Source of the DNA: a virus
Direction: 5' to 3' (one strand)
Virus genome (UHGV): UHGV-0092215
Length of the DNA: 18,743 nt
Shown: piece by piece, positions 1-18,743 of the stretch
Layout of the letters: each line of letters begins with the position of its first letter
How positions within the stretch are numbered: position 1 is the stretch's first letter
Translations under genes and position numbers: made by a program
Notes under the pieces: model-generated
Seen by the model: the letters and a program-made list of their open reading frames with translations, nothing else
Told to the model about the DNA's origin: nothing
Databases searched by the model: none

Positions 1-49
1 CAGGGTCCCCCTCCGGGAGTACCTTTTGATAATAATTATCAATTGCACA

Positions 50-664
50 CTATCGACGGCACTGCTGCCAGATAACACCACCGGGGAAACATTCCATCAT
101 GATGGCCGTGCGGACATAGGAAGCCAGTTCATCCATCGCTTTCTTGTCTGCTGCCACTTGCTTTGCGACATCCAGCGCCGCACATTCAGCAGCGTTTTTC
201 AGCACATTTTCGATTAACGCTTCGAGATTGGTATCGACACCAGAATTAACTTCAAATTTGTCGGCGCTGGTGGTTACCTTGTTCTGCACCGGTTCATCAC
301 TGCGAACACCAAAGCTGATGTTGTAGATATTGGTCACCGGCTGAGGTGTATCGATTGCCGCTGCGTGGATAGCACCATTTGCGATAGCGGCGTCCTTGAT
401 GAATGACACTCCATTGCGAATAAGTTCGAAGGAATTGACCAGGTGTTCAACGGCAAATTTCTGCCCTTCTGATGTCAGAAAGGTAAAGTGATTTTCTTTC
501 TGGTATTCAGTTGCTGTATGTCTGGTTTCAGCAAAACCCAGCTCGCGTAATTCAGCGGCACCAGATTTAGACGGCAGGTCACCTGACAGCAACGCGCCAC
601 GGAAAAAGAGCGCATACAGCACGTCAGTAGCAGCGCCAGATAGCGTAATAATTTTCTCAGCCAT
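50..664 (-). CDS. hypothetical phage protein (204 aa), first large gene after the lysis cassette
   Basis: ORF-track 204 aa ORF; ATG at 662-664 preceded by AAGGA about 7 nt upstream; no motif I can assign to a family. Confidence 0.5.
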   Translation of the reverse strand: MAEKIITLSGAATDVLYALFFRGALLSGDLPSKSGAAELRELGFAETRHTATEYQKENHFTFLTSEGQKFAVEHLVNSFELIRNGVSFIKDAAIANGAIHAAAIDTPQPVTNIYNISFGVRSDEPVQNKVTTSADKFEVNSGVDTNLEALIENVLKNAAECAALDVAKQVAADKKAMDELASYVRTAIMMECFPGGVIWQQCRR

Positions 665-678
665 TATTCGATCCTTTT

Positions 679-852
679 TTAAGCGCGGCCTAACTGTTTG
701 AAGGTAGAAGGACGACCAGTGCGTAAGACATGTTTATCATCACCGAGCACACCGATAACAATGCGCGTTCGTCCCTTTTTATCGCTGATGATCATCCCGT
801 CATTACGAATAAACATCCTCAATCCTGACTTTGATTTTTTGCCGAATTGCAT
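679..852 (-). CDS. small basic hypothetical protein (57 aa, MQFGKKSKSGLRMF...)
   Basis: Below the 60 aa ORF-track cutoff, translated by hand. ATG at 850-852 with AAAGGG 7 nt upstream; stop TAA 679-681 sits directly before the RBS of the next gene. Confidence 0.4.
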   Translation of the reverse strand: MQFGKKSKSGLRMFIRNDGMIISDKKGRTRIVIGVLGDDKHVLRTGRPSTFKQLGRA

Positions 853-870
853 AGCTATACCCTTTTAGAC

Positions 871-924
871 GTGAGCCTGTCGCACGGCAAAGCCGCCGAA
901 AGTTAACGGTTTGCCCAGGCTCAC
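871..924. repeat. long imperfect inverted repeat (9 bp perfect outer arms GTGAGCCTG / CAGGCTCAC plus inner GGCAAAGCCG / CGGTTTGCC stem)
   Basis: Read directly from the sequence; lies in the intergenic gap between the spanin genes and the small ORF at 679..852. Confidence 0.45.
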
Positions 925-961
925 AACTGAAAGACTTTCTTTGATGTGCGCGTGCGATGCG

Positions 962-990
962 CATTAAAAAGCCCCGCTATTGCGAGGCCA
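962..990 (-). terminator. putative intrinsic terminator at the 3' end of the spanin pair
   Basis: On the minus strand GCCTCGC-AATA-GCGGGGC (7 bp stem with one G-U pair) followed by TTTTT; the stop codon of the lipoprotein gene lies in the hairpin. Confidence 0.5.
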
Positions 991-1210
991 TGGTGATTTT
1001 ATTGGGACAGTTACGCTGAACGGACCTGTTATGAGTCAACACATCTTTCTTAGTCTGGCGGTCCATAACCTCAATGTCGTGCTCAGTGAGGTAGATTATG
1101 CTTACCCAGTCACAGGCCGTGTCCGTTACTTCAGGTTTTGCGGGTAAACTTTTCGCGCAACTCACGGTCAACATCGTCATCAGGAAGATGATTAACAGTC
1201 TGTTGTACAT
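977..1210 (-). CDS. putative o-spanin (Rz1-like outer-membrane lipoprotein)
   Basis: 77 aa ORF with hydrophobic N-terminus and lipobox-like LTVSC; AAGGAG RBS 6 nt upstream of the ATG at 1208-1210; overlaps the upstream gene by 80 nt in another frame, as Rz/Rz1 pairs do; directly after the endolysin. Confidence 0.6.
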   Translation of the reverse strand: MYNRLLIIFLMTMLTVSCAKSLPAKPEVTDTACDWVSIIYLTEHDIEVMDRQTKKDVLTHNRSVQRNCPNKITMASQ

Positions 1211-1400
1211 CCCTGGCTCCTTTTGTTGTTTCTACCCGGCGTTCTGCAACAGCTTCAGTAGCAGTTGCACGTTCTTCAGTTCGTTGCTGGTCCGCTTTTG
1301 TTTCAGCAATACTGGCACCACGTGATTTGCCCAGACCAAAAGCACCGGCAATTGCTGCCAGCGCAGCAACAATCAGGCCGATAATCATTTCAAGTCCCAT
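1131..1400 (-). CDS. putative i-spanin-like membrane protein (Rz-like, 89 aa)
   Basis: Internal ATG at 1398-1400 (MGLEMIIGLIVAALAAIAGAFGLG..., one N-terminal transmembrane segment then a charged tail) with GAGG RBS; the ORF-track start at 1535 would overlap the endolysin. Shorter than a typical Rz, so the call is positional. Confidence 0.5.
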   Translation of the reverse strand: MGLEMIIGLIVAALAAIAGAFGLGKSRGASIAETKADQQRTEERATATEAVAERRVETTKGARDVQQTVNHLPDDDVDRELREKFTRKT

Positions 1401-1407
1401 AGTAACC

Positions 1408-2034
1408 TCACACCAGTGCGGCTTTAGCTTTGGCGTAACGTTCACGGCGGTCTTTAATGCCGTTCTGCCCGCCGTTAATAATCTGTGTGACACGCTCCAA
1501 ATCGCCCGGATACCGTAGACAACCGTTTGAAACATAGAACCAGGCAGCGCTGCGTGCAGCGTTAATGTCTTTTCCCAGCAGTTCAGGGTTGCTGACTAAA
1601 TCCAGTTTTAACGCCGTACCACAGGTCAGGTAGTTATCCAGGAAGGTGATCCCTATAATTCCGCGCCCCCGGTATTTCCACCCATCACCAGCCGACTTGT
1701 TGCCAAAGCGGCCTCCGTATACCAGATTTGCAATCGCCCGCTGGCGTTCGAGTGGCAGAACTTTTTCGTAATTTTTTCTTCCCAGCGCACTGGCCTGGTC
1801 TGGAGTAAGCCGCTTTACTTTCACAAAATAGGCTAATCCGTCGATGCTATAGTTGAAGCTTTCCACCAGTTGGGTAAAGCCAGTGCTTTCGTGCCCACAT
1901 TGCGCAATAAACATGGCCTGATCGAGTTTTGTCGTAATGCCGAATTCTTTCATTGCCGCATCAATGTGCGGAAACCAGCGTGCAGAAAGCCCGGCGCTGA
2001 TACCAGCCGCCTGCTGAAATTGTGATTGGTTCAT
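1408..2034 (-). CDS. phage endolysin, glycoside hydrolase family 19 (chitinase-like lysozyme)
   Basis: Internal ATG at 2032-2034 overlaps the upstream stop (TAATG); sequence from MNQSQFQQAAG... carries GH19-type motifs (AQCGHESTGF, NLVYGGRFGN, GRGIIGITFLDNY); sits between holin-like genes and spanins. Confidence 0.85.
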   Translation of the reverse strand: MNQSQFQQAAGISAGLSARWFPHIDAAMKEFGITTKLDQAMFIAQCGHESTGFTQLVESFNYSIDGLAYFVKVKRLTPDQASALGRKNYEKVLPLERQRAIANLVYGGRFGNKSAGDGWKYRGRGIIGITFLDNYLTCGTALKLDLVSNPELLGKDINAARSAAWFYVSNGCLRYPGDLERVTQIINGGQNGIKDRRERYAKAKAALV

Positions 2035-2315
2035 TATTGCCTCAGATGATCTACCAGACGTGCCACGTTGCCTCTGACGGCGACCAGCACGGACAGAAAG
2101 ATAATGTTGGCCCCGATAGTGGCCCATGATGAGTACGGGTATATACCGCACAGATACGCCAGCGGAACTGCGCTGTAGATGACCGTAAGCAGCCACGCCA
2201 GGCGAGATATCCACGGTCGATGTCGGGAATCACCACGACGGTAAAACATCAAGGTCAGCACTACCCCAGCGCAAAGCAATGCATTTAAAGTTGCCGATGG
2301 GTCATTTTGTACCAC
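2034..2315 (-). CDS. holin-associated small membrane protein (second holin or antiholin-like, 93 aa)
   Basis: GTG start at 2313-2315 preceded by GGGGAGG RBS; about 3 predicted transmembrane segments; between holin and endolysin. Confidence 0.6.
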   Translation of the reverse strand: MVQNDPSATLNALLCAGVVLTLMFYRRGDSRHRPWISRLAWLLTVIYSAVPLAYLCGIYPYSSWATIGANIIFLSVLVAVRGNVARLVDHLRQ

Positions 2316-2688
2316 CTGAACCTCCCCGGCGCGTTATCAGCGCCACCAGCGAGCCAACATCCTGATTATTCAGGAACGTCAGGATTTTGACGGCTAAAGC
2401 AGAAACGATTACGGCGCCAATGGCATCCAGTGGTTTATCACTGTAGCCGGTAGCCTGAGCCAGCTTTGAACCCACCAGCCCGGAACAAAGGATCCCCGCG
2501 ATATACGACACCAGAAAATATGCCAGTCGGCGCGCTGCACTTAGATCCGCTGCAGTTGCAATGTAAAAAACAGCCCCGGCAAATGCGCCAAACACCACAC
2601 CGTAATCGGTTCCGGACAGAAATCCATAGACGCTGGCCCCCGTCAGGACACCACCAGCCAGCCCAGTACCGGAAATCGGATCGGACAT
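2302..2688 (-). CDS. putative holin (128 aa multi-pass membrane protein)
   Basis: ATG at 2686-2688 with AGAGGGGG RBS; Gly/Ala-rich hydrophobic segments and charged C-terminus; first gene of the lysis cassette. Confidence 0.7.
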   Translation of the reverse strand: MSDPISGTGLAGGVLTGASVYGFLSGTDYGVVFGAFAGAVFYIATAADLSAARRLAYFLVSYIAGILCSGLVGSKLAQATGYSDKPLDAIGAVIVSALAVKILTFLNNQDVGSLVALITRRGGSGGTK

Positions 2689-2833
2689 TTAGCCCCCTCT
2701 TAATTGCTGTGATTCCTCTCAGAAATGAGGGGATGTGGAATCAGGCAACCGGGCTCTTTTGTTCAAATAAAAGTAAGGATGATTCCCGGTGCCTGAAAAT
2801 GGTAATCACCACATCCACAGGGCGTGATGATCG

Positions 2834-3886
2834 TTATGTTTTGCTCAGTTTTTCCACCTCTTCGGTGGTCTGAATAAATCTGTCAGCTTCCAGTTCTACT
2901 CCGATCGCCCGACGGCCAAGTTCTATTGCAGCTTTCACAGTTGAACCAGAGCCCATAAAGAAATCGGCAACGATATCCCCCGGCCTGCTGCTGGCGCTAA
3001 TGATCTGCTTCAGCATGTCGGCGGGTTTTTCACATGGATGTTTGCCTGGATAAAACTGAACAGGCTTATGCGTCCATACGTCGGTATACGGAACAAGAGC
3101 GGAAACAGAGAAGCAGCGCCGAAGGATTTTGTATTCCTCCAGCAATTCTGAATACTTGCGGTTTAATGACTGGTAGGTAGCCACCAGCTGGTGGTGAGGA
3201 TGTTCAAGCTTTTGCTGAATATGTTTATCGATGGCGATCCGCGTGAACAGTTCCTGCAATTTTCGATAGTCCACTTCATTCGGTAGTTGCCATTGGCTTG
3301 CACCAAACCAGTGTGACGCCATGTTTTTCTTTCCGGTTGCCTCAGCTATTTCTTTCGAGCTGACACCCAGCGATTCACGGGCATTACGGAAGTAGTCAAT
3401 CAGTGGCGTCATAATGTGCTGCTTTAGCTCTGTGCTTTTCCTTTCGTAAACATCCTCTTTACCTGTGTACGGCCCAAGATAGTGCTCAGCAAACAAAATC
3501 CGTTCCGTAGATGGAAAGTACGCACGCAGGCTTTCTTTGTTACAACCATTCCAGCGGCCCGATGGTTTTGCCCAAATTATGTGATTCAAAACGTTGAACC
3601 GGGCACGCATCATAATCTCTATGTCTGAGGCCAGTCGGTGACCGCAAAACAGGTAAATGCTGCCAGCAGGTTTAAGTACGCGAGCATACTCAGCCAGGCA
3701 GCTATCAAGCCAGCGTAAGTAGTCCTCGTCCCCCTTCCATTGGTTGTCCCAGCCGTTAGGCTTCACTTTGAAGTACGGAGGATCCGTAACAATCAGATCA
3801 ATAGAGTTATCCGGGAGGGTGGCGACGTAATGCAGGCTATCAGCGTTGATTAACTCAACACTGTTTATTTTTACAGTATTTTTCAT
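2834..3886 (-). CDS. DNA methyltransferase, beta-class (DPPY motif before FxGxG; N6-adenine or N4-cytosine)
   Basis: 350 aa; LIVTDPPYF near the N-terminus and FFMGSGST near the C-terminus; no restriction-endonuclease-like partner visible; no obvious RBS before the ATG at 3884-3886. Confidence 0.85.
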   Translation of the reverse strand: MKNTVKINSVELINADSLHYVATLPDNSIDLIVTDPPYFKVKPNGWDNQWKGDEDYLRWLDSCLAEYARVLKPAGSIYLFCGHRLASDIEIMMRARFNVLNHIIWAKPSGRWNGCNKESLRAYFPSTERILFAEHYLGPYTGKEDVYERKSTELKQHIMTPLIDYFRNARESLGVSSKEIAEATGKKNMASHWFGASQWQLPNEVDYRKLQELFTRIAIDKHIQQKLEHPHHQLVATYQSLNRKYSELLEEYKILRRCFSVSALVPYTDVWTHKPVQFYPGKHPCEKPADMLKQIISASSRPGDIVADFFMGSGSTVKAAIELGRRAIGVELEADRFIQTTEEVEKLSKT

Positions 3887-4036
3887 AGATCAGTAAGCGT
3901 AACTCTGATAGGCTCACGTTGCTTTTGCGCTAAAGCAGTGGGCCTTGGTTAGCTTGTGACCTGAAAGCATGAGCTGATGGCTGGCCGGGTGCGCTAACAC
4001 CCACCAGCCGCCCATTTCCACAGCAGAAAGCCCCCA

Positions 4037-4228
4037 TTACTGGAGGCGTTTATAACATCCAAACTGGTAATCAGATAAACCCGCCATCACCAGCTGCGTA
4101 AGTATGAGCTGGCAACGTTCGCGGCTGAGGTGGGTATTCTGTGCAATCTCCCCAGCCGTTGCTGGTTTATCGCTTAATTCATTGAAAACAGCCTTTGCCG
4201 TTTCTGTCATATCTTCCTGATTTAGCAT
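4037..4228 (-). CDS. small winged-helix-like hypothetical protein (63 aa)
   Basis: ORF-track ORF; composition resembles the small protein at 14247..14501 (..AGEIA..L..L...G..); weak RBS. Confidence 0.45.
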   Translation of the reverse strand: MLNQEDMTETAKAVFNELSDKPATAGEIAQNTHLSRERCQLILTQLVMAGLSDYQFGCYKRLQ

Positions 4229-4348
4229 GTCTTTTACCTAAAATTAGTTGCGTGACATACAGATAACTCTGGTTGGTGATACCAGCAAGAGAAGAATTCC
4301 ATTCTGCGACCGCCAGCGCCTTTATGCGCCGTGCATGGCTGATTTGCC

Positions 4349-4376
4349 ATAAAAAAACCCGCTCATCGGCGGGTTT
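4349..4376 (-). terminator. strong intrinsic terminator downstream of the Q-like gene (tR'-like)
   Basis: On the minus strand AAACCCGC-CGATGA-GCGGGTTT followed by TTTTTAT; lies about 90-120 nt after the Q-like stop. Confidence 0.7.
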
Positions 4377-4389
4377 ATAAAACTTTGGC

Positions 4390-4440
4390 AACATATCAAA
4401 TATGCTTTAAATATGGCTTATTTTGTTGCATTTTGCAAGC
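4390..4440 (-). promoter_or_regulatory. candidate late promoter (PR'-like) with qut-like region
   Basis: Minus-strand TTGCAA (4433-4438) then about 17 bp then CATATT/TATTTA; assigned mainly by position between the Q-like gene and the terminator; element match is weak. Confidence 0.3.
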
Positions 4441-4468
4441 GTGTTTGAAGGAGATAGTGAAATTTACT

Positions 4469-5158
4469 TCACATTTCTGCCACTTTGAGGGCTTCTTCTT
4501 CCTCATAGTATTCCAGAGCCATGGCCAATGCAGATTCATCAAGCTGCGTAAAAGCGGTCTTTAACCCAGCCCAGTGCCCTGAATAGACACGCAACCATGT
4601 CGAACGGTCAACGCTAACCATGCGGGCCAACGCTGCACCAGCATAGTCTTTATAGGTTTCATTATTTCTGGTTGCGGCAATTTCCTGCCCTGCCAGCCAT
4701 ACCAGGCCAATCAGTTTCTTTACTACGCGATCCTGAAGGGAATTATCACCCAGGCATTTCTGATAAGTTTTCCAGACGTATTCACACATCATCACCTGGT
4801 GCTTATAGCTAAGGTCAAAACCGTAGCAGTACCGCAACCAGGCCTGCTGGTATCCACTAAGCGCGGACACTGCCCTACGCCACGGCGCGGACTCAAATTC
4901 CGCATCTTTTATCGGCGGCATTGGCCTGCGGCGGCTGCGTGTTTCCAGTACATACAGTGGCGCGGAAAGCGAGTTAACAAAGCGTGGCCCCTTCTCTCCT
5001 TCGAGTTCGACGAGATGAATTCCACGGCGCGGGGTGGCATTTTTGTCTGCTGGTGGGTGTTCACTGAAAGCCTCAAGCTGCCCTTTTGTTCCCCCGGAGA
5101 GGTCAGGTAGCGCGCGGCGCAATTCTATTCTTACAAAATTCAGGTCTTGTTGATTCAT
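4469..5158 (-). CDS. putative late-gene antiterminator (Q-like, QuuQ/phage-82 type)
   Basis: 229 aa from the ATG at 5156-5158 (the ORF-track GTG at 5179 directly follows the upstream TAA and is the alternative start); followed by promoter-like sequence, strong terminator and lysis genes; a DUF968-like gene sits upstream as in E. coli Qin ydfU-quuQ. Family is from position and recall. Confidence 0.5.
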   Translation of the reverse strand: MNQQDLNFVRIELRRALPDLSGGTKGQLEAFSEHPPADKNATPRRGIHLVELEGEKGPRFVNSLSAPLYVLETRSRRRPMPPIKDAEFESAPWRRAVSALSGYQQAWLRYCYGFDLSYKHQVMMCEYVWKTYQKCLGDNSLQDRVVKKLIGLVWLAGQEIAATRNNETYKDYAGAALARMVSVDRSTWLRVYSGHWAGLKTAFTQLDESALAMALEYYEEEEALKVAEM

Positions 5159-5179
5159 GCTTCTTTGCGCTCCATACAC

Positions 5180-6175
5180 TTAAGCTGTCGCAATTACGCC
5201 GATCGCCAGCGCCCGATCCATAAAACGCAGTAGCAGCTCAAGCTGCGTACCATGCTTCTGCTCGAATGCCGGTACATCGGCGTGCAGCTCGTCGTGACAC
5301 TCTCTGCACAGAGGGATCACGAATAGGTCATGGGCTTTTGTTGCTGTACCACCCATACCGTGCCCTACGATATGGTGCGGATCATCTGCTGGCCGTCGGC
5401 AACACTCACAGGGTTGTGTTTTAACCCAGCGGGTGTACGTCTCATTTACCCAGCGGCGACGTTTTGGCCTGAGCATGAAAGACTCTGGCGACTCCGGATC
5501 AACAGAAAGCGTGAGAATCTTTTTCGCCTTCTCCTGCACGAGGCTGGCTGCTGAAGCGGAAGGCACAATGTCACTTTCCCTCATGACTGAGCTGCTCTTC
5601 TCATCCGGAAGCCGTAACCCCTTATGCGCGACGCTTTCCGGTATAACATCAGCCAGGTCGTTCCTGACCATCCACCAGCACAGTTCCGGTAACGTCAGGA
5701 TATGCGACTCGGGAAAACCAGAATCGCGACGAATGACTTCCAGAATCCAGGATACCAGGTTTCCTGCCGCTATATCTGCAAGCTGCTCGGTATGTTGCCC
5801 GGACAGGATGTGATCGCAATGCCAGCACAGGCGAATGCTTCCTGGCTCGTGCCTCATAATTGTGAAGTTCTTGTCGTGCCACGATGAATGGGGCCACTGG
5901 CATTCAAACCGTGAACTCAGCCACTGCTCAAGGGAAGAAAGCCCACCGGCACGCTGTATAACCCGTTCATTCCCGAAGACCTGCCGCATTACCGGATCCT
6001 CCGCCAGCGGCTGAATGGCGGTGGGAACAGCCCCGGTACTGAATGACGCCATTTCTTCTGGTTCAGGCTCGAGCAGAACGCGACCGCGCATGAAGAGATG
6101 CATCAGTTCCGCTCCGGGACGAAACAACACAATCCCCATACGGGAGGCTATTTCAGGTGTGAGTAATGCCCTCAA
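5180..6175 (-). CDS. DUF968-like (YdfU-like) protein with C-terminal Cys/His-rich motif
   Basis: 331 aa ORF; C-terminus CECCRRPADDPHHIVGHGMGG...CRECHDELH looks like a zinc-binding or HNH-like module. The ORF-track start is TTG; an in-frame ATG at 6101-6103 has a GGAG RBS, so the true start is uncertain. Confidence 0.55.
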   Translation of the reverse strand: MRALLTPEIASRMGIVLFRPGAELMHLFMRGRVLLEPEPEEMASFSTGAVPTAIQPLAEDPVMRQVFGNERVIQRAGGLSSLEQWLSSRFECQWPHSSWHDKNFTIMRHEPGSIRLCWHCDHILSGQHTEQLADIAAGNLVSWILEVIRRDSGFPESHILTLPELCWWMVRNDLADVIPESVAHKGLRLPDEKSSSVMRESDIVPSASAASLVQEKAKKILTLSVDPESPESFMLRPKRRRWVNETYTRWVKTQPCECCRRPADDPHHIVGHGMGGTATKAHDLFVIPLCRECHDELHADVPAFEQKHGTQLELLLRFMDRALAIGVIATA

Positions 6176-7059
6176 TTGCCGCCACCAGCCAGTTCTTTAT
6201 CGTGGGTGAAACTCCCGTTCCAGGTCACCTTCATCGGAAGCTTCCCTTTCAGATAGTTTTTGTAGATCCAGGTGGCCCCTTCCCGAAGCAGAACCGGCTG
6301 ATAGGTGGTAAAGCTGACTGCTGAATTTGGAGAGACTTTGCTGCTTTTCTCAGTGAGGTATTTATCACGCGCGTATGACCGGACACGCCATTGTGCGCTG
6401 CGTCCTTCCGGATTGTCGTCATATAACCAGTTCATCGAAACAAGCCAGGCGCTAATTTTTGAGGTATTAACGCCATTCAGACGTTTACAGAACTGTACTG
6501 GGGAAAGCCCATCAGTGAAGAGGCTCTCGAGATGCTCGATATATTCGGCTTGCTGGTGGGTAAGCGCCTCAGCTTGCTGCTTTGCCTCCATGGCATCCGC
6601 CCACGCACGCGCCAGGGTTATTGGATCAGACATATTCGGCAGCATGACACCGTGGACCTCACGAAGATTGAAGTAATGATCTTCAAGCTGTTCAAAGAAG
6701 TCCCAGGCTAATTCGGTTTCAAGCATTTTTGCGTGGCGGGAGGCGCCGCGCTCAGTCCAGAGATAAAGGCTGCGAGCCTTTGATGATATTTGCACACTGC
6801 TGAAAGAGTTGCGCAAATTTTCGACTTCATCACCCTCAATTCGAAAGTAATGCTTACCCTCAACAAAACGCATTTTATTGCGGTTAAAGTTATTCGTGAT
6901 GTTTTGCGCTGTTGTACCGTAGCCGCTTGCTAAAGATTCCGTAGTCACTACGCGTTGATTGCGATAAGTGATCACCGGCACCGATGAGTGATTAACGGAA
7001 ATTACTGATGAAGTGCTATTTTTGGGCGTAGCAGTGCCCATAACATGATGATTGCTCAT
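6172..7059 (-). CDS. phage antirepressor-like protein (ORF6N-type N-terminal domain, KilA-C-like C-terminus)
   Basis: N-terminal region ...NITNNFNRNKMRFVEGKHYFRIEGDEVENL... matches the ORF6N pattern I recall; ATG at 7057-7059 with GGAGA RBS preferred over the ORF-track start at 7164, which would overlap rusA. Confidence 0.6.
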   Translation of the reverse strand: MSNHHVMGTATPKNSTSSVISVNHSSVPVITYRNQRVVTTESLASGYGTTAQNITNNFNRNKMRFVEGKHYFRIEGDEVENLRNSFSSVQISSKARSLYLWTERGASRHAKMLETELAWDFFEQLEDHYFNLREVHGVMLPNMSDPITLARAWADAMEAKQQAEALTHQQAEYIEHLESLFTDGLSPVQFCKRLNGVNTSKISAWLVSMNWLYDDNPEGRSAQWRVRSYARDKYLTEKSSKVSPNSAVSFTTYQPVLLREGATWIYKNYLKGKLPMKVTWNGSFTHDKELAGGGN

Positions 7060-7145
7060 ATTATCTCCATACTCTGATTGTTGCGAAGGGCCTGCACGCC
7101 CGTTTCGCTTGCACTTTCCGACATTACTGCCATATCGACCAATAT

Positions 7146-7544
7146 TCAACCCACAGCTGGACATATAACCACCTCTTTTTTATATGCCGTTATGGTTATC
7201 TCAACTTTTCCCTTCGGTACTATTGGCCCCCATTCCACCAGCATGCGCTTAATCTGGCTGTCGTCTTCCCAGACACCCGCATGCGTCAGCGCGTCAAACA
7301 GGGCTTTGTTGTAATTATCGATATCCCGGCGGCGCGCATCCGGCGGGTACAGAGTGATTTCTACCGCTGCCAGTTCAGTCGATGGCTTCGGGAGACGTCG
7401 TAATTGCTCAATGATCGCCACGCAGGCAGCGCTCTGGTATTTACGACCATTAGCGCTAATGAGGTGACGACCGGCCAGCGGCCCTTTGTTAGGGGCGCGC
7501 CAGTAAGCGTTTACGCTCGGAGGAAAAGGCAGGACCAGTTTCAC
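7146..7544 (-). CDS. rusA: crossover junction endodeoxyribonuclease RusA (Holliday junction resolvase)
   Basis: 132 aa; LPFPPSVNAYWR and RRRDIDNYNKALFDALTHAGVWEDDSQI match RusA; GTG start overlapping the upstream TGA (GTGA) with GGGGAGAGG RBS. Confidence 0.9.
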   Translation of the reverse strand: MKLVLPFPPSVNAYWRAPNKGPLAGRHLISANGRKYQSAACVAIIEQLRRLPKPSTELAAVEITLYPPDARRRDIDNYNKALFDALTHAGVWEDDSQIKRMLVEWGPIVPKGKVEITITAYKKEVVICPAVG

Positions 7545-8419
7545 GCGGCCTCTCCCCGCATATTGCGAACAAGTTCAGAAGCTGCAGTAATGATTTCGCT
7601 GGTGGCCGTTCGTTCCAGCCAGAGTTGACTGATGTTGGCTTTCAGCTTGTTCTGCTGAGCCTCACTCAATACGTCAACGCCTTCCACCTGGTTAAACACC
7701 AGACCAACCTCGAGAGGCCAGATACGTGACTCAGTTTCCGATGGTATGACTGGCTCCTGGGTTGCCCGCATTGCAATTGTCGGCTCTTTGCCAACAGCGA
7801 ATTGAGCCAGCGCCATAAATGCCCGACCTTTTGCCTCCAGTTCTGTGCGGTTGATATAGCTGAACCGCTCACCACGCCACGACTTATCGAATACAGCTAT
7901 GGCACCGGCAAAAAACGCACTGGTGGGCTTCTGTTTTTCGTCAGCAGGTACAAACCACACAGGCAGATCGAAGCCAATACGACCGCGAATAAACATGATG
8001 TGATCGGCGTCTTCCGGCCACCATGTTTCACTTGTCGCCGCTTTAATGAGGAACACGTAACGCCCACCCTTTTCACGCATCTCCATTGTGTGATCCATGA
8101 TGTGGGTCATGCCGGTGATCACCTGCTTCTCGTGGTACTGCGAACGGCTATACGGTGGGTTGCCATAGCCAGCGCCACCCAGTTCAGCCAGACGTTCAGA
8201 CCAGTCCTGCGTCAGCGCGTTATCTTCGGCGGTGTACCATGCCGGGAATTTCGCGTTGTCGTCGTCAGCAAACAAATCCAGAACTAATGGACCAAATAGC
8301 GCGTTGATCCCCCAAAAAAGCAGATCCGGTGTCCGCCACTGATCGCCAACTTCTTTCAATTCATGGGCTGGTTTGCTACGCAGTGCCGCCAGCGCCTGGC
8401 AATATTTATTGGTCATCAT
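7541..8419 (-). CDS. phage Dam-like DNA N6-adenine methyltransferase with about 110 aa C-terminal extension
   Basis: 292 aa; DLFADDDNAKFPAWYT followed by GNPPYS (motif I then NPPY), typical of the phage Dam family; start overlaps the upstream stop (ATGA). Confidence 0.8.
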   Translation of the reverse strand: MMTNKYCQALAALRSKPAHELKEVGDQWRTPDLLFWGINALFGPLVLDLFADDDNAKFPAWYTAEDNALTQDWSERLAELGGAGYGNPPYSRSQYHEKQVITGMTHIMDHTMEMREKGGRYVFLIKAATSETWWPEDADHIMFIRGRIGFDLPVWFVPADEKQKPTSAFFAGAIAVFDKSWRGERFSYINRTELEAKGRAFMALAQFAVGKEPTIAMRATQEPVIPSETESRIWPLEVGLVFNQVEGVDVLSEAQQNKLKANISQLWLERTATSEIITAASELVRNMRGEAA

Positions 8420-9297
8420 GAACGGAACCCCGAATTTTCTGGCAGTGAGTAATCAACACTCTGGAAGTTTGCGCGGCTGGCTGAGTTAGTCTCCCATTTG
8501 CCGTTAACGCGTTCAGGCCGGCCAGCACTGGACCATTTGGTCGCGCTTTGCAGGTAACCAGGGAAGTTTTTTGGAATGAACAGAGTTGCCGGGCGGAGGT
8601 ATTGCGCCTGCTCGCTATCACGCCAATCGGCATTTTTGTAATCCACTACCAGGCACAGGTCATCAACCGTGAATTGTTCCCGAAGACGGGCGCGAATATT
8701 CTCCAGCGACGTGCTGCACACCTGGTAGCGTGAGCCAGTAGTCTGGTTCAGGTAAGACAAAACCTGTCTGGCCTGATCAGTAATCACAACCTCAGGGTCT
8801 GGTTGCGCCGCAACCGGACAAGAGGGTTTTGAAGTTACTTGTGGATCTTGTTTTGATTTTACTGACGGATCCCCGCCAGATTCTGACGGGTCAAAACCGC
8901 CGTTTTTGACGGATTTCGACGGGTCAGTTTTTGAGGCGTCAAATTTTGATGCGTCAGATTTTGATGCGTCAGATTTTGATGTGTCAGAATCTGACAGTTG
9001 AGAAAATGCGGCAGCCTGAAGTTTCGCCACATTCAGGCGGTACACGTTCGAAGCATTACGGTTACCATTACGGCGCTGTGTGCGCGTGAGCCAGCCATCT
9101 TTTTCAAGCTTTGCGATTGCCGTTCTGATAGTGCTCGGCCCTGCGCCAAGCTGGCGAGCGATAGTTTCAATTGACGGCCAGCACACACCTTCATCGCTGC
9201 TGAAGTCAGCAAGACGAGCCATGATCGCAACACTGGACAACTTCATGCCCGACGATGCGCAACCATCCCATACGTAGCCGGTTAATTTAGTGCTCAT
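8416..9297 (-). CDS. putative replication initiation protein (lambda O-like; N-terminal HTH, conserved phage C-terminal domain)
   Basis: 293 aa; N-terminal helix-turn-helix-like segment (WPSIETIARQLGAGPSTIRTAIAKLEKDGWL); central low-complexity linker encoded by tandem DNA repeats; position downstream of cro and the CII-like gene. Confidence 0.65.
   Translation of the reverse strand: MSTKLTGYVWDGCASSGMKLSSVAIMARLADFSSDEGVCWPSIETIARQLGAGPSTIRTAIAKLEKDGWLTRTQRRNGNRNASNVYRLNVAKLQAAAFSQLSDSDTSKSDASKSDASKFDASKTDPSKSVKNGGFDPSESGGDPSVKSKQDPQVTSKPSCPVAAQPDPEVVITDQARQVLSYLNQTTGSRYQVCSTSLENIRARLREQFTVDDLCLVVDYKNADWRDSEQAQYLRPATLFIPKNFPGYLQSATKWSSAGRPERVNGKWETNSASRANFQSVDYSLPENSGFRS
8851..8997. repeat. 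iteron-like tandem repeats (about 15 bp unit TTTTGATGCGTCAGA) inside the replication initiator gene; putative origin
   Basis: Three adjacent near-identical 15-mers at 8944-8988 plus several degenerate TGACGG/CGTCA-containing copies upstream; encode the SDASK-type linker. Confidence 0.55.
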
Positions 9298-9306
9298 GAT
9301 CGTCCG

Positions 9307-9633
9307 TTATCTCCCTGAACTTTTGTCTGAAATGCTCAAGTGGGCTGAAGCATTCGTGTGGATAGCCATCTCGCAGGTAGATAACGCGCTGCGTTTCTGG
9401 CTCCCAGCGGATAACACGGACTGGCACTCCGCGGTGATCTTTGAACCTTCGGTTAAGTTCGCGCACAGGCGTTTTGCCCTCCGATAGTAGACCCCCACAA
9501 TTACGGCAGCCTGGCTGTGGTTACATGACACCCAGCGATTTGATACTTTGCATTCATACCGAAACAGCGGAAGACCCGGCACCGGGATCATTCGTAGTTG
9601 CGGTAAGTGAGGATTTACGATTAAATTGCTCAT
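9307..9633 (-). CDS. questionable hypothetical protein (108 aa) between CII-like gene and replication gene
   Basis: In-frame ATG at 9631-9633 just after the CII-like stop; GGAG lies 11 nt upstream (poor spacing); odd composition; may be non-coding. Confidence 0.25.
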   Translation of the reverse strand: MSNLIVNPHLPQLRMIPVPGLPLFRYECKVSNRWVSCNHSQAAVIVGVYYRRAKRLCANLTEGSKITAECQSVLSAGSQKRSALSTCEMAIHTNASAHLSISDKSSGR

Positions 9634-9638
9634 GCGGA

Positions 9639-10190
9639 TTATTTCTCCATACTCGAAGAGTTGTTCGCCAAGGCGCCCGGAGCTGCACACTCGCGGGCGT
9701 CACTCTTTTCTGGAAGGCAATAGACTCGTGAAATCAGGTTCAGAAACGTCATAAGCGTTACCCGGAACTGGTAGGCGATTTCGTTCAGACTGTCCCACTC
9801 CCCTTTATCAACCACACCATCATCGATGTATCGACGATATGCGTTAACCAGGTCACCAAGCCTGCCCACCAGCTCAGCCAGCTTTAAACCAATCTCTTCG
9901 TTCTCTGTTTCTGGTGCCGCGCCCGGGATATGGATCCCGTTATCGGTTTGACGAGAAAACGCATCAGCTATGTAGCTAACACCAGCAGCTTTCTGTAGCA
10001 CCATCGCCCACCCCATAGGGAAGATCTGATCCCCATCCACACGAAGGCGGTTAAACAGCGCATTCTCTGTTACCCCCAACCATTCCGCCGCCTCGGCATA
10101 GCCTCCAGGCAGGTCGGTAATCGTCTTTTTAATCGCTACCACCAGCCAGGAAGGCTGACGTTCGACTTTCCAAATAGGTTCGTTACCCAC
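9639..10190 (-). CDS. CII-like phage regulatory protein (183 aa)
   Basis: GTG start at 10188-10190 with GGAG RBS 6 nt upstream, 10 nt after the cro-like stop; HTH-like segment AEWLGVTENALFNRL; family assigned mainly from position. Confidence 0.5.
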   Translation of the reverse strand: MGNEPIWKVERQPSWLVVAIKKTITDLPGGYAEAAEWLGVTENALFNRLRVDGDQIFPMGWAMVLQKAAGVSYIADAFSRQTDNGIHIPGAAPETENEEIGLKLAELVGRLGDLVNAYRRYIDDGVVDKGEWDSLNEIAYQFRVTLMTFLNLISRVYCLPEKSDARECAAPGALANNSSSMEK

Positions 10191-10200
10191 GGCTTACTCC

Positions 10201-10446
10201 TTAGTTCTGTGGTTTTGTATCTGTATTCGCACCTGTACAGTTCGAATATCGATGCGGGTAAAGAATTTCTAGCTCATTGATTTTTCCTGAAAAGAAGCTG
10301 ACTAGTCGCTCAGCTATATCCAGGGAAGCAATTTGCTGTCCTCGCTCTATCCGACTTAGATTTCCCGGGTCGATATCGACACCTTTTGCGACATATGAAA
10401 GAGTCATACCTTGCGATTTACGCAAGATTCGTAACGGTGATTGCAT
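10201..10446 (-). CDS. cro: Cro-like HTH repressor (XRE family, 81 aa)
   Basis: HTH motif MTLSYVAKGVDIDPGNLSRIERGQQ; AAGGAGG RBS 4 nt upstream of the ATG; divergent from the CI-like gene across an operator region. Confidence 0.8.
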   Translation of the reverse strand: MQSPLRILRKSQGMTLSYVAKGVDIDPGNLSRIERGQQIASLDIAERLVSFFSGKINELEILYPHRYSNCTGANTDTKPQN

Positions 10447-10543
10447 ATACCCTCCTTTAATTGCGTAATACGCATATTAATTGGAACATACGACTTGCGC
10501 AAGTTGCTTTGCACATCACGCAAAAACAACATGTAATAGGCGC
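10447..10543. promoter_or_regulatory. divergent immunity control region (OR-like operators with PR and PRM-like promoters)
   Basis: Palindromes TTGCGTAATACGCAT (10461-10475), ACTTGCGCAAGT (10493-10504) and TTGCACATCACGCAA (10509-10523); plus-strand TTGCAC-17-TGTAAT places a start at about the cI ATG; minus-strand TTGCGC-17-TAATAT serves cro. Confidence 0.6.
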
Positions 10544-11236
10544 ATGAATATTGGAAACCGCATAAGAGAACTTCGCACTGCGAAGGGCCTGAAAATCGCT
10601 GATCTTGCAGAGGCTGTCGGTGTCGACGGCGCAAATATCTCTCGCCTTGAAACCGGCAAGCAGAAGTCATTTACTGAACAATCACTTAGTAAATATGCTG
10701 AAGCTTTAGGCGTTAGTGTCGCTGAGCTATTTACTCCTAGTGGAAATGCAACTACTGTATATAAAAACAGTGTAACAGCCCCACATATTGGAGATGACTC
10801 GGTGTTTAGAGTGGAAATTCTTGATGTTAGCGCTAGCGCTGGCGGAGGCTTTATTCAAGGTAGCGACGTTATAGATGTCATCAGATCCATCGAATACAAC
10901 AACGAGCGTGCTTTATCCATGTTCGGTGGTCGGGCAGCTGAGCAAGTGAAGGTAATCAACGTTCGTGGCGATAGCATGGCAGAGACTATTGAGCCTGGCG
11001 ACCTGATTTTCGTTGATATTTCAATACATGAATTCGACGGCGATGGTATATATGTATTTGGTTTTGATGACAAAATATATGTTAAGCGTTTGCAGATGAT
11101 ACCAGACCAATTGCTAGTAATATCAGATAACCCAAAATATCGAGAGTGGTCTGTCGATAAATCGAATGAGCATCGTTTTTATGTCTACGGGAAAGTAATG
11201 ATAAGCCAATCTCAGTCATTTAAACGCCACGCCTAG
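10544..11236 (+). CDS. cI: CI-like prophage repressor (N-terminal HTH, C-terminal S24 LexA-like peptidase domain)
   Basis: 230 aa from ATG 10544; HTH LKIADLAEAVGVDGANISRLETGKQ; C-terminal GDSMAETIEPGDLIFVD...YVKRL typical of S24 self-cleaving repressors. Confidence 0.9.
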   Translation: MNIGNRIRELRTAKGLKIADLAEAVGVDGANISRLETGKQKSFTEQSLSKYAEALGVSVAELFTPSGNATTVYKNSVTAPHIGDDSVFRVEILDVSASAGGGFIQGSDVIDVIRSIEYNNERALSMFGGRAAEQVKVINVRGDSMAETIEPGDLIFVDISIHEFDGDGIYVFGFDDKIYVKRLQMIPDQLLVISDNPKYREWSVDKSNEHRFYVYGKVMISQSQSFKRHA

Positions 11237-11254
11237 TCTATATATCCTTTCAGA

Positions 11255-11279
11255 AACCGCCAGTCAGGCGGTTTTTTTT
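11255..11279 (+). terminator. intrinsic terminator downstream of cI
   Basis: AACCGCC-AGTCA-GGCGGTT followed by a run of 8 T. Confidence 0.75.
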
Positions 11280-11290
11280 CGCCATGACAA

Positions 11291-11328
11291 TTGCATTTTA
11301 CGCAATTTATTACTTGCGCAATACGCAA
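11291..11328. promoter_or_regulatory. OL-like operator pair with candidate early-left promoter
   Basis: TTGCATTTTACGCAA (11291-11305) and TTGCGCAATACGCAA (11314-11328) share the TTGCR-N5-CGCAA pattern of the sites between cro and cI; TTGCGC-17-TATCGT is a weak promoter candidate. Confidence 0.45.
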
Positions 11329-11452
11329 TTTAGATTTATCGTTATTCACATCAACAGCGAACAGGCAGGACGCCCACGAAGTAGCCGCCGGTGGCGTATG
11401 AATGACCGGATGATTCGCTGACAGAAAACTAAGGTTAGGGGCAGAGGTTTAC

Positions 11453-11818
11453 ATGAATCATTTATTCACATGCTCATTTTGTGGAGCAACCGAACTGGTA
11501 GCGATGAAGATCGTCGCAAAAGGTGGTAAGGACGAACCTGCTATCTGTTCGGAATGCGTAGTCACATGTGTAGAAAAAATGATCCTGACTAAAAAATCAG
11601 AGGCTGAAAAACCAACCCCTGATAACGAAATAATATCAGTCGATAAAAAACTATTTAAAGAGCTTCTTCAGCTTGTCCTCAACCTTCCTGATTTCGGAAG
11701 TAAGCTGGCTGCTGTTGACATTGATAGTGGCTCCACATCGACAAGTGAAACTTTTGTTCGACTTGAGCCAAGCGATTTTCTTCTTCGTCTTAGCGCCGCA
11801 CTTAGGGCATGCGGGTAA
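11453..11818 (+). CDS. small protein with ClpX-type N-terminal C4 zinc-binding domain (121 aa), first gene of the early-left operon
   Basis: ATG 11453 with GAGG RBS 5 nt upstream; CSFCGATELVAMKIVAKGGKDEPAICSECVVTCVEKMI resembles the ClpX N-terminal zinc-binding domain (CSFCGK...KLIAG...YICDECVDLC); C-terminal 75 aa unassigned and overlapped by an antisense ORF. Confidence 0.55.
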   Translation: MNHLFTCSFCGATELVAMKIVAKGGKDEPAICSECVVTCVEKMILTKKSEAEKPTPDNEIISVDKKLFKELLQLVLNLPDFGSKLAAVDIDSGSTSTSETFVRLEPSDFLLRLSAALRACG

Positions 11819-11941
11819 CGTAATTTCCTGGTTATCAAAAGCGCCCATAAACATCCCTCTTGGTTGTGTGAGAACACCAAGATACCACCGCGCCTGATGT
11901 GGTTAAAAGCAGGCCAAAGCAATAACAAGTAACTCCCTGTT

Positions 11942-11990
11942 CTGGCGGCCCGGTGTTTTCCCACTTGTCCGGTAACCGCCAGCCTTTTTC
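11942..11990 (+). terminator. terminator-like hairpin with T-run after the ClpX-zinc-finger-like gene
   Basis: CTGGCGG (11942-11948) pairs with CCGCCAG (11976-11982), then CCTTTTTC; the 27 nt loop is long for a canonical terminator. Confidence 0.4.
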
Positions 11991-12285
11991 AGGGCGCAAC
12001 GACGAGAGCATTGACGAGCAAGGCATAACGGCAGGTTCAATCCCTGCCACCGCTATACAGATGGCGGTGATGGGCAACGAAAAGGTCCGTTCAATTCGGA
12101 CACCGGCAGTGCTCTCTTCGTTGTGGTGAATGCGCAGGCTGATGCGCTAAACCGTGAGGGAGTGTCCCGAAAGGGTGCGTCACTGGTAATCAACCCATGC
12201 CGGAATATCGCAGCACCGGCCACCACAACCAAATCACGCTTAGGACCGTGATAACCGTAGTTCCAGTATTGCTGTGTGTAGTCTT

Positions 12286-12356
12286 GGCGGTACCAGGGTC
12301 TTCAACCTTATGCAAGGGGGCCGAAGATAATGTTCTACCTCGGTACCGCCCTTTTT
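12286..12356 (+). terminator. second terminator-like long hairpin with T-run in the ORF-free region
   Basis: GGCGGTACC (12286-12294) pairs with GGTACCGCC (12342-12350), followed by CTTTTTA. Confidence 0.35.
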
Positions 12357-12521
12357 ACGCAACAGAAAAGGGCATCACCGGGCGACGGGCTCATAACCCA
12401 ATCCACCCGGGCAAAAAGAAAGCGGTCTCTGCAAGCCGCCGACCAATGCAGGTGCCCTTCTCTGTTGTGTATGGAGAAACTAACTTTTTAGCGCCGGTGC
12501 AGAGGCGTTGAGGAACCGAGA

Positions 12522-13439
12522 ATGAACAATCCGTTTTTCAAAAATATGTTGGTGTATCGCCTTAGTCGCGATTTCACCATCAACCAGGAAGAGCTGGAAC
12601 AGCAGCTTGAACTATTTCGCTTCACTCCATGCGGTAGCCAGGATATGGCAAAAACCGGTTGGGTATCACCACTTGGTCAGCTGTCAGATCGCTTGCATCA
12701 CACTGTCAATAATCAAGTGTTGTTGGTTATTCGCCGGGAAGAAAAAATACTGCCATCTCCTGTCATTGCTGAAGAACTGCGCAAGCGTGTGTCGCGTCTG
12801 GAATCCGATCAGGGGCGTCGCCTCAAAAAAACTGAGAAAGATTCGCTGCGTGATGAAGTGTTGCACTCCCTGCTTCCTCGGGCGTTCTCCAAAAACTCGA
12901 CTGTTAGTTTGTGGATCAACGTCACCGACGGTCTGATCATGGTTGATGCAGCCAGCGCTAAACGTGCCGAAGACTCACTGGCCCTGCTTCGTAAAACTCT
13001 CGGTTCTCTCCCGGTGGTACCGCTGACTATGGAAACGCCGATCGAACTAACTATGACCGAATGGGTTCGTTCCGGTAGTGCGCCTGCTGGCTTTGGCCTG
13101 GGTGATGAAGCCGAGCTGAAAGCTATTCTTGAAGATGGCGGTATTGGACGCTTTAAAAAACAGACTCTGGTCAGTGACGAAATTCATGTGCATCTGGAAG
13201 CTGGCAAAGTAGTTACAAAGCTGTCTATCGACTGGCAACAGCGCATTCAGTTCGTTCTTTGCGATGACGGCAGCATCAAACGCCTTAAGTTCTCTAATGA
13301 GATTACTGAACAAAACGACGATATCGACCGTGAGGATGCGGCTCAGCGGTTCGACGCTGACTTTGTTCTAATGACCGGCGAGCTTATCTCTCTCATTAAC
13401 GGATTAACGACCTCTCTCGGCGGCGAAGCCAAGCGATAA
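12522..13439 (+). CDS. rdgC: recombination-associated protein RdgC homolog (phage-encoded)
   Basis: 305 aa; long collinear similarity to E. coli RdgC as I recall it ([81 protein letters not shown]); GAGG RBS. Confidence 0.9.
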
Positions 13440-13546
13440 ACACCAGGCAACAATTACCCTATAAGCATGGGTTGGGTTGCTGCACGCTAAATTCAGCAAT
13501 TCATTAATTTAATGGCGCGGTGCAGCGCGCCAATATTGAGAAAACC

Positions 13547-14086
13547 ATGAGTTACATTCAGACATTATCCGGCAAACACTTTAATTACCTCGATATCCAA
13601 CAGGACGATATCGTGATCGAAGATATCGCTACCGCGTTGTCTCATATCTGCCGCTTTGCAGGGCATCTTCCTGAGTTTTACAGCGTCGGCCAACATAGCG
13701 TTTTAACCAGCCACCTCGTTCCGCAGGAGTTTGCATTAGAAGCCCTGCTTCATGATGCCGCCGAAGCCTACCTACAGGACATCCCCTCACCGCTTAAGCG
13801 CCTGTTGCCTGATTACCAGGTGATCGAAGCTCGTGTAGACGCAGCTATTCGCCAGAAATTTGGCCTACCGATGGGGCAACACCCAACCGTGAAATATGCC
13901 GATCTGGTGATGCTTGCCAGCGAACGCCGCGATTTTGAGATTGACGAAGGTTCCGTGTGGCCTTGCCTCGAAGGAGTTGTCCCAACGGATCTATTCATCA
14001 TCAACCCAGTTCGTCCAGGCCAGTCATATGGCATGTTCATTAATCGCTTCAACGAATTGATGGAGCAGCGCCAATGCGCCGCATGA
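13547..14086 (+). CDS. HD-domain phosphohydrolase (YfbR-like 5'-nucleotidase family)
   Basis: H..H/HD signature (SHICRFAGHL ... LLHDAAEAY); ATG 13547 preferred over the ORF-track GTG at 13520. Confidence 0.75.
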   Translation: MSYIQTLSGKHFNYLDIQQDDIVIEDIATALSHICRFAGHLPEFYSVGQHSVLTSHLVPQEFALEALLHDAAEAYLQDIPSPLKRLLPDYQVIEARVDAAIRQKFGLPMGQHPTVKYADLVMLASERRDFEIDEGSVWPCLEGVVPTDLFIINPVRPGQSYGMFINRFNELMEQRQCAA

Positions 14087-14250
14087 AGGTAAAAGAACTC
14101 GTAGCGGAGGCTTTTGCCTCCGTTGCTGAATTGCCACCAAAGCATGCACCGCTTATGCGCGAAGTCGCCACCAGACTGGAAGCTACGTTCGCAGCATTAA
14201 AAGAGTCTCTGGTGCAACTGGAACAGGAACGTAAAGGTAAAACGCCATGA
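14083..14250 (+). CDS. small hypothetical protein (55 aa, MKVKELVAEAFASVAEL...)
   Basis: Below the ORF-track cutoff, translated by hand; start overlaps the HD stop (ATGA) and stop overlaps the next start (ATGA). Confidence 0.4.
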   Translation: MKVKELVAEAFASVAELPPKHAPLMREVATRLEATFAALKESLVQLEQERKGKTP

Positions 14251-14501
14251 CCGTATTTGAATATCTCCAGGCTCATCCAAATACCACCAGCGGTGAAATC
14301 GCCAAAGGCATGAACAAAACGACGCCAGCGGTCGCCGGAGCATTATCGCAACTCTATGGCACAGGCCGGATCGTGAAGTCTGGTGTTCGCAAGGGCATTC
14401 CAACATACCGTGTTAACGATATGCCGTTTGGGTGCAGTAACAGCCTAACCATGATGTTTAACCAGCTATTGAATAGCGCCAGACAGGGAGCAGCCCAATG
14501 A
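14247..14501 (+). CDS. small winged-helix-like hypothetical protein (84 aa)
   Basis: ATG 14247; TSGEIAKGMNKTTPAVAGALSQLYGTGRIV resembles small wHTH proteins; stop overlaps the next start. Confidence 0.55.
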   Translation: MTVFEYLQAHPNTTSGEIAKGMNKTTPAVAGALSQLYGTGRIVKSGVRKGIPTYRVNDMPFGCSNSLTMMFNQLLNSARQGAAQ

Positions 14502-15079
14502 CAGCACTCAACAAACAGGCGCTGCGTGAAGCGGCGGAGAAGGCAACTCAAGGTCAGTGGGTCGTTGAGTTCGACGATGAGGTTTACTCCACTAATGGCG
14601 TGAATAATGAGCAAATAGCCATGGTATTCAGTGAAAATGAAACGCGCGATGCAGCATTCATCGCCGCCGCTAACCCCGCCACCGTGCTGGCGCTGCTGGA
14701 TGAGCTGGAAGCCGCAGAGAGGCGCATAGCAGAACAAATCGCGATTGTTACTGCTGCTGAGAAACTGGTTCGCTGCAAAGGGCGCTATCACGGCGAGCTT
14801 AATTATCGCGCGCTGGCGAAATTGTTTGGCGTCACTGCGCCGGATTTACCACCACTTGAACATGAAAACGTTCACTACGCTGACGCCGCCGAGATGGAAA
14901 TAGCAGCATTACGCCAGCGGATTGTTGAACTGGAAGCACGAAAGGTATGCGTTCCAAGGATATCTAACGATGAATTCTGGTTGAGTTTTAATAATCGTAT
15001 TGTATTTCGTGAAGAAACGTATCGTAGCGCGGTAATTAAGTCGATAGAAGACGCTGGCATTGGCGTGAAGGGGGAGTGA
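14498..15079 (+). CDS. Ead/Ea22-like protein
   Basis: N-terminus MTALNKQALREAAEKATQGQW matches the conserved Ead/Ea22-like N-terminal motif as I recall it; GGGAG RBS. Confidence 0.7.
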   Translation: MTALNKQALREAAEKATQGQWVVEFDDEVYSTNGVNNEQIAMVFSENETRDAAFIAAANPATVLALLDELEAAERRIAEQIAIVTAAEKLVRCKGRYHGELNYRALAKLFGVTAPDLPPLEHENVHYADAAEMEIAALRQRIVELEARKVCVPRISNDEFWLSFNNRIVFREETYRSAVIKSIEDAGIGVKGE

Positions 15080-15081
15080 GT

Positions 15082-15387
15082 ATGAAACACGAAGACTATG
15101 ACGACCGTAAAGATTTGCACCTTTGGTTCGGCCTTTCCTATGCAGCGTTTCTGGTGATGCCTCGCGTAGCAATGATGCAAATGCCGAAGGAATGGCAAGA
15201 GAAGATGGCTGAACTGCTAAACCAATACGACGAAACCATTAATACGTCAGCATTTGGGGTGAAGGGTTGCCGCGTTCAAGCCCTTACCGGGGAAGGCAAA
15301 ATGATGAAGATGCCAGAGGAGTTGCTTAATTACCGACATCCCTCTCCAGAAACTAGGGCGTCACTGCTGAAAGAGAAAGGGAAATGA
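15082..15387 (+). CDS. hypothetical protein (101 aa)
   Basis: ATG 15082 with GGGGAG RBS 5 nt upstream (ORF-track start 15076 is GTG); no family assigned. Confidence 0.55.
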   Translation: MKHEDYDDRKDLHLWFGLSYAAFLVMPRVAMMQMPKEWQEKMAELLNQYDETINTSAFGVKGCRVQALTGEGKMMKMPEELLNYRHPSPETRASLLKEKGK

Positions 15388-15388
15388 C

Positions 15389-15766
15389 ATGGCACTCACG
15401 AAGAAACAACGCGCAGAGCTGCGTATGAAATTCGGTGGTCGCTGTGCTTATTGTGGCTGCGAACTTGGCGAAAAATGGCATGCAGACCATGTAGAAGCGG
15501 TACGAAGAAATATCAGCAACGGCTACGCAATGGACAGGCCAGAAAATGACACGGTCAGCAACATGGTTCCAGCATGCATTCCATGTAACTTGTTCAAAAT
15601 GTGCAGCACAGTAGAAGACTTTCGCAGCCGCATAGCCACTCAGGTTGATGTAACTCGCCGTGCGTCAAGAAGTTACCGCACAGCGGAATCATTTGGCCTG
15701 GTTAAACAGACTAACGCGCCAGTTGTGTTCTGGTTTGAGCAGTATCAAGAAGGGGCTACGGCATGA
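15389..15766 (+). CDS. HNH endonuclease
   Basis: CAYCGCEL...WHADHVEAV...N...VPACIPCNLFK is a classic HNH / zinc-finger nuclease motif; 125 aa. Confidence 0.8.
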   Translation: MALTKKQRAELRMKFGGRCAYCGCELGEKWHADHVEAVRRNISNGYAMDRPENDTVSNMVPACIPCNLFKMCSTVEDFRSRIATQVDVTRRASRSYRTAESFGLVKQTNAPVVFWFEQYQEGATA

Positions 15767-16089
15767 CAACTAACAAACAGGATTTAGACGACGCACTGGA
15801 CTTTGACCTTTTTGAAGGTGATTTCGGTACGCCATGCGATACCGAACTATCGAACAAAATTGTTACCTCTCGCGGTGAATACAAATGTCACATTTGCGCT
15901 GGCGAAATTTTAAAGGGTGAAAGCCATCGTAGTACGACGTGGAAATTCGACGGCGAACTCATGTCATATCGGTGCTGCAACGAGTGCTGTGTGGCAATGG
16001 TTAAAAGCGTCAATTGTGAATACGAAGAAGAAGACCCGATAGAAGCGCGTTACGCGCTGGGCCATCAACGCAGAGGATGGGCAGCATGA
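15763..16089 (+). CDS. Cys-rich putative zinc-binding protein (108 aa)
   Basis: ATG overlaps the HNH stop (ATGA) with AAGGGG RBS; CHICAGE...CCNECC motifs; no family assigned. Confidence 0.6.
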   Translation: MTTNKQDLDDALDFDLFEGDFGTPCDTELSNKIVTSRGEYKCHICAGEILKGESHRSTTWKFDGELMSYRCCNECCVAMVKSVNCEYEEEDPIEARYALGHQRRGWAA

Positions 16090-16790
16090 CAACTAACAAC
16101 CACCCGGCGCACGGTCCTGTATCACTCGATCGCCTGCACCAGATACGCGAAATACTCAGCAAAGCATCAGCACAAAGCGACGGCGGCAATCTCGGATACG
16201 CAATTGCTGATGCTGTGAAGGTGATTGATGGGGTGCTATCCATTCCGTCGACTCTACCATGTCCAGTGCATCTTGAGACGGGTCTTAAATTCGGCAAAGG
16301 TGTGCGCACTCAGTGCGTACTGGACGCATTGCGACGCCGTGCTGACTATTACGCTGAACTGGAAGCCATGACGCCGGAACAGCGAGCCGAACATGATGCA
16401 GGTATCGAAGCAATTAAAGCGATGTTGCCGAAGCCAGCCCAGCCGGATATTGAAATGCTGGCCTCTGCACTGACTAACGCTCCGTTAGCGCCGTCAGATA
16501 GGCAGGGCAGACCGAGAGCGCCGGTGGTGCCGGAGGAATGCAAAGAAGCACCTGCGTACGTCAAAGCACTGACGAAAGAGGGGGCGTATATCTATGGATT
16601 TAACGCCTGCCGCGCCGCCATGCTTCAGGCTGGCAACTCTCCGGTAACTCCGGATGGTTGGCAATTGGTTCCGAAAGAACCTACAGCAGCGATGAATAAA
16701 GCTGGCTGGGACGCAATGAACGAACATGATGCAATTAACCCGACGTATAGAGCTATGCTCGCAGCAGCACCGCAGCAGGAGAATGTATAA
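16086..16790 (+). CDS. hypothetical protein (234 aa)
   Basis: ATG 16086 overlaps the upstream stop (ATGA) with GAGG 9 nt upstream; Ala/Pro-rich middle; no family assigned. Confidence 0.6.
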   Translation: MTTNNHPAHGPVSLDRLHQIREILSKASAQSDGGNLGYAIADAVKVIDGVLSIPSTLPCPVHLETGLKFGKGVRTQCVLDALRRRADYYAELEAMTPEQRAEHDAGIEAIKAMLPKPAQPDIEMLASALTNAPLAPSDRQGRPRAPVVPEECKEAPAYVKALTKEGAYIYGFNACRAAMLQAGNSPVTPDGWQLVPKEPTAAMNKAGWDAMNEHDAINPTYRAMLAAAPQQENV

Positions 16791-17331
16791 CGTGAACAAT
16801 TTAATGATCGACCTTGAGTCCATGGGCAAAAGACCGAATGCCCCTATCGTCTCCATTGGTGCCGTGTTCTTCGATCCGCAAAGCGGTGAACTGGGTCAGG
16901 AGTTTTACACCGCCGTTAACCTTGAAAGCGCTATGGAGCAGGGAGCGGTGCCGGATGGTGACACTATTCTGTGGTGGTTAAGACAAAGCTCAGAAGCGCG
17001 ATCAGCAATCTGTGTTGATGATGCGATGCCGATATCGTCTGCCCTATCTGAACTGAGCCATTTCATTAATCGGCATTCTGATAACCCAAAATATTTAAAA
17101 GTTTGGGGCAATGGAGCTACTTTCGACAACGTTATATTGCGCGGCGCATATGAGCGCGCCGGCCAGGTTTGCCCGTGGCAATTTTGGAACGATCACGACG
17201 TCAGAACCATCGTCACATTAGGCAGAGTTGTGGGTTTCGATCCAAAGCGAGATATGCCATTCGATGGGGTTGCACATAACGCACTGGCCGATGCGCGACA
17301 TCAAGCAAAATACGTGTCCGCGATCTGGTAG
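16783..17331 (+). CDS. DEDDh-type 3'-5' exonuclease (DnaQ-like fold)
   Basis: LMIDLESMG (Exo I-like acidic motif), WGNGATFDN and HNALADA (Exo III-like His) from the sequence; start ambiguous among ATG 16783, GTG 16792 and ATG 16804. Confidence 0.7.
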   Translation: MYNVNNLMIDLESMGKRPNAPIVSIGAVFFDPQSGELGQEFYTAVNLESAMEQGAVPDGDTILWWLRQSSEARSAICVDDAMPISSALSELSHFINRHSDNPKYLKVWGNGATFDNVILRGAYERAGQVCPWQFWNDHDVRTIVTLGRVVGFDPKRDMPFDGVAHNALADARHQAKYVSAIW

Positions 17332-17402
17332 AAGTTGATTCCGGCCACCAGCAGAGACCTGTAATTTCCCCTGGGTGCAGCCAGGTTGTATGGAGAACGT
17401 CT

Positions 17403-17675
17403 ATGAATACTTTGTTTTTACTTATGGCTGAGTTCAACACGCCTAACATCGAGCTGTCAGCGGTATGCCAAAAGTATTTCGGTATGAGCCCTAACACAGC
17501 AGAAGCGAAAGCAAATGCCTGTCAGTTGCCGATCCCGACTTACCGTGTAGGAACATCACAGAAAGCGAAGCGCTGTATCAACATTCAGGATCTTGCTGAG
17601 TATATAGACCAACGGCGAGAAGAAGGCAGAATTGAATGGGAGAAAGTAAGAACAAATAGGCAAAGAAATAACTAA
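17403..17675 (+). CDS. xis: excisionase-like DNA-binding protein (PrtN/pyocin-activator family)
   Basis: MNTLFLLMAEF...VCQKYFGMSPNTAEAK...LPIPTYRVGTSQKAKRCINIQDLAEYIDQRR matches the PrtN-type excisionase pattern I recall; GGAG RBS 7 nt upstream. Confidence 0.7.
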   Translation: MNTLFLLMAEFNTPNIELSAVCQKYFGMSPNTAEAKANACQLPIPTYRVGTSQKAKRCINIQDLAEYIDQRREEGRIEWEKVRTNRQRNN

Positions 17676-17681
17676 CCTCAC

Positions 17682-17710
17682 AAAAAAACCCGCTTCGGCG
17701 GGTTAGTTTT
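17682..17710. terminator. bidirectional intrinsic terminator between convergent xis and the YafO-like gene
   Basis: AACCCGC-TTCG-GCGGGTT with a 7-A run upstream (a 7-U run on the minus-strand RNA) and AGTTTTCATCTTT downstream. Confidence 0.7.
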
Positions 17711-18137
17711 CATCTTTATAATTCTGTGCAATTCGCGCTAGATAGCTCATCACATCATGTTTTCTTGCTTTTCCATGTGCATCGGGATGCATAATAGCGA
17801 TGAGTGAATATTTATTCTCATAAAGCTCACCTTGAACATACACAAGACAAGCATCATTGTTAGGATCCCCTTTCTTACAGACCCTATCCGGCTGTGGACG
17901 ATTCCCTGGAAACTTGTTTGGCGGTAGACAAAGATGGATATGCATCAACCCAGCCCGGAAAGCGCCATAAGGCTGAGTATACGCAACGTCCCTACCGAAG
18001 TATTGCGGAAGCTCACCAGTCGCTTTGTATCTCAGGAAATCATCGATAATAGAAGCCTCTAGCTCCGGAAATTTGAGAAATACTTCATCAAAAAATTCAG
18101 CTTTGGTTGCTGGATTAATAGAGGCTTCTAAGTGCAC
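17703..18137 (-). CDS. YafO-family toxin-like protein (putative ribosome-dependent mRNA interferase homolog)
   Basis: 144 aa with GTG start; resembles E. coli YafO as I recall it (DDFLRYKATGELPQYFGRDVAY vs ADFISYKRDGVLPDIFGRDALY; HIHL; LVYVQG; LIAIMHPDAH); AT-rich relative to neighbours. Confidence 0.6.
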   Translation of the reverse strand: MHLEASINPATKAEFFDEVFLKFPELEASIIDDFLRYKATGELPQYFGRDVAYTQPYGAFRAGLMHIHLCLPPNKFPGNRPQPDRVCKKGDPNNDACLVYVQGELYENKYSLIAIMHPDAHGKARKHDVMSYLARIAQNYKDEN

Positions 18138-18153
18138 AGTCGTCCGCTATCGG

Positions 18154-18693
18154 TTAGTGAAATTGCATCGATTTTAGCTTATTTGAAGTGTAACTAGCTA
18201 GTGCTGCAATTCCTTCAAGATCCGCGCTTCCGTTAAAAGTAACAGTTTCTTTAAACATGCTCTTAATGTAACTGTTAAGACGAGTGACAGATGAACGAGC
18301 TTTAGCAATATGACGCCAGTAAACCTTCAGTTCTGACCTGATAAATTCAGGCAGAGGAGATTCAATTGTACGCTTCACTTCTTCTTCAAAAGCACGCAGA
18401 AACATTTCACATGCCTCTGTCGTATCTGTCCCGTTTTTGGTAACGAACTCACGAGCTTCTTGGCTATTAAGATCAATCAAACCGATATAGTAGTCATCTG
18501 CTGCGATAGTTAACTTTTGCAAGATCTCTTTACCCTCTTCCATTTTGCGTGAGAATTCCTCAACGGTAGGAGAGTGTTTAAAAGGTTTTGCAATCACGGG
18601 GGCTGGCTGGATGATGAACTCCTGCGCCATAGCAGCAGGACAAGCCAGAGGCCCGCACAATGCAGCAAAAGTAATGGCGTTAAACGGATTCAT
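18154..18693 (-). CDS. hypothetical secreted/periplasmic protein (179 aa) with N-terminal signal peptide
   Basis: ATG 18691-18693 with GAGG RBS 5 nt upstream; hydrophobic N-terminus ending AMA-QEF (AxA-type cleavage site); AT-rich; no family assigned. Confidence 0.6.
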   Translation of the reverse strand: MNPFNAITFAALCGPLACPAAMAQEFIIQPAPVIAKPFKHSPTVEEFSRKMEEGKEILQKLTIAADDYYIGLIDLNSQEAREFVTKNGTDTTEACEMFLRAFEEEVKRTIESPLPEFIRSELKVYWRHIAKARSSVTRLNSYIKSMFKETVTFNGSADLEGIAALASYTSNKLKSMQFH

Positions 18694-18743
18694 AGCAACC
18701 TCGACAGTTTTACTTACTAAGCAATAGCCTTGGCTATTTGGAG

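Follow-up and report, generated by a model that had tools for sequence, protein, structure and literature searches.

The two overlapping genes that close the lysis region of the viral genome UHGV-0092215 very probably encode a two-component spanin. It would be the final functional unit of the holin-endolysin-spanin cassette of a lambdoid prophage. The pair is a Citrobacter-type prophage member of a spanin family that has already been catalogued. All positions refer to the window, that is, the whole stretch of 18,743 nt that we analysed. The first-pass annotation of this DNA had paired the two genes on their position; the assignment is now backed by PHROG families, by homologues in SpaninDB, by co-inheritance of the two genes and by an SPase II signal with alanine at position +2 in the lipoprotein.

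Gene layout and prophage setting

The window is a lambdoid prophage, with PHROG matches to a CI-like repressor, a CII-like protein, an O-like replication protein, RusA and an anti-repressor. From the Q antiterminator, the order runs through a DNA methylase, two holin-family genes and the GH19 endolysin to the spanin candidate pair. The Q-like antiterminator (4469-5179) and the DNA methyltransferase (2834-3886) were both identified by PHROG matches. The first gene of the lysis cassette belongs to a holin family (2302-2688, minus strand; 128 aa; Pfam Phage_holin_8, E = 9.7e-34; PHROG 198 'holin', E = 2.4e-41). It overlaps by 14 nt with a second holin-family gene (2034-2315, minus strand; 93 aa; Pfam Phage_holin_3_7, E = 1.1e-19; PHROG 217 'holin', E = 1.5e-31), which adjoins the start of the endolysin gene. 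The 208-aa endolysin (1408-2034, minus strand) is of the GH19 type (PHROG 181 'endolysin', E = 1.9e-83; Pfam Glyco_hydro_19, E = 9.8e-9), and its homologues bear the annotation GH19 protein or endolysin. Next to the cassette we saw no further spanin candidate. The nearest protein relatives come mainly from Citrobacter, followed by Salmonella and E. coli, and a related cassette is present in approximately 345 of 5426 complete E. coli genomes.

Two ORFs follow on the minus strand, at the coordinates given in the first-pass annotation. The i-spanin candidate gene (1131-1400, ATG to TGA) encodes an 89-aa protein that begins MGLEMIIGLIVAALAAIAGAFGLGKSRG and continues into a charged tail. The o-spanin candidate gene (977-1210, minus strand, ATG to TAG) encodes a 77-aa prolipoprotein that begins MYNRLLIIFLMTMLTVSCAKS and has a mature length of 60 aa. 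The two genes share 80 nt (1131-1210, minus strand) with dual coding function: frame 0 encodes the C-terminus of the i-spanin candidate and frame +1 the signal peptide of the o-spanin candidate. The lipoprotein ATG is located 190 nt past the i-spanin ATG, so that, counted from the i-spanin gene, the lipoprotein is read in frame +1. The lipoprotein gene was thus correctly described as overlapping the preceding gene out of frame. The architecture is 'overlapped' as in P2 LysB/LysC; lambda Rz1 is fully embedded in Rz, whereas the genes here only overlap.

Each gene has its own Shine-Dalgarno sequence. Upstream of the i-spanin gene we read GAGGT (1405-1409, minus strand) 4 nt before the ATG, overlapping the endolysin stop codon TGA (1408-1410). 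The o-spanin gene is preceded by AGGAG (1217-1221, minus strand), 6 nt before its ATG and within the i-spanin gene; this element is kept across related loci as aaaGGAG or aaGAGG. A longer i-spanin start was rejected: the corresponding 134-aa ORF (1131-1535) runs inside the endolysin gene, only the ATG at 1400 lies near a Shine-Dalgarno sequence, and the relatives start at the same MGxE. The pair ends in a hairpin resembling an intrinsic terminator (965-989, minus strand; 8-bp stem, loop AATA, followed by TTTTT), which overlaps the o-spanin stop codon (RNA fold, -21 kcal/mol; z = -2.9). Rfam and tRNA scans of the whole window were empty. Given that the start codon and Shine-Dalgarno sequence of the o-spanin candidate lie within the upstream gene, and that no promoter-like site was found within 600-4600, the lipoprotein would be expressed in the late lysis transcript.

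The DNA directly 3' of the pair is a mosaic element resembling a moron boundary, and lambdoid phages often carry lipoprotein morons beside their lysis genes. Both observations would suit a different reading of the lipoprotein, as a protein of the lysogenic-conversion or exclusion type (of the Bor, Cor or Sie kind) that overlaps the end of the lysis cassette by chance and has no role in lysis. The names given by NCBI point the same way, as all homologues are called 'hypothetical protein' or 'Lipoprotein'. Against this reading stand the internal start and Shine-Dalgarno sequence and the lack of a promoter-like site in the same 4-kb interval, and the PADLOC defence-system models gave no match. 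Taken with the distribution of the lipoprotein family described below, a moron origin is extremely improbable.

Relationship to catalogued and validated spanins

The 89-aa protein matches PHROG 1026 'Rz-like spanin' over residues 1-88 of 89 (E = 8.6e-33; profile length, 85), with weaker matches to five other Rz-like spanin PHROGs. The 77-aa lipoprotein matches PHROG 1275, also 'Rz-like spanin', over residues 1-75 of 77 (E = 2.7e-30). A Pfam search at E ≤ 1 returned no above-threshold family for either protein and nothing at all for the lipoprotein; the matches of the 89-aa protein were limited to DUF6779 (below the cut-off) and a TMD-type match. NCBIfam likewise assigned neither protein to a family; DUF6779 and GspM (E = 0.01) were rejected as noise from a TMD followed by a charged helix. 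Neither protein matches the Pfam families of lambda Rz and Rz1 (Phage_lysis and Rz1) above the gathering score. Profiles of the two proteins, searched against the sequences of the PDB, gave no match below E = 0.1.

The first-pass annotation had proposed a check against curated spanin sets, which gave a positive result: coliphages mEp390 and HK639 encode homologues that are SpaninDB entries. HK639 gp70/gp71 and mEp390 gp051/gp052 are listed there as overlapped pairs with an i-spanin of 91 aa, an o-spanin of 75 aa and an overlap of 86 nt (Kongari 2018, PMC6139136). The 89-aa protein is 73.6% identical to the mEp390 i-spanin over residues 1-87 and 72.1% identical to that of HK639 over residues 27-87; the lipoprotein is 61% identical to its mEp390 counterpart and 63% identical to that of HK639. 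SpaninDB places the i-spanins in a family '(HK639, mEP390)', defined by an identity of 40% or more to each member across 40% or more of the periplasmic domain, and the o-spanins in the family 'BcepNazgul' (PMC6139136). By this definition the 89-aa protein belongs to the (HK639, mEp390) family. The lipoprotein reaches the level that defines 'BcepNazgul', an identity of 40% or more across 40% or more of the mature sequence, in the comparison with the mEp390 and HK639 proteins; BcepNazgul, KL1 and AF are more distant members of this family. The 'BcepNazgul' o-spanins share the core DTxCxW...IYLT..D...QTK.D.L.HN....C. Burkholderia phage KL1 combines an o-spanin of this family with an i-spanin that ends in ...ELRDEWTRPE and carries the C-terminal motif described below. 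The SpaninDB assignment of the HK639/mEp390 family is bioinformatic, and in the literature we found no experimental test of this i-spanin or o-spanin family. Given that the family is already present in SpaninDB and PHROGs, the pair is an ordinary one.

The HK639 and mEp390 pairs resemble the present pair in both protein families, the +1-frame overlap (86 nt there, 80 nt here), the Shine-Dalgarno sequences (GAGGT for the i-spanin), the MG(L/F)E N-terminus, the lack of cysteine in the i-spanin and the presence of two cysteines in the o-spanin. They differ at the end of the i-spanin, which reads ...WKRPGGG there (91 aa) and ...EKFTRKT here (89 aa). The difference carries over to the beginning of the mature o-spanin because the region is dual-coded. 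The C-terminal tail of the o-spanin also differs, and the host lineage here is Citrobacter-like.

Among the experimentally tested systems, P2 LysB/LysC is built in the same overlapped, +1-frame manner and likewise closes its lysis cassette, but no sequence similarity was detected (no PHROG in common), and LysB is a 141-aa protein with periplasmic cysteines, compared with 89 cysteine-free residues here. T4 PseT.3/PseT.2 is a separated two-component spanin that has been tested by complementation of lambda Rz/Rz1, and its o-spanin cysteines are essential. Like our pair, it combines a cysteine-free i-spanin with an o-spanin that has two cysteines in its periplasmic part; unlike our pair, its genes are separated, and the sequences are unrelated. 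Lambda Rz/Rz1 shares the functional class and the place in the late operon of a lambdoid phage, after Q, holin and endolysin. Lambda Rz, however, has 153 residues, two coiled coils and intermolecular disulphide bonds, whereas the 89-aa protein has homologues without a predicted coiled coil: for the mEp390 and HK639 i-spanins SpaninDB gives approximately 72% helix and no coiled coil (PMC6139136). Similarly, lambda Rz1 is proline-rich and unstructured, whereas the o-spanin candidate has a folded helical domain in the AlphaFold2 model. The cysteine layout of the pair resembles that of T4 rather than that of lambda.

The first-pass annotation had called the i-spanin candidate atypically short. This is true relative to the lambda-type Rz proteins, as the validated i-spanins measure 128-153 aa (lambda Rz, 153; P22 gp15, 145; P2 LysB, 141; Mu gp23, 128). 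It does not hold within the protein's own family, whose members normally measure 83-108 aa. Searching 1.84 billion representative proteins with a profile yielded 158 relatives at E ≤ 0.001, almost all of which are 83-108 aa long when fragments and mis-called ORFs are set aside. Nearly all of the best 120 of 1119 homologous protein-database clusters have a length of 89 or 91 aa. SpaninDB holds i-spanins of similar size from Jenny_12G5 (80 aa), AF (82 aa), and iEPS5 and FSL_SP-088 (84 aa each) (PMC6139136). The small size of the i-spanin candidate is therefore a family trait.

Protein features, selection and co-inheritance

The o-spanin candidate carries a lipobox, L-T-V-S-C, at residues 14-18 (1157-1171, minus strand), which fits a PS51257-type pattern together with Arg4. 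The lipoprotein signal reads MYNRLLIIFLMTMLTVS directly followed by C, with Arg4 and a hydrophobic core; under the PS51257-type rule, the lipidated residue would be Cys18, with Ala at +2. The pattern fits the loci of 76 of 78 relatives, and a cysteine is present at position 18 in all of them. Asp does not occur at +2 in any of these 78 relatives, which have A, V, G or S there; judged from its sequence, the +2 residue of the o-spanin candidate agrees with Lol sorting towards the outer membrane. All 78 relatives have two further cysteines, C33 and C68. AlphaFold2, supplied with a 24-sequence alignment, predicts a compact helical domain at residues 31-68 (pLDDT 83-95), which is probably disulphide-bonded. 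Fold matches of this model in BFVD include annotated O-spanins of phages Mangalitsa and Myduc, and a Foldseek search against the PDB gave no match. The layout of a unimolecular spanin (T1 gp11 type) was not found, as the lipoprotein contains neither a C-terminal TMD nor a second hydrophobic segment, and its C-terminal half is hydrophilic (Kyte-Doolittle, -0.8 to -1.8).

The i-spanin candidate has a single, N-terminal TMD at residues 5-24 (1329-1388, minus strand), with a Kyte-Doolittle maximum of 2.56 that is comparable to the 2.81 of lambda Rz. The C-terminal part of approximately 65 residues is charged, mostly helical and cysteine-free. The AlphaFold2 model, which is of low confidence (pLDDT 56.6), has helices at residues 3-22, 30-69 and 74-88. 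Cysteines are absent from 76 of 78 i-spanin relatives. The TMD contains a ladder of small residues at i+4 spacing (A12, A16, A20, G24) that extends just beyond it (G28, A32) and is conserved to 55-86% in family members at <50% identity. The most conserved part of the family is the extreme C-terminus, where residues 78-87 (1140-1169, minus strand) form the motif D-R-E-L-R-x-x-(F/W)-x-R; among 84 divergent representatives, L81 is conserved in 98%, R82 in 78%, W/F85 in 69% and R87 in 87%. We presume this motif to be the contact site for the o-spanin.

To follow the pair across genomes, we assembled 86 related loci from the cultured phage Fostie, one E. coli chromosome, four further genomes (Citrobacter, Kluyvera, Leclercia and Raoultella) and 80 IMG/VR contigs; a scan of genome contigs with a single protein had given only 4 loci, and an alignment-based scan of IMG/VR supplied more. 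Both ORFs are kept in all 86 loci, as a TM protein of 89-92 aa and an overlapping +1-frame lipoprotein, with an overlap of 80, 86 or 89 nt. Nucleotide diversity was calculated by codon position from 52 distinct DNA sequences. In the i-spanin-only region it is 0.072, 0.058 and 0.273 at positions 1, 2 and 3 of the i-spanin frame, and in the lipoprotein-only region 0.125, 0.113 and 0.330 at positions 1, 2 and 3 of the lipoprotein frame. The corresponding values in the overlap, read in the i-spanin frame, are 0.034, 0.048 and 0.166, so that third-position diversity in this frame drops from 0.273 outside the overlap to 0.166 within it. The third-position peaks, each in its own frame, indicate separate purifying selection on the two frames, with the overlap doubly constrained. 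The pair consists of genuine genes, not chance ORFs.

We also examined six distant representatives of the i-spanin family (<50% identity), one of which had no retrievable DNA and another of which lies on a contig that ends before the partner gene (L089). All four with enough DNA have an overlapping lipoprotein with the core DTxCxW...PIY...QIL.HN....C; in one of these pairs the overlap is 13 nt and in the +2 frame. The endolysin is of the GH108 type in both distant loci with an endolysin family on record (L087 and L089). The lipoprotein partner is thus kept in distant loci while the endolysins differ, suggesting that the module travels as a pair behind different endolysin families. Such behaviour is spanin-like and hard to reconcile with two unrelated functions.

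In a tblastn search, the i-spanin candidate was found in 40 phage records and the lipoprotein in 172. The latter span at least 10 host genera, including Pseudomonas (62), Klebsiella (27), Yersinia (19) and Xanthomonas (14), as well as Burkholderia. In every case examined, the lipoprotein gene is located behind that of a small TM protein after the endolysin, a distribution that argues against the moron origin considered above.

Topology, reach and proposed action

The topology of the i-spanin candidate was assessed by rule-based counts of charged residues around the TMD. The N-terminus, M-G-L-E, has no Lys or Arg ahead of the TMD and contains an acidic residue, Glu4, that is conserved in 20/20 aligned relatives; in one close relative (L003), Lys takes its place. 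Among 117 divergent representatives, an N-terminal Lys or Arg is absent from 79 and present in 38, and 65 have an acidic residue in this region. The TMD is followed by K25-S-R27, and the 15 residues after the TMD include three Lys/Arg. Lys/Arg residues are more numerous on the C-terminal than on the N-terminal flank in 114 of the 117 representatives. The basic cluster after the TMD might have suggested an inverted, N-out/C-in orientation, but we do not take it as evidence for one, as the four validated i-spanins used as controls (lambda Rz, P22 gp15, P2 LysB and Mu gp23) have the same C-flank, with 3-4 Lys/Arg in the 15 residues after the TMD. Given that validated i-spanins share the basic C-flank, only the missing N-terminal charge is unusual in the i-spanin candidate. 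Homologues normally share their topology, and since 38 of the 117 representatives and L003 are N-terminally positive, the family is compatible with an N-in/C-out orientation. A SpaninDB curator also noted the N-terminal charge and recorded doubt about the topology of the HK639/mEp390-type i-spanin (PMC6139136).

The same features could be taken to mean that the 89-aa protein is not a spanin subunit but an inner-membrane lysis accessory acting at the level of the holin (an antiholin or holin helper), oriented N-out with a cytoplasmic C-terminus, in which case the lipoprotein would act alone or with another partner. The lack of Lys/Arg before the TMD in 79 of 117 representatives, the invariant Glu4 of close relatives, the basic cluster after the TMD and the curator's doubt would all agree with such a protein. 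So would the conservation of the TMD as a small-xxx-small ladder, which is unlike the TMD of Rz; that of lambda Rz has been described as a mere anchor. There is also a precedent for a small TM protein with a non-spanin role in lysis, the 65-aa Lcc6 of Shewanella phage LambdaSo. However, the C-flank charge does not discriminate, being shared by the four validated i-spanins, and the N-terminally positive relatives are at odds with an inverted orientation. Furthermore, conservation in the protein is highest at the extreme C-terminus, and genes of one lipoprotein family accompany and overlap its gene in several host genera, which would be hard to explain if the two products occupied different compartments. 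The cassette already contains two holin-family genes and is otherwise without a spanin. We therefore regard a holin-level accessory as very unlikely. Both this reading and the moron reading are disfavoured by the strict co-inheritance, the internal ribosome-binding site, the lack of a promoter-like site, the two holin-family genes and the lack of another spanin candidate.

A two-component spanin would act as follows. The holin or holins would permeabilise the inner membrane, and the GH19 endolysin would degrade the peptidoglycan. By analogy with lambda Rz/Rz1, P2 LysB/LysC and T4 PseT.3/PseT.2, the small protein would have an inner-membrane anchor and a periplasmic C-terminus, and its conserved C-terminal ELRxxWxR motif may bind the lipoprotein tethered to the outer membrane. 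As in the known systems, the complex would then draw the two membranes together and fuse them, which would clear the final obstacle to the release of the phage. The small-xxx-small ladder of the TMD may provide non-covalent dimerisation in place of the disulphide bonds of Rz-type proteins.

We estimated the reach of the pair from the AlphaFold2 helices and linkers, allowing 0.15 nm for each helical residue and up to 0.35 nm for each extended one. The fully stretched periplasmic parts of both proteins would together span approximately 18 nm, a length that does not exceed the width usually given for the E. coli periplasm. The length puzzle is common to all 'mini' spanins in SpaninDB. A variant of the spanin reading, which we consider unlikely, is that this 'mini-spanin' family does not form an Rz-style bridge in advance, either because the topology of the i-spanin is unusual or dynamic, or because the pair is too short for an intact periplasm. 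If the pair is indeed too short, it would engage only after loss of the wall has let the membranes approach each other, and fusion would be driven in part by the conserved TM helix.

As a two-component spanin, the pair completes an ordinary holin-endolysin-spanin cassette and is of little discovery value in itself. Hundreds of these proteins are named 'hypothetical' by the NCBI pipeline, and both PGAP and Pharokka place the start of the lipoprotein at an internal Met, so that the signal peptide is lost; from these names and starts it follows that the family is systematically under-annotated in the prophages of Enterobacteriaceae.

Start codon of the o-spanin lipoprotein

The o-spanin lipoprotein gene lies at 977-1210 on the minus strand of the window. 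Its homologues in two related loci, L001 (1648-1845) and L002 (1514-1711), are publicly annotated as proteins of 65 aa that begin at an internal Met (MMLIVSC... or MLTVSC...), a choice shared by the Pharokka annotation of phage Fostie and the PGAP annotation of E. coli. Just five or six residues precede the lipobox Cys in the annotated form, which is therefore left without a signal peptide. The plausible true start is the upstream ATG (MYSRLL...), which is served by an AAGGAG or AAGAGG Shine-Dalgarno site. The same truncation recurs in many NCBI entries of 59-68 aa, and the i-spanin homologues in that database are, without exception, named 'hypothetical protein'.

Element and genes downstream of the lysis cassette

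The o-spanin gene runs into a non-coding stretch of ~125 nt (861-989), which holds a terminator hairpin together with the final 13 nt of the o-spanin reading frame. Unannotated intergenic DNA in the lambdoid phages mEp237, mEp213, mEp043, and Fostie matches this stretch at 93-96% identity. Its counterpart in HK639 is located elsewhere: it follows the gene for the major tail protein, at a site with an annotated terminator. The stretch resembles a mobile module of the terminator or moron-boundary kind. The o-spanins vary in length from 67 to 82 aa, with C-terminal tails that diverge directly after the last conserved Cys, a variation that this module probably accounts for.

Two minus-strand reading frames follow downstream of the lysis cassette, both of them behind the moron-boundary-like element. 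A 57-aa reading frame (679-852) has no significant match in PHROG or Pfam (best E-values, 0.03-0.08). The other (50-664) encodes a 204-aa protein of unknown function that matches PHROG 17079 (E=2e-124) and no Pfam, NCBIfam, or PADLOC family.

Tandem holin-family genes and the upstream region

Two different holin-family genes are arranged in tandem at 2034-2688 (minus strand), encoding Phage_holin_8 (128 aa) and Phage_holin_3_7 (93 aa) proteins. They share a 14-nt overlap, and the endolysin ATG begins at the end of the second. Inserted upstream of the lysis cassette is a gene for a 350-aa DNA methyltransferase (2834-3886, minus strand). Between this gene and that of the Q-like antiterminator there is a terminator-like hairpin on the minus strand (4355-4376), consisting of an 8-bp stem followed by TTTTT, which may be the Q-dependent late terminator. 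A simple scan of positions 600-4600 found no sigma-70-like promoter.

A natural variant at i-spanin residue 4

Glu4 of the i-spanin is invariant except in one close relative, that of Citrobacter sp. Cu233 (locus L003), which has Lys at this position (MGLKMIIG...). This Lys would favour an N-in topology, and the Citrobacter protein is a natural variant that would be of use in comparing topology.

Follow-up and report, generated by a model that had tools for sequence, protein, structure and literature searches.

How might a temperate phage benefit from a DNA methyltransferase that it carries without a restriction endonuclease, and how might it keep such an enzyme in check? The question is raised by an 18,743-nt stretch of viral DNA (UHGV virus genome UHGV-0092215; the whole stretch is called the window below), whose minus strand carries in order the antiterminator gene Q, a terminator, a small winged-helix reading frame, a 150-nt spacer, a methyltransferase (MTase) gene and a holin gene (Table 1). 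Our analysis suggests that the enzyme is an orthologue of M.EcoGII, that it is made from a Q-dependent late operon, that it protects phage DNA against restriction, and that its output is gated by cis-acting elements; taken as a whole, we regard this explanation as probable.

Table 1. Features at the MTase locus, in order of transcription (window coordinates).
Feature	Positions	Strand	Basis and remarks
Antiterminator Q gene	4469-5179	minus	PF06323, E 3e-36; phrog_304, E 1e-71; upstream boundary of the slot
Candidate pR'-like late promoter	4410-4438	minus	TTGCAA, 17-nt spacer, CATATT; found by eye; 8 of 12 consensus positions
Intrinsic terminator t1, tR'-like	4347-4376	minus	Scan; 8-bp GC-rich stem (4376-4355) and seven T
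Stand-alone winged-helix protein, 63 aa	4037-4228	minus	phrog_331
Terminator-like hairpin t2	4020-4047	minus	Scan; overlaps the winged-helix stop codon, then UUUCUGCUGU
Conserved structured leader RNA	3881-4018	minus	Near-invariant block, covariance model R1, covariation
Leader element S1	4010-4014	minus	
Leader helix P1 (core)	3979-4009	minus	Extended helix 3969-4014 through S1:S2; compensatory changes in 9 of 11 pairs
Leader element P2	3949-3977	minus	
Leader element S3	3939-3943	minus	
Leader element P3	3920-3937	minus	
Leader element S4	3910-3913	minus	
Leader element P4	3889-3909	minus	
Beta-class N6-adenine MTase, M.EcoGII family, 350 aa	2834-3886	minus	PF01555, E 4.7e-44; ATG at 3884-3886
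LexA-box-like sequence TACTGTAAAAATAAACAGTG	3859-3878	minus	MTase codons 4-9; also able to form a hairpin
Holin	2302-2688	minus	PF16931, E 1e-33; phrog_198; downstream boundary, start of the lysis cassette

A sequence-only reading of this DNA had called the enzyme a beta-class MTase of the DPPY type with 350 residues, and the motif order and the domain match agree on this. In the translation we read DPPY at residues 35-38 and FMGSG at residues 310-314, that is, an N-terminal DPPY followed by a central domain and a C-terminal FxGxG, which is the beta-class order, and the PF01555 match spans residues 29-336. The protein is 75% identical to M.EcoGII from end to end (348 of 350 residues) and 70% identical to the reconstructed ancestor Anc284/SUPREM. 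The central domain is the most diverged stretch of the alignment with M.EcoGII. M.EcoGII-type enzymes have a charged interdomain linker that M.PflMI, a site-specific relative, lacks (PMC11551740), and the candidate region for it here, HPHHQLV...YK.LRR, aligns to M.EcoGII without gaps; the best solved structures match the catalytic core only. M.EcoGII and M.EcoGI of E. coli O104:H4 C227-11 are non-specific adenine MTases (PMC5778455), and Anc284/SUPREM, active on DNA and RNA, was reported to be largely non-site-specific on RNA (PMC11551740). [quoted passage not shown] Since the identity to a non-specific enzyme is 75%, seeking a target motif is probably misdirected, and a methylome with no motif attributable to the gene would be the expected outcome of an M.EcoGII-like activity rather than a refutation. 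M.EcoGII and the window enzyme are alike in length (349 and 350 aa), in motif order, and in being prophage-borne and orphan; they differ in 25% of residues, mostly in the central DNA-binding part, and in host, which is E. coli for M.EcoGII and Citrobacter or Salmonella for the window enzyme.

That the gene is placed after the Q-dependent terminator and ahead of the lysis genes, as proposed earlier, is supported by both gene order and domain matches; downstream of the MTase come two holins, a GH19 endolysin and a spanin, and resemblance to related loci breaks off directly 3' of the MTase stop codon. A slot for morons downstream of pR' in lambdoid phages is attributed to Juhala et al. 2000 (as cited in PMC4104026), and the window MTase shares this location with stx and other accessory genes. 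The Q-downstream module occurs as well in Stx2a, Stx2c and Stx2e phages, SfV, phiNP and E. coli Nissle. In phiP27 (Stx2e; L23-L24), SfV (orf47-orf48), the Stx2c phages and Citrobacter phage phiNP, the window's pair of genes recurs with a spacing of about 150 nt, after Q and before the lysis genes, with the leader present and with MTases 78-83% identical to ours, although their Q types differ from that of the window. The Stx2a_1447 phage, whose MTase is 93% identical to M.EcoGII, has winged-helix gene, leader and MTase, then tRNAs and stx2. Stx phages carry tRNA genes and stx after the MTase; in the window the next gene is the holin, and a search of the slot for tRNA genes found none. The enzyme is an added member of the already known M.EcoGII-type family, and gene and position are ordinary for such phages. 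A 71-aa reading frame at 4179-4394, which overlaps t1 and the start of the winged-helix frame and has no family match, we take to be spurious.

We found no endonuclease partner in the window, nor an endonuclease beside the MTase in phiNP, phiP27, Stx2a_1447, phiKO2, E. coli Nissle or 10 E. coli contexts. An endonuclease gene adjacent in related elements would have spoken for a full restriction-modification system; it is absent at every related locus inspected, SfV included, and the description of the MTase as an orphan holds. Its neighbours are the winged-helix frame or Q, and the holin, which is not the arrangement of a Type II restriction-modification system.

How is the gene expressed? A promoter scan of both strands of 2000-5300 detected no sigma-70 promoter for the MTase, so that late, Q-dependent expression, as the sequence-only reading had it, is the natural reading of the anatomy. 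Two promoter candidates picked out by eye were set aside: a sigma-70 candidate, TTAGCG-17-TATCAG, has no T at the critical final position and differs from lineage to lineage, and an antisense candidate, TTGATT-18-TACAGT, is unconserved in the phiKO2-type group. The candidate late promoter of Table 1 is a weak match, at 8 of 12 consensus positions, and falls below the threshold of the scan; as in lambdoid phages, it sits after the Q stop codon and ahead of the terminator. Terminator t1 lies 93 nt past the Q stop codon and is 70-90% conserved in sequence among related loci, whereas the promoter region upstream of it is unconserved. All representative leaders carry, where t2 stands, a GC-rich hairpin and a U-run, the hairpin differing in sequence from one leader to another, and in phiKO2 the equivalent hairpin is annotated as a terminator just past the late promoter. 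A classical moron has its own promoter and terminator; the window MTase, with no promoter found, apparently depends on read-through from pR', and rather than a free-standing moron with its own promoter we see a conserved unit of terminator, leader and MTase, present in many lambdoid and N15-like phages.

We propose that the MTase is the second gene of a Q-dependent late operon. In the lysogen, transcripts from the late promoter would halt at t1, or failing that at the weaker t2, and therefore the MTase would not be made. Upon induction, Q-modified RNA polymerase would pass both terminators, and the MTase would be produced together with the lysis and morphogenesis proteins, hypermethylating the replicating phage DNA ahead of packaging. 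The DNA would then be less open to Type I, II and III restriction when it enters the next host, with no need for a match of recognition sites. By analogy with M.EcoGII, which the lysogen does not express, which retards growth on overexpression and which has been proposed to defeat restriction (PMC5778455), the window enzyme may be expected to be toxic and silent in the lysogen, and the anti-restriction role that had been suggested for it matches the one proposed for this characterised relative. Two cis elements are always found with the gene, whose output they probably gate or limit, namely a structured leader of about 130 nt, able to take two mutually exclusive folds, and a LexA-box-like palindrome; they would act as extra locks on a toxic enzyme.

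Other accounts of the enzyme itself need to be weighed against this one. It could be a site-specific orphan that shields the phage from one or a few restriction systems: the exact protein, which is present in Citrobacter and Salmonella genomes, is named 'site-specific DNA-methyltransferase' by NCBI, PADLOC classes it among Type II MTases, its central domain is the part most divergent from M.EcoGII, and the 25% divergence could in principle have brought back a sequence preference. These database names, however, are automatic family labels, the identities to M.EcoGII and to the largely non-site-specific ancestor are high, and the nearest site-specific relative of M.EcoGII, M.PflMI, is just 27% identical to M.EcoGII (PMC11551740); we consider this account unlikely. 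Somewhat less likely still, in our judgment, is a main role other than anti-restriction, either in RNA modification or in marking phage DNA so as to steer its replication, its packaging or late gene expression. Dam has a known marking role in P1 packaging, the early operon of our phage already holds a Dam-family MTase (7541-8419), and there is a GATC 2 nt upstream of the MTase ATG. M.EcoGII, moreover, methylates RNA and single-stranded DNA (PMC5778455, PMC7544214), but its activity on RNA is roughly 90-fold below that on DNA (PMC11551740, supplement), and for the window enzyme there is no evidence for an RNA target. Many lambdoid phages without the MTase package normally, which makes it accessory.

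One might also suppose that the MTase is the methylase half of a restriction-modification or defence system whose nuclease lies elsewhere in the prophage, a candidate being the DUF968 protein directly upstream of Q (5180-6175), which has a weak match to HNH-type nucleases. DUF968, however, is a standard lambdoid gene with no PADLOC match, the MTase has no linked endonuclease in any locus inspected, and a non-specific MTase offers no site that it could share with a cognate nuclease, so that we give this arrangement hardly any credence. We turn next to the elements that may control the MTase.

Between the stop codon of the winged-helix frame and codon 18 of the MTase lies a stretch of about 215 nt that hardly varies among 76 loci whose coding DNA wobbles normally. 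A covariance model of the leader within it scores 168.5 bits in the window, finds one copy before the MTase in 51 of 59 sources, and detects the leader before MTase homologues with as little as 52% identity; copies located by DNA pattern alone precede an M.EcoGII-type MTase in 120 of 120 cases. Compensatory changes are seen in 24 of 32 base pairs and 91.3% of cells are paired, against 77.7% in shuffles, counts that rest on an alignment fitted to the covariance model and so favour it; the covariation score is 0.336, compared with at most 0.079 in slid controls. Plain MAFFT with RNAalifold over all lineages misaligned the helix arms and gave a poor consensus, a difficulty that the covariance model resolved. 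Taken alone, the leader folds no better than shuffled sequence (z = -1.8); it is because pairs covary across loci that we take the leader, and the P1 hairpin in it, to lie beyond chance. A hairpin noticed earlier at 3969-4001 is thus real, with coordinates slightly off (Table 1), and it is not an isolated feature but one helix of a conserved multi-helix leader.

Some other readings of the leader were rejected. It is not a mere recombination linker between mosaic modules, because its helices covary. A small protein encoded from the ATG in the invariant AAATGGGCG was rejected, as the frame ends after 5 codons in phiKO2-type loci and indels in the loop shift it. A pairing that would mask the start codon, found in the lowest-energy fold of the window, keeps one half in only 56% of cells, and the TIR-side UGAUC is absent in the phiKO2-type group. 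As previously remarked, the MTase has no obvious Shine-Dalgarno sequence: none is visible in the 20 nt before its ATG, GUUACGCUUACUGAUCU, unlike the holin, which has AGAGGGGG. With E values up to 1 allowed, no Rfam 15 family matches the leader of the window, phiKO2, L118 or L085, the nearby matches being just sub-threshold Trp and Leu leaders, both on t1. A literature search on regulation of M.EcoGII-type MTases, or on an sRNA at the leader position, returned nothing relevant, published work on M.EcoGII gives no genomic position, leader or SOS-box-like sequence for it, and a conserved folded leader before this MTase seems to be undescribed so far.

Just inside the gene lies the second element, TACTGTAAAAATAAACAGTG, a CTGT-N8-ACAG palindrome with an A/T-rich centre. 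The LexA box consensus of E. coli is TACTGTATATATATACAGTA, with which it agrees at 16 of 20 positions. The window contains two strict LexA-like boxes versus 0.22 expected, and across loci a strict box stands at +10 in 117 of 157, against a background of 0.05 per kb. Its arms are invariant and its centre variable, although the arms are partly constrained by Thr-Val and Asn-Ser codons. A coding region is an unusual location for a repressor site, and the scan of 2000-5300 showed no promoter beside the box; in a separate lineage of 13 loci with MTases 52-55% identical, CTGT-N8-ACAG lies about 170 nt upstream instead, in a promoter-like position. Going by the sequence match, LexA may act at the MTase box.

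What might leader and box do together? We tentatively suggest a gene-specific cis-regulatory RNA switch, so far undescribed, combined with a LexA operator in codons 4-9, such that the MTase would be released when Q, SOS and switch agree. In one state the leader would form a three-way junction (S1:S3 with P1 and P2), in the other an extended hairpin (S1:S2 with P1) together with S3:S4, and the change might be driven by SAM or SAH, by the MTase, or by an accessory protein, for which the neighbouring winged-helix or Com-like protein would be candidates. It is also possible, though we hold it with equal reserve, that the leader is passive, a second terminator followed by a stable 5' structure whose sole effect would be to hold translation down, or to protect or process the long late mRNA, and that the palindrome is an RNA hairpin without LexA. 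A terminator-like hairpin always precedes the leader, a Shine-Dalgarno sequence and a conserved start-codon-masking pairing are both missing, neither a ligand nor a partner protein has come to light, and the winged-helix gene is dispensable. A passive structure, however, does not readily account for two conserved but mutually exclusive pairings, for the covariation of P2, for an S1:S2 pairing kept in 95% of cells of the model-fitted alignment with every change preserving wobble pairs, or for the near-invariance of the unpaired CAUGC, GCGCA and AGCCUA, and the palindrome arms lack the compensatory changes seen in the other helices.

The small winged-helix frame expected between terminator and MTase is indeed present, but it is a frequent yet dispensable neighbour: it is missing from 15 of 79 close loci that retain leader and MTase and from all phiKO2-type loci, and we rejected it on this ground as a partner required by the leader. 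Its product has two Cys residues, and BLAST finds no resemblance between it and the winged-helix protein gp51 of phiKO2.

If our reading is right, public databases label the window protein and hundreds of relatives 'site-specific' although they are probably non-specific, and methylome experiments should therefore look for something other than a motif. A late enzyme that methylates every adenine would let its phage past restriction barriers in general, and since many temperate phages of Enterobacteriaceae carry it, Shiga-toxin phages included, this would bear on phage host range and gene transfer. M.EcoGII is in wide use for chromatin footprinting, but to our knowledge its natural control has not been described; a conserved leader dedicated to its family offers a direct route to studying how phages silence such an enzyme, and, if it does switch, could become a new regulatory part.

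Other phages also modify adenines broadly. The alpha-class phage adenine MTases of Drozdz et al., as cited in PMC5778455, have relaxed or no specificity and are thought to protect broadly against restriction; they have FxGxG first and DPPY last, and because this order is opposite to that of the window enzyme they represent a different architecture. A parallel in control logic may be com-mom of phage Mu. There, a toxic DNA-modification gene is held off by translational control, although Mom is not an AdoMet MTase. Shared with Mu are an adenine-modifying function that acts late and may be toxic, control in several layers, and structure around the start codon, but the window has no Com homologue or identified activator (no Com-like zinc finger was found upstream of the MTase, and the winged-helix frame has no zinc-finger match), and the leader structure is unrelated to that of Mu. 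Com-like genes are confined to distant MTase homologues (Aeromonas phiARM81ld and L138), where a gene for a Com-like zinc finger lies between the leader and the MTase.

What merits follow-up at this locus is the structured leader ahead of the methyltransferase (MTase) gene, together with an SOS-box-like sequence in the first codons of that gene, rather than the MTase gene itself or its position. The leader exists, is specific to the MTase, and covaries. Across 75 further distinct loci, 84-95% of positions per 50-nt bin are identical to the window, synonymous sites included, in the stretch that runs from the stop codon of the winged-helix ORF into the MTase as far as roughly codon 18 (window ~4047-3832). 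Elsewhere in the MTase, and in the winged-helix ORF, bins range from 59% to 87% and third codon positions wobble in the ordinary way. BLASTN still detects the leader where the phage MTase is only 56-60% identical, and aligning leaders from those diverged phages reveals compensatory changes. Of 59 sources searched with a covariance model built from 16 leaders, 51 have a single copy each, immediately 5' of the MTase. Among the 51 are phiKO2 and, with a weak match (E 9e-4), Aeromonas phage phiARM81ld; in the latter and in locus L138 the leader stands before a Com-like gene, which in turn precedes the MTase. When IMG/VR was searched by a pattern independent of the MTase, 120 copies of the leader came up, all 120 with the MTase within 120 nt downstream.

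In an alignment fitted to the model, and so favouring it, pairing is kept in 91.3% of cells (shuffles, 77.7%; slid partners, 31-46%), both sides change in 24 of the 32 pairs, and covariation scores 0.336, compared with at most 0.079 for slid controls. The covariation is carried by helices P1, P2 and P3, with the closing helix UGGGC/GCCCA invariant and the unpaired segments CAUGC, GCGCA and AGCCUA nearly so. P1 is the hairpin that a sequence-only reading had placed at 3969-4001: the hairpin is real, but those coordinates need a small correction, the core helix occupying 3979-4009 and extending to 3969-4014. The leader also conserves a second set of pairings that cannot coexist with the first: AUGGGC : GCYCAU is paired in 94.9% of cells, with all changes keeping a wobble pair, and AGGC : GCCU in 96.5%. 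In most lineages these pairings give the minimum-energy fold, the three-way junction lying 1-9 kcal/mol higher. In the four lineages compared with Rfam 15 the leader matches none of its families, and a leader of this kind, covarying, tied to the MTase and able to fold in two ways, appears not to have been described. At 3888-3891 (-), 2 nt 5' of the MTase ATG, is a GATC (Dam site) within a conserved UGAUC; many relatives carry GATC in the P2 loop too (GGAUCAC), and across lineages the two elements are jointly present or jointly absent.

The sequence TACTGTAAAAATAAACAGTG (3878-3859), covering MTase codons 4-9, fits the LexA operator pattern CTGT-N8-ACAG and matches 16 of 20 positions of the E. 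coli LexA consensus. The strict pattern occurs twice in the window, where 0.22 would be expected, and stands at +10 of the MTase ORF in 117 of 157 loci, against a background of 0.05 per kb elsewhere in those loci. Its arms are constant across loci while the A/T-rich centre varies, and unlike P1-P3 the arms never show a compensatory change, which points to conservation for sequence recognition rather than for a fold, although Thr-Val and Asn-Ser codons constrain the arms too. Such a sequence in the first codons of an MTase appears to be undescribed. Since no promoter lies near this box in the window, the sole mechanism we can offer, a speculative one, is that LexA bound there would act as a roadblock to leaky read-through. 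In a 13-locus lineage whose MTases are 52-55% identical and which has no leader, CTGT-N8-ACAG instead lies ~170 nt upstream, beside a -10-like hexamer (TATGAT) and 5' of a ribosome site (AGGAG), so that direct SOS control is plausibly used elsewhere in the family. The window's second strict match, CTGTATATAAAAACAG (10755-10770), is inside a cI-like repressor gene (10544-11236), in the linker between HTH and Peptidase_S24, and encodes T-V-Y-K-N-S (compare T-V-K-I-N-S in the MTase box).

Judged by its sequence, the MTase is an ordinary M.EcoGII-family member in a known slot, and the family is well populated and already characterised. Its motif order is beta-class (DPPY at residues 35-38, FMGSG at 310-314). 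Aligned with M.EcoGII over 348 of its 350 residues, it shows 75% identity and two gaps of one residue each; the M.EcoGII sequence comes from Supplementary Table S1 of PMC11551740, read by machine from a PDF and containing a few obvious reading errors. Identity is 70% to Anc284/SUPREM, a reconstructed ancestor reported to act on DNA and RNA without a discernible RNA methylation motif (PMC11551740). The MTase resembles solved structures in its catalytic core only. M.EcoGII methylates DNA adenine in any context; the lysogen does not express it, its overexpression slows growth, and it has been proposed to help phages past restriction (PMC5778455; PMC7544214); all members of its cluster lie in phage-derived regions (PMC11551740). 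That our MTase is a site-specific orphan is unlikely: both identities disfavour it, as does the fact that M.PflMI, which of all enzymes whose recognition site is confirmed comes closest to M.EcoGII, shares just 27% identity with it (PMC11551740). The NCBI name 'site-specific DNA-methyltransferase', an automatic label with no test behind it, borne by an identical protein in Citrobacter freundii and Salmonella genomes, is probably a misnomer, and the search for a target motif proposed in the sequence-only reading would mislead.

Features of the late region, with comparison loci (L numbers: other loci with a related MTase or winged-helix ORF)
Feature	Position	Strand	Remarks
Q antiterminator gene	4469-5179	-	PF06323, phrog_304
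Promoter-like TTGCAA-17 nt-CATATT, weak	4438-4410	-	picked by eye; below promoter-scan threshold; inside 93-nt gap between Q and t1
Intrinsic terminator t1, strong	stem 4376-4355 + seven T	-	terminator scan
Winged-helix ORF, 63 aa	4037-4228	-	
Terminator-like hairpin t2, weaker than t1	4047-4030, then UUUCUGCUGU	-	terminator scan
MTase, 350 aa	2834-3886	-	PF01555, E 4.7e-44
Chi examples	4001-4008, 2343-2350, 3181-3188, 5672-5679	-	
Cargo site examples	L159-L168 about 1366-3755; L158 5765-6883; L007, L011, L016 upstream of leader		
Com-like zinc-finger gene overlapping MTase start	L084 2862-3077; L138 (seen in phiARM81ld and L138)		
Distant homologues with other controls	L139-L156 (e.g. L141, ~170 nt before MTase start)		upstream SOS box + AGGAG

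Every relevant gene is on the minus strand, in the order Q, t1, winged-helix ORF, t2, MTase, lysis genes (two holins, a GH19 endolysin and a spanin). The t2 hairpin overlaps the winged-helix stop codon, and 150 nt separate that ORF from the MTase. Scanning both strands of 2000-5300 gave no sigma-70 promoter-like site, and the window has no tRNA genes. A 71-aa ORF at 4179-4394 (-), overlapping t1 and the winged-helix start and without a family match, is probably not a gene. Gene order, motif order and PF01555 bear out the claim of an orphan beta-class DPPY enzyme between the Q terminator and the holin; the winged-helix-like ORF is indeed upstream, and the 20 nt 5' of the MTase ATG, as had been said, hold no Shine-Dalgarno-like sequence.

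The winged-helix and MTase pair recurs downstream of Q in Citrobacter phage phiNP (83% protein identity), phiP27 (L23 and L24; two tRNAs and stx2e come next), SfV (orf47 and orf48), Stx2c phages, Stx2a_1447 (enzyme 93% identical to M.EcoGII, with three tRNA genes and stx2 next) and E. coli Nissle 1917. Around the winged-helix protein in E. coli, nine contexts out of ten have the MTase 150 nt farther on, and in the tenth an IS element interrupts it. No endonuclease adjoins the MTase in any of these phages, in Nissle or in the ten contexts, as the absence of a partner had been read from the window, and it is very unlikely that a restriction partner is hidden elsewhere. Similarity to the window stops directly past the MTase stop codon. 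The gap between Q and the winged-helix ORF (or leader) carries different cargo in different relatives. Some E. coli loci have reverse-oriented genes there, either for NA37, a nucleoid-associated protein, alongside a 408-aa protein or for a KAP NTPase; Nissle has an SDH Clp-fold serine protease, and others have unnamed ORFs. The winged-helix ORF is a frequent neighbour of the MTase, not an obligatory one: other genes replace it in 15 of 79 close loci that keep leader and MTase, and no copy was detected in phiKO2-type phages. Its database names (TrmB family regulator, DprA-like winged helix, Z-DNA-binding protein) were all assigned automatically, and no test backs any of them.

How might such a locus work? 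Gene order, family membership and the absence of a partner, all observed here, can be combined with non-specificity, toxicity and lysogen silence, which we take over from the M.EcoGII literature. In the lysogen, short late-promoter transcripts would end at t1, and leaks would be halted by t2; a message passing both would be poorly translated because it has no Shine-Dalgarno sequence and a folded leader, and LexA may block transcription as well. On induction, Q-modified polymerase would read through the terminators, and the non-specific MTase would then be made and would methylate progeny DNA prior to packaging, protecting it from restriction irrespective of sequence. Q dependence, the anti-restriction role, leader switching and LexA binding are what we infer in this scheme, and the general sequence-only reading of an orphan, late, anti-restriction enzyme is reasonable. 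A serious alternative is that the leader, for all its conserved second pairing set, is passive, a terminator plus a stable structure rather than a switch. The enzyme may also modify RNA, or it may mark DNA for the phage's own processes; protection from restriction is the role proposed for M.EcoGII and the one we prefer.

The prophage carries a second adenine MTase at 7541-8419 (-), in the early-right operon (Dam family PF05869; TIGR01712, phage N-6-adenine-methyltransferase), and thus has one early MTase and, in the M.EcoGII-type enzyme, one late. An ORF6N-domain antirepressor-like protein (6172-7164, -) gives weak PADLOC matches to candidate defence family PDC-S05 (E 4e-11). Chi sites (GCTGGTGG) are ~30-fold over-represented in the window (17 in 18.7 kb versus 0.54 expected from shuffles); 12 of the 17 are on the minus strand, that of the early-right and late operons, and one falls within the 5' arm of leader helix P1.

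Follow-up and report, generated by a model that had tools for sequence, protein, structure and literature searches.

A mobile C-terminal module on a phage Dam-type adenine methyltransferase, and the apparent loss of a neighbouring C5-cytosine methyltransferase gene

Why should an otherwise routine adenine methyltransferase of a temperate phage end in a compact domain that has no family name, and why does that domain abut the gene of a Holliday-junction resolvase? The question is raised by UHGV virus genome UHGV-0092215, of which a stretch of 18,743 nucleotides was analysed (hereafter the window). The window is a lambdoid prophage with a cI-like repressor gene, cro-like and cII-like genes, a replication gene, the methyltransferase gene under study, rusA and an antirepressor gene, together with a DUF968 gene, Q, a DPPY methyltransferase gene, a holin gene and an endolysin gene. 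The open reading frame of interest (7541-8419, minus strand) is complete, starts with ATG and encodes 292 residues that comprise a phage N6-adenine DNA methyltransferase, a linker and a C-terminal module. Its upstream neighbour (8416-9297, minus strand) encodes a replication initiator of 293 residues with HTH_36 and Phg_2220_C domains, and its downstream neighbour (7146-7544, minus strand) the 132-residue RusA resolvase, which has a GTG start (PF05866, E=1e-15). Direct reading of the sequence confirmed that the gene overlaps both of them, as had been proposed: its ATG (8419-8417) overlaps the TGA of the replication gene (8418-8416) in an ATGA at 8416-8419, and its TGA (7543-7541) overlaps the GTG of rusA (7544-7542) in a GTGA at 7541-7544. 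In this position the gene would be transcribed and translationally coupled inside the early-right operon. The original prediction that the prophage encodes two methyltransferases of different classes also holds, with a PF05869 enzyme here and a beta-class DPPY enzyme (PF01555, E=5e-44) in the late operon between Q and the holin gene (2834-3886, minus strand); the latter is 78-83% identical to methyltransferases of phages phiNP, SfV, mEp460, cdtI and phiP27.

The catalytic domain occupies residues 19-199 (7823-8365, minus strand) and matches PF05869 with E=5e-43 and 147.1 bits against the Pfam cut-off of 28.1. The NCBIfam equivalog TIGR01712, 'phage N-6-adenine-methyltransferase', covers residues 16-197 (E=7e-61; 204.6 bits against a cut-off of 97.05), and the PADLOC MTase_II model PDLC03332 spans residues 2-292 (E=3e-164). 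The Pfam scan at E<=0.01 gave PF05869 only, with no match to PF02086 (MethyltransfD12); since this is the sole Pfam match, the enzyme lies outside the family of EcoDam and T4 Dam, and the description 'Dam-like' is apt in the sense of the T1/HP1/VT2 Dam type and misleading in the other. An alignment of 23 sequences, which reaches down to 30% identity and includes relatives from Acinetobacter, Vibrio and Staphylococcus phages, has as invariant positions W28, P31, D48, D66-N67, NPPY, G146-R147 and a DQWxTP motif. Among these, D48 lies in the motif I region VLDLFAD (residues 46-52; 8264-8284, minus strand), and direct reading places the catalytic motif IV, NPPY, at residues 87-90 (8150-8161, minus strand). 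The catalytic motif is thus intact, and because it and the family motifs are invariant the protein does not look like a dead copy; we regard it as an active-looking orphan PF05869 N6-adenine DNA methyltransferase.

Its specificity is probably for GATC, by likeness to M.EcoVT2Dam, an assignment supported by homology and by the literature: that enzyme has been reported to be GATC-specific (PMC6602927). Stx2 phages have Dam domains 76% identical to that of the window. GATC enrichment or clustering, considered as a hint of replication control, was found in neither form in the window, where there are 72 sites against 67.6 +/- 7.6 expected. Searches of PDB sequences with the whole protein and with a profile of its C-terminal module returned nothing below E=0.3, and hence no solved relative by sequence; the catalytic domain reached a mean pLDDT of 41 in a full-length AF2 run on an alignment of close homologues.

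Beyond this domain the protein continues further than its family. The Pfam and NCBIfam models stop at residues 197-199, and short orthologues of 203-217 residues, 75-77% identical over residues 1-203, lack the rest (the 217-residue form of phage 720R4, for example, is 77% identical over residues 2-203). From these two boundaries we place the length of the extension at about 90 residues; the extra C-terminal region originally put at about 110 residues is real and somewhat shorter than thought. It consists of a variable linker of 25 residues (205-229; 7733-7807, minus strand), modelled with pLDDT <50 and no confident structure, and a conserved module of 63 residues (230-292; 7544-7732, minus strand). 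Among close homologues the linker has a mean pairwise divergence of 0.23, where the flanking domains have 0.04-0.07. It is replaced in homologues by other Pro/Ala-rich stretches, and the homologue of E. coli Nissle 1917 has an insert of 147 residues between the Dam domain and the module.

The module is predicted to form a three-helix bundle (AF2 on a 25-sequence alignment, mean pLDDT 86.9) with helices at residues 236-244, 253-268 and 273-291, and the full-length AF2 run recovers the same three helices; comparison of the structure found generic structural neighbours only. Its consensus, ESRIWPLEVGLVFNQVEGxDxLxxxQQNKLKANINQLWLERxxTSEIIT, contains the signature W-P-x-E-V ... Q-x-K-L-K-x-x-I-x-Q-L-W-L-E-R ... 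E-I-I, and a second signature, (H/x)-I-N-(R/Q)-(M/L)-x-L-E, is present in the window protein too. Neither Pfam nor NCBIfam has a model for this region, and a Pfam search at E up to 5 with 25 diverse modules revealed no consistent family; PADLOC gave the full-length methyltransferase model and nothing specific to the module. Matches were found in PHROGs, to positions 270-343 of phrog_111 (E=3e-22) and to phrog_16025 (E=4e-11), an 85-position family labelled only 'DNA methyltransferase'. Several candidate sources of the extension were rejected. In 720R4 the short Dam gene lies between genes for YfdN and a LexA-like protein, and neither of these resembles the extension, nor does the Nissle insert resemble the reading frame upstream of one stand-alone module. 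The tail of the short Dam form (...EKLVREMAA) is not a recognizable module remnant: nucleotide homology ends with the Dam domain, and its score against the module falls within the shuffled range for locus L030.

Although absent from the short orthologues, the module is conserved and recurrent in homologues, and it is found well beyond this enzyme. A profile seeded with the window sequence and searched against 1.84 billion representative proteins matched 51 representative clusters, and a second search found at least 821 proteins. All full-length matches inspected carry the module at their very C-terminal end, and most matches are 'hypothetical proteins' of 85-86 residues from Citrobacter, Enterobacter, Klebsiella, Salmonella and E. 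coli. The module is fused to four families: PF05869 Dam enzymes, MT-A70 (PF05063), PF01555 and a class-I family with a DPPH motif. In 71 viral loci with the module at the end of a reading frame, it stands alone in 29 and is fused in 42, and the fused partner is a DNA methyltransferase in every one of the 42 (in one of them a truncated Dam). As a background for this figure we considered the genes immediately upstream of stand-alone modules, which fall into 18 clusters. Pfam detected a methyltransferase (PF01555) in only one of ten cluster representatives, the other scanned clusters matching DUF977, MmcB-like, DUF3850/ASCH, replication protein O or DUF1367, or nothing, and methyltransferase motif IV was sought in the other upstream clusters and not found. 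Taking families as units, the hypergeometric probability that four fused families would all be methyltransferases by chance is about 7e-4. The extension is thus a recurrent, mobile 63-residue module on a variable linker that is not peculiar to this enzyme, and one that, judged from its distribution, behaves as an independent unit separable from it.

A C5-cytosine methyltransferase gene (PF00145, 575-731 residues) begins no more than a few bases from where the module reading frame stops, usually with an overlap, in every context examined outside the Dam lineages that lack a C5 gene, namely those of the window, of E. coli Nissle 1917, of ST64B and of a small number of genomes. This holds for stand-alone modules (L004-L007, L128, L131), for the DPPH fusions (L008, L009), for the MT-A70 fusion (L010), for a 245-residue protein whose N-terminus has no assigned family (L129, L130) and for phage phiNP (L003); in contexts other than Dam the C5 enzyme has 627-731 residues. 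The reverse search, which retrieved 80 IMG/VR loci with a C5 enzyme at 60-95% identity, found the module in 80 of 80, its reading frame ending -3 to +18 nt from the C5 start in all 78 loci that could be scored. Counting one genome per species, a C5 gene follows in 14 of 18 loci whose Dam carries the module and in none of the five whose Dam does not. The C5 partner has tandem TRD-like repeats. No in-frame fusion of module and C5 enzyme occurs in the 80 viral loci, and two short Logan fragments that join them look like single-base frameshifts. The normal place of the module is the very end of a reading frame that lies directly in front of a large C5-cytosine methyltransferase gene and overlaps with it; with methyltransferases as its only fused partners and a C5 gene adjoining, the module is linked to DNA methylation on both sides.

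In the window the module is followed directly by rusA, and an ORF and Pfam scan found no PF00145 reading frame there or nearby. The window is accordingly a derivative of the module-C5 cassette and not a member of it, a degraded form of a two-gene methylation cassette. Comparison by blastn with a related Citrobacter prophage (L034) locates the change. Two blocks of 91-93% identity adjoin in the window and lie about 2003 bp apart in L034, and the intervening sequence (L034 positions 5867-7869) is the C5 reading frame minus its last 12 nt. The scar lies at 7541-7556 (minus strand), with the junction at about 7552-7554, and the final codons of the window gene, GAG GCC GCG TGA (E-A-A-stop), align in frame with the GAG GTG GCA TGA of the C5 gene; this remnant of the C5 3' end supplies the ribosome-binding region and the overlapping GTG start of rusA. 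The 120 closest protein clusters have two types of tail: 76 clusters of 293 residues end in ...ARGLVGSMQGVTHA, and 44 clusters of 291-292 residues end, as does the window protein, in ...AASELVRNMRGEAA. In the contexts sampled, the 293-residue type has the order rep, Dam-module, C5 (668 residues), RusA, Ant, DUF968, Q, and the 292-residue type shares this order except that C5 is missing and RusA comes directly next.

These comparisons suggest that the lineage of the window lost its C5 gene by a clean in-frame deletion of about 2.0 kb, which would leave the Dam-linker-module protein abutting rusA. A deletion, rather than an insertion elsewhere, is favoured because the module-C5 pairing extends far outside the Dam lineage, an argument from parsimony and not a proof. 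Other C5-less loci have different junctions (...ARSMMEVSAA in L019, ...REVA in L022 and ST64B), from which it follows that the C5 gene was probably lost more than once. The overlaps had been taken to imply co-expression with replication and recombination functions; they stand, while the coupling to recombination loses its standing as a designed feature, since related prophages carry the 668-residue C5 gene in between and the contact with rusA would be an accident of the deletion.

Taken together, the reading that we consider rather probable is that the window encodes an active-looking PF05869 methyltransferase which carries, on a linker, a mobile docking module, and that the C5 gene of its cassette was deleted in this lineage. 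Adjacency to a C5 gene combined with independent fusion to four methyltransferase families is a classic signature of a functional, and probably physical, link. The module carries a net charge close to zero or slightly negative; this argues against simple or non-specific DNA binding and against DNA mimicry and fits protein binding better. We infer that the module is most likely a protein-protein docking domain, which would tether amino-methyltransferases to the C5 enzyme or tie both to one shared partner; in the window it would persist as a constrained tail of the Dam enzyme after the C5 partner encoded in cis had gone. The more specific proposal, that a dedicated docking domain builds a methylation complex from four adenine-methyltransferase families and a large, probably multispecific C5 enzyme, or brings them to a common host target, is one that we put forward tentatively. 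If it were true, the cassette would be an unrecognised way in which temperate enterobacterial phages organise their anti-restriction methylation, and the tail in the window would have been retained for a second, C5-independent partner.

The alternative that survives best, though we think it unlikely, is that the module served the C5 enzyme only, as activator, chaperone or regulator, and became functionless once the C5 gene was deleted; it would be retained only for sharing the reading frame of Dam and for bearing the ribosome-binding site and start context of rusA. The linkage to C5 in every context outside the C5-less Dam lineages and the absence of the gene from the window are what this account would predict, and the substitution pattern lends it something as well. 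Across the 76 C5-bearing clusters the divergence is 0.014 in the module core and 0.046 in the Dam domain; across the 44 C5-less clusters it is 0.043 and 0.066, with 0.234 in the linker, so that the relative substitution rate of the module doubles where C5 is missing. The closest pairs of C5-plus and C5-less loci have a module dN/dS of 0.32-0.33, at the upper end of the overall range for pairwise comparisons of the module core (0.05-0.33). The same figures show, however, that in the C5-less clusters the module is still conserved five times as strongly as the linker and more strongly than the Dam domain. All 44 of these clusters are full length, with no truncation, and the start context of rusA needs only the last few codons. 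Between C5-less loci the module dN/dS is 0.06-0.27 (0.21-0.27 among the window, Nissle and L033), and the window and L011, which share the same scar, differ by two non-synonymous against nine synonymous changes in 50 codons (dN/dS 0.06), all of these being comparisons over few sites that are phylogenetically non-independent. Constraint on the module thus appears somewhat relaxed in the C5-less lineages and clearly present in them.

Less probable again is a role in defence or timing, in which the module would counter methylation-dependent (type IV) restriction by McrBC, McrA or Mrr, or would time the expression of the methyltransferases. Enterobacterial hosts carry m5C-dependent nucleases, and the module is a small protein obligatorily translated directly upstream of a C5 methyltransferase, which on this view would be made just ahead of that enzyme to spare newly cytosine-methylated phage DNA from being cut; persistence of the module after loss of C5 could also fit a broader anti-defence role. 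Such a role leaves unexplained why all of the fusion partners are DNA methyltransferases. Moreover, the module is not strongly acidic, unlike DNA mimics, and searches of Pfam, NCBIfam, PADLOC, the PDB and BFVD linked it to no known anti-restriction or controller (C) protein.

That the extension is no unit of its own but an integral part of the methyltransferase family, serving for example target recognition or dimerisation, is very improbable and largely refuted. The full-length profiles phrog_111 and PDLC03332 do include it, and the small catalytic core makes an additional DNA-recognition element plausible. Against this stand the family models PF05869 and TIGR01712, which do not contain the extension and so give no sign of its being a normal part of the family, the 77%-identical orthologues and minimal family members of 141-163 residues that do without it, the occurrence of the module by itself as well as behind three other methyltransferase families, and the hypervariable linker, itself of variable length, that separates module from domain. 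An assembly artefact, in which a sequencing or assembly frameshift merged two genes into one long reading frame, might be suggested by the stand-alone modules and by plainly frameshifted database fragments (P0145, P0146, P0159) and is excluded by the recurrence of the 291-293-residue reading frame in at least 120 independent clusters at 90%, drawn from assemblies of NCBI, ENA, JGI and Logan, and in the isolated phages ST64B, phiNP and LLS.

The gene itself is already catalogued, as an orthologue of ST64B sb44 covered by the full-length PADLOC methyltransferase model, and the enzyme is a routine one. What is new is its tail, the compact domain that marks a two-gene methylation cassette; a literature search of incomplete coverage found no description of the module, of the 85-residue reading frames, of the C5 linkage or of the function of ST64B sb44. 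Recognition of the module explains the length polymorphism (217, 292/293 and 439 residues) among annotated 'phage N-6-adenine-methyltransferases', and it points to a place in methylation cassettes for hundreds of 85-residue 'hypothetical proteins' from Citrobacter, Enterobacter, Klebsiella, Salmonella and E. coli. The docking proposal also offers a cheap, testable hypothesis on how phages coordinate several protective DNA modifications.

A comparison with known systems highlights which features of the locus are shared and which are its own. With EcoDam and T4 Dam (PF02086, alpha-class D12) the window enzyme has in common the name, the orphan state and, probably, the GATC m6A product; unlike them it has motif I followed by motif IV within about 40 residues, and a much smaller core. 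The short lambdoid PF05869 Dams of SfV, SfII, mEp460, cdtI, the Stx2 phages and 720R4, a set to which M.EcoVT2Dam may belong, are far closer, with a catalytic domain 75-77% identical over residues 1-203. They too lie in the early-right operon near rusA and are paired with the same late DPPY methyltransferase as in the window, but at 203-217 residues they lack both linker and module, and no C5 gene adjoins them.

C5 methyltransferases are known to have accessory parts of other kinds, such as controller (C) proteins, the N-terminal regulatory region of the M.SsoII type and the multispecific enzymes of Bacillus phages. Like these, the module is a small helical unit genetically tied to a C5 methyltransferase. 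It has no detectable sequence similarity or specific fold similarity to them, and unlike them it is encoded by the last part of the preceding reading frame and has repeatedly been fused to amino-methyltransferases.

The full-length orthologue Sb44 of ST64B, found also in phage 118970_sal3 and belonging to the PADLOC/REBASE-type cluster PDLC03332, is 77.5% identical over residues 1-292 and shares with the window protein the succession of Dam domain, linker and module, followed directly by RusA. It differs in that its gene is preceded by a YfdN-like gene and not by a replication gene, and in that its scar is another one, with the tail ...SSMRREVA. RefSeq names this protein 'phosphoadenosine phosphosulfate reductase'. 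Closest in arrangement are Citrobacter phage phiNP (mtase and met) and Citrobacter prophages such as L034, in which a Dam-linker-module protein 76-91% identical to that of the window lies behind the same replication gene. Unlike the window, these retain a PF00145 C5 methyltransferase of 575-668 residues between the module and the next gene, and their arrangement appears, from the alignments, to be the intact cassette from which the form seen in the window was derived.

The homologue of the window Dam in E. coli Nissle 1917 (WP_001704140.1, 439 aa; L001:4001-5320) carries an insert of 147 aa, without a match in Pfam, which separates the Dam domain from the C-terminal module; similar forms of 440-480 aa are present in comparison loci L021 and L022 and in several viral loci. 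RefSeq names PF05869 Dam genes 'phosphoadenosine phosphosulfate reductase' in NC_004313 (ST64B, sb44; L122), NC_003444, NC_009514, NC_021857 and NC_019716, none of which contains a phosphoadenosine phosphosulfate reductase domain in the gene so named. Genuine PAPS-reductase::Dam fusions of 666-669 aa (phrog_33262) are found at L027:2642-4642 and L029:2627-4636, and it seems that the name spread from these fusions to plain Dam genes.

The second methyltransferase of the window, a DPPY enzyme of 350 aa encoded in the late region (2834-3886, minus strand; PF01555), shares 78-83% identity with the enzymes of phiNP, SfV (orf48), mEp460, cdtI, phiP27 and Stx2c phages. A PF05869 Dam is present as well in most of these phages, and the two-methyltransferase set is thus a recurrent lambdoid feature. 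The prophage-borne, non-specific adenine methyltransferases M.EcoGI/GII (349 aa; PMC5778455) are possible relatives of the DPPY enzyme.

Within the replication initiator gene of the window lies a 15-bp tandem repeat (8912-8988; 5.1 copies of GATTTTGATGCGTCA, 85% matches), the translation of which gives the peptide repeat SKSDASKSDASK. This looks like a set of origin iterons, and the iterons of lambda O are likewise located inside the initiator gene. From the initiator to Q (7146-9297 and 4469-9297), the window has no gene for a helicase or its loader, whether lambda P, DnaC-like or DnaB-like. In the related cassette-bearing prophages L004-L007 and L010 the initiator is followed by lambda P, an IstB-like protein or DnaB. 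At L015:6824-7462 and L019:4885-5511, a LexA-like N-terminal DNA-binding region and RusA share one ORF of 208-212 aa; this is possibly a true fusion, or else the ORF may have been called too long. In phage 720R4 they are two separate genes.

The most divergent pair of module and C5 methyltransferase (99 aa and 731 aa; L128:3386-8300, GCA_000406205.1) neighbours Hha, a PLD-like gene and DndB rather than lying in a lambdoid early region, and therefore the cassette also occurs beyond prophage replication regions. Alignment of the large module-adjoining C5 enzymes (L034:5875-7881, L003:3878-5605, L004:6255-8330, L007:6258-8240, L008:5744-7627 and L010:5864-7906) shows motifs I, IV (SPDC), VI (ENV), VIII (RKR) and X (GNAVPPP), and between these motifs the unit 'P-x-x-T-[IV]-T-A-G-G' occurs five to seven times; whole-unit indels account for the difference in copy number from locus to locus. 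Multispecific methyltransferases of Bacillus phages have tandem target-recognition domains, an arrangement which these repeats resemble.

Follow-up and report, generated by a model that had tools for sequence, protein, structure and literature searches.

A Probable Lambda-Style Replication Origin of 15-bp Repeats in the Linker-Coding Part of a Lambdoid Prophage Initiator Gene

Organization of the Locus

The stretch of DNA analyzed here (UHGV virus genome UHGV-0092215; 18,743 nt in total, hereafter the window) was found to hold the early and the late region of a lambdoid prophage (Table 1). Leftward from the divergent cI-type repressor gene, the gene order was cro-like, YmfL/CII-like, DUF4222, initiator and Dam, followed beyond Dam by genes for RusA, an ORF6N/ANT protein, DUF968, antiterminator Q, a second methylase, a holin and an endolysin. 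The start of the Dam gene overlaps the stop codon of the initiator gene, and Dam occupies the slot of lambda P.

Analysis with Pfam and AlphaFold gave the initiator an N-terminal winged helix, a disordered linker and a C-terminal Phg_2220_C domain. The N-terminal domain contained HTH_36 at aa 23–70 (E 8.7e-12), and the C-terminal domain matched Phg_2220_C (PF09524; E 1.3e-25, 89.7 bits vs. a cut-off of 27) as well as TIGR02220 (74.2 bits vs. a cut-off of 66.65). The PHROG labels obtained were “replication initiation protein” and “replication initiation O-like.” PHROG 186, “DnaD-like helicase loader,” also matched the initiator (E 7.8e-7), DnaD_N (PF21984) scored below threshold (21.6 bits; cut-off 27), and a Rep_3-type Pfam match was absent from this protein. 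A PDB sequence search with the initiator returned nothing beyond marginal MarR-type winged-helix matches (E 0.035). The approximately 65 residues between the two domains are of low complexity, with a pLDDT of 26–39 in the AlphaFold model, which is consistent with a disordered segment; the AlphaFold2 model as a whole, built on a 14-sequence alignment, had a mean pLDDT of 49.7 and was too poor for a fold test. In the homologue search, the best 120 matches listed were all at least 79% identical to the initiator, and the nearest protein relatives among them were mostly from Citrobacter freundii (95–97% identity).

Table 1. Position of genes and sequence features around the initiator gene of the window.
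Feature	Position	Strand	Basis or remark
cI-type repressor gene, divergent	10481–11236	plus	
cro-like gene	10201–10446		
YmfL/CII-like gene	9639–10190		
DUF4222 gene	9287–9466		
Replication initiator gene, 293 aa	8416–9297	minus	ORF, Pfam and PHROG
N-terminal DNA-binding domain, aa 1–96, presumed iteron reader	9010–9297	minus	HTH_36, GntR and MarR winged-helix matches
Six units with a 15-bp period, each TCA AAA TCT GAC nnn in gene orientation	8909–8994		Codons 101–131
Inverted unit copy TTTTGACCCGTCAGA overlapping the near-perfect palindrome TCAGAATCTGG	8876–8896		Minus-strand match at 8882–8896; inverted-repeat search
Two 24-bp direct repeats, GATCCGTCAGTAAAATCAAAACAA and GATCCACAAGTAACTTCAAAACCC	8824–8871		Candidate unwinding region
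Short palindrome GGTTGCGGCGCAACC	8801–8815		Distal end of the constrained zone
Phg_2220_C domain, aa 179–250, presumed helicase-/host-factor-recruiting half	8548–8763	minus	Pfam and TIGR02220
Phage Dam N6-adenine methyltransferase gene	7541–8419	minus	Pfam Dam, E 5.3e-43; TIGR01712, E 6.9e-61

No Pfam domain of a helicase, helicase loader or primase was detected in any sizeable ORF of the window. An earlier reading made from the sequence alone had noted that no DnaC/P-like loader gene is visible downstream of the initiator gene, and this was borne out by the domain search and by the Dam gene being next in line. In the 44 non-redundant relatives compared, the gene next to the initiator was shown to encode a methyltransferase of one type or another, a YfdN-like wHTH-PerC protein of 140–160 aa, or some other product; a loader was found in only two of the 44, as a lambda-P homologue in one (L042; E 6.8e-62) and as a DnaC/IstB-like ATPase in the other (L066). 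Citrobacter phage phiNP, which has been deposited as a complete circular phage genome, also carries a Dam methyltransferase gene after its initiator gene. With no loader encoded by the phage, the phage of the window would use the host DnaC-DnaB directly, and reliance on these host proteins, as in iteron plasmids, would be the simplest inference from the gene content.

The Repeat Array and the Remainder of the Constrained Zone

Tandem Repeats Finder detected a single array in the whole window (8912–8988; period 15, 5.1 copies, score 105). The sequence TTTTGATGCGTCAGA is present without mismatch at 8944–8958 and 8959–8973 and with one change at 8974–8988, and the three near-identical adjacent copies described in the sequence-only reading were thus recovered both by Tandem Repeats Finder and by the pattern search. 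That reading had further claimed five or more degenerate copies upstream of these, which is an overestimate: only two more copies were found in register, at 8929–8943 (2 mismatches) and 8914–8928 (4 mismatches). The array at 8914–8988 consequently holds five in-register 15-bp copies (0, 0, 1, 2, and 4 mismatches), and in the 15-mers beyond the copy at 8914 the register is lost (10–13 mismatches). When up to 3 mismatches to TTTTGATGCGTCAGA were allowed, 5 matches were obtained vs. 0.79 expected, and 0 of 200 shuffled sequences reached 5.

Read in the orientation of the gene, the array resolves into six units with cores at 8984–8994, 8969–8979, 8954–8964, 8939–8949, 8924–8934, and 8909–8919. The first core is the perfect palindrome TCAGATTCTGA; the later ones read TCAAAATCTGA (twice), TCAAAATTTGA and TCAAAAACTGA, and the sixth is degenerate. 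The units encode S-K-S-D-x pentapeptides in the linker of the initiator (aa 101–131), and the array lies, as had been stated, inside the initiator coding sequence and encodes its low-complexity linker. Their core motif, TCARAWTCTGA, has a dyad symmetry that is imperfect in the common unit. Since the half-sites alternate in orientation, with spacings of 6 and 9 bp, the recognized dyad could be either TCARA-N-TCTGA or TCTGAC-NNN-TCARA, and under the latter reading the free “nnn” codon would fit an uncontacted central spacer.

The array is part of a zone of approximately 200 bp (~8798–8997) within the initiator gene that is constrained at the DNA level (see next section). In gene orientation this zone consists of the TCAGATTCTGA palindrome, the units, a variable 12-bp spacer, the inverted copy with the second palindrome, the 24-bp repeats and GGTTGCGGCGCAACC. 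An extent of 8851–8997 had previously been assigned to the repeats; they do lie within these limits, but 8851–8913 is mostly another block, which contains the inverted copy and the first of the 24-bp GATC-bearing repeats, and the element continues to ~8798. The region of the inverted copy and the second palindrome reads TTTTGACCCGTCAGAATCTGG in gene orientation, and its consensus, TTTTgACCCGtCAGAATCTGG, was kept in 45 non-redundant relatives. Each of the 24-bp repeats starts with a Dam site (GATC at 8868–8871 and 8844–8847), and these two sites were retained in 46/46 and 42/46 non-redundant relatives, respectively. Over the 80 bp of this part, GATC has a density of 25 per kb, compared to 2.8 per kb elsewhere in the gene. 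The pair of 24-bp repeats also supplies the most AT-rich 40-bp stretch of the initiator gene (AT 0.70), located at nt 433–472 of the gene, corresponding to codons 145–157. At the GGTTGCGGCGCAACC palindrome the codons still show a top-codon fraction of 0.79–1.0, and right after it the C-domain types diverge, which makes this position a mosaic junction.

Two further candidate features of the region were discarded. A DnaA box, AGATCCACA, at ~8840–8848 agrees by eye with 7 of 9 consensus positions, and was dropped because most relatives have GATCCATCAG instead. For an internal promoter, only one weak sigma-70-like match (9/12, inside the array) was found in 8300–10700, which is fewer than in shuffled sequences.

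Conservation of the Repeats at the DNA Level

Relatives were sampled as 77 loci, with one genome per species, together with 80 viral contigs and annotated phage and E. coli records. The repeat-bearing linker was found to be present from Citrobacter and Escherichia to Yersinia, Rahnella, Pantoea, Providencia, and Proteus. When units were picked solely on the basis of the peptide that they encode, the 285 obtained, which came from 69 distinct regions in approximately 30 Enterobacterales genera, showed a very strong codon preference compared to the N-domains of the same genes. The codon of the first Ser was TCA in 277 of the 285 units (97%) vs. 11% of the N-domain Ser codons, the Lys codon was AAA in 184/184 units vs. 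60%, and the second Ser, at the third position of the unit, was encoded by TCT in 191/210 units vs. 9%. At the fifth position, 22 different codons were found, which encode A, P, T, G, V, R, and others, that is, chemically unrelated residues. Wobble positions are thus frozen while an entire codon of the same unit is free, which argues for selection on the DNA and not on the peptide.

The same result was obtained when 33 non-redundant homologues, mutually less than 90% identical in their N-domain DNA, were aligned by codon. The mean top-codon fraction was 0.87–0.95 for aa 101–160 and 0.79 for aa 161–170, compared to 0.47–0.71 for aa 1–100 and 0.38–0.70 for aa 171–293; inside the zone it averaged 0.91 vs. 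0.59 outside (Mann–Whitney p = 1.5e-18). When the window was compared with distant relatives one at a time, an identical amino acid was encoded by an identical codon in 76–92% of cases in the linker, 34–47% in the N-domain, and 31–55% in the C-domain. The synonymous constraint therefore covers the repeats and approximately 100 bp after them, and lies far above that of either flanking domain. The sequence-only reading had named conservation of the protein linker alone as an outcome that would speak against it; what we found was conservation of the repeats as DNA. The high DNA identity could, however, partly stem from frequent recombination at the module junction rather than from purifying selection.

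Exchange of C-Terminal Domains among Relatives

A BLAST search showed that the N-domain and repeats match 1,864 of 5,426 complete E. coli genomes. In the E. coli genomes as well as in SfIV, SfII, and K-12 yfdO, this match is limited to 8843–9297 of the window, i.e., to the N-domain and the repeats, and the cassette is attached to a different C-domain, which was shown to be homologous to the C-domain of lambda O (E 1e-25 and 2e-29). A lambda-O-type C-domain in these proteins is thus combined with another DNA-binding head and another repeat array, exactly where lambda O has its own head and iterons.

The SfIV gp41, the SfII “O protein,” E. coli K-12 YfdO (from CPS-53) and the phiNP Rep are annotated as “replication protein O” or “primosomal protein.” All four share the N-domain and the array of the window (approximately 78–81% DNA identity). 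Besides, phiNP resembles the window in having a Phg_2220_C C-domain and a Dam gene directly downstream, whereas SfIV, SfII, and YfdO differ from it by the lambda-O-type C-domain, followed by a YfdN/PerC-like gene. Neither an origin nor iterons are annotated in the records inspected, which were those of SfIV, phiNP, and four chromosomes of E. coli; the paper on the SfIV genome makes no mention of an origin. A description of these repeats was not found in the literature searched, and the 2006 review of phage replication modules by Weigel and Seitz may contain an earlier mention.

A subfamily with only 50% N-domain identity was found to carry a different unit, TTGACCCGTCAA, the 15-bp period and the location of the array being unchanged. 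Beyond its units, this subfamily again has the GATCCGTCAG repeats and then a lambda-O-type C-domain, with a DnaC-like gene next in line. In the main family, the residues of the recognition helix and the wing (TIARQ.GAG.ST.RTAI and RR.GNRNASN.Y.LN) were conserved wherever the core motif was conserved.

Interpretation of the Conserved DNA

The degree to which the repeats have been kept as DNA greatly exceeds the needs of the protein, and a lambda-style origin is the most likely explanation. We consider it probable that ~8798–8997 is the phage replication origin, situated in the linker-coding part of the initiator gene in the manner of oriλ. The position of the zone in the layout of the gene, its modularity, the downstream neighbors in relatives, and the co-variation of N-domain and unit all point to this function.

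The alternative with the best remaining support, although we regard it as improbable, is that the conserved DNA is a cis-acting site of another kind: an operator for autoregulation or attenuation of the initiator gene, a set of sites bound by some other protein of phage or host, or a conserved junction that promotes the exchange of modules among mosaic phages. The location of the zone exactly at the point where C-domains are swapped agrees with such a role, as does the persistence of the GATCCGTCAG block even in the subfamily with different repeat units. However, the linker zones (280 bp each) of 147 loci contained 360 occurrences of the core TCA[AG]A[AT]TCTG[AT], whereas 701 kb of flanking DNA, promoters included, contained none, which argues that no operator is shared with promoters. 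Invariant positions are, moreover, interleaved with free ones, as expected from site-specific selection and not from recent recombinational spread, and both the order and the position of the elements copy oriλ. A role as recombination junction and a role as origin are compatible, and the two could coexist at this locus.

A second alternative holds that the repeats are a low-complexity protein linker made by slippage, that their DNA is without function, and that the identical copies result from recent duplication. Whole units have indeed been gained or lost among close relatives, since alleles of 283, 288, and 293 aa occur side by side among the matches listed, and the two exact copies of the window amount to one extra unit compared to its nearest relatives (L003 and L007); the predicted disorder of the segment fits as well. 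The comparison of repeat number across related prophages, which had been suggested as a check, gave 3–6 units in most loci and 8 in one. Against slippage alone, the same synonymous codons have been kept across genera in which the flanking domains are near synonymous saturation, and recent duplication leaves unexplained why a free fifth codon stands beside fixed wobble positions. On this evidence, a linker without DNA function appears very improbable.

We attach an equally low probability to a constraint on the mRNA, by which hairpins formed between palindromic units would act on the early transcript, controlling either its translation or its stability. The transcript of 8800–9010 was predicted to fold at −63.2 kcal/mol, compared to −41.0 kcal/mol for shuffled sequences (z = −5.8), and this strong fold is a trivial consequence of possible pairing between the two perfect palindromes on either side of the array. 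What is conserved is nevertheless the sequence rather than the pairing. The dyad of the common unit, TCAAA-A-TCTGA, is broken within the unit itself, and its center of 1 nt cannot loop; in relatives that have GAA in both bracketing palindromes, the resulting central mismatch is not compensated; and anywhere from 3 to 8 units lie between the brackets. In addition, no Rfam match was obtained in the whole window.

Constraint of the synonymous sites by a second gene overlapping the linker in another frame is extremely improbable. ORFs do cross the array in the window (8931–9089, plus strand, 52 aa; 8859–9032, minus strand, 57 aa), but when all five alternative frames were followed through 45 non-redundant relatives, none stayed open throughout: the best one, an antisense frame, was open in 17/45 and the others in 0–1/45.

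Proposed Mode of Initiation and Implications

For the preferred reading as an origin, we infer initiator binding, unwinding, helicase recruitment, and any role of Dam methylation along the following lines. The initiator gene would be transcribed from the early promoter on the cro side, and the N-terminal winged-helix domain, probably as dimers, would bind the five or six units spaced at 15 bp. The resulting complex of initiator and DNA may destabilize the adjacent A/T-rich pair of 24-bp GATC-bearing repeats, after which the Phg_2220_C domain would bring in the replicative helicase by way of the host DnaC-DnaB.

The locus is thus most likely an example of a known design, the intragenic iteron origin, in the less-studied HTH_36/Phg_2220_C initiator family. 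It is set apart by the 15-bp period, by the conserved GATC pair beside a phage Dam gene, and by having no loader. A bolder reading, which we consider unlikely, is that the approximately 200 bp form a portable “specificity cassette” of winged helix, iterons and GATC-bearing unwinding region, which would be shuffled among unrelated C-domains that recruit the helicase, of the Phg_2220_C or the lambda-O type. In phages like that of the window, firing would then need no phage-encoded loader and would be gated by the phage Dam through adenine methylation of the two near-invariant GATC sites, with the conserved C-terminal tail ...P-x-GFR[GS] serving as the docking site for factors of the host.

The module of N-domain and repeats is very common, being present in E. 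coli, in prophages of Enterobacterales, in Shigella serotype-converting phages and in the yfdO remnant of K-12. With a defined origin and a consensus for its iterons, origins could be annotated in these prophages, and the consensus would predict replication incompatibility or cross-inhibition of co-resident prophages that share the motif. One gene with an internal origin would also provide a compact system for testing how a host helicase is recruited without a P- or DnaC-type partner. In conceptual terms, the reach of the finding is that of an extension of the lambda paradigm.

Comparison with Known Origins

The origin of lambda lies midway along gene O and consists of four imperfect inverted repeats of 18–19 bp and an AT-rich tract of 38 bp; the Stx phages 933W and P27 have six iterons compared to four in lambda (PMC7466680, PMC3349717). 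In lambda, the iterons occupy codons 117–145 of O and the AT-rich tract codons 146–158; in the window, the units at codons 101–131 and the AT-rich maximum at codons 145–157 follow in the same order, so that the lambda-like placement inside an O-like gene proposed in the sequence-only reading is well matched by the coordinates. As in oriλ, the iterons have an imperfect internal dyad and lie mid-gene, in the linker-coding part between the N- and the C-domain, with the most AT-rich tract of the gene directly promoter-distal of them. The iteron number varies among relatives, which adds residues to the protein, as it does in lambda and the Stx phages, and the initiator gene is preceded in the early right operon, as in lambda, by cro and a cII-like gene.

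Several differences were also noted. The window has a 15-bp period and an 11-bp core, compared to lambda iterons of 18–19 bp spaced at approximately 20–24 bp, and its sites are consequently separated by about 1.4 helical turns, whereas those of lambda are roughly two turns apart. The sequences themselves differ (TCAAAATCTGAC in the window vs. ATCCCTCAAAACGAGGGA in lambda), and the AT-rich tract is weaker, with 70% AT in the window compared to 80% in lambda (gene nt 436–475). Unlike lambda, the window has two near-invariant GATC sites in the AT-rich part, and its initiator gene is followed by a Dam gene and not by P.

On the protein level, the designation “O-like” held only in part. PF04492 (Phage_rep_O) gave no match to the window initiator at E ≤ 0.01, whereas lambda O scored 5.7e-36, and a BLASTP comparison of the two proteins showed no similarity (E = 0.63). 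Both nevertheless matched PHROG 678 and PHROG 345, “replication initiation O-like” (E 1e-14 and 4.8e-9, respectively, for the window initiator; 1.7e-35 and 5.2e-17 for lambda O). With this N-domain match in common, “O-like” appears right for the architecture and for a remote N-domain ancestry, but judged by its sequence family it is wrong for the C-domain of the window protein, which is of the Phg_2220_C type and unrelated to that of lambda O.

Origins inside genes for initiators or “replisome organisers” are also known from phages of Gram-positive bacteria, such as oriL in gene 38 of SPP1 and those of the lactococcal P335-type phages. There, repeated sites for the product of the gene itself lie within the coding sequence, and the protein begins with a winged helix or a DnaD-like domain; the hosts, the repeat sequences and the partner proteins differ from those of the window. 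In the iteron plasmids pSC101, R6K, F, and P1 (oriR), the initiator binds tandem iterons beside an AT-rich region, and these plasmids rely on the host DnaB-DnaC without a loader of their own; P1 oriR, besides, has functionally important GATC repeats. Plasmid iterons, however, lie outside the rep gene, and plasmid initiators belong to other families than that of the window. PLSDB held no small plasmid with the initiator gene as its sole replicon, and the matches to this gene in PLSDB were prophages in megaplasmids, phage-sized circles, or prophage fragments.

GATC sites and homologous candidate origins

The two GATC sites that lie within the AT-rich stretch of the candidate intragenic origin were found to be near-invariant across genera (46/46 and 42/46 relatives), and the initiator gene was found to be translationally coupled to a phage Dam methyltransferase gene. 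Together, the sequence conservation of this pair and the coupling of Dam to the initiator hint at a control of the origin that is sensitive to methylation.

The yfdO gene of the cryptic prophage CPS-53/KpLE1 in E. coli K-12 (L005; 2499–3206) lacks the N-terminal DNA-binding domain and retains the entire repeat array together with the GATC block. This remnant could titrate, or cross-react with, the initiators of incoming phages that have the same specificity. A 16-kb circular record registered as an E. coli "plasmid" (L165; accession no. NZ_CP148542.1) is a fragment of a lambdoid early region, in which (region 1660–2640) the initiator homologue adjoins a DnaC-like gene, contains TTGACCCGTCAA units with a 15-bp period and carries a frameshift inside the conserved GATC block.

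In lambda itself, the sequence CGTCAGAGAATTCTGGCGAATCC directly past the AT-rich tract (L164; 1150–1200) resembles CGTCAGAATCTGGCGGGGATCC, which is conserved in the family of the window initiator (window 8868–8892). This likeness could be a coincidence or an origin element in common.

C-terminal tail and flanking genes of the initiator

Most homologues, of both C-domain types, were found to share a tail [IV]P-x-GFR[GS] at the extreme C-terminus (loci L001, L029, and most of L008–L074); the SfIV homologue, for example, ends in ...IPAGFRG. The tail was absent from L042, where a lambda-P homologue follows the initiator. A replication factor of the host could dock on this motif.

Directly 3′ of the initiator, about 20 of the 44 relatives (including L009, L014, L015, L017, L019, L022, L029, L030, L036, L043, L044, L046, L049, L052, and others) encode a YfdN-like protein of 140–160 aa that has a PerC domain and, at its N-terminus, a wHTH-like region; the start of its gene lies 4 nt ahead of the initiator stop codon. 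This protein may be an accessory partner in replication or regulation; the window is without such a wHTH/PerC gene. In the inspected records of E. coli and of plasmids, the DUF4222 gene was conserved upstream of the initiator. A longer ORF of 127 aa in another frame had no hit in Pfam; it is probably not a real gene. Among the other prophage cargo of the window are genes for a YafO-family toxin, for a homologue of RdgC and for a second DNA methylase.

Features of the window, with positions in nucleotides
Feature	Position	Strand	Remarks
Second DNA methylase	2834–3886	minus	N6_N4
Phage Dam methyltransferase gene	7541–8419	minus	C-terminal extension of ~95 aa
Initiator C-terminal codons with tail	8416–8445		reads ...LPENSGFRS
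GATC site	8844–8847		AT-rich part of element
GATC site	8868–8871		AT-rich part of element
DUF4222 gene	9287–9466	minus	59 aa; 11-nt overlap with initiator start
127-aa ORF	9307–9690	minus	frame differs from DUF4222 gene
RdgC homologue	12522–13439	plus	
YafO-family toxin	17703–18137	minus

Follow-up and report, generated by a model that had tools for sequence, protein, structure and literature searches.

A lambda-like immunity region with a shared, putative 15-bp operator dyad and a predicted leaderless cI mRNA in a probable lambdoid prophage

In this work, the cro-cI region of an 18,743-nt viral genome (the whole of this stretch of DNA is referred to as the window) was analysed, and it probably represents a lambdoid prophage immunity region of the e14, ST64B, SfII and phiNP module family. 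The switch is an ordinary, well-conserved case of the known lambda-like design. It carries five 15-mers of one operator motif at two locations, which occur more often than chance predicts and keep their positions in relatives, and the pattern of the sequence indicates that the cI mRNA most likely starts at its own AUG and is leaderless. For comparison, 103 related loci were used; they come from a dozen or more enterobacterial genera and contain 74 distinct cro-cI spacers; these relatives share descent, so counts across the 103 loci or the 74 spacers overstate their independence. In the searchable literature, no binding, footprint or transcription-start data were found for members of the same specificity, and the literature on SfII, SfV, ST64B and the serotype-converting phages yielded no operator description.

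The two regulatory genes are divergent: cro lies on the minus strand (10446 to 10201), cI on the plus strand (10544 to 11236), and a spacer of 97 nt separates them. The gap is 97–99 nt in 99 of the 103 relatives. CI is a protein of 230 aa that combines a 434-type HTH with a LexA-like S24 domain (Pfam Peptidase_S24, 5.8e-20, and HTH_3, 4e-12), and a phmmer search against the PDB matched its residues 2–65 to dh434 (1sq8, 9.6e-6) and the 434 repressor (1per, 2e-4). A candidate cleavage site is found at Ala99-Gly100, and Ser144 (GDS144M) and Lys181 are seen in the sequence with a spacing of 37 residues. The same Ser-to-Lys spacing of 37 residues is found in LexA. The cro-like gene (10201–10446, minus strand) encodes an HTH_3 protein of 81 aa (Pfam HTH_3, E 2e-10) with the recognition helix PGNLSRIERGQQ, and this protein is homologous to the N-terminal domain of CI across the HTH (38% identity, E 1e-8). 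The recognition helix of Cro follows the pattern N-[IL]-S-R-[LI]-E, the same as in CI; both helices are invariant across the family, and so are the operator half-sites. Downstream of cro there is a CII-like activator (phrog_101, E 9e-42), which is followed by an O-like replication gene.

The original prediction proposed that sites of the form TTGCR-N5-CGCAA are shared by both sides of cI, and a search of the window for the exact motif supported it, with six strand matches at four loci (starts at 10411, 10509, 11291 and 11314). In shuffles of the 18.7-kb window the mean was 0.27 matches, and none of the 200 shuffles reached six. When one mismatch was allowed, nine sites were found in the window against 4.5 expected, and five of the nine lie inside the immunity region; the matches at 5108, 7762 and 17270 are at the chance level and were rejected as operators. 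What the 74 distinct relatives conserve of the motif is its two 5-bp half-sites, and the 5-bp centres and the flanks are variable. The half-sites hold about 1.6 bits per position, compared with 0.7–1.1 in the site centres and 0.56 in the unconstrained spacer.

Two 15-mers and a palindrome had been predicted between cro and cI. One of the 15-mers, operator C (OR3-like, TTGCACATCACGCAA, 10509–10523), matches the motif exactly, whereas the other, operator A (OR1-like, TTGCGTAATACGCAT, 10461–10475), is a variant that differs by one mismatch and ends in CGCAT. Operator A stands at -83 from the cI ATG, where TTGCR-N5-YGCAW is exact in 70 of the 74 distinct relatives, and operator C stands at -35, where the match is exact in 67 of the 74. 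The palindrome ACTTGCGCAAGT is indeed present at 10493–10504, with the core TTGCGCAA at 10495–10502, and no other block of the spacer is more strongly conserved (1.68 bits per position over the 74 relatives). The core is an invariant 8-bp palindrome made of the same two half-sites without the spacer between them. The minus-strand TTGCGC within it (10502 to 10497) is the putative -35 of PR, and 17 nt from it lies the putative PR -10 hexamer TAATAT (10474–10479, minus strand; 1.48 bits per position across the 74 relatives). Operator A spans the end of this -10 hexamer, with which it shares its last two bases, and the predicted PR start. A full middle operator, ATACGACTTGCGCAA at 10488–10502, was considered and not counted, as only its right half is conserved and its left half carries 1–4 mismatches in the relatives; judged by conservation across the 74 relatives, a well-conserved full equivalent of OR2 is absent.

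A fifth site, which was outside the coordinates of the original prediction and was overlooked there, is located within cro. This cro-internal operator, TTGCGATTTACGCAA at 10411–10425, covers codons 8–12 of the gene, matches the exact motif on both strands and is perfectly symmetric. By comparing 70 distinct cro genes, codon 8 was found to be TTG in all 63 cases of Leu, although TTG makes up 17% of Leu codons elsewhere in the gene, and codon 11 was TCG in all 61 cases of Ser, against 10% elsewhere. Codon 9 (Arg) was CGN in 70 of 70, codon 12 (Gln) was CAA in 36 of 37, and synonymous changes across codons 8–12 were confined to the N5 centre. The codon choice in this part of cro is fixed only where the half-sites are spelled. 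Lineages with other Cro N-termini carry a site at -113, -112 or -104 instead. A further candidate, TTGCGACATATGAAA at 10386, lies 25 bp from the cro-internal site, and its role as a partner was rejected, as its GCA Ala codon varies freely among the relatives.

The right-hand region holds strong sites 48 bp (A to C) and 50 bp (cro-internal site to A) apart, neither distance being a whole number of helical turns, together with the half-conserved middle site. It may be read as an arrangement other than the OR1-OR2-OR3 triplet of lambda, in which three full operators follow each other at about 50 bp, one of them within cro codons 8–12 under a dual constraint of coding and binding, and an invariant palindrome is added to them; we regard this reading as doubtful. 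If CI and Cro read one half-site at different spacings, as a 15-mer and as an 8-mer, the logic of the switch would be unlike that of every characterised lambdoid phage, and the same would apply if the cro-internal site were a roadblock or a loop anchor. A related point is that more than 500 prophages of at least a dozen genera retain one recognition helix and one set of half-sites, so that heteroimmunity in this group would have to be encoded elsewhere or be absent.

On the left side, cI is followed by an intrinsic terminator (11252–11279, plus strand) consisting of a hairpin at 11252–11276 (-14.2 kcal/mol, z -4.0) and a U-run, and an equivalent hairpin with a T-run follows cI in the relatives. 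The terminator scan missed it, probably by a greedy extension of the stem that consumed the U-run, and folding confirmed it. The two 15-mers expected past this terminator were found as exact matches, OL1 (TTGCATTTTACGCAA, 11291–11305) and OL2 (TTGCGCAATACGCAA, 11314–11328), which are 23 bp apart. A pair with a spacing of 22–24 bp after the cI terminator occurs in 73 of 81 distinct downstream regions. The left half of OL2, TTGCGC, is the putative -35 of PL and is followed after 17 nt by the putative -10 TATCGT (11337–11342, plus strand); the relatives retain TATCNT or TATTGT in this register. The view of a compact OR/OL pair with no rexAB-like cargo also agrees with the sequence, in which only 54 nt and no cargo gene separate the cI stop (11236) from OL1. 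This compactness without cargo of the rexAB type is unremarkable. An Rfam search gave no match anywhere in the window, and the PL leader had none even with E values of up to 10. P4-like antisense targets of the PL leader element were rejected, the best complementary match being only an 8-mer. The identification of this element as the Salmonella ncRNA STnc1310 was rejected, since the coordinates place STnc1310 about 150 nt downstream of it.

A simple consensus promoter scan reported no promoter in the region. All three -35 hexamers are of the form TTGCRN and match the consensus in only three of six positions, so the promoter calls rest on conserved geometry. Moreover, one and the same set of bases forms the -35 and the operator half-site, so that their conservation can be assigned to neither function alone.

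In the cI (PRM-like) promoter, the left half of operator C provides the putative -35, TTGCAC (10509–10514), and the -10 TGTAAT (10532–10537, plus strand) follows after 17 nt. Between this hexamer and the A of the cI ATG at 10544 there are 6 nt, which confirms the geometry from which a start at or near the ATG had been predicted. The register is held in the relatives, with TGTAAT at -12 to -7 from the ATG in 65 of the 74 distinct spacers (1.68 bits per position), and the six bases between TGTAAT and ATG occur in 23 different forms. The expected lack of a Shine-Dalgarno sequence before cI was borne out as well: its anti-SD duplex has an energy of -2.4 kcal/mol in the window, compared with -12.1 kcal/mol upstream of cro, where GGAGGG can be read at 10450–10455 on the minus strand. 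The values for the family are -2.0 against -1.8 in shuffled sequences for cI, and -10.9 kcal/mol for cro. At positions -6 to -1 the sequence RGRCGC is common, and it puts AGG or GGA 3–4 nt from the ATG, presumably too close for a normal SD. In-frame stops upstream of cI are as near as -6, -18 and -30 in many relatives. The same geometry of -10 and ATG is found in lambda PRM and in ymfK of e14, where the promoter reads TTTAAT, 6 nt, ATG. The ymfK transcript is among the five leaderless mRNAs of E. coli detected by dRNA-seq (PMC4681348). All CI homologues begin with MNIGN. The annotated cI of phiNP begins 15 codons after the conserved start.

An alternative is that the operators are real, but most cI transcription comes from a more distant upstream promoter, such as a CII-activated PRE-like promoter in or beyond cro, and cI is translated from an internal AUG behind a long leader. 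The CII-like gene after cro makes an establishment promoter expected by analogy with lambda, and the -35 of the PRM-like promoter is weak. However, an establishment promoter would supplement the maintenance promoter and not substitute for it, and in 65 of the 74 relatives the -10 keeps its register of -12 to -7 although the bases that follow it vary, which points to the promoter next to the gene. A longer transcript would not have an SD either, no other conserved plus-strand -35/-10 pair was found upstream, and the lambda-type CII site TTGC-N6-TTGC is absent from the window. We consider this explanation unlikely, and transcription of cI from the promoter adjoining its ATG is preferred.

The function of the motif itself can also be questioned. 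The TTGCR blocks could be kept mainly as -35 elements, the 15-bp dyads then being a by-product and the repressor binding something else. All three putative -35 hexamers coincide with a left half-site, and the core of the palindrome is also the -35 of PR. On the other hand, the right halves YGCAA show equal conservation at a distance of exactly 10 bp, operator A is placed over the PR -10 and start and not at a -35, OL1 and the cro-internal site are at no -35, and the latter constrains synonymous codons, which makes this explanation very improbable. Furthermore, binding of CI and Cro to the motif is what we infer, and the TTGC of its half-sites is a half-site of lambda CII as well, so that another factor could be the one that recognizes it (the CII-like protein, the partner of an Ant-like anti-repressor or a host regulator). 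Against this, sites on the early promoters at both sides of cI are a signature of immunity operators, and the recognition helices of CI and Cro and the half-sites are all invariant in the family. Relatives with a swapped N-terminal domain of CI, such as e14 YmfK and BTP1 CI, carry different repeats in the same place, and the direct repeat TTGC-N6-TTGC is missing from the window. Recognition by a factor other than CI and Cro is extremely improbable, and the motif is best regarded as the operator of these two proteins.

We hypothesize that CI dimers recognize the 15-bp dyad TTGCR-N5-YGCA(A/T) at all these sites. The promoter-proximal OL site would provide the -35 of PL, and CI bound there would switch off the leftward early operon. 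Binding to site A, over the -10 and the start of PR, would silence cro and the rightward operon, and binding to site C, which contains the -35 of the cI promoter, would result in negative autoregulation. The site in cro codons 8–12 could provide a third anchor, either as a partner in cooperative binding or as a roadblock. Cro would presumably recognize these half-sites as well, in another order of preference. In the lysogen, cI would be transcribed from TTGCAC-17-TGTAAT with the A of the AUG as the first base. It would mean that the transcript begins at the AUG and is translated as a leaderless mRNA, like that from lambda PRM. Induction would probably proceed through RecA-stimulated self-cleavage at Ala99-Gly100.

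The analysis supplies a testable operator consensus, TTGCR-N5-YGCA(A/T), and a promoter map for a very common immunity type of enterobacterial prophages, which has 541 relatives in IMG/VR alone and includes ST64B (Salmonella), SfII (Shigella), phiNP (Citrobacter rodentium) and some Stx2 phages. In addition, cI is a well-supported extra case linking prophage repressors to leaderless mRNAs, and leaderless repressor genes are prone to wrong start annotation.

The design of lambda is repeated here in concept, and it raises no new question. Shared with lambda are the divergent cI and cro, whose starts are predicted to lie about 77 bp apart in the present element, operators that cover the cI promoter as well as the PR -10 and start, a further operator cluster at PL, which lies past cI and reads in the same direction as cI, the spacing of -10, 6 nt and ATG with a predicted mRNA start at the AUG, and the S24 self-cleavage domain of the repressor. 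In contrast to lambda, the element has an HTH of the 434/XRE type, a 15-bp TTGCR-N5-YGCAA dyad as its operator, and two OL sites and not three. Neither a well-formed OR2, of which half a site is conserved, nor rexAB is present, and cro contains an extra operator. The Cro protein, of the HTH_3 type, is paralogous to the N-terminal domain of CI and lacks the lambda Cro fold, and an operator half-site forms the predicted -35 of both PL and the cI promoter. Two OL sites are also found in phage 933W, and CI of the lactococcal phage TP901-1 binds a third operator (OD) inside the cro-like gene mor. Two OL sites and a cro-internal operator are therefore not unprecedented, although the proteins and operator sequences of those phages are unrelated to the present ones.

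Phage 434 gives the best matches of solved structure to the N-terminal domain of CI, and its repressor and Cro are, as here, paralogous all-helical HTH proteins on the same dyad operators. However, sequence identity is low, the 434 operators are 14-bp ACAA-N6-TTGT, and the recognition helix is QQSIEQ in 434 and GANISR here. The ymfK-ymfT region of e14 in E. coli K-12 belongs to the same module family, with its YmfL/CII-like neighbour and a PL leader sequence common to both, but its immunity specificity differs, as YmfK aligns in the S24 domain only (32% over 72 aa) and its repeats are of the GTAC type. The relatives of the same specificity are ST64B Sb38/Sb39, SfII cI/cro, Citrobacter phiNP, Stx2a_1447 and mEp460, in which CI is 71–83% identical and the sites and geometry are the same. 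The ST64B repressor is 72% identical to CI, has the same architecture and is encoded in Salmonella D23580 by STMMW_20241, with its start at 2098186. In Salmonella D23580 it is expressed in all 17 conditions, and the neighbouring cro-like gene is increased under peroxide and NO shock (PMC7067206).

A lambdoid prophage immunity region occupies 10201-11342. The cro position is occupied by a minus-strand gene for an 81-aa HTH_3 protein (10446 to 10201), followed by a CII-like activator (9639-10190, minus strand; phrog_101, E 9e-42) and then by genes for an O-like replication initiator, a DNA methyltransferase, and an Ant-like anti-repressor. On the plus strand, cI (10544-11236) encodes a 230-aa repressor with HTH_3 and Peptidase_S24 domains and is followed by a plus-strand intrinsic terminator, a hairpin (11252-11276) with a U-run (-14.2 kcal/mol, z -4.0). 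The plus-strand early genes beyond it include those for a ClpX-zinc-finger-like protein and RdgC. The anti-repressor gene (6172-7164, minus strand; phrog_63, E 1.5e-46) is part of the rightward operon and may thus give the element a second way to be induced, in addition to CI self-cleavage. By DNA similarity, the region falls in the e14/ST64B/SfII/phiNP module family. The exact immunity cassette had no match among the phage records or E. coli genomes searched; the nearest repressors, 94% identical, belong to Kluyvera sichuanensis and one IMG/VR contig.

The original prediction placed two 15-mers of the family TTGCR-N5-CGCAA and a palindrome between cro and cI, and two more 15-mers past the cI terminator. 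A motif search across the window bore out this account of the intergenic region and of both post-terminator sites, OL1 (11291-11305) and OL2 (11314-11328). Exact matches start at 10411, 10509, 11291, and 11314, giving six strand matches against 0.27 expected (0 of 200 shuffles reached six), and the palindrome ACTTGCGCAAGT lies at 10493-10504. Both intergenic 15-mers are present, the OR3-like site C (10509-10523) and the OR1-like site A (10461-10475), but the latter is imperfect, ending in CGCAT with one mismatch to the motif. The site at 10411-10425, which lies within cro and is the best palindrome among them all, had been overlooked. There is indeed no cargo gene between cI and OL, but this is unremarkable.

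The sites were compared among 103 loci encoding repressor relatives (43-94% identity) from Kluyvera, Klebsiella, Buttiauxella, Trabulsiella, Citrobacter, Shigella, Pantoea, Mixta, Dryocola, Proteus, Serratia, Atlantibacter, and Phaseolibacter genomes and IMG/VR contigs. These loci yielded 74 different spacers between cro and cI, on average 69% identical in pairwise comparison. The two ATGs, of cro and of cI, are 97-99 nt apart in 99 of the 103 loci, which allowed an ungapped alignment of the spacers on the cI ATG. Counted from this ATG, an exact match to TTGCR-N5-YGCA(A/T) begins at -83 (site A) in 70 of the 74 spacers and at -35 (site C) in 67. The half-sites carry about 1.6 bits per position, the 5-bp centres 0.7-1.1, and the unconstrained stretch from -64 to -50 only 0.56, a profile such as an HTH dimer would be expected to produce. 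Downstream of cI, a site pair 22-24 bp apart was found in 73 of 81 distinct regions; most pairs have a spacing of 23 bp and begin about 50-90 nt past the cI stop.

The site inside cro covers codons 8-12 (Leu-Arg-Lys-Ser-Gln; coding strand TTG CGT AAA TCG CAA). Codon use was counted in 70 distinct cro genes, which are not independent because of common descent, and compared with the same amino acids elsewhere in those genes. Leu8 is TTG in 63/63 cases (17% elsewhere), Ser11 is TCG in 61/61 (10%), and Gln12 is CAA in 36/37 (52%); Arg9 is CGN in 70/70 with the third base free (elsewhere CGN 69%, AGR 31%). The internal control codons 5, 6, 16, and 17, encoding the same amino acids, vary freely. Synonymous change is thus tolerated only within the N5 centre, which indicates a DNA-level constraint over the cro coding sequence. 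Lineages with another Cro N-terminus are without the codon 8-12 site and carry one at -113, -112, or -104.

The nearest solved structures to the CI N-terminal domain are of the 434-repressor type, and its C-terminal domain has a candidate cleavage site at Ala99-Gly100, Ser144 in GDSM, and Lys181. Cro and the CI HTH are paralogous (38% identity over 34 residues, E 1e-8), and the helix N-[IL]-S-R-[LI]-E-x-G-x-Q is common to both. The recognition helix is invariant family-wide in CI and in Cro, as are the half-sites. Where the S24 domain is kept and the N-terminal domain is swapped (e14 YmfK, BTP1 CI), other repeats occupy the same place. These observations fit, without proving, that CI and Cro would read TTGC/GCAA. 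Half-sites and recognition helices are shared by 541 IMG/VR relatives and by members of a dozen genera or more; differences among the sites of those prophages are confined to the N5 centres and flanks. The ST64B family member of Salmonella D23580 has the same sites and 72% identity; its repressor is expressed in 17/17 conditions at 65-520 TPM, and its cro-like neighbour is up under peroxide and NO shock (PMC7067206).

From the conserved geometry we infer three promoters, in which conservation does not distinguish a -35 role from an operator role. The cro promoter PR would combine TTGCGC (10502 to 10497, minus strand), the palindrome core, with TAATAT (10479 to 10474) over 17 nt. Site A overlaps the final two bases of this -10 and the predicted start, which explains its CGCAT end; the cro leader from that start has 21 nt, with GGAGGG before cro. 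The leftward early promoter PL would use TTGCGC (11314-11319, plus strand), the left half of OL2, 17 nt, and TATCGT (11337-11342), a register with TATCNT or TATTGT in relatives; OL1 lies 23 bp upstream. The promoter arithmetic predicted for cI was right: TTGCAC (10509-10514, plus strand), which forms the left half of site C, is separated by 17 nt from TGTAAT (10532-10537), and another six nt lead up to the ATG, whose A is at 10544. A simple consensus scan reported no promoter here, because all three -35 hexamers match only 3/6 consensus positions. Within the spacer, conservation peaks at the palindrome TTGCGCAAG (1.68 bits per position at -49 to -41 in the 74 relatives), where it exceeds what a -35 hexamer would be expected to need. 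The palindrome consists of the two half-sites joined without a spacer, so the same dimer could not bind it in the same mode. The 15-mer at 10488-10502, which ends in the palindrome's CGCAA, has a poorly conserved left half; its distances to sites A and C are 27 and 21 bp, respectively. Spacings of 48 and 50 bp separate the strong right-hand sites and do not correspond to full helical turns. TTGCGCAAG is near-invariant from Kluyvera to Phaseolibacter, with repressor identity down to 43%, and recurs just past the cI stop in locus L004 and upstream in L016 and L017.

The cI mRNA was also predicted to be leaderless, without a Shine-Dalgarno sequence. TGTAAT stands at -12 to -7 in 65 of the 74 distinct relatives (a few are one base off), and the six bases that follow take 23 different forms; counted from the end of the -10 hexamer, the A of the ATG comes seventh, at the usual start position. 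Pairing of the 16S anti-SD over the 18 nt upstream of the start averages -2.0 kcal/mol for cI in the family, like shuffled sequence (-1.8), versus -10.9 for cro at these loci; cI and cro of the window itself give -2.4 and -12.1 kcal/mol. The fixed register, the variable six bases, and the missing SD thus favour a start at or near the ATG, and the leaderless reading is probably correct. All cI homologues start with MNIGN, and many have an in-frame stop at -6, -18, -30, or -39, so there is no conserved N-terminal extension of CI. Lambda PRM also has the layout TAGATT, 6 nt, ATG, and e14 ymfK has TTTAAT, TTCGTT, ATG. By dRNA-seq in E. coli K-12, ymfK was among only five leaderless mRNAs, with the prophage regulators racR and dicA (PMC4681348), and PY54 cI was leaderless by RACE (PMC4488713). 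No mapped transcription start for members of this specificity group was found in the accessible literature. In phiNP (Citrobacter phage, OR565852.1; L001), cI is annotated at 2475 although the conserved MNIGN start lies 15 codons upstream, at 2430, and BTP1 c1 (L112) is annotated from an upstream TTG (450), versus an ATG 12 codons in (about 486) with a -10-like TATAAA/TAAATT ahead of it. Both start errors fit gene callers failing on starts without an SD.

A conserved element of about 75 nt (11346-11425, plus strand) was observed where the PL transcript would begin, directly downstream of the inferred -10 of PL, in the order CATCAACAGCGAACAGGCAGGACGCCCACGAAGTAGCCGCC, hairpin, GGATGATTCGC. The loci contain at least 28 distinct versions of it, and it occurs, unannotated in all, in 53 phage records whatever the immunity type, including ST64B, SfII, SfV, SfIV, phiNP, ZF40, Yersinia YeP1/3, and e14, and in part in T5-like Providencia phages. 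Its inner stem covaries (CCGGT/ACCGG, CCCGG/CCGGG, CCTGG/CCAGG, CCCCA/TGGGG, CCGAT/ATCGG), with compensatory changes at 4/15 predicted pairs. An Rfam search gave no match even at E up to 10, and no P4-like complementary target was found. A passage in PMC3475682 citing Roberts et al. (2007) describes RNA-based, termination-mediated immunity in SfV, to which the element may be linked. The gene directly after it is not constant among relatives; here the first gene of the leftward operon (11453-11818, plus strand) encodes a 121-aa protein with an N-terminal ClpX-type C4 zinc finger (PF06689, 1.3e-6; phrog_20296, function unknown).

The locus is well supported as a lambda-type switch, and the interpretation originally proposed, with the additions made here, is supported. 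No description of the operator consensus TTGCR-N5-YGCA(A/T) was found in the literature searched; the lambda-type switch design is already known. Two OL sites (933W) and an operator inside a cro-like gene (TP901-1) reportedly have precedents in other phages. Function and layout are of the lambda type, with a repressor of the 434 type.

Follow-up and report, generated by a model that had tools for sequence, protein, structure and literature searches.

A zinc-ribbon gene nested antisense in the tail of the first early-left gene of a lambdoid prophage: a probable case of dual coding

Results

Genes and operators of the immunity region

The stretch of DNA that was analyzed, UHGV virus genome UHGV-0092215 (18,743 nucleotides, hereafter the window), has the immunity region of a lambdoid prophage as its context, and the features discussed below are collected in Table 1. 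Genes resembling cII and cro lie on the minus strand and a cI-type repressor on the plus strand. The start of the repressor was set at an in-frame ATG, the listed ORF opening at TTG 10481, and its copy in Escherichia coli Nissle 1917 bears the PGAP name LexA family regulator. Past cI, the operator palindrome TTGCnnnnTACGCAA occurs twice, at 11291-11305 and 11314-11328; it is also present between cro and cI, and the D1/D2 and I3/I4 repeats found at the left operators recur in the operators there, at 10411-10425 and 10457-10479. A first-pass annotation, made from the sequence alone, had placed a 121-aa plus-strand ORF in the first early-left (pL) position, and this placement is borne out: the S24/helix-turn-helix repressor, a hairpin and the two operator palindromes precede 11453-11818, which makes the ORF the first gene after the left operators. 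The locus had also been called AT-rich, which holds as well, with a GC content of 0.41-0.45 against 0.50-0.55 on either side. The next gene, encoding RdgC, begins at 12522, beyond a gap without a credible ORF.

Over bases 11400-11900, the window and a prophage of E. coli Nissle 1917 share 97.8% identity, and 39 of 5,426 complete E. coli genomes have a match to this segment. A protection phenotype of a Nissle 1917 "phage repressor" (PMC5987069) was considered as a possible link to this locus; two of the primers (one for qPCR and one for cloning) are unmatched in the window, so the phenotype appears to concern another gene.

Table 1. Positions of genes and sequence elements in the window
Feature	Position	Strand	Details
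cII-like gene	9639-10190	-	
cro-like gene	10201-10446	-	
cI-type repressor (HTH + S24 peptidase)	10544-11236	+	Pfam Peptidase_S24 7.2e-20, HTH_3 5e-12
Terminator-like hairpin and T run 3' of cI	~11254-11279	+	aaaccgccagtcaggcggtttttttt, read off the sequence
Two left operators over candidate pL	11291-11328	.	TTGCATTTTACGCAA, TTGCGCAATACGCAA; repeat families D1/D2, inverted pairs I3/I4
121-aa ORF, first gene downstream of oL	11453-11818	+	ATG start; GAGG at 11444-11447
ClpX-type C4 zinc finger, residues 6-41	11468-11575	+	Cys 7, 10, 32, 35; PF06689
Intrinsic-terminator-like hairpin	11590-11623	-	12-pair stem and T run; inside plus-strand codons 47-58
C-terminal module of plus-strand protein, E59-G121	11627-11815	+	Last 54 codons codon-aligned antisense to the minus-strand gene
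65-aa zinc-ribbon gene (CPKC...CRC) with C-terminal helix	11651-11848	-	Alternative start 11854, giving 67 aa
Conserved leader of minus-strand gene	11855-11935	-	Extended -10-like TGgTATCTT (11887-11879), TCACACAACCAA, SD AGAGGG (11860-11855)
360-nt insertion relative to Nissle 1917 prophage	11997-12357	.	Pairwise alignment; in the gap, separate from the pair

A ClpX-type zinc finger at the head of the plus-strand protein

The plus-strand ORF has the extent, ATG start and 121 codons that had been described for it. Its copy in Nissle 1917 is annotated by PGAP as "ClpX C4-type zinc finger protein" (WP_016240143.1), and phrog_20296 covers the protein over its full length. The proposed likeness of the N terminus to the C4 domain of ClpX is confirmed at the profile level, as zf-C4_ClpX (PF06689) matches residues 6-41 over profile positions 2-35 of 39 with an E value of 1.3e-6 and 28.6 bits, a narrow margin over the gathering cutoff of 27, and phrog_5259 matches the head at 1.8e-19. 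A PDB sequence search with the protein returned ClpX zinc-binding domains as its sole matches, weakly (E ~0.1), with 2ds5 and 1ovx at the top, and C7, C10, C32 and C35, which form two CxxC pairs, align to the ClpX ligands in these structures. The four cysteines are kept in the related proteins P0012 and P0013, and Salmonella phages F1055 and 118970_sal3 have standalone homologues of the head, 57-66 aa long, at this same position. The zinc-finger head is, by these sequence comparisons, a real module; its AlphaFold2 (AF2) model attained a pLDDT of only 57-66.

The AAA+ body of the ClpX unfoldase is absent: TIGR00382 and PRK05342 score 14.6-20.9 bits against cutoffs of 359-371 and align to only the first ~50-70 of the 121 residues. 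For the plus-strand protein, Pfam, PHROG and NCBIfam held no match to a lambda N-type antiterminator, which is what lambda encodes in this place, and its sequence has no arginine-rich stretch of the kind present in lambda N. PADLOC defense models matched neither of the two proteins encoded at the locus at E<=0.01, and a literature search on standalone phage ClpX fingers found nothing relevant. In ClpX itself, the zinc-binding domain dimerizes and docks SspB and substrates, and by analogy a role of the head as a ClpXP decoy or adaptor is possible. Such a role cannot explain the C-terminal module, which is also borne by AlpA, coiled-coil and other heads. The description of the 121-aa protein in the first-pass annotation stands for the ClpX-type head, while the C-terminal half, which it had missed, is the mirror of the minus-strand gene and not an independent domain.

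A conserved zinc-ribbon gene on the minus strand

The antisense ORF is likewise as described, spanning 11651-11854, or 11651-11848 when read from the second ATG, and the ribosome-binding site attributed to it is present: AGAGGG abuts the first ATG and lies 6 nt ahead of the second, which aligns with the start used by all relatives. Its presence across relatives had been suggested as a check, and the ORF is intact in every one of them, with start, stop and all four cysteines unchanged. The minus frame has fewer amino acid differences than the plus frame in 21 of 21 pairwise comparisons, made among the first seven distinct sequences, and the variable columns at plus-strand codon positions 1, 2 and 3 number 30/9/19, with most change at the minus-strand third position. 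Purifying selection on the minus frame (dNN/dNS 0.24, 0.15-0.34) is within the range of real genes.

A phmmer search of 1.84 billion representatives with the minus-strand protein recovered 333 clusters at E<=1e-3, almost all of them 62-76 aa long and aligned end to end, while a word-index search with the same protein returned a single called cluster because gene callers retain the longer plus-strand ORF. Distant members of the family stand alone, and one of them (L050) is without a possible plus-strand partner; the zinc-ribbon gene is therefore ancestral. AF2 modeled the protein with a mean pLDDT of 78.2 as a zinc ribbon with a helix (residues 48-66) behind it. Judged from its conservation, its family of ~333 clusters and its confidently predicted fold, the minus-strand ORF is certainly a gene. 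The first-pass annotation had left open whether one or both ORFs are real, and its question can be answered in part: the minus-strand ORF and the plus-strand head are, whereas the selection statistic of the plus-strand tail lies within the control range (see below).

As to function, searches of Pfam, NCBIfam, PHROGs, PADLOC and the PDB sequences gave sub-threshold or generic zinc-ribbon matches. The protein falls below every gathering threshold, the best match being Lar (PF14354; 18.7 bits versus 28.6), and it scores 17.7 against a cutoff of 36 with the NCBIfam model of YnfU; some distant family members reach E ~1e-5 to YnfU (PF23499), DUF7836 (PF25206) and Lar (PF14354). Foldseek searches of PDB and BFVD returned generic zinc ribbons alone. 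No conserved partner gene emerged for the wider family, as the five contexts that were compared lack a common neighbor. A convergent 83-aa ORF in Salmonella phage F1055 was considered as a zinc-ribbon homologue and ruled out, as tblastn gave no match.

The zinc-ribbon gene seems to be habitually oriented against the operon around it. Members lie antisense in late operons, between tape-measure and tail-chaperone genes (4001-4210 in L104/L105), and antisense behind lysis genes (583-861 in L014, and in L038).

Leader, putative terminator, and interchangeable cargo

The ~75 nt upstream of the minus-strand gene are nearly invariant among relatives, with a core of GGTGGTATCTTGG...TCACACAACCAA and the SD sequence. 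We infer promoter activity of this leader from its conservation only; a consensus promoter scan did not call the extended -10-like motif. A predicted leader hairpin (UCUUGG...CCAAGA) would partly cover the SD sequence and is without covariation support because its stem never varies. When the leader pattern was scanned for, it was found in 40 viral contigs, only 8 of which carry the zinc-ribbon gene; the remaining 32 have at least 11 unrelated small ORFs as cargo, which brings the tally over all 40 to at least 12 different small ORFs. One leader thus stands before many unrelated, interchangeable cargos, as a common module for expression or recombination. It resembles a shared promoter/5'UTR or a recombination linker for the swapping of accessory genes. 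On the far side of the zinc-ribbon gene, 28 nt past its stop, lies a terminator-like hairpin (11623-11596). The related L004 and L016 clades retain it, its two arms having changed together, and other clades lack it.

The plus-strand tail recurs on many heads

The last ~63-65 residues of the plus-strand protein recur on proteins with quite different heads, namely an AlpA helix-turn-helix (P0004 and P0010), a phrog_1744 head (P0006, P0007 and P0009), a PF27050/phrog_1273 head (P0008) and short leaders (P0005 and P0011). In the lambdoid cases, the module protein is always the first gene past the repressor, with a gene-free gap behind it; one group has it in the late region, behind a lysis gene. 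In this late-operon variant, the ORF is preceded by its own strong SD sequence, GAGGGGGG.

Comparative evidence on the plus-strand tail

From the comparative data, the same 165 bases appear to encode two proteins, one per strand. The tail is a codon-aligned mirror of the minus-strand gene, and much of its conservation is therefore automatic. An open codon-aligned antisense frame arises by chance in 27.6% of 55-codon windows of control genes (17-30% per sequence), so that such a frame is unremarkable in one sequence and the signal is the comparison between relatives. We examined ~40 loci that had been found via the minus-strand protein or the leader, both of which are blind to the plus frame. 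In every intact enterobacterial locus with the minus-strand gene, the plus frame is open end to end and runs upstream to a start codon through at least eight different heads, four of which are recognized families. In every intact locus it also stops at the same codon, TAA or TAG, the complement of the Leu codon TTA or CTA of ELPACP, and the change from TAA to TAG keeps the stop. The exceptions to paired intact ORFs are L061, which is damaged in both frames, and L062, which is truncated. Behind the leader, the antisense frames of other cargos are closed, with two partial exceptions.

Codon usage in the minus-strand gene bears on the same point. The codons TTA, CTA and TCA, which make stops in the plus frame, account for 0 of 110 Leu/Ser codons, compared with 17.6% (Leu) and 18.5% (Ser) in neighboring genes, which gives P ~0.0025 over 30 distinct codon states, an approximate value that assumes independence. 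Conserved Lys and Glu codons have a pairwise third-position difference of 0.093 versus 0.27-0.36 in controls of similar divergence, and they end in G (AAG 74% and GAG 93%, versus 39% and 36%), which preserves Leu, and not Phe, in the plus-strand protein. Just before the overlap, outside the minus-strand ORF, eight plus-strand codons differ by position in the ratio 192:196:472 (pN/pS 0.34) and retain I-x-[IV]-D-K through wobble changes; upstream of them, the heads bear no relation to one another.

Changes that are synonymous in the minus frame and alter the plus frame occur at 0.26 and 0.35 in the two flanks of the overlap versus 0.83 in its middle (permutation p<0.0002), and doubly synonymous sites, of which there are ~2 per sequence pair, change at 0.55 and 0.84 in the two flanks; the two classes of singly synonymous change have equal values in the 3' flank (0.345 and 0.328). 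Such region-specific constraint fits a plus-strand tail of two constrained helices and a free loop, as drawn by AF2, whose model of the plus-strand protein, from a 12-sequence alignment, has a pLDDT of 54.7 overall and 41-65 in the tail.

The synonymous-constraint analysis that the first-pass annotation had proposed gives a clear answer for the minus frame and a mixed one for the plus frame. Inside the overlap, an OLGenie-style estimate for the plus frame (dNN/dSN 0.47, bootstrap 0.30-0.71) falls within the 0.37-1.04 spanned by the fake antisense frames of 12 ordinary genes. Taken without these controls, the test had seemed significant for both frames. RdgC, the first control, was too saturated for this test. 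The ORF family at 9111-9437 on the minus strand, also a control, is itself like a noncoding shadow frame, with differences concentrated at codon position 2 and a dNN/dNS of 0.79. The most variable stretch of the plus-strand tail mirrors the most conserved residues of the minus-strand protein, and tail conservation is largely a by-product of minus-strand conservation. These selection statistics rest on ~14 distinct sequences in ~5 clades, and the head-swapping events may share history and not be independent. A metagenome scan for further diversity yielded near-identical or damaged copies only. Of the two exceptional loci, in L061 both frames are disrupted together by the loss of 1 nt, and L062 ends after the second Cys pair; they may be assembly errors or decaying copies.

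The gap before rdgC

From the plus-strand stop to rdgC, positions 11819-12521, ~700 bases are without a credible ORF, so transcripts from pL would cross them untranslated, and relatives have a similarly gene-free gap of 350-1000 nt. Early-left transcription could reach rdgC by antitermination or from a second promoter. Two hairpins resembling tRNA T arms, GGCAGGTTCAATCCCTGCC and GTCCGTTCAATTCGGAC, are contained in the 360-nt insertion within the gap. Copies of its first ~150 nt, 80-95% identical, are present in more than 100 records of temperate enterobacterial phages, almost always unannotated, and in SPC32H the element adjoins tRNA-Arg. An Rfam search of the locus and the gap found no structured RNA at either the gathering threshold or E<=1, and ARAGORN called no tRNA there. 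The insertion could be what is left of a tRNA, or else a small element with a mobile or regulatory role. In Salmonella phage F1055 (L002, 2523-3095), an ORF of 190 aa that is annotated as "hypothetical protein" and lies on the other strand from the early-left genes runs into the start of the recombination-associated (RdgC-type) gene and covers the recurrent noncoding element; it is probably an annotation artifact.

Discussion

Our comparisons point, with moderate confidence, to a convergent nested pair, in which one gene would lie wholly within the other on the opposite strand. The minus strand would carry the ancestral partner, an old and widespread 65-aa zinc-ribbon gene that forms an independent unit with a leader, an SD sequence and a putative terminator of its own and that sits antisense in the early-left operon. 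The plus strand would carry the first pL gene, with its ClpX-type head and with residues 59-121 read codon-aligned off the antisense strand of the zinc-ribbon gene. Its tail would have arisen by overprinting in enterobacterial temperate phages, and it appears to travel with the cassette and to be joined in frame to many heads. If the tail is translated and under selection, this is true antisense dual coding, which we consider fairly probable.

The geometry of the locus further suggests how the two genes might alternate. In a lysogen, cI would shut pL and only the minus-strand gene would be expressed; on induction, transcription from pL would cross the cassette head-on and produce RNA fully complementary to the minus-strand mRNA, so expression of the two products should be separated in time, the antisense RNA from pL turning off the minus-strand protein as the plus-strand protein is made. 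An extension of this idea, which we regard as conceivable though on the unlikely side, is that the de novo overprinted tail is coupled to the zinc-ribbon moron as a lysogeny/lysis toggle on one stretch of DNA. The zinc-ribbon protein would then work in the lysogen and be silenced upon induction by collision with pL transcription and by antisense pairing, the mirror protein would replace or neutralize it, and the many heads (ClpX finger, AlpA, coiled coils) would be a way to get the module translated and targeted.

The nested pair has to be weighed against the view that only the minus-strand gene is functional in the overlap, the real plus-strand product being the ~50-aa head and its last 60-70 residues a tolerated read-through, or shadow ORF. 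The frequency with which codon-aligned antisense frames are open by chance (17-30% per sequence), the stronger conservation of the minus frame, a dNN/dSN no lower than in controls, the poor predicted fold of the tail and the existence of standalone heads without it all speak for this view. It would nevertheless require at least eight head types each to lose a stop and join one open frame, a chance of ~(1/3)^4 for the four recognizable ones, and it leaves unexplained the lack of any stop-making codon among 30 codon states, the conserved plus-strand stop, the coding-type variation in the eight codons outside the minus-strand ORF, the frozen G-ending Lys and Glu codons, and the fast doubly synonymous sites beside slow minus-synonymous ones. 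On balance we think a shadow ORF rather unlikely. A further possibility is that translation across the cassette is needed and the amino acid sequence irrelevant, with ribosomes protecting the pL transcript, as it crosses the antisense gene, against Rho-dependent termination or against pairing with the minus-strand RNA; an open frame, in-frame joins and stop avoidance would then all follow without a folded domain. We find this improbable, as amino acid conservation of I-x-[IV]-D-K under wobble variation and the preference for Leu over Phe that the G-ending codons maintain would have no explanation, and the stop at 11818 would still leave ~700 untranslated bases up to rdgC.

The converse possibility, that only the plus-strand ORF is a gene and the antisense zinc-ribbon ORF a chance shadow, agrees with what gene callers and PGAP annotate and with the one called cluster that the word-index search gave for the minus-strand protein. 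It runs against the 333 clusters of standalone homologues, some of them without a plus-strand partner, against four cysteines that are invariant even where the plus-strand protein varies freely, against the confident predicted fold, and against the SD sequence, leader and terminator that the minus-strand ORF has to itself. As far as sequence evidence reaches, the family search refutes it, and we give it hardly any credence.

Long antisense dual-coding overlaps in bacteria and phages are still held to be rare and doubtful, and most of those proposed are based on expression, without evolutionary support. This locus is the reverse, offering comparative evidence over several clades with clean natural controls. 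Our literature search found no description of this antisense pair or of the zinc-ribbon family. The novelty lies in an old gene that is nested complete in the tail of a second one, in support for an antisense pair that is comparative and not expression-based, in an overprinted tail with the behavior of a portable module, and in a systematic misannotation by which it is the conserved gene that gets lost. Annotation pipelines in this clade retain the longer ORF and lose the older, conserved gene, and the "C-terminal domain" of phrog_20296 that proteins with AlpA, ClpX-finger and other heads have in common mirrors the dropped zinc-ribbon gene. If the coupling to the lysis-lysogeny state is true, the pair would represent a compact regulatory design. 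The locus is present in a prophage of E. coli Nissle 1917 and in the 39 complete genomes mentioned above and is so experimentally accessible; separation-of-function alleles are possible, as the start and SD sequence of the minus-strand gene lie outside the plus-strand ORF and a stop can be put into the latter without altering the protein encoded by the former.

The plus-strand head shares with the ClpX zinc-binding domain (PF06689; 1OVX, 2DS5) the CxxC...CxxC arrangement and its flanking residues, L-x-C-S-F-C-G...K-[IL]-[VI]-A...I-C-x-E-C-V. In contrast to ClpX, the plus-strand protein has no AAA+ ATPase body, carries a 3-residue insertion between the Cys pairs, and is a phage early protein bearing an unrelated tail. 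The minus-strand protein is similar to YnfU, DUF7836 and Lar in size and in its two CxxC-type knuckles, but remains under their gathering thresholds.

The minus-strand gene recalls the morons of prophages, accessory genes with transcription of their own such as lambda bor and lom, in being a small cargo gene with its own leader and putative terminator inside a phage operon, and its leader carries interchangeable cargos; unlike them, it is opposed to the operon and overlapped end to end by an operon gene. Lambda Rz1 is embedded in Rz on the same strand in another frame, and the two are co-expressed. As in Rz/Rz1, a complete small gene lies within another in a temperate phage and both are kept, whereas the partners here are on opposite strands in a codon-aligned frame, which probably puts their expression at separate times.

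Antisense overlapping genes, such as those studied experimentally in E. coli O157:H7, are a known, contested kind (PMC9927249; bioRxiv 10.1101/2020.11.18.388249). The pair described here resembles the O157:H7 cases in that a coding ORF is embedded antisense in a coding ORF and that pipelines routinely discard one partner. It differs from them in that the discarded partner is the older and better-conserved gene, that its support comes from cross-clade sequence comparison and not from ribosome profiling, and that the overprinted part appears as a portable C-terminal module on many heads.

Follow-up and report, generated by a model that had tools for sequence, protein, structure and literature searches.

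Predicted DicF-related small RNAs and tRNA-like modules form a probable RNA leader of the early-left operon in a lambdoid phage genome

Background

The described loci that come closest to the one treated here are the dicF locus of Qin and the ymfH region of e14, both in Escherichia coli K-12. In the former, the small RNA DicF (Rfam RF00039) is excised from an operon transcript by RNase III, which gives a 190-nt species, and by RNase E, which gives the 53-nt form (10.1101/2023.04.14.536235). A study of 2016, in which phage genomes were searched by BLAST, obtained no DicF matches (PMC5069750). In e14, the early-left genes including 'ymfH' are SOS-induced (PMC11228462), and a clone of 'ymfH' triggered the toxin of retron-Sen2 in a screen, an effect that was attributed to the protein (10.1101/2020.06.22.160242).

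Conserved structured RNAs of other kinds are also known from phages. GOLLD and ROOL extend over hundreds of nucleotides and sometimes lie beside tRNAs or contain them. The T4 species 1 and 2 RNAs are stable RNAs linked to tRNAs in the phage tRNA cluster. The put RNA of phage HK022, present in both early operons, acts in cis and renders RNA polymerase resistant to terminators.

In the present paper we analyse 18,743 nt of the viral genome UHGV-0092215 (hereafter the window, i.e. the whole stretch), in which a preliminary description had singled out about 650 bp between the immunity module and rdgC (11860-12520) as an ORF-free, GC-rich and structured interval. A phage small RNA, a tRNA-derived or att remnant and a cis-acting early-left site had been considered as explanations. 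We find that the interval encodes a folded RNA chain comprising two DicF-related small RNAs and two tRNA-like RNAs (Table 1), and that, as judged from sequence homology, it is a mosaic of modules homologous to the Qin dicF locus and the e14 ymfH region.

Results and discussion

Regulatory context and coding potential

The array of modules follows an early-left promoter region that is predicted from two repressor operators. The half-site pattern of these operators occurs 9 times against 2.05 expected, with matches concentrated in the cro/cI divergent region and the early-left promoter region. According to Pfam scans of the flanking ORFs, the neighbouring genes encode a ClpX-zinc-finger protein, RdgC and a YfbR-like protein; no N-like gene was found among the scanned ORFs between the early-left promoter and the array. 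Downstream of the rightward promoter the ORFs are densely spaced, and no noncoding stretch comparable to the array occurs there.

Table 1. Positions of the regulatory and RNA features discussed in the text
Feature	Position	Strand	Remarks
Early-left promoter region (predicted)	11284..11345	+	two repressor operators; 3' of repressor gene terminator 11259-11282
Repressor operator 1	11290-11306		ATTGCATTTTACGCAAT
Repressor operator 2	11313-11329		CTTGCGCAATACGCAAT
Hairpin 0	11858..11882	+	UCUUGGU / ACCAAGA; fold; first element after the ClpX-zinc-finger ORF
Candidate H-type pseudoknot (PK)	11884..11914	+	read from sequence; A-rich linker between stems
PK stem 1	11884-11888 with 11899-11903	+	ACCAC with GUGGU
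PK stem 2	11892-11896 with 11910-11914	+	GCCUG with CAGGC
sRNA1 unit	11915..11990	+	A-rich single-stranded 5' part; predicted terminator hairpin 11942-11982; U-run 11985-11989
Module A	11996..12126	+	131-nt tRNA-like structured RNA; fold, covariation
Module A, P1 closing stem (~19 bp)	11996-12017 with 12104-12124	+
Module A, H1 T-arm	12030-12048	+	contains the T-arm-like element of the preliminary description
Module A, H2 (7-bp hairpin)	12049-12068	+	flush with H1; variable
Module A, H3 (second T-arm)	12085-12101	+
Module B	12122..12231	+	cloverleaf-like tRNA derivative; fold, inverted repeat I6
Module B, 7-bp acceptor stem	12122-12128 with 12221-12227	+	UGUGGUG with CACCACA
Module B, 3' end	12228-12231	+	A-CCA
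Trailer hairpin h	12233..12252	+	AUCACG / CGUGAU; fold
sRNA2 unit (DicF family)	12267..12356	+	single-stranded 5' part UAUUGCUGUGUGUAGUCUU; hairpin 12286-12350; U-run 12352-12356
Module C	12360..12469	+	stem-closed three-way structure; directly 3' of the sRNA terminator, 5' of the rdgC ribosome-binding region

With a GC content of 52-57% against 41-50% in the flanks, and with a plus-strand fold far beyond that of shuffled sequences (z = -4.45), the interval is indeed GC-rich and structured, and the two hairpin-plus-T-run elements that had been noted in it (hairpins 1 and 2), with their shared GGTA(A)CCGCC arm, are present as described. Both were missed by a simple terminator scan because their loops exceed its limits. 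The same scan listed look-alikes on the minus strand, inside module A and hairpin h, which we regard as artefacts of the plus-strand helices. The earlier view that no intact tRNA is present likewise stands: ARAGORN reported 0 tRNA or tmRNA genes in the whole window, and Rfam gave no match there at gathering thresholds, while permissive E-values brought up only a weak DicF match and a chance snoRNA match.

The interval is not strictly ORF-free, since mechanical ORFs can be read in it, with lengths of 104 aa (12197-12511, +), 98 aa and 80 aa (-), but none of them matches Pfam and in relatives indels of 1, 3, 4 and 25 nt fall within them. K-12 ymfH is the positional counterpart of this region, yet its homologous nucleotides are read in another frame than in the window ORF; the two have only a conserved nucleotide motif in common and their frames differ downstream. 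Since the ORFs annotated here in homologous prophages and other relatives (ymfH, 'hypothetical protein') are not conserved in frame, the interval does not hold a decayed copy of a conserved gene. On account of the missing Pfam match, the frame-breaking indels and the ymfH frame mismatch a protein-coding reading was rejected, and K-12 ymfH itself is probably a mis-called ORF over RNA genes. We consider it probable that the interval is instead a structured leader RNA, noncoding and modular, of the early-left operon under repressor control, and that it is transcribed from the plus strand.

Module A, a tRNA-like RNA family

The evidence for module A as an RNA family is strong; the family is absent from Rfam (no match at E<=10) and carries no annotation. 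Its fold is clearly more stable than that of shuffled sequences (z = -5.2), and RNAalifold predicts 35 pairs, 14 of them compensatory. Across 34 sequences, 97.4% of cells are paired, with 15 compensatory pairs, against 34-51% paired in slid controls. The strand is likewise evident, as the G-U pairs are compatible with the plus strand only and the covariance model scores 150 bits on the plus but 29.5 bits on the minus strand.

The T-arm-like element that had first drawn attention to this region (GCAGG 12031-12035, TTCAATC 12036-12042, CCTGC 12043-12047) is exact, and the hallmarks of a tRNA T-arm, i.e. a 5-bp stem, G-C closure and a 7-nt UUCRANN loop, are found twice in module A (12031-12047, 12085-12101). 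Both loops are canonical UUCRAUY loops closed by G-C, and both arms are kept in the 34 homologues, where their stems change in a compensatory manner. They are accompanied by two invariant G-rich single strands, ...AAGGCA... and ...UGGGCA..., while a CCA end is absent from module A and conservation of an anticodon loop from the tRNA-like modules. The strong conservation of the interior (T-loops and invariant strands) exceeds the needs of a processing signal, so that processing would account for only part of its function.

In its architecture module A resembles YrlA and other Y-RNA-like RNAs in part: the length is about 110-130 nt in both, a long closing stem encloses a T-arm, a sequence-variable acceptor-like hairpin and a D-like region, and the 7-bp H2 lies flush with the T-arm H1, as in YrlA-type tRNA mimics (PMC4201824). 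Module A differs, however, in having a G-rich single strand and a second T-arm where YrlA has its D stem-loop, and it lacks the GNCGAA(N)G motif. Two permissive-filter scans returned no YrlA match in Rfam at E<=10, and no Ro60/Rsr (TROVE) gene was found among the flanking ORFs scanned with Pfam.

Module A is an optional component of the array and occurs in 79 of the 5426 E. coli genomes. At three loci it adjoins a tRNA-Arg(UCU) gene, with a spacing of 0-2 nt or an overlap of 4 nt; that module A and tRNA genes are linked in general was rejected, as this holds in only 3 of ~80 loci. A weak match in a low-GC contig (L050) was also discarded, for it rests on the 15-mer used for fetching and is not a homologue.

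Module B and its relation to true tRNAs

Module B, which has the final 5 nt of module A in its 5' strand, possesses the 7-bp stem, discriminator base and CCA of a tRNA acceptor end. Its further parts are a hairpin resembling a D-arm, a central arm and, abutting the 3' strand of the acceptor, a hairpin of 5 bp. Its fold is barely better than that of shuffled sequences (z = -1.3), and since all copies of this variant are nearly identical, the internal arms lack support from covariation. The closing strands recur more widely, a CCACAAC-type strand following GUUGUGG by 51-155 nt in 51 of 63 distinct contexts.

The same slot can be filled by true tRNA genes or related sequences. In Salmonella phage SPN9TCW a tRNA-Arg(UCU) occupies it with the same boundaries, and the sequence of hairpin h follows the CCA end of that tRNA as well; a Yersinia locus (L128) carries a tRNA-like sequence of 40 bits there. 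The resemblance to the T4 species 1 and 2 RNAs is one of stable structured RNAs that are co-transcribed with, and flush against, tRNAs, and module B shares acceptor stem, ACCA and 3' trailer with tRNA-Arg(UCU). In contrast to phage tRNA clusters, the window modules have no anticodon arm and are recognised neither by ARAGORN nor by the Rfam tRNA model (no cloverleaf in the window with the former, no match to RF00005 at E<=10 over 11985-12240 with the latter), and most array loci have no true tRNA nearby.

Of the earlier proposal of a tRNA-derived remnant, the tRNA ancestry is borne out, whereas the notion of a remnant has to be given up, since the helices of a 131-nt RNA covary in 34 homologues and module B keeps an acceptor stem and ACCA; nothing was found that would indicate an att site. 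A small RNA between the two terminators had also been suggested. Modules A and B do lie there, so that this picture is correct in essence but incomplete, as the terminators are themselves the predicted 3' ends of two further, DicF-type small RNAs.

The sRNA units and their kinship with DicF

Hairpins 1 and 2 are, as read from the sequence, the 3' terminators of these two DicF-type small RNAs (putative transcripts). In hairpin 1 (-24.4 kcal/mol, z = -2.6), CTGGCGG at 11942-11948 pairs with CCGCCAG at 11976-11982, ahead of TTTTT at 11985-11989, and the 5' part of the unit, AAUAACAAG, contains three A-R-N triplets. Hairpin 2 (-34.2 kcal/mol, z = -2.8) is formed by GGCGGTACC (12286-12294) and GGTACCGCC (12342-12350), followed by TTTTT at 12352-12356. 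In E. coli 97.3 (L004) and in Nissle-type prophages the sRNA1 unit abuts module C directly, so that it takes the same slot as sRNA2.

The window copy of sRNA2 is a long-loop variant, a predicted 86-nt unit with a 51-nt loop. Its 20-mer 5' motif occurs in >120 viral contigs, and its hairpin in 70 variants, mostly of 52-63 nt, with compensatory changes in the stem; the identity of the seed over 20 nt in these contigs, beside a variable loop, points to selection on the RNA rather than drift. A 73-nt query, consisting of a short sRNA2 variant and its 3' flank, has matches in 2770 of 5426 complete E. coli genomes.

Against the Rfam DicF model, positions 12273-12351 score 16.6 bits (E = 1), far below the curated threshold of 48 bits, and none of the sRNA2-type homologues in 27 loci reached that threshold. 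Nevertheless the base of the sRNA2 hairpin, UUGGCGGUA...UACCGCCC, fits the model, and in one variant (L222) the hairpin is nearly that of DicF. The genomic setting agrees: 140 nt of Qin upstream of dicF align at ~80% with the module-B variant of two loci (L133, L025), and in both of these sRNA2 comes 3' of that variant, so that DicF and sRNA2 occupy one slot. As in the window, dicF belongs to a repressor-controlled early-left operon, on the strand of the repressor gene and after this gene and small ORFs; the order of repressor, small ORF(s), RNA array and early-left genes is common to both, and so are the position behind a structured region ending in ...CACAAC and the hairpin base UUGGCGGUA...CCGCCC with its U-run.

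The differences concern mainly the 5' parts, which are unrelated (GCUGUGUGUAGUCUU in the window, UUUCUGGUGACGUU in DicF), and the loop (51 nt against 23 nt). In addition, Qin has the tRNA-like modules only in reduced form, whereas the window has two sRNA units together with the modules. Complementarity to ftsZ was not detected: in a crude RNAduplex test against -60..+30 of E. coli ftsZ, neither sRNA paired better than shuffles (fractions of 0.67 for sRNA1 and 0.56 for sRNA2, against 0.045 for DicF), and ftsZ targeting by either was rejected on this result. Inside the window, the sRNA2 seed finds no target except its own position. Pas sRNAs, being late-region sRNAs, were set aside as not relevant to the array.

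By analogy with Qin, termination and processing through RNase III as well as RNase E are likely to be common to DicF and the window sRNAs. The 5' end of the 190-nt Qin species, placed by length, falls in a long stem, within the 3' strand; this stem, which ends ...CGGUUGUGG, corresponds to module A P1; transferred by position, an RNase III site may be expected at the corresponding place in the window.

Upstream elements, module C and the order of modules

Two further elements precede sRNA1. Hairpin 0 is also found in e14 and in two other loci (L131, L027). The candidate pseudoknot PK is conserved in e14, in L038, where it lies directly 3' of the promoter, and in many other loci; covariation in it is slight, so that its structure is a prediction. 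Module C, found after sRNA2 in e14 as in many other loci, has a fold z of -4.2 and a consensus of 27 pairs, 5 of them compensatory, with G-U pairs that fit the plus strand and a variable third arm. Its closing stem resembles module A P1. The possibility that it is a divergent copy of module A was rejected, as the covariance model does not detect it and only the closing stems are alike.

In e14 the elements succeed one another as hairpin 0, pseudoknot, a P1-equivalent stem, module B (closed, as here, by GUUGUGG/CCACAAC), sRNA2, module C and the next gene. Compared with the window, e14 has a mini module A of ~46 nt without T-arms instead of the full module A, lacks sRNA1 and has a short-looped sRNA2, and its region is annotated as a protein gene; the 'ymfH' clone spans module B, sRNA2 and module C.

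Elsewhere the order of the modules differs. E. coli 97.3 lacks exactly 12001-12359, L038 shows the succession PK, sRNA2, tRNA-Arg and module A, and in the Uetakevirus SPN9TCW a cassette of module A, tRNA-Arg, hairpin h and a DicF-like hairpin is inserted among structural genes, which favours self-contained RNA genes. The likeness to GOLLD and ROOL, as long conserved phage RNAs, is limited by the lack of any Rfam match to them in the window (gathering thresholds, E<=10), and the independent shuffling of the units argues against one large tertiary fold of that kind.

How the array may act

If the interval is a modular leader, inactivation of the repressor would let transcription from the early-left promoter run into the array, where a partial stop at the two terminators with their short U-runs would set the 3' ends of sRNA1 and sRNA2. 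In read-through RNA, RNase III would cleave the long closing stems, and RNase E, possibly also RNase P, single-stranded or tRNA-like junctions, which would free stable small RNAs and part them from the rdgC mRNA. The sRNAs would then pair in trans through their conserved 5' parts, and the tRNA-like modules would serve as signals for processing or stability, or as tRNA mimics.

A different reading, which we judge unlikely, takes the interval as a cis-acting leader in which the pseudoknot or the stem-closed modules govern read-through into rdgC and the early-left operon, the folded RNA modifying RNA polymerase or competing with the embedded terminators in the manner of HK022 put or nut, and the small RNAs being by-products. 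As with put, folded RNA is found near the start of a leftward operon, upstream of terminators, in a lambdoid phage without an N gene; an operon that requires read-through indeed contains two terminators with no N-like gene ahead of them, and in L038 the widely conserved pseudoknot is transcribed before any other element. Alternative pairings can also be drawn, of GUUGUGG with an upstream CAAC or a downstream CCACAAC, and of the terminator 3' arm with the 5' strand of module C, but they sit downstream of the terminators that they should prevent. There is, moreover, no similarity to put in sequence or structure, the rightward operon has no counterpart, the modules are optional and can be reordered, and the Uetakevirus cassette lies outside the early operon. 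A conserved 5' seed followed by a terminator is how a trans-acting small RNA is built, and a nut-like cis site, as had been suggested earlier and as could apply to the upstream pseudoknot, is not needed to explain the features described.

It is equally doubtful that the tRNA-like modules are the main products of the array, acting in trans as tRNA mimics that bind or titrate RNase P, CCA-adding or modification enzymes, or that decoy or trigger host defences which sense or cut tRNAs. The two canonical T-loops and two invariant GGCA single strands of module A, the YrlA-type arrangement of H2 and H1 (PMC4201824), the acceptor stem and ACCA of module B, and the fact that tRNA-Arg(UCU) can take the place of the modules or directly adjoins them would all fit such a role, as would the triggering of the retron-Sen2 toxin by the e14 clone with module B, sRNA2 and module C (10.1101/2020.06.22.160242). 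That result was ascribed to a protein, however, and e14 has no full module A; module A is optional, is present in few E. coli genomes and has no CCA, an anticodon loop is not conserved, no partner protein gene is consistently linked, and no Rfam tRNA, tmRNA or YrlA match was obtained. A further suggestion, which we put forward tentatively as a possibility with somewhat more in its favour, is that module A, to which module B would be a simpler relative, represents a new class of phage tRNA mimic, a 'double-elbow' in which two T-loops dock on two invariant GGCA strands and which, once freed from the early transcript, acts in trans on the machinery that recognises tRNA shape.

Finally, a decayed or unrecognised ymfH-like gene, or a non-functional recombination scar or att-type remnant from lambdoid mosaic exchange, is highly improbable, for although ORFs of ~104 aa are annotated here in K-12 (ymfH) and, as 'hypothetical protein', in numerous genomes and phages, and the module borders match short conserved sequences that are potential recombination joints (GTTGTGG, CCACAAC, TTTTTACRCAAC), the helices of modules A and C and of sRNA2 are maintained by compensatory changes, the sRNA2 seed is invariant beside a variable loop, and the indels are not multiples of three in ORFs whose frames differ and which contain no Pfam domain.

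Conclusions

DicF, so far regarded as a peculiarity of defective E. coli prophages, now joins a far larger family of small RNAs from early operons that share hairpin and genomic slot and differ in their seeds. The hosts of this family include functional lambdoid phages of Escherichia, Salmonella, Shigella, Citrobacter and Klebsiella, and about half of the complete E. coli genomes. The probable mis-annotation of ymfH alters the reading of screens in which a ymfH clone was used. Were the double-elbow suggestion true, RNase P and tRNA-modifying or repair enzymes would be titrated, or defence nucleases and sensors decoyed or tripped, and effects ascribed to a 'YmfH-type protein', such as the triggering of retron-Sen2, would be effects of RNA. 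Module A, whose tRNA-like features can stand in for a real tRNA or directly adjoin one, offers a tractable case in E. coli phages for the question why phages carry tRNA mimics.

Immunity region and early-left promoter

The window holds a lambdoid immunity region (Table), whose gene arrangement has its counterpart in the prophage Qin of E. coli K-12 (dicA, ydfABC, dicF, dicB). Palindromes of the repressor operator occur between cro and the repressor gene and, in two copies, 3' of the repressor terminator. Because of the latter copies, a leftward early promoter can be placed near 11285-11345, from which the + strand would be transcribed through the interval (~11860-12520) into rdgC; the two operator clusters would mark the rightward and leftward early promoters. 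A 45-aa ORF (11284-11421) overlapping the predicted leftward promoter is probably no gene. Shortly 3' of this promoter lies a leader hairpin, GGCAGGACGCCCACGAAGUAGCCGCC (11366-11391), which in one viral contig (L012) directly adjoins module A of the array, with no ORF between; its role may be that of a site like nut or put, or just that of a 5' stabiliser.

Table. Features of the window and of comparison loci (positions refer to the window unless another locus is named)
Feature	Location	Strand	Remarks
cro-like gene	10201-10446	-	
Repressor operator palindromes	clusters at 10410-10505 and 11290-11329		consensus TTGCG-N5-7-CGCAA
LexA/CI-type repressor gene	10481-11236	+	
Repressor gene terminator	11259-11282		
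ClpX-zinc-finger protein gene	11453-11818	+	
Hairpin 0	11858-11882		
Candidate pseudoknot	11884-11914; L038 7330-7362; L243 2301-2335		
sRNA1	11915-11990		
Module A	11996-12126		
Module B	12122-12231		
Module B, acceptor stem			7 bp, UGUGGUG/CACCACA (predicted fold)
Module B, other arms			D-arm-like hairpin and central arm (predicted fold)
Module B, last hairpin			5 bp, flush with acceptor 3' strand (predicted fold)
Module B, tail			A-CCA
Trailer hairpin h	12233-12252		
sRNA2	12267-12356		
Module C	12360-12469		
rdgC	12522-13439	+	
ymfH (prophage e14 of E. coli K-12/BW25113)	L243 2377-2688		covers module B, DicF-like small RNA, module C
tRNA-like element	L128 1255-1382; L040 1800-1925; also L057, L061	L128 -; L040 +	5' of module A

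A modular array of structured elements

The preliminary description had called the interval GC-rich, structured and free of ORFs. Its GC content is indeed 52-57%, against 41-50% in the flanks, and as a whole it folds far beyond shuffled sequence (z = -4.45, + strand). Mechanical ORFs are present, the longest of 104 aa (12197-12511), but they show no conservation, and a Pfam search of them gave zero matches. The two proposed hairpins with T-runs were recovered in place, together with the GGTA(A)CCGCC arm that they have in common: hairpin 1 pairs CTGGCGG (11942-11948) with CCGCCAG (11976-11982) before 5 T (11985-11989), and hairpin 2 pairs GGCGGTACC (12286-12294) with GGTACCGCC (12342-12350) before 5 T (12352-12356), with fold z-scores of -2.6 and -2.8, respectively, against shuffled sequence. 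An Rfam scan gave zero matches in the window at curated thresholds, and structural covariation is present in module A, module C and the sRNA2 stem.

BLAST searches of the interval against phages and E. coli genomes returned only partial, patchy matches, and no phage or E. coli record covered 80% of it. E. coli 97.3 and Nissle-type prophages matched 11800-12000 and 12360-12560, exactly 12001-12359 being absent, while phiNP, 1720a-02, Stx2a phages, SfII, ST64B and SPN1S each match differing sub-blocks. The order and limits of the units (Table) were drawn from such match boundaries and from folds. Pseudoknot, sRNA2 and module C, one after the other, form the most frequent arrangement among 151 loci; the complete order of the window was seen in five, module A is optional, and locus L038 reads pseudoknot, sRNA2, tRNA-Arg, module A. 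Since order varies and module A is optional, the units act as independent cassettes. The motif CYYTCTNNGTTGTGK, present in three direct copies (11855-11869, 12112-12126 and 12456-12470), stands at the 3' end of one module after another. Like CCACAAC and TTTTTACRCAAC, it falls on break-points of cassette exchange, and all three may be helix strands and recombination joints at once. The stretch from module A to module C (11996-12490) is near-identical in Citrobacter sp. Cu233 (L129), and identity to module A of the window reaches only 84% in the best E. coli copy; an E. coli origin of the window is therefore improbable.

A candidate H-type pseudoknot (CCAC...GCCUG...GUGG...A-rich...CAGGC), with little covariation, is conserved at the array start in many phages and is the first transcribed element past the promoter in L038. 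To this element above all would apply the explanation that the interval is a cis-acting antitermination or attenuation leader, which we hold to be unlikely: modules may be missing or stand in another order, a Uetakevirus carries the cassette in the midst of its structural genes, and nothing comparable exists in the rightward operon.

Probable small RNAs of the DicF type

Hairpins 1 and 2 are rather probably the 3' ends of DicF-type small RNAs (sRNA1 and sRNA2). Within the interval Rfam gave one signal only, a weak match to DicF (12273-12351, 16.6 bits, E = 1) based on an identical stem base, UUGGCGGUA/UACCGCCC; none of the sRNA2-type or sRNA1 sequences scanned reached the DicF threshold. More than 120 viral contigs carry the sRNA2 20-mer GCTGTGTGTAGTCTTGGCGG, whose 124 instances give 70 hairpin variants, mostly of 52-63 nt and with U-runs, with compensatory stem changes (UACC/GGUA, CAUC/GAUG, UUAUCC/GGAUAA and others). 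One variant (L222) has a hairpin that is almost DicF; that of the window has a long loop. In Qin, the 140 nt 5' of dicF align at ~80% with a module B variant that precedes sRNA2 in loci L133 and L025, so that DicF and sRNA2 are alternatives for a single slot; UGUGGUGAAUGCGGCUGAGCGC, 3' of the dicF terminator, matches the start of module B. In Nissle-type prophages sRNA1 occupies the slot of sRNA2, joined directly to module C, and three A-R-N triplets in its 5' part form a typical Hfq-binding pattern. Neither ftsZ complementarity of sRNA1 and sRNA2 nor a target of the sRNA2 seed inside the window was found. With a 73-nt query of the sRNA2 type, matches were obtained in 2770 of 5426 complete E. 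coli genomes, including K-12.

tRNA-like modules

The T-arm-like element GCAGG-TTCAATC-CCTGC had been noted correctly at 12031-12047, as had the lack of an intact tRNA (ARAGORN made zero tRNA calls in the window); it is part of module A. This 131-nt module folds into a ~19-bp closing stem (P1) around three hairpins (z = -5.2), two of them canonical T-arms (H1, GGCAGG-UUCAAUC-CCUGCC; H3, GUCCG-UUCAAUU-CGGAC). Further copies came from viral contigs (26 distinct, by 15-mer scan and BLAST filtering), one species-level genome scan (7: Brenneria, Yersinia, Citrobacter, Buttiauxella, Izhakiella) and a metagenome scan (45). The RNAalifold consensus has 35 pairs, 14 with compensatory changes; over 34 sequences 97.4% of cells are paired and 15 pairs are changed on both sides, values never reached by shuffles, and slid controls pair at just 34-51%. 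G-U pairs and covariance-model scores (150 bits on the + strand, 29.5 on the -) place the module on the + strand. H2, a 7-bp hairpin flush with H1, varies freely in sequence and length; no change is seen in the single strands ...GAGCAAGGCAUAA... and ...UGGGCA.... From this we infer two tRNA-like 'elbow' units, one nested in the other, each composed of a T-loop and a D-loop-like GG strand. Rfam 15 gave no match to module A even at E<=10; the module is single-copy in 79 of the 5426 E. coli genomes and annotated in none.

Real tRNAs adjoin module A as an exception (3 of ~80 loci). In Salmonella phage SPN9TCW (Uetakevirus) and one related contig tRNA-Arg(UCU) comes next and begins within module A, the last four bases of the module being also the first four of the tRNA; in L038 this tRNA ends 2 nt 5' of module A. 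In the window the slot is filled by module B, whose predicted fold is a cloverleaf-like four-way junction. The window, phiNP, L011 and the locus of the true tRNA have the flanks ...CGTTGTGG and CA(C)AACCA-AATCACGCTTAGGACCGTGAT in common, with the sequence between these flanks replaced. A CCACAAC-type strand lies 51-155 nt 3' of GUUGUGG in 51 of 63 distinct contexts (~5% estimated by chance). The tRNA-slot sequence of Yersinia L128 and of L040 passes the Rfam tRNA threshold (40 bits). This element, found also in L057 and L061, possesses acceptor stem, D-arm and T-arm, but ~60 nt are inserted where a tRNA would normally have its anticodon and variable region; the loop in the anticodon's place is unconserved, and ARAGORN does not call the element.

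The SPN9TCW cassette (L001, 2390-2800) comprises an upstream conserved module (GGAAUGUGCAAG...GGGAAGAGNCNNGGA, also in Stx2a-type phages), module A, tRNA-Arg(UCU), hairpin h and a DicF-like terminator hairpin; lying on the opposite strand between portal-side and terminase genes, it looks like a self-contained insert. A metagenomic contig (L285, 2059-2526) carries a six-tRNA cluster, with one four-base anticodon (gcaa) according to ARAGORN. Rfam matches to C4 antisense RNA, isrK and c4-a1b1 adjoin an antirepressor gene in L005 (544-732) and L064 (2569-2769); these phages with module A therefore also carry a P1/P7-type RNA-controlled antirepressor module.

Module C and the ymfH reading frame

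Module C, 3' of the sRNA terminator and 5' of the next gene's ribosome-binding region, is a stem-closed three-way structure (27 consensus pairs, 5 compensatory) with a variable third arm, a closing stem like that of module A and G-U pairs that fit the + strand. In K-12, the sRNA2-type match falls within the annotated ORF ymfH of prophage e14, where the element order is that of the window and module A is present only in a mini version. YmfH and the 104-aa ORF have no residues in common beyond those that the conserved nucleotide motif specifies. Since homologous module C nucleotides are read in differing frames in the two, and relatives differ by indels of 1, 3, 4 and 25 nt in this region, both ORFs appear spurious, and ymfH is probably a mis-called gene.

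SOS induces e14 early-left genes including 'ymfH' (PMC11228462), and in a screen an overexpression clone of e14 'ymfH' was reported to set off the retron-Sen2 toxin (10.1101/2020.06.22.160242); because module B, sRNA2 and module C all lie on this clone, the effect may be that of the RNA. The screen is one lead towards an action of modules A and B in trans as tRNA mimics, which we regard as improbable. That the interval is a decayed gene or a scar is contradicted by the covariation and highly improbable.

Proposed processing of the array

DicF of K-12 is cut from the transcript of the dicBp operon: RNase III sets the 5' end of a species of 190 nt, and the 53-nt form is made by RNase E (10.1101/2023.04.14.536235). 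A point 190 nt upstream of the DicF 3' end lies in the 3' strand of a ~20-bp stem ending ...CUUCCGGUUGUGG, which is the positional counterpart of P1. Upon inactivation of the repressor the array would be transcribed, the two 5-U terminators would halt part of transcription and set the sRNA 3' ends, the long closing stems would be cut by RNase III, and trimming would follow by RNase E and possibly, at the tRNA-like 5' junction, RNase P; sRNA1 and sRNA2 would act by base-pairing via their conserved single-stranded 5' parts.

As a general kind, small RNAs like DicF that are processed from the early operon of a prophage were already known, and a BLAST search for DicF in 2016 gave zero phage-genome matches (PMC5069750). 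With respect to Rfam 15 and the searched literature, the following is new: the DicF-related family extends broadly among functional phages; module A forms an RNA family with tRNA-like features and covariation, abutting real tRNAs; module B is a tRNA derivative in a slot that a real tRNA can fill instead; and ymfH is probably to be re-read as RNA genes.

Follow-up and report, generated by a model that had tools for sequence, protein, structure and literature searches.

Four neighbouring genes near the excisionase gene of a lambdoid prophage, two of them nuclease genes, are probably independently exchanged cassettes

Four closely packed genes in the virus genome UHGV-0092215, two of which encode nucleases, raise the question of whether such neighbours form a nuclease system or have come together by chance. 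The window, the whole stretch of DNA that was analysed, has a length of 18,743 nucleotides. The initial annotation described a block coupled by overlapping start and stop codons, in which an HNH nuclease is combined with zinc-binding and exonuclease partners, and considered both ordinary phage functions and a role in anti-defence or exclusion. The four ORFs are indeed located there on the + strand, namely the genes encoding the HNH endonuclease (15389-15766), a Cys-rich protein (15763-16089), a 234-aa protein (16086-16790) and the exonuclease (16792-17331). Overlapping codons were found at two of the three junctions (ATGA at 15763-15766 and 16086-16089), but not at the exonuclease gene. Its start is most likely GTG at 16792, with a single base between it and the TAA at 16788-16790. 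This choice is supported by homologues, which begin with ATG at this codon, and by an AGGAG sequence 10 nt ahead of it. The roles assigned below to the four proteins are those suggested by family membership only. Quite probably, the segment forms that part of an early-left (PL-type) operon which is nearest to the excisionase gene, in a lambdoid prophage from a Citrobacter-like host, and it represents an array of independently exchanged single-gene cassettes, which are neighbours by recent recombination and not system partners.

The genetic composition of the window includes a cI-like repressor gene and cro, which are divergent, followed on the + strand by the genes of RdgC, an HD phosphatase and an Ead/Ea22 protein, the four genes in question, a PrtN/excisionase-like gene and a terminator. 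The placement of the block in the accessory arm was correct, and it can be specified as the excisionase-proximal part of the early operon. In an identical contig (L001), the host genes zur, dinF and lexA lie beyond these genes. The PrtN-family or excisionase-like protein of 90 aa (17403-17675, + strand) matches PF11112 with an E-value of 3.2e-24 and PHROG 1300 ‘excisionase’ with an E-value of 2.9e-40. It is followed by a bidirectional intrinsic terminator (17687-17704) having a 7-bp GC-rich stem and T runs on both strands, at which the + strand transcript ends, as does the YafO operon that converges on it. No sigma-70-like promoter that could serve lysogenic expression was found on the + strand between 10000 and 18743, and the Rfam scan of the whole window returned no matches.

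The four genes constitute the last part of a packed early-left transcript of ten genes (13520-17331, + strand), in which neighbouring genes overlap by up to 13 nt or are separated by at most 2 nt. Since the packing is equally tight in all ten genes, the left edge of the block at 15389 is arbitrary. The beginning of the array (13520-14501, + strand) is a conserved backbone of the arm that comprises the gene of a YfdR-like HD dNMP phosphatase, an ORF of 58 aa and the gene of a winged-helix protein of 84 aa, with profile matches to PHROG 318 (E-value 8.5e-97), PHROG 12248 and PHROG 1687. Of the best 80 exonuclease-anchored loci, 71 contain the HD gene and 59 contain the gene of the 84-aa protein at a distance of at most 5 kb. 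The next stretch (14498-15387, + strand) comprises variable cassettes, an Ead/Ea22-like protein (14498-15079) and a protein of 101 or 103 aa (from 15082 or 15076 to 15387); the matches obtained here are PF13935 (E-value 3.3e-24) and PHROG 3527, the latter in the C-terminal part of the profile only. The DNA of these cassettes is common to few related loci. They are missing from an E. coli FAM21845 prophage, which is otherwise collinear and which also has no HNH gene.

This region is the counterpart of the λ exo-xis region and of yfdPQRST of the E. coli element CPS-53. It resembles the exo-xis regions of λ and Stx phages and CPS-53 in its position immediately before xis in the early-left operon, in the presence of Ead/Ea22 and DUF551-type modules and a YfdR-like HD protein, and in early transcription, small non-essential genes and strong mosaicism (PMC10834534, PMC8614690, PMC4776307). 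The early transcription, dispensability and mosaicism of the exo-xis region have been described (PMC10834534, PMC8614690). In place of the λ genes orf60a, orf61, orf63, orf73 and ea8.5, none of which is present, the prophage arm carries genes of RdgC, the HNH endonuclease, the DexA-like exonuclease and the zinc protein related to DUF7576; λ exo itself is not in the window. The reading as ordinary phage DNA, specified as the hypervariable part of a lambdoid prophage that corresponds to exo-xis, fits best (PMC10834534, PMC8614690, PMC4776307).

The four genes might nevertheless make up a single nuclease system serving anti-defence or superinfection exclusion, where HNH would cut DNA, the zinc protein and the 234-aa protein would target or regulate, and the exonuclease would degrade the products. 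They are adjacent, tightly packed and encoded on the same strand, regions of this type typically keep the anti-restriction and exclusion genes of lambdoid phages, and some relatives of the 234-aa gene contain a Lar restriction-alleviation domain. However, the packing reaches six upstream genes never proposed as members, and the distribution data largely refute this reading, which is extremely improbable. In viral loci anchored on the Cys-rich gene, the HNH gene was found in 4/80 and the exonuclease gene in 8/80. Anchoring on HNH (67-99% identity) gave the Cys-rich gene in 0/80 and the exonuclease in 5/80, and anchoring on the exonuclease gave HNH in 6/80 and the Cys-rich gene in 3/80. The co-occurrence is therefore 0-10% in every anchored set, each set being the best 80 matches, a biased sample with many close relatives. 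At eight distant genomic loci, neither the HNH nor the exonuclease gene was found. The tblastn searches with the window proteins detect homologues of these proteins and would miss non-homologous nucleases of the same role. Among 5426 E. coli genomes, none covered at least 80% of positions 15000-17760, the best coverage being 41%.

The order of the four genes was seen only in the identical contig family. Linkage kept across diverged relatives, which characterises an operon-level unit, is not observed for them. Their homologues are independently distributed, the very outcome that the initial annotation had named as speaking against its coupled block. A search with PADLOC defence profiles found no system-level match; it yielded generic weak domain similarities only, of HNH to PtuB (E-value 2.5e-6) and of the exonuclease to a Cas-associated DEDDh protein (E-value 1.6e-4), with no partner genes. 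The neighbourhood of the Cys-rich gene is highly diverse, including 55 upstream clusters in 93 loci and 61 downstream clusters in 95 loci, and breaks of nucleotide homology coincide with gene boundaries. In the preferred reading of exchanged cassettes, closely packed genes would be co-transcribed, and each would be swapped between phages on its own by recombination at gene boundaries. The ‘nuclease-rich operon’, which resembles a defence or anti-defence locus, would then be a false lead produced by chance neighbourhood in a recombination-prone region.

The first of the four is the HNH gene (15389-15766, + strand). It encodes a free-standing HNH (beta-beta-alpha-metal) endonuclease of 125 aa, as the initial annotation had recognised. 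The protein matches PHROG 2118 with an E-value of 4.5e-58 and Pfam HNH (PF01844) at 20.7 bits (cut-off 21.4, E-value 4.7e-4). The motif residues read from the sequence are in the expected order, D33-H34, N58 and N67 (CNxxK variant), and two CxxC pairs, C19/C22 and C63/C66, form a Cys4 zinc site. The gene is 94.5% identical in nucleotide sequence to gene 056 of phage HK225, where it is located in the nin region. The exact protein is also encoded in a nin-type context that has no Cys-rich gene (L011). The cassette is thus present in both phage arms, including the arm opposite to the one studied, which is a further point against a four-gene system. Nucleotide homology begins at 15370-15389 and stops at 15740-15770.

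The HNH gene behaves as a mobile single-gene cassette, and its product is probably a selfish homing-type or nicking nuclease of the free-standing kind. Homing is suggested only indirectly, by the presence of this gene in both nin and exo-xis surroundings and by the sharp ends of its homology. The protein resembles free-standing phage HNH homing endonucleases and HK225 gp056 in being a small HNH protein with a Cys4 zinc site and in the near identity of the gene between unrelated flanks in both arms, with homology stopping sharply at the gene ends. It differs from them in having no known target site, intron or intein. It does not belong to the packaging type, since no terminase gene adjoins it.

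The HNH gene and the Cys-rich gene are joined by an ATGA overlap, and they could be regarded as a two-gene module, for example, a nuclease with a DNA-end-binding or inhibitory partner. A weak association of the two genes may exist, because the Cys-rich gene follows the exact HNH allele in 6/7 distinct places, and HNH is located immediately downstream of a Cys-gene relative in three viral loci (L034, L035, L039). The pair recurs in a second context (L012-L015), where it precedes DUF550, DNA methylase and DinI genes. However, the pair in that context is 95-100% identical to the window, so its recurrence reflects recent common descent. The location of HNH, now upstream and now downstream of the Cys-rich gene, is more in keeping with a mobile nuclease gene than with an operon of fixed order. 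Moreover, HNH is not a neighbour in about 88 of the 95 Cys-gene loci, and all the best 80 HNH loci have no Cys-rich gene. A two-gene module is thus very unlikely, even taking into account a weak structural likeness of the zinc protein to PARP-type DNA-break-binding fingers.

The boundaries of the Cys-rich gene have a peculiarity of their own. A 16-nt direct repeat, GCATGACAACTAACAA, flanks the cassette in two exact copies on the + strand, the left one at the HNH stop and Cys-gene start (15761-15776) and the right one at the Cys-gene stop and the start of the 234-aa gene (16084-16099). By calculation, chance alone would give about 0.04 such pairs in 18.7 kb. In two loci (L011 and L237), the 3′ end of HNH is fused straight to the gene starting with MTTNN via the sequence of this repeat. 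The start ATGACAACTAACAA is common to two unrelated genes and is preceded by many differing sequences across loci.

The Cys-rich protein (15763-16089, + strand) consists of 108 aa with eight cysteines and appears to be a single-zinc ribbon with C42, C45, C72 and C75 as zinc-ribbon cysteines; its N-terminus contains the conserved acidic motif ALDFDLFxGDFG. The protein lies below the gathering threshold of Pfam DUF7576 (21 bits, cut-off 27), and 49/85 members of its family match DUF7576 at an E-value of at most 0.01 (best 9.4e-10), so it is filed as related to DUF7576 and not as a member. The DUF7576-like family comprises 652 clusters, nearly all of them stand-alone proteins of about 100 aa from phages and prophages, and four cysteines and one arginine are invariant in this phage zinc-ribbon family. 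The only fusion partners found for the domain, DUF5662 and unannotated extensions, were not informative. As a by-product of the analysis, the 108-aa protein finds its place in a large uncharacterised family of phage zinc ribbons.

Possibly, the zinc-ribbon protein binds nucleic acid. A more elaborate proposal is that proteins of this family sense or block DNA ends in the manner of a PARP finger. In this prophage, the protein would then work with its neighbours, the mobile HNH nuclease and the exonuclease of the DexA type, either against phages whose DNA is modified or in shielding phage DNA ends from host nucleases. If true, the three would make up a small module for anti-defence or exclusion that is new. 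The structural resemblance to PARP-type fingers that prompts this proposal is weak, and the features defining zf-PARP (CCHC ligands, 28-30 spacing and a significant sequence or fold match) are not found in the 108-aa protein, whose PARP-finger identity is kept as a weak structural lead only; such a sensor is highly improbable. The profile of the Cys-rich family searched against PDB sequences gave chance matches to C2H2 fingers only (E-value above 0.5). A link of this family to Lar restriction alleviation was also considered and dropped, as weak Pfam matches occur in 2/85 members and a rough Lar model, derived from two domain segments of the same sequence, finds 0/85.

The 234-aa protein (16086-16790, + strand) has piecewise PHROG matches and belongs to the DUF550/DUF551 family of exo-xis genes. 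It had been listed with the 108-aa protein as having no assignable family; both have PHROG matches and many homologues, so that statement holds only in part. The protein is a mosaic of modules at approximately residues 1-52 and 50-110, a Pro/Ala linker at 105-165 and a C-terminal module at 160-234, with Ala and Pro amounting to 25% of residues. The N-terminal, middle and linker modules are 66-94% identical to those of DUF550 (PF04447)/DUF551 (PF04448) mosaic proteins, the genes of which sit at the same place upstream of the exonuclease. The protein differs from them in having neither domain (the Pfam search gave no matches at E-values up to 10) and in its C-terminal module, which is a different small helical unit after the NSPVTPDGW linker. 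In three relatives (P0059, P0063 and P0064), PF04447 is inserted between query residues 52 and 54. In other relatives, the C-terminus is replaced by PF04448 after the conserved NSPVTPDGW linker. A nucleotide breakpoint lies inside the gene at about 16230. Exchange in this gene may thus take place at domain boundaries as well, with modules swapped among relatives. PF04447 is a dATP/dGTP pyrophosphohydrolase domain, and the 234-aa protein seems to be a non-catalytic mosaic which has lost this domain or never gained it. The structural check proposed for it was of limited help, since the AF2 model is of low quality (pLDDT 66, pTM 0.28) and yielded no match below an E-value of 3 when folds were searched with it.

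The last gene before the excisionase (16792-17331, + strand) encodes a DexA-like DEDDh 3′-5′ exonuclease of 179 aa. The DEDDh assignment made earlier is well supported. The protein matches PF16473 over profile positions 1-177 of 177 (E-value 1.4e-74, 250 bits, cut-off 27) and PHROG 255 (E-value 1.4e-87), and it matches the T4 DexA structures 8KEN/8KEL with an E-value of 2e-10. Residues D7, E9, D112, H162 and D167 align with D7, E9, D119, H186 and D191 of DexA. The exonuclease would be made early after induction or infection. It may trim DNA ends, recover nucleotides or break down the modified DNA of rival phages, the last being the activity reported for the bacterial homologue EcD.

According to a metabolic reading, the conserved genes of the arm, namely those of the HD dNMP phosphatase, the DUF550 family and the exonuclease, cooperate in nucleotide-pool or DNA-turnover metabolism during lytic growth, with HNH and the Cys-rich gene as passengers. 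The HD gene lies no more than 5 kb from the exonuclease in 71/80 loci, as does the DUF550-family N-module in 64/80, and the upstream neighbour of the exonuclease is a DUF550-family mosaic in 51/78 loci. T4 DexA is reported to scavenge host DNA (PMC12153337), and the enzymatic activity of PF04447 would suit the same pathway. However, the supposed pathway is incomplete here, since the 234-aa protein has no PF04447, and the shared neighbours may reflect common descent only, because the exonuclease-anchored loci are at least 87% identical in the exonuclease. Also, the nucleotidase activity of YfdR is weak, and DnaA binding has been reported for it instead (PMC4776307). On balance, metabolic cooperation is unlikely.

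Exclusion, not supported for the block, is plausible for the exonuclease alone, since it is a homologue of T4 DexA and a bacterial DexA homologue, EcD (HREX), has been reported to block T4. According to a 2025 paper, EcD protects E. coli from T4, its target being the 5hmC-modified DNA of T-even phages (PMC12153337). The exonuclease might then be a prophage-borne defence gene of the HREX/EcD type destroying 5hmC-modified T-even DNA, a tentative possibility of low probability. It shares with T4 DexA and EcD the family PF16473 and all DEDDh catalytic residues. Like EcD, it has no Asp at the position of the DexA tetramer contact D90, where S83 of the exonuclease and A78 of an EcD-like protein are aligned. 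Citrobacter is reported as the second most common genus with EcD-type homologues (PMC12153337). Nevertheless, its identity to EcD-like proteins is no more than 37%, and these proteins are unverified proxies found by primer match (189-aa exonucleases retrieved with the forward-primer 17-mer; the reverse-primer 23-mer gave no match). It also differs from T4 DexA in lacking the extra loops of the latter and in having the non-acidic V146 at the position of D169, the acidic residue that together with a conserved Trp recognises 5hmC, where the alignment is gapped and of low confidence. The reported protection by EcD comes from plasmid expression (PMC12153337), and expression of the prophage exonuclease in a lysogen is doubtful because the gene lies deep in the early operon and no promoter of its own was detected. 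The exonuclease of this Citrobacter prophage would provide a cheap test of whether the anti-T4 role recently claimed for the DexA family holds for early-operon prophage genes.

In 77 of 79 related loci, the gene that follows the exonuclease, at the excisionase position, encodes a small protein (72-102 aa) that falls into one of four clusters, of which three are unannotated and one is a PrtN-like family.

The window comprises the immunity region and the early-left arm of a lambdoid prophage. The cI-like S24 repressor is encoded on the plus strand (10481-11236), and the Cro-like gene that it faces is on the minus strand. On the plus strand, 3′ of the repressor, the encoded products are, in order, a ClpX-type zinc-finger protein, RdgC, a YfdR-like HD phosphatase, a 58-aa ORF, an 84-aa winged-helix protein, an Ead/Ea22 protein, a 101/103-aa protein, the HNH, Cys-rich, 234-aa and exonuclease proteins considered here and a PrtN-family/excisionase-like protein; a bidirectional terminator lies at 17687-17704. 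A metagenomic contig identical to the window (L001) runs on into the host cupin, zur, csbD-like, dinF, lexA, dgkA and plsB genes, and Citrobacter is the source of most close homologues. Counterparts of the arm are found in λ's exo-xis region, in that of Stx phages and in the CPS-53 yfdPQRST cluster. The exo-xis region has been described as transcribed early, dispensable, highly mosaic and affecting the lysis-lysogeny decision, and its Ea22 variants have swappable C-terminal domains, including DUF551 (PMC10834534, PMC8614690). In CPS-53, YfdR is the HD protein and DUF551 is carried by YfdS (PMC4776307). The four genes are an ordinary example of an exo-xis-type region, a new instance and not a new system.

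All four predicted ORFs were found: HNH (15389-15766), Cys-rich (15763-16089), 234-aa (16086-16790) and exonuclease (end at 17331). The assignment as HNH was upheld by PHROG 2118 (E 4.5e-58) and by the residues C19/C22, D33-H34, N58 and C63/C66-N67; the Pfam HNH score of 20.7 bits is slightly below the 21.4 cut-off. The DEDDh assignment also held, as PF16473 matches at full length (E 1.4e-74) and D7, E9, D112, H162 and D167 align with the catalytic residues of T4 DexA. The overlapping start and stop codons proposed earlier are present at two of the three internal junctions as ATGA overlaps, whereas the exonuclease most likely starts with GTG at 16792, one base beyond the preceding stop; the corresponding codon of a homologue is ATG, and AGGAG is situated 10 nt upstream.

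The initial annotation regarded these genes as a coupled nuclease-rich block (15389-17331) with a possible anti-defence or exclusion role. Ten genes (13520-17331) all share the same tight spacing, which leaves the block without a natural left edge, and no plus-strand promoter-like sites were detected within the early-left arm. The four-gene order was seen in no contigs other than those identical in sequence to the window. A megablast search with 15000-17760 gave some match in 575 of 5426 complete E. coli genomes, none of which covered at least 80% of the interval (the best, 41%). Linkage was scanned with the window proteins in the best 80 viral loci for each of three anchors. The Cys-rich gene was accompanied by HNH in 4/80 and by the exonuclease in 8/80; HNH, by the Cys-rich gene in 0/80 and the exonuclease in 5/80; and the exonuclease, by HNH in 6/80 and the Cys-rich gene in 3/80. 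Genes directly next to the Cys-rich gene form 55 clusters upstream (93 loci) and 61 downstream (95 loci), with HNH adjoining it in four and three loci, respectively; a weak association of HNH with the zinc protein may exist. Both HNH and the exonuclease are absent nearby in eight diverged genomic loci (Pantoea, Edwardsiella, Enterobacter, Erwinia, Serratia and others). Among phage records, HNH alone matches HK225 (94.5%), where it is located in the other arm, between ren and ninB of the nin region. In locus L011 the exact HNH protein follows Ead/Ea22 in a nin-type context, succeeded by DinI, Rem and RusA, and lacks the Cys-rich gene. The E. coli FAM21845 prophage has the same backbone without HNH, the Ead gene and the 103-aa gene. 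A Cys-rich protein 97% identical to that of the window has an unrelated 114-aa ORF before it; after it come a DUF550 protein of 344 aa, the exonuclease, a small ORF at the excisionase position and a likely integrase. Thus, linkage is not conserved and the homologues are distributed independently, the pattern that the initial annotation itself had named as contradicting the block.

ORFs of ~680 aa lie near or adjoin the Cys-rich gene in several loci (L012, 1903-3945; L065, 5378-7417; L086, 509-2554); the L012 copy has a weak DNA methylase match, and only two were seen to cluster together.

Ends of blastn alignments of 13001-17800 against all loci cluster at 14500, 15370-15389, 15740-15770, 16080, 16230, 16750-16790 and 17380-17390, corresponding to gene boundaries and one point within the 234-aa gene. 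The 16-mer GCATGACAACTAACAA at 15761 is repeated at 16084, so that the Cys-rich and 234-aa genes begin with the same 14 bases and a direct repeat flanks the Cys cassette; about 0.04 such pairs are estimated to occur in the window by chance. In L011 and another locus, L237, the HNH 3′ end runs straight into the MTTNN... gene via the 16-mer sequence, and in many other loci the same start is preceded by unrelated DNA. The pattern fits a mechanism in which recombination at short, conserved sequences of gene starts would exchange cassettes.

The 234-aa protein is a domain-less variant of a mosaic family usual in the slot upstream of the exonuclease. Its partial relatives number in thousands, and its parts (~1-52, 50-110, the Pro/Ala-rich linker and 160-234) each match different protein sets. 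In three relatives (P0059, P0063 and P0064) PF04447 (DUF550, dATP/dGTP pyrophosphohydrolase) is inserted exactly between query residues 52 and 54; others possess PF04448 (DUF551) as the C-terminus past a conserved NSPVTPDGW linker, and some a Lar-like domain. Even with E values up to 10 accepted, Pfam gave no domain for the window protein, and its structure model, poor overall, gave no fold match. Among the best 80 exonuclease-anchored loci, 64 contain the N-terminal module, and the family is the upstream neighbour of the exonuclease in 51/78. As a separate observation, the 101/103-aa ORF (15076-15387) matches PHROG 3527 over its C-terminal part only (135-231 of 233), which suggests that it is the C-terminal domain of a mosaic protein of the Ea22 type, separated from the rest.

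The 108-aa protein is a predicted single-zinc ribbon that possibly binds nucleic acids. It has 55 homologues in Enterobacterales prophages, and a profile search collected 652 clusters at 50% identity (233 with E up to 1e-10), which are stand-alone proteins of ~100 aa in almost every case, with no informative fusion. C42, C45, R56, C72 and C75 are invariant among 85 diverse members. Pfam DUF7576 is matched by 49 of them, with E 9.4e-10 at best; the score of the window protein, 21 bits, does not reach the cut-off of 27. A good AF2 model (pLDDT 85.6) comprises an N-terminal helix, a three-stranded sheet bearing the cysteines and two helices; no PDB match was found by sequence. A relationship of the family to Lar was looked for and none was found. 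Residues 11-22 (15790-15830) form a conserved acidic-aromatic motif, ALDFDLFxGDFG, of which close homologues all retain L12, F14, L16, F17, G19, D20 and G22; the motif may resemble clamp-binding or SSB-tail-like peptides.

In sequence comparisons the exonuclease has no PDB relatives other than the T4 DexA structures 8KEN and 8KEL (E 2e-10). A 2025 study describes DexA homologues as frequent in the bacteria Escherichia, Citrobacter and Klebsiella and reports that EcD, one such homologue, cleaves only 5hmC DNA and, expressed from a plasmid, protects E. coli from T4 (PMC12153337). The published EcD forward primer led to 189-aa exonucleases that have a similar C-terminus and carry A78 where the study places it, and the window protein is 37% identical to these primer-selected proxies. 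It resembles EcD in having Ser at the DexA D90 position; the D169 position aligns with Val in an unreliable stretch of the alignment. By analogy, the exonuclease alone seems a reasonable candidate for an exclusion role. The gene after the exonuclease falls, in 77/79 related loci, into one of four small-protein clusters (72-102 aa) at the excisionase position, PrtN-like being the only annotated one, which makes the exonuclease the arm's stable last gene; as these loci are close relatives (at least 87% identical), this stability may reflect common descent.

Several further features were noted. A 67-aa minus-strand ORF (11651-11854) with two CxxC-type pairs and no PHROG match runs antisense across the 3′ portion of the ClpX-zinc-finger gene (121 aa, 11453-11818); 3′ of it on its own strand, the terminator 11623-11596 (12-bp stem and T run) is the strongest terminator-like hairpin of the region. 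The ~700 nt that separate the ClpX-zinc-finger gene from rdgC (11819-12521) contain no called gene in the window, L001 or the collinear FAM21845 prophage, no Rfam match, and a 104-aa ORF (12197-12511) without a PHROG match; they could be the site of an antitermination or regulatory RNA element. The prophage end, from the PrtN/excisionase-like gene up to the host genes (window 17403-18743; L001 11318-13473), has no integrase and no recognisable YafN antitoxin. In the place of the integrase lies a converging minus-strand operon encoding a 179-aa protein (signal-peptide-like N-terminus, PHROG 8416) and then a YafO-family toxin, and many E. coli genomes are annotated with the same exonuclease-PrtN-YafO order.

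Follow-up and report, generated by a model that had tools for sequence, protein, structure and literature searches.

The two genes at positions 17,703 to 18,693 of the viral genome UHGV-0092215 most likely constitute a new variant of toxin-antitoxin module. On sequence grounds a YafO-family toxin is paired here with a helical protein that carries a secretion-type leader, in the place where YafN would normally be found. The window, i.e. the whole stretch of DNA that was analyzed, is 18,743 nt in length, and both genes are on its minus strand. Taken together the data indicate a distinct and widespread module, the second component of which is an uncharacterized family that lacks a Pfam model. In the genome annotation the toxin is described as a 'type II toxin-antitoxin system YafO family toxin', and the protein next to it as a 'hypothetical protein'.

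The cassette and its surroundings

The first gene in the direction of transcription encodes the partner (18,154–18,693, minus strand, 179 aa). It begins with ATG, and the 5′ untranslated leader of the cassette (18,694–18,743, minus strand) includes a Shine-Dalgarno sequence GAGG at 18,699–18,702, five bases ahead of this ATG. A spacer of 16 nt (18,138–18,153) separates the stop codon of the partner gene from the start of the toxin gene (17,703–18,137, minus strand, 144 aa). The latter starts with GTG, and an E. coli relative that is 92% identical has ATG at this position. Both open reading frames named in the initial annotation of this DNA exist at exactly these coordinates.

The PrtN-family excisionase gene xis (17,403–17,675, plus strand) is convergent with the cassette. 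The two transcription units have a bidirectional intrinsic terminator in common (17,687–17,704), which overlaps the stop codon of the toxin gene. It comprises a stem of 7 bp that includes 5 GC pairs, with a loop of 4 nt and T-runs on both strands, and an identical copy is carried by contig L149. The GC content of the cassette is 42.8%, compared with 50.1% elsewhere in the window. The initial annotation had described an AT-rich block that is convergent with the neighboring phage genes and has a terminator downstream, and these features are all present.

It had also been suggested that an antitoxin gene might lie past the edge of the window. We looked beyond the edge in two contigs (L144 and L149) that match the window with 100% identity along 6.6–7.0 kb, where the window ends at L149 position 5395. 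In both contigs just ~165 nt of phage DNA lies upstream of the partner gene, followed by the attachment site and then by host genes. The attachment site sits in an orphaned 29-codon 5′ fragment of dusA in the same orientation as the cassette, identified from the sequence RFSIAPMLD that corresponds to residues 27–38 of K-12 DusA. The host genes past this fragment are cupin, zur, csbD, dinF, lexA, dgkA and plsB, while the integrase is located at the opposite end of the prophage. These identical contigs contain the promoter region, the attachment site and host genes with no plausible small open reading frame, so that a YafN- or Phd-like gene past the edge can be rejected.

A promoter-like site, TTGACC-17-TAGACT, starts 4 nt past the end of the window (L149 5363–5391), and the same hexamers are present in the E. 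coli relative (L001 9473–9445). The match to the consensus is just 9 out of 12, and the site shows no enrichment over shuffled sequences. No LexA box with one mismatch or fewer was found upstream of the cassette, in a scan that recovered the lexA boxes as a positive control; SOS control of the cassette is rejected on this basis.

The cassette is low-GC cargo (i.e. a 'moron') of a lambdoid prophage that is integrated in dusA. Like other phage morons it is an insert of low GC content that brings a promoter-like site and a terminator of its own; here it lies between xis and the attachment site, and elsewhere it occupies varied positions. Note, however, that the term covers genomic behavior, not mechanism.

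A YafO-family toxin and the gene upstream

The assignment of the 144-aa protein to the YafO family in the initial annotation is borne out. It scores 70.8 bits against the Pfam profile YafO_toxin (PF13957; cutoff 25), aligned over profile positions 2–100 of 101, and it has 37% identity to YafO of E. coli K-12 (E = 1e-19). It also matches phrog_1651. Against the NCBIfam YafO equivalog NF007377 the score is ~71 bits (71.1), below the cutoff of 153. Because this is so far under the cutoff, we regard the protein as a member of the family and not an ortholog of K-12 YafO. It exceeds the latter by 12 aa, being extended at the N-terminus and carrying inserted sequence at residues 86–96. Judged by its sequence, the toxin belongs to a YafO subfamily that is distinct from the canonical YafN-linked YafO.

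An alignment of 33 toxin sequences reveals strong conservation, including the motifs MHIH, Q..R.C, LVY..G and P.AH. We defined as invariant 12 residues that are at least 95% conserved in 43 members of the subfamily and identical in four comparison homologues. These were K-12 YafO, two YafN-linked proteins (L060 and L061), and a further homologue (L062) for which the upstream gene has no assigned identity. The toxin retains all of them, i.e. F34, G48, Y53, H66, H68, Q82, R85, Y100, G103, P118, H121 and A137, and it is plausible that it is an active RelE-type ribonuclease. The AF2 model of the toxin is of very high confidence (pLDDT 94.8). Its best fold matches in the PDB are HigB2 (8a0x_C, probability 0.97), followed by YoeB and HigB1, but the similarity is modest (TM 0.39–0.58, E ≥ 4e-3, with none at E ≤ 0.001). 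A search of the PDB by sequence with the toxin found no YafO structure. The HigB2-HigA2, YoeB-YefM and HigB1-HigA1 systems that provide these structural matches are also bicistronic, and mobile elements often carry them, yet their antitoxins are small, cytoplasmic, DNA-binding proteins.

The initial annotation offered a domesticated fold as one explanation, whereby the protein would be non-toxic and the pair would be no toxin system at all. The toxin is mildly acidic (pI ~6.3), its score is far below that expected of the equivalog, and there are insertions specific to the subfamily, all of which would be compatible with domestication. Against this, the retained invariant residues include H66, H68, Q82, R85, Y100 and H121, the subfamily is very strongly conserved, and its location on plasmids and prophages is like that of other toxin-antitoxin modules. 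Because the residues that are invariant across both the canonical proteins and this subfamily have been kept, we consider domestication to be highly improbable.

We scanned one genome per species, yielding 51 loci of which 45 (L012–L056) carry this YafO subfamily. A partner homologue or its remnant is located directly upstream of the toxin gene in every one of the 45, so that the description of the toxin as an orphan in the initial annotation does not stand. There are 42 intact pairs, with a spacer of between −29 and +21 nt (median 3), and the stop codon of the partner often overlaps the start codon of the toxin; translation of the two is often coupled. In P. aeruginosa, Photorhabdus and Gilliamella the relatives of the toxin are directly preceded by a protein of 180–186 aa with no Pfam match, and profile comparison places these proteins in the partner family. 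In 44 of the 45 subfamily loci there is no YafN-like reading frame within 3 kb in either direction; the single match (L054) is ~3 kb away on the opposite strand. For the distant YafO homologues of 131–132 aa (L059–L061), by contrast, the upstream gene is YafN-like and encodes 95–99 aa.

The divergence of the toxin is correlated with that of the partner (Mantel r = 0.865, a value reached by 0 of 2000 permutations). The toxins are on average 49% identical and the partners 23%, so that the partner evolves about twice as fast. Fast evolution is typical of antitoxins. The pair has the generic arrangement of a type II toxin-antitoxin system, being bicistronic with a short spacer or overlap and kept as a unit. 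The two genes are always adjacent, in the order antitoxin then toxin, and are inherited together; this subfamily is never found with YafN. Since the partner is conserved in the antitoxin position and the divergences are tightly correlated (r = 0.87), it is unlikely that the toxin is neutralized in trans, as had been put forward on the basis of the window.

The pair is found in more than 40 gammaproteobacterial species, and moves jointly among phages, tailocin-like clusters and plasmids. Both in this window and in E. coli (53 of 5426 complete genomes) it is located at the end of the prophage beside xis. In prophages of P. aeruginosa it is near or next to the repressor, in a Photorhabdus prophage it lies within the baseplate module, and in a Gilliamella prophage it is between the tail-fiber and lysis genes. 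In phage HK639 the pair is in the tail module, between the tape-measure and minor-tail genes. In a Klebsiella IncFIB plasmid it is inside an IS5-flanked segment, and both genes are present, with at least 95% identity, on 43 Klebsiella plasmids. On the phage-plasmid pJN2-26 the toxin is preceded by a 205-aa protein that matches only the helical domain of the partner (E = 1e-9). A variant of the toxin with less than 60% identity (30–41% in those sampled) is carried by ~570 further plasmids, a number that was counted on the toxin alone. A leaderless variant of the pair is probably present on hundreds of replicons resembling phage-plasmids. The module is present in the viable coliphages HK639, PhiR40_1 and PhiR55_1; the last two (PhiR40.1 and PhiR55.1), which contain E. 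coli versions, were challenge phages in a published study.

These data bear directly on whether the genes function together. If they were cargo with unconnected functions, the partner would be a protein of the envelope, acting for example in superinfection exclusion, and the YafO homologue would be an orphan that is either silent or held by a host antitoxin in trans. The predicted compartments of the two proteins do differ, and the partner resembles no antitoxin in sequence or fold. But the genes are adjacent at every locus of the subfamily with frequent overlap of stop and start codons, their divergence is correlated, they have relocated jointly to unrelated sites in phages and plasmids, and a YafN-like reading frame is absent within 3 kb in 44 of 45 loci. 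We therefore consider it very unlikely that they are independent.

Comparison with the K-12 YafN-YafO system shows both similarity and difference. The toxins are homologous (37% identity, PF13957, and the invariant residues common to both), and in each case the partner precedes the toxin with a very short spacer, the order being that of PF_YafO (PMC11980606). However, the partner here is unrelated to YafN. It is ~180 aa in length rather than 97 aa, all-helical, and has a secretion-type leader. Moreover, the module is located at a prophage end, whereas the K-12 pair is in the SOS-regulated dinB operon (dinB-yafN-yafO-yafP).

The partner protein and its leader

The partner is a member of an undescribed family of proteins of ~180 aa, in which a leader at the N-terminus and a linker precede a helical domain of ~130 aa. 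When 1.84 billion representative proteins were searched exhaustively with a profile, 94 representatives of the family were found, mostly 165–190 aa in length. Nothing was found with the partner in Pfam, NCBIfam or PADLOC, and a sequence search of the PDB was also empty. The sole database match is to phrog_8416, which has no assigned function. In the AF2 model (pLDDT 80) there is an N-terminal helix at residues 6–24, a disordered linker at 25–43, and an all-helical domain at 44–175. The domain (codons 44–179, 18,157–18,564, minus strand) is the conserved core of the family. Its helices are formed by residues 44–73, 77–87, 90–110, 116–146 and 159–175 with a pLDDT of about 85–94, and R127 and L165 are invariant in the family. 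Fold searches returned generic helical bundles and nothing more. The linker (codons 25–43, 18,565–18,621, minus strand) is Pro-rich and predicted to be disordered, with pLDDT below 50 at residues 29–39. It is poorly conserved, with 44% identity within Enterobacterales and a pN/pS of 0.50.

No HTH, RHH, AbrB or Phd domain was detected in any of 39 members of the partner family, so that the autoregulation found in canonical type II systems is not expected. Comparison of the partner with YafN revealed no similarity (hhalign probability 0.6%), and no likeness in sequence or fold to any antitoxin was found. The initial annotation was correct about the missing YafN, and the identical contigs have none past the edge either. 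An entry (PV340560) in which the label 'YafM antitoxin' is used is backed neither by the literature nor by similarity, and we reject it. A relationship of the partner to the T4 RI antiholin (PF24205) or to DUF695 is likewise rejected, since these are sub-threshold matches in one of 39 members (E = 0.067 for PF24205, under the cutoff). Charge complementarity between the two proteins is also rejected, as the pI values are ~6.3 for the toxin and ~5.6 for the partner domain.

The leader (codons 1–24, 18,622–18,693, minus strand) is a signal-peptide-like hydrophobic segment, MNPFNAITFAALCGPLACPAAMA, followed by QEF. It has a hydrophobic core, with proline at −5 and alanine at −3 and −1, in agreement with the secretion-type leader proposed in the initial annotation. 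A-M-A precedes Q at the cleavage-like site, yet the n-region contains no K or R. In other clades the leaders are textbook examples, i.e. MARTKIPFSKVAMLSLALSVSTSCA followed by Q in Pseudomonas and MANHSVINSAILAALFAFSSQA followed by DE in Orbaceae. In most clades K or R is found before the hydrophobic core and acidic residues after it, giving an N-in charge bias. The hydrophobic cores are short (~10–17 residues) and often contain Pro or Gly, with small-x-small motifs after them. By a crude heuristic 34 of 43 paired partners and 62 of 76 family representatives are signal-peptide-like; the same heuristic selected 14% of toxins and 19–29% of control reading frames. A lipoprotein leader was rejected, since a canonical lipobox surrounds neither cysteine and most relatives have Gln in place of the second.

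Some partners lack the leader altogether. Leaderless partners are found beside intact toxins in Halomonadaceae and on pJN2-26, and in a P. putida group the leader is degenerate with an intact toxin adjacent. Since these leaderless partners adjoin intact toxins, the helical domain can evidently function without the leader. The initial annotation had argued that a protein with such a leader is not a plausible antitoxin. The leader is indeed there, but the argument drawn from it is weakened by the occurrence of the same domain in leaderless form.

Within clades the leader is better conserved than the helical domain, with identities of 84% versus 55% in Enterobacterales and 90% versus 61% in Pseudomonas. 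Between clades the identity of the leader falls to 23–31%, although that of the toxin is ~50%. The pN/pS ratio is 0.22 for leader codons 2–24 (pS 0.42) compared with 0.39 for the helical domain. This constraint at the level of the protein bears out the start codon as annotated. Initiation at Met-22 instead, which would omit the leader, was rejected, as this codon has no preceding Shine-Dalgarno sequence and codons 2–24 are under strong purifying selection. The degree of constraint suggests that the leader has a sequence-specific role that goes beyond generic targeting to Sec.

Such a role might be fulfilled if the leader were not cleaved but were itself a functional element, either a tether at the cytoplasmic face of the membrane or a helix that plugs the toxin, with the partner an antitoxin acting in the cytoplasm. 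Conservation of the leader above that of the mature domain (84–90% versus 55–61%; pN/pS 0.22 versus 0.39) is atypical of signal peptides, the leader in the window has no basic n-region, and the leaderless variants indicate that the helical domain works without export. All this would favor a tether or plug. The short cores with Pro or Gly followed by small-x-small motifs would not, nor would the N-in/C-out charge pattern of signal peptides in most clades, and the leader sequences are unrelated between clades (23–31%) where the toxin is ~50% conserved. On balance we think a retained leader rather unlikely, while giving it some weight.

Possible function of the module

The explanation that we favor, to which we would give about an even chance of being correct, is that this is a self-contained, mobile two-gene toxin-antitoxin module in which the helical partner neutralizes the YafO-type toxin and the leader makes the partner short-lived. 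The toxin would be an mRNA endonuclease that blocks translation in the manner of K-12 YafO. The helical domain of the partner would be the cognate neutralizer, acting by direct binding; we assign it this role because it is the sole part common to the leader-bearing and leaderless lineages and is fast-evolving. The leader may route unbound partner to the Sec machinery or the membrane, so that the cytoplasmic pool would depend on continuing synthesis and the partner would be the short-lived component. If the supply of partner were to stop, either because the element is lost or because an infecting phage shuts off host expression, then toxin would be freed. The outcome could be plasmid or prophage addiction, or abortive infection. 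Expression in the lysogen is probably from the promoter-like site of the cassette itself, to which transcription reading through from the dusA promoter of the host may add.

Several points go against this explanation. An efficient, cleavable Sec signal would place the mature partner in the periplasm, separated from a cytoplasmic toxin. The conservation of the leader above that of the mature domain within clades is not predicted by simple disposal through export. In addition the leader in the window lacks a basic n-region, the promoter-like site is weak (9/12), the partner has no recognizable DNA-binding domain, and the two proteins do not complement each other in charge. The negative PADLOC search and the lack of a published phenotype also count against it. 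We considered three ways in which the tension over export could be resolved. In the first the pre-protein neutralizes and export provides turnover, in the second the leader is a non-exported helix that acts as a tether or contacts the toxin, and the third is a sensor-type arrangement.

In the first of these the antitoxin would be rendered labile by secretion instead of by proteolysis. It would neutralize as a cytoplasmic pre-protein, perhaps with the leader forming part of the interface with the toxin, and Sec would clear free partner. We regard this specific mechanism as possible but doubtful. If true, the balance of toxin and antitoxin would report on gene expression together with the export machinery or the energization of the membrane. 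Secretion-based lability would be an undescribed route, tying the status of the envelope directly to a ribonuclease toxin.

A sensor-type arrangement would be a defense system of sensor and effector, with the partner normally exported. A phage that perturbs the envelope, Sec or the proton-motive force would cause precursor to build up and alter the activity of the toxin, aborting the infection; the precursor might either activate the toxin or release it from another restraint. Prophages carry the module at positions typical of defense genes or morons, the secretion-type leader is kept across most of the family, and its strong constraint could mean that the kinetics of export are tuned. However, such a system needs a toxin that is harmless alone, when every invariant residue of YafO has been kept and K-12 YafO is reported to be toxic (PMC11980606). 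Leaderless lineages could not operate in this way, and the 43 copies on Klebsiella plasmids fit addiction at least equally well. PADLOC also gives no match. With PADLOC-DB 2.0.0 the toxin, partner and xis had no match at E ≤ 1, and a known anti-phage defense system is rejected on that ground. A role in defense or exclusion more generally, as put forward in the initial annotation, may still apply. We judge the sensor-effector arrangement, in either form, to be distinctly unlikely.

A precedent for a connection between an antitoxin and secretion is provided by the toxin-antitoxin-chaperone (TAC) systems, where a SecB-like chaperone controls a HigA-type antitoxin through a C-terminal extension of the antitoxin (PMC11980606). 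As in our favored reading, a toxin of the RelE superfamily is involved and the fate of the antitoxin is tied to a Sec-related component, and some TAC systems act in abortive infection. But TAC systems comprise three genes including the chaperone, while the present module has two, and the link is a leader at the N-terminus of the partner. The TAC components and this pair show no detectable homology.

In the literature we found no description of the partner, of any exported antitoxin, of a partner of YafO other than YafN, or of a published phenotype. Surveys of Pseudomonas prophages and tailocins list the toxin alone (PMC10449497, PMC4684702). A practical gain would be that a missing antitoxin annotation is supplied. 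A candidate function in addiction or defense is also flagged for clinically relevant Klebsiella and Enterobacter plasmids, and for prophages of E. coli, Citrobacter and Pseudomonas. We infer function throughout; specialists would nonetheless be surprised to see a putative antitoxin with a leader so conserved and so strongly constrained. Should the partner prove to be an antitoxin, we could find no earlier case of an antitoxin family with a conserved secretion-type leader, and how it meets, and parts from, a cytoplasmic toxin becomes a testable question.

The leader of the partner protein

The signal-like leader of the partner protein encoded directly upstream of the YafO-family toxin comprises codons 1-24 (window 18622-18693). 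Within clades the leader is 84-90% identical, compared with 55-61% for the mature domain, and its pN/pS is 0.22, against 0.39 for the mature domain. Ordinary signal peptides follow the reverse pattern. Despite this conservation within clades, leader sequences are unrelated between them, and some lineages have no leader altogether. The hydrophobic N-terminus is absent from the partner homologues of the Halomonadaceae loci L036-L038, L042, L043 and L045, where the toxins alongside are intact. It is also absent from the homologue of the phage-plasmid pJN2-26 (L155 1874-2491), which adjoins an intact toxin and has a different region of ~80 aa in place of the leader and linker.

In the GenBank record of phage PhiR40_1 the partner is named 'YafM antitoxin' (L002 5852-6391, corresponding to PV340560.1 222-761). 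We sought a basis for this name in the literature and in the sequence, and found none in either.

The prophage end and its integration site

The contig L149, which is identical to the window where they overlap, runs beyond the window end, with window position 18743 corresponding to L149 5395. The prophage is integrated in dusA, within the 5′ end of that gene. A 29-codon orphaned fragment of dusA (RFSIAPMLD; L149 5176-5265) lies ~180 nt upstream of the partner gene and has the same orientation, so that in the lysogen the cassette could be transcribed by read-through from the host dusA promoter. The integrase is at the other end of the prophage, opposite the cassette. The gene in the excisionase position (window 17403-17675) belongs to the PrtN (pyocin activator) family and is assigned to the excisionase group phrog_1300. 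It is preceded by a gene for an Rv2179c-like 3′-5′ exoribonuclease-domain protein (window 16726-17331), which the annotation of one phage record calls 'exodeoxyribonuclease VIII'.

Other carriers of the pair and of related toxin genes

Both genes are present on the Klebsiella plasmid NZ_CP083052.1 (L153, locus 1044-4514), flanked by two copies of one IS5-family transposase gene in an arrangement that resembles a composite transposon. In a plasmid collection this version of both genes was found in 43 Klebsiella plasmids. In ~570 further plasmids, mostly of Klebsiella and Enterobacter and several of them ~110 kb, the YafO-like gene is more distant, with identity <60% overall and 30-41% among sampled rows; the leaderless variant of the partner may accompany it. 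In HK639, a well-known lambdoid phage, the two genes are gp17/gp18 (L154 2920-3938) and form an insert in the tail-gene module, with a lipoprotein gene preceding it and an annotated terminator just downstream.

A Pontibacterium MAG (L062 2363-3360) encodes a distant YafO homologue of 136 aa, and the 196-aa ORF before it overlaps the homologue's gene. This ORF has no match to the partner family or to YafN; it may encode a partner of a third kind, or its reading frame may have been extended too far.

Boundaries of predicted viral regions

The toxin start codon is the exact first position of many predicted viral regions in IMG/VR (L065-L067, L069, L072, L077 and others). The boundary caller therefore splits the module and the partner gene is dropped, an artefact that would give the toxin the appearance of an orphan in viral databases.
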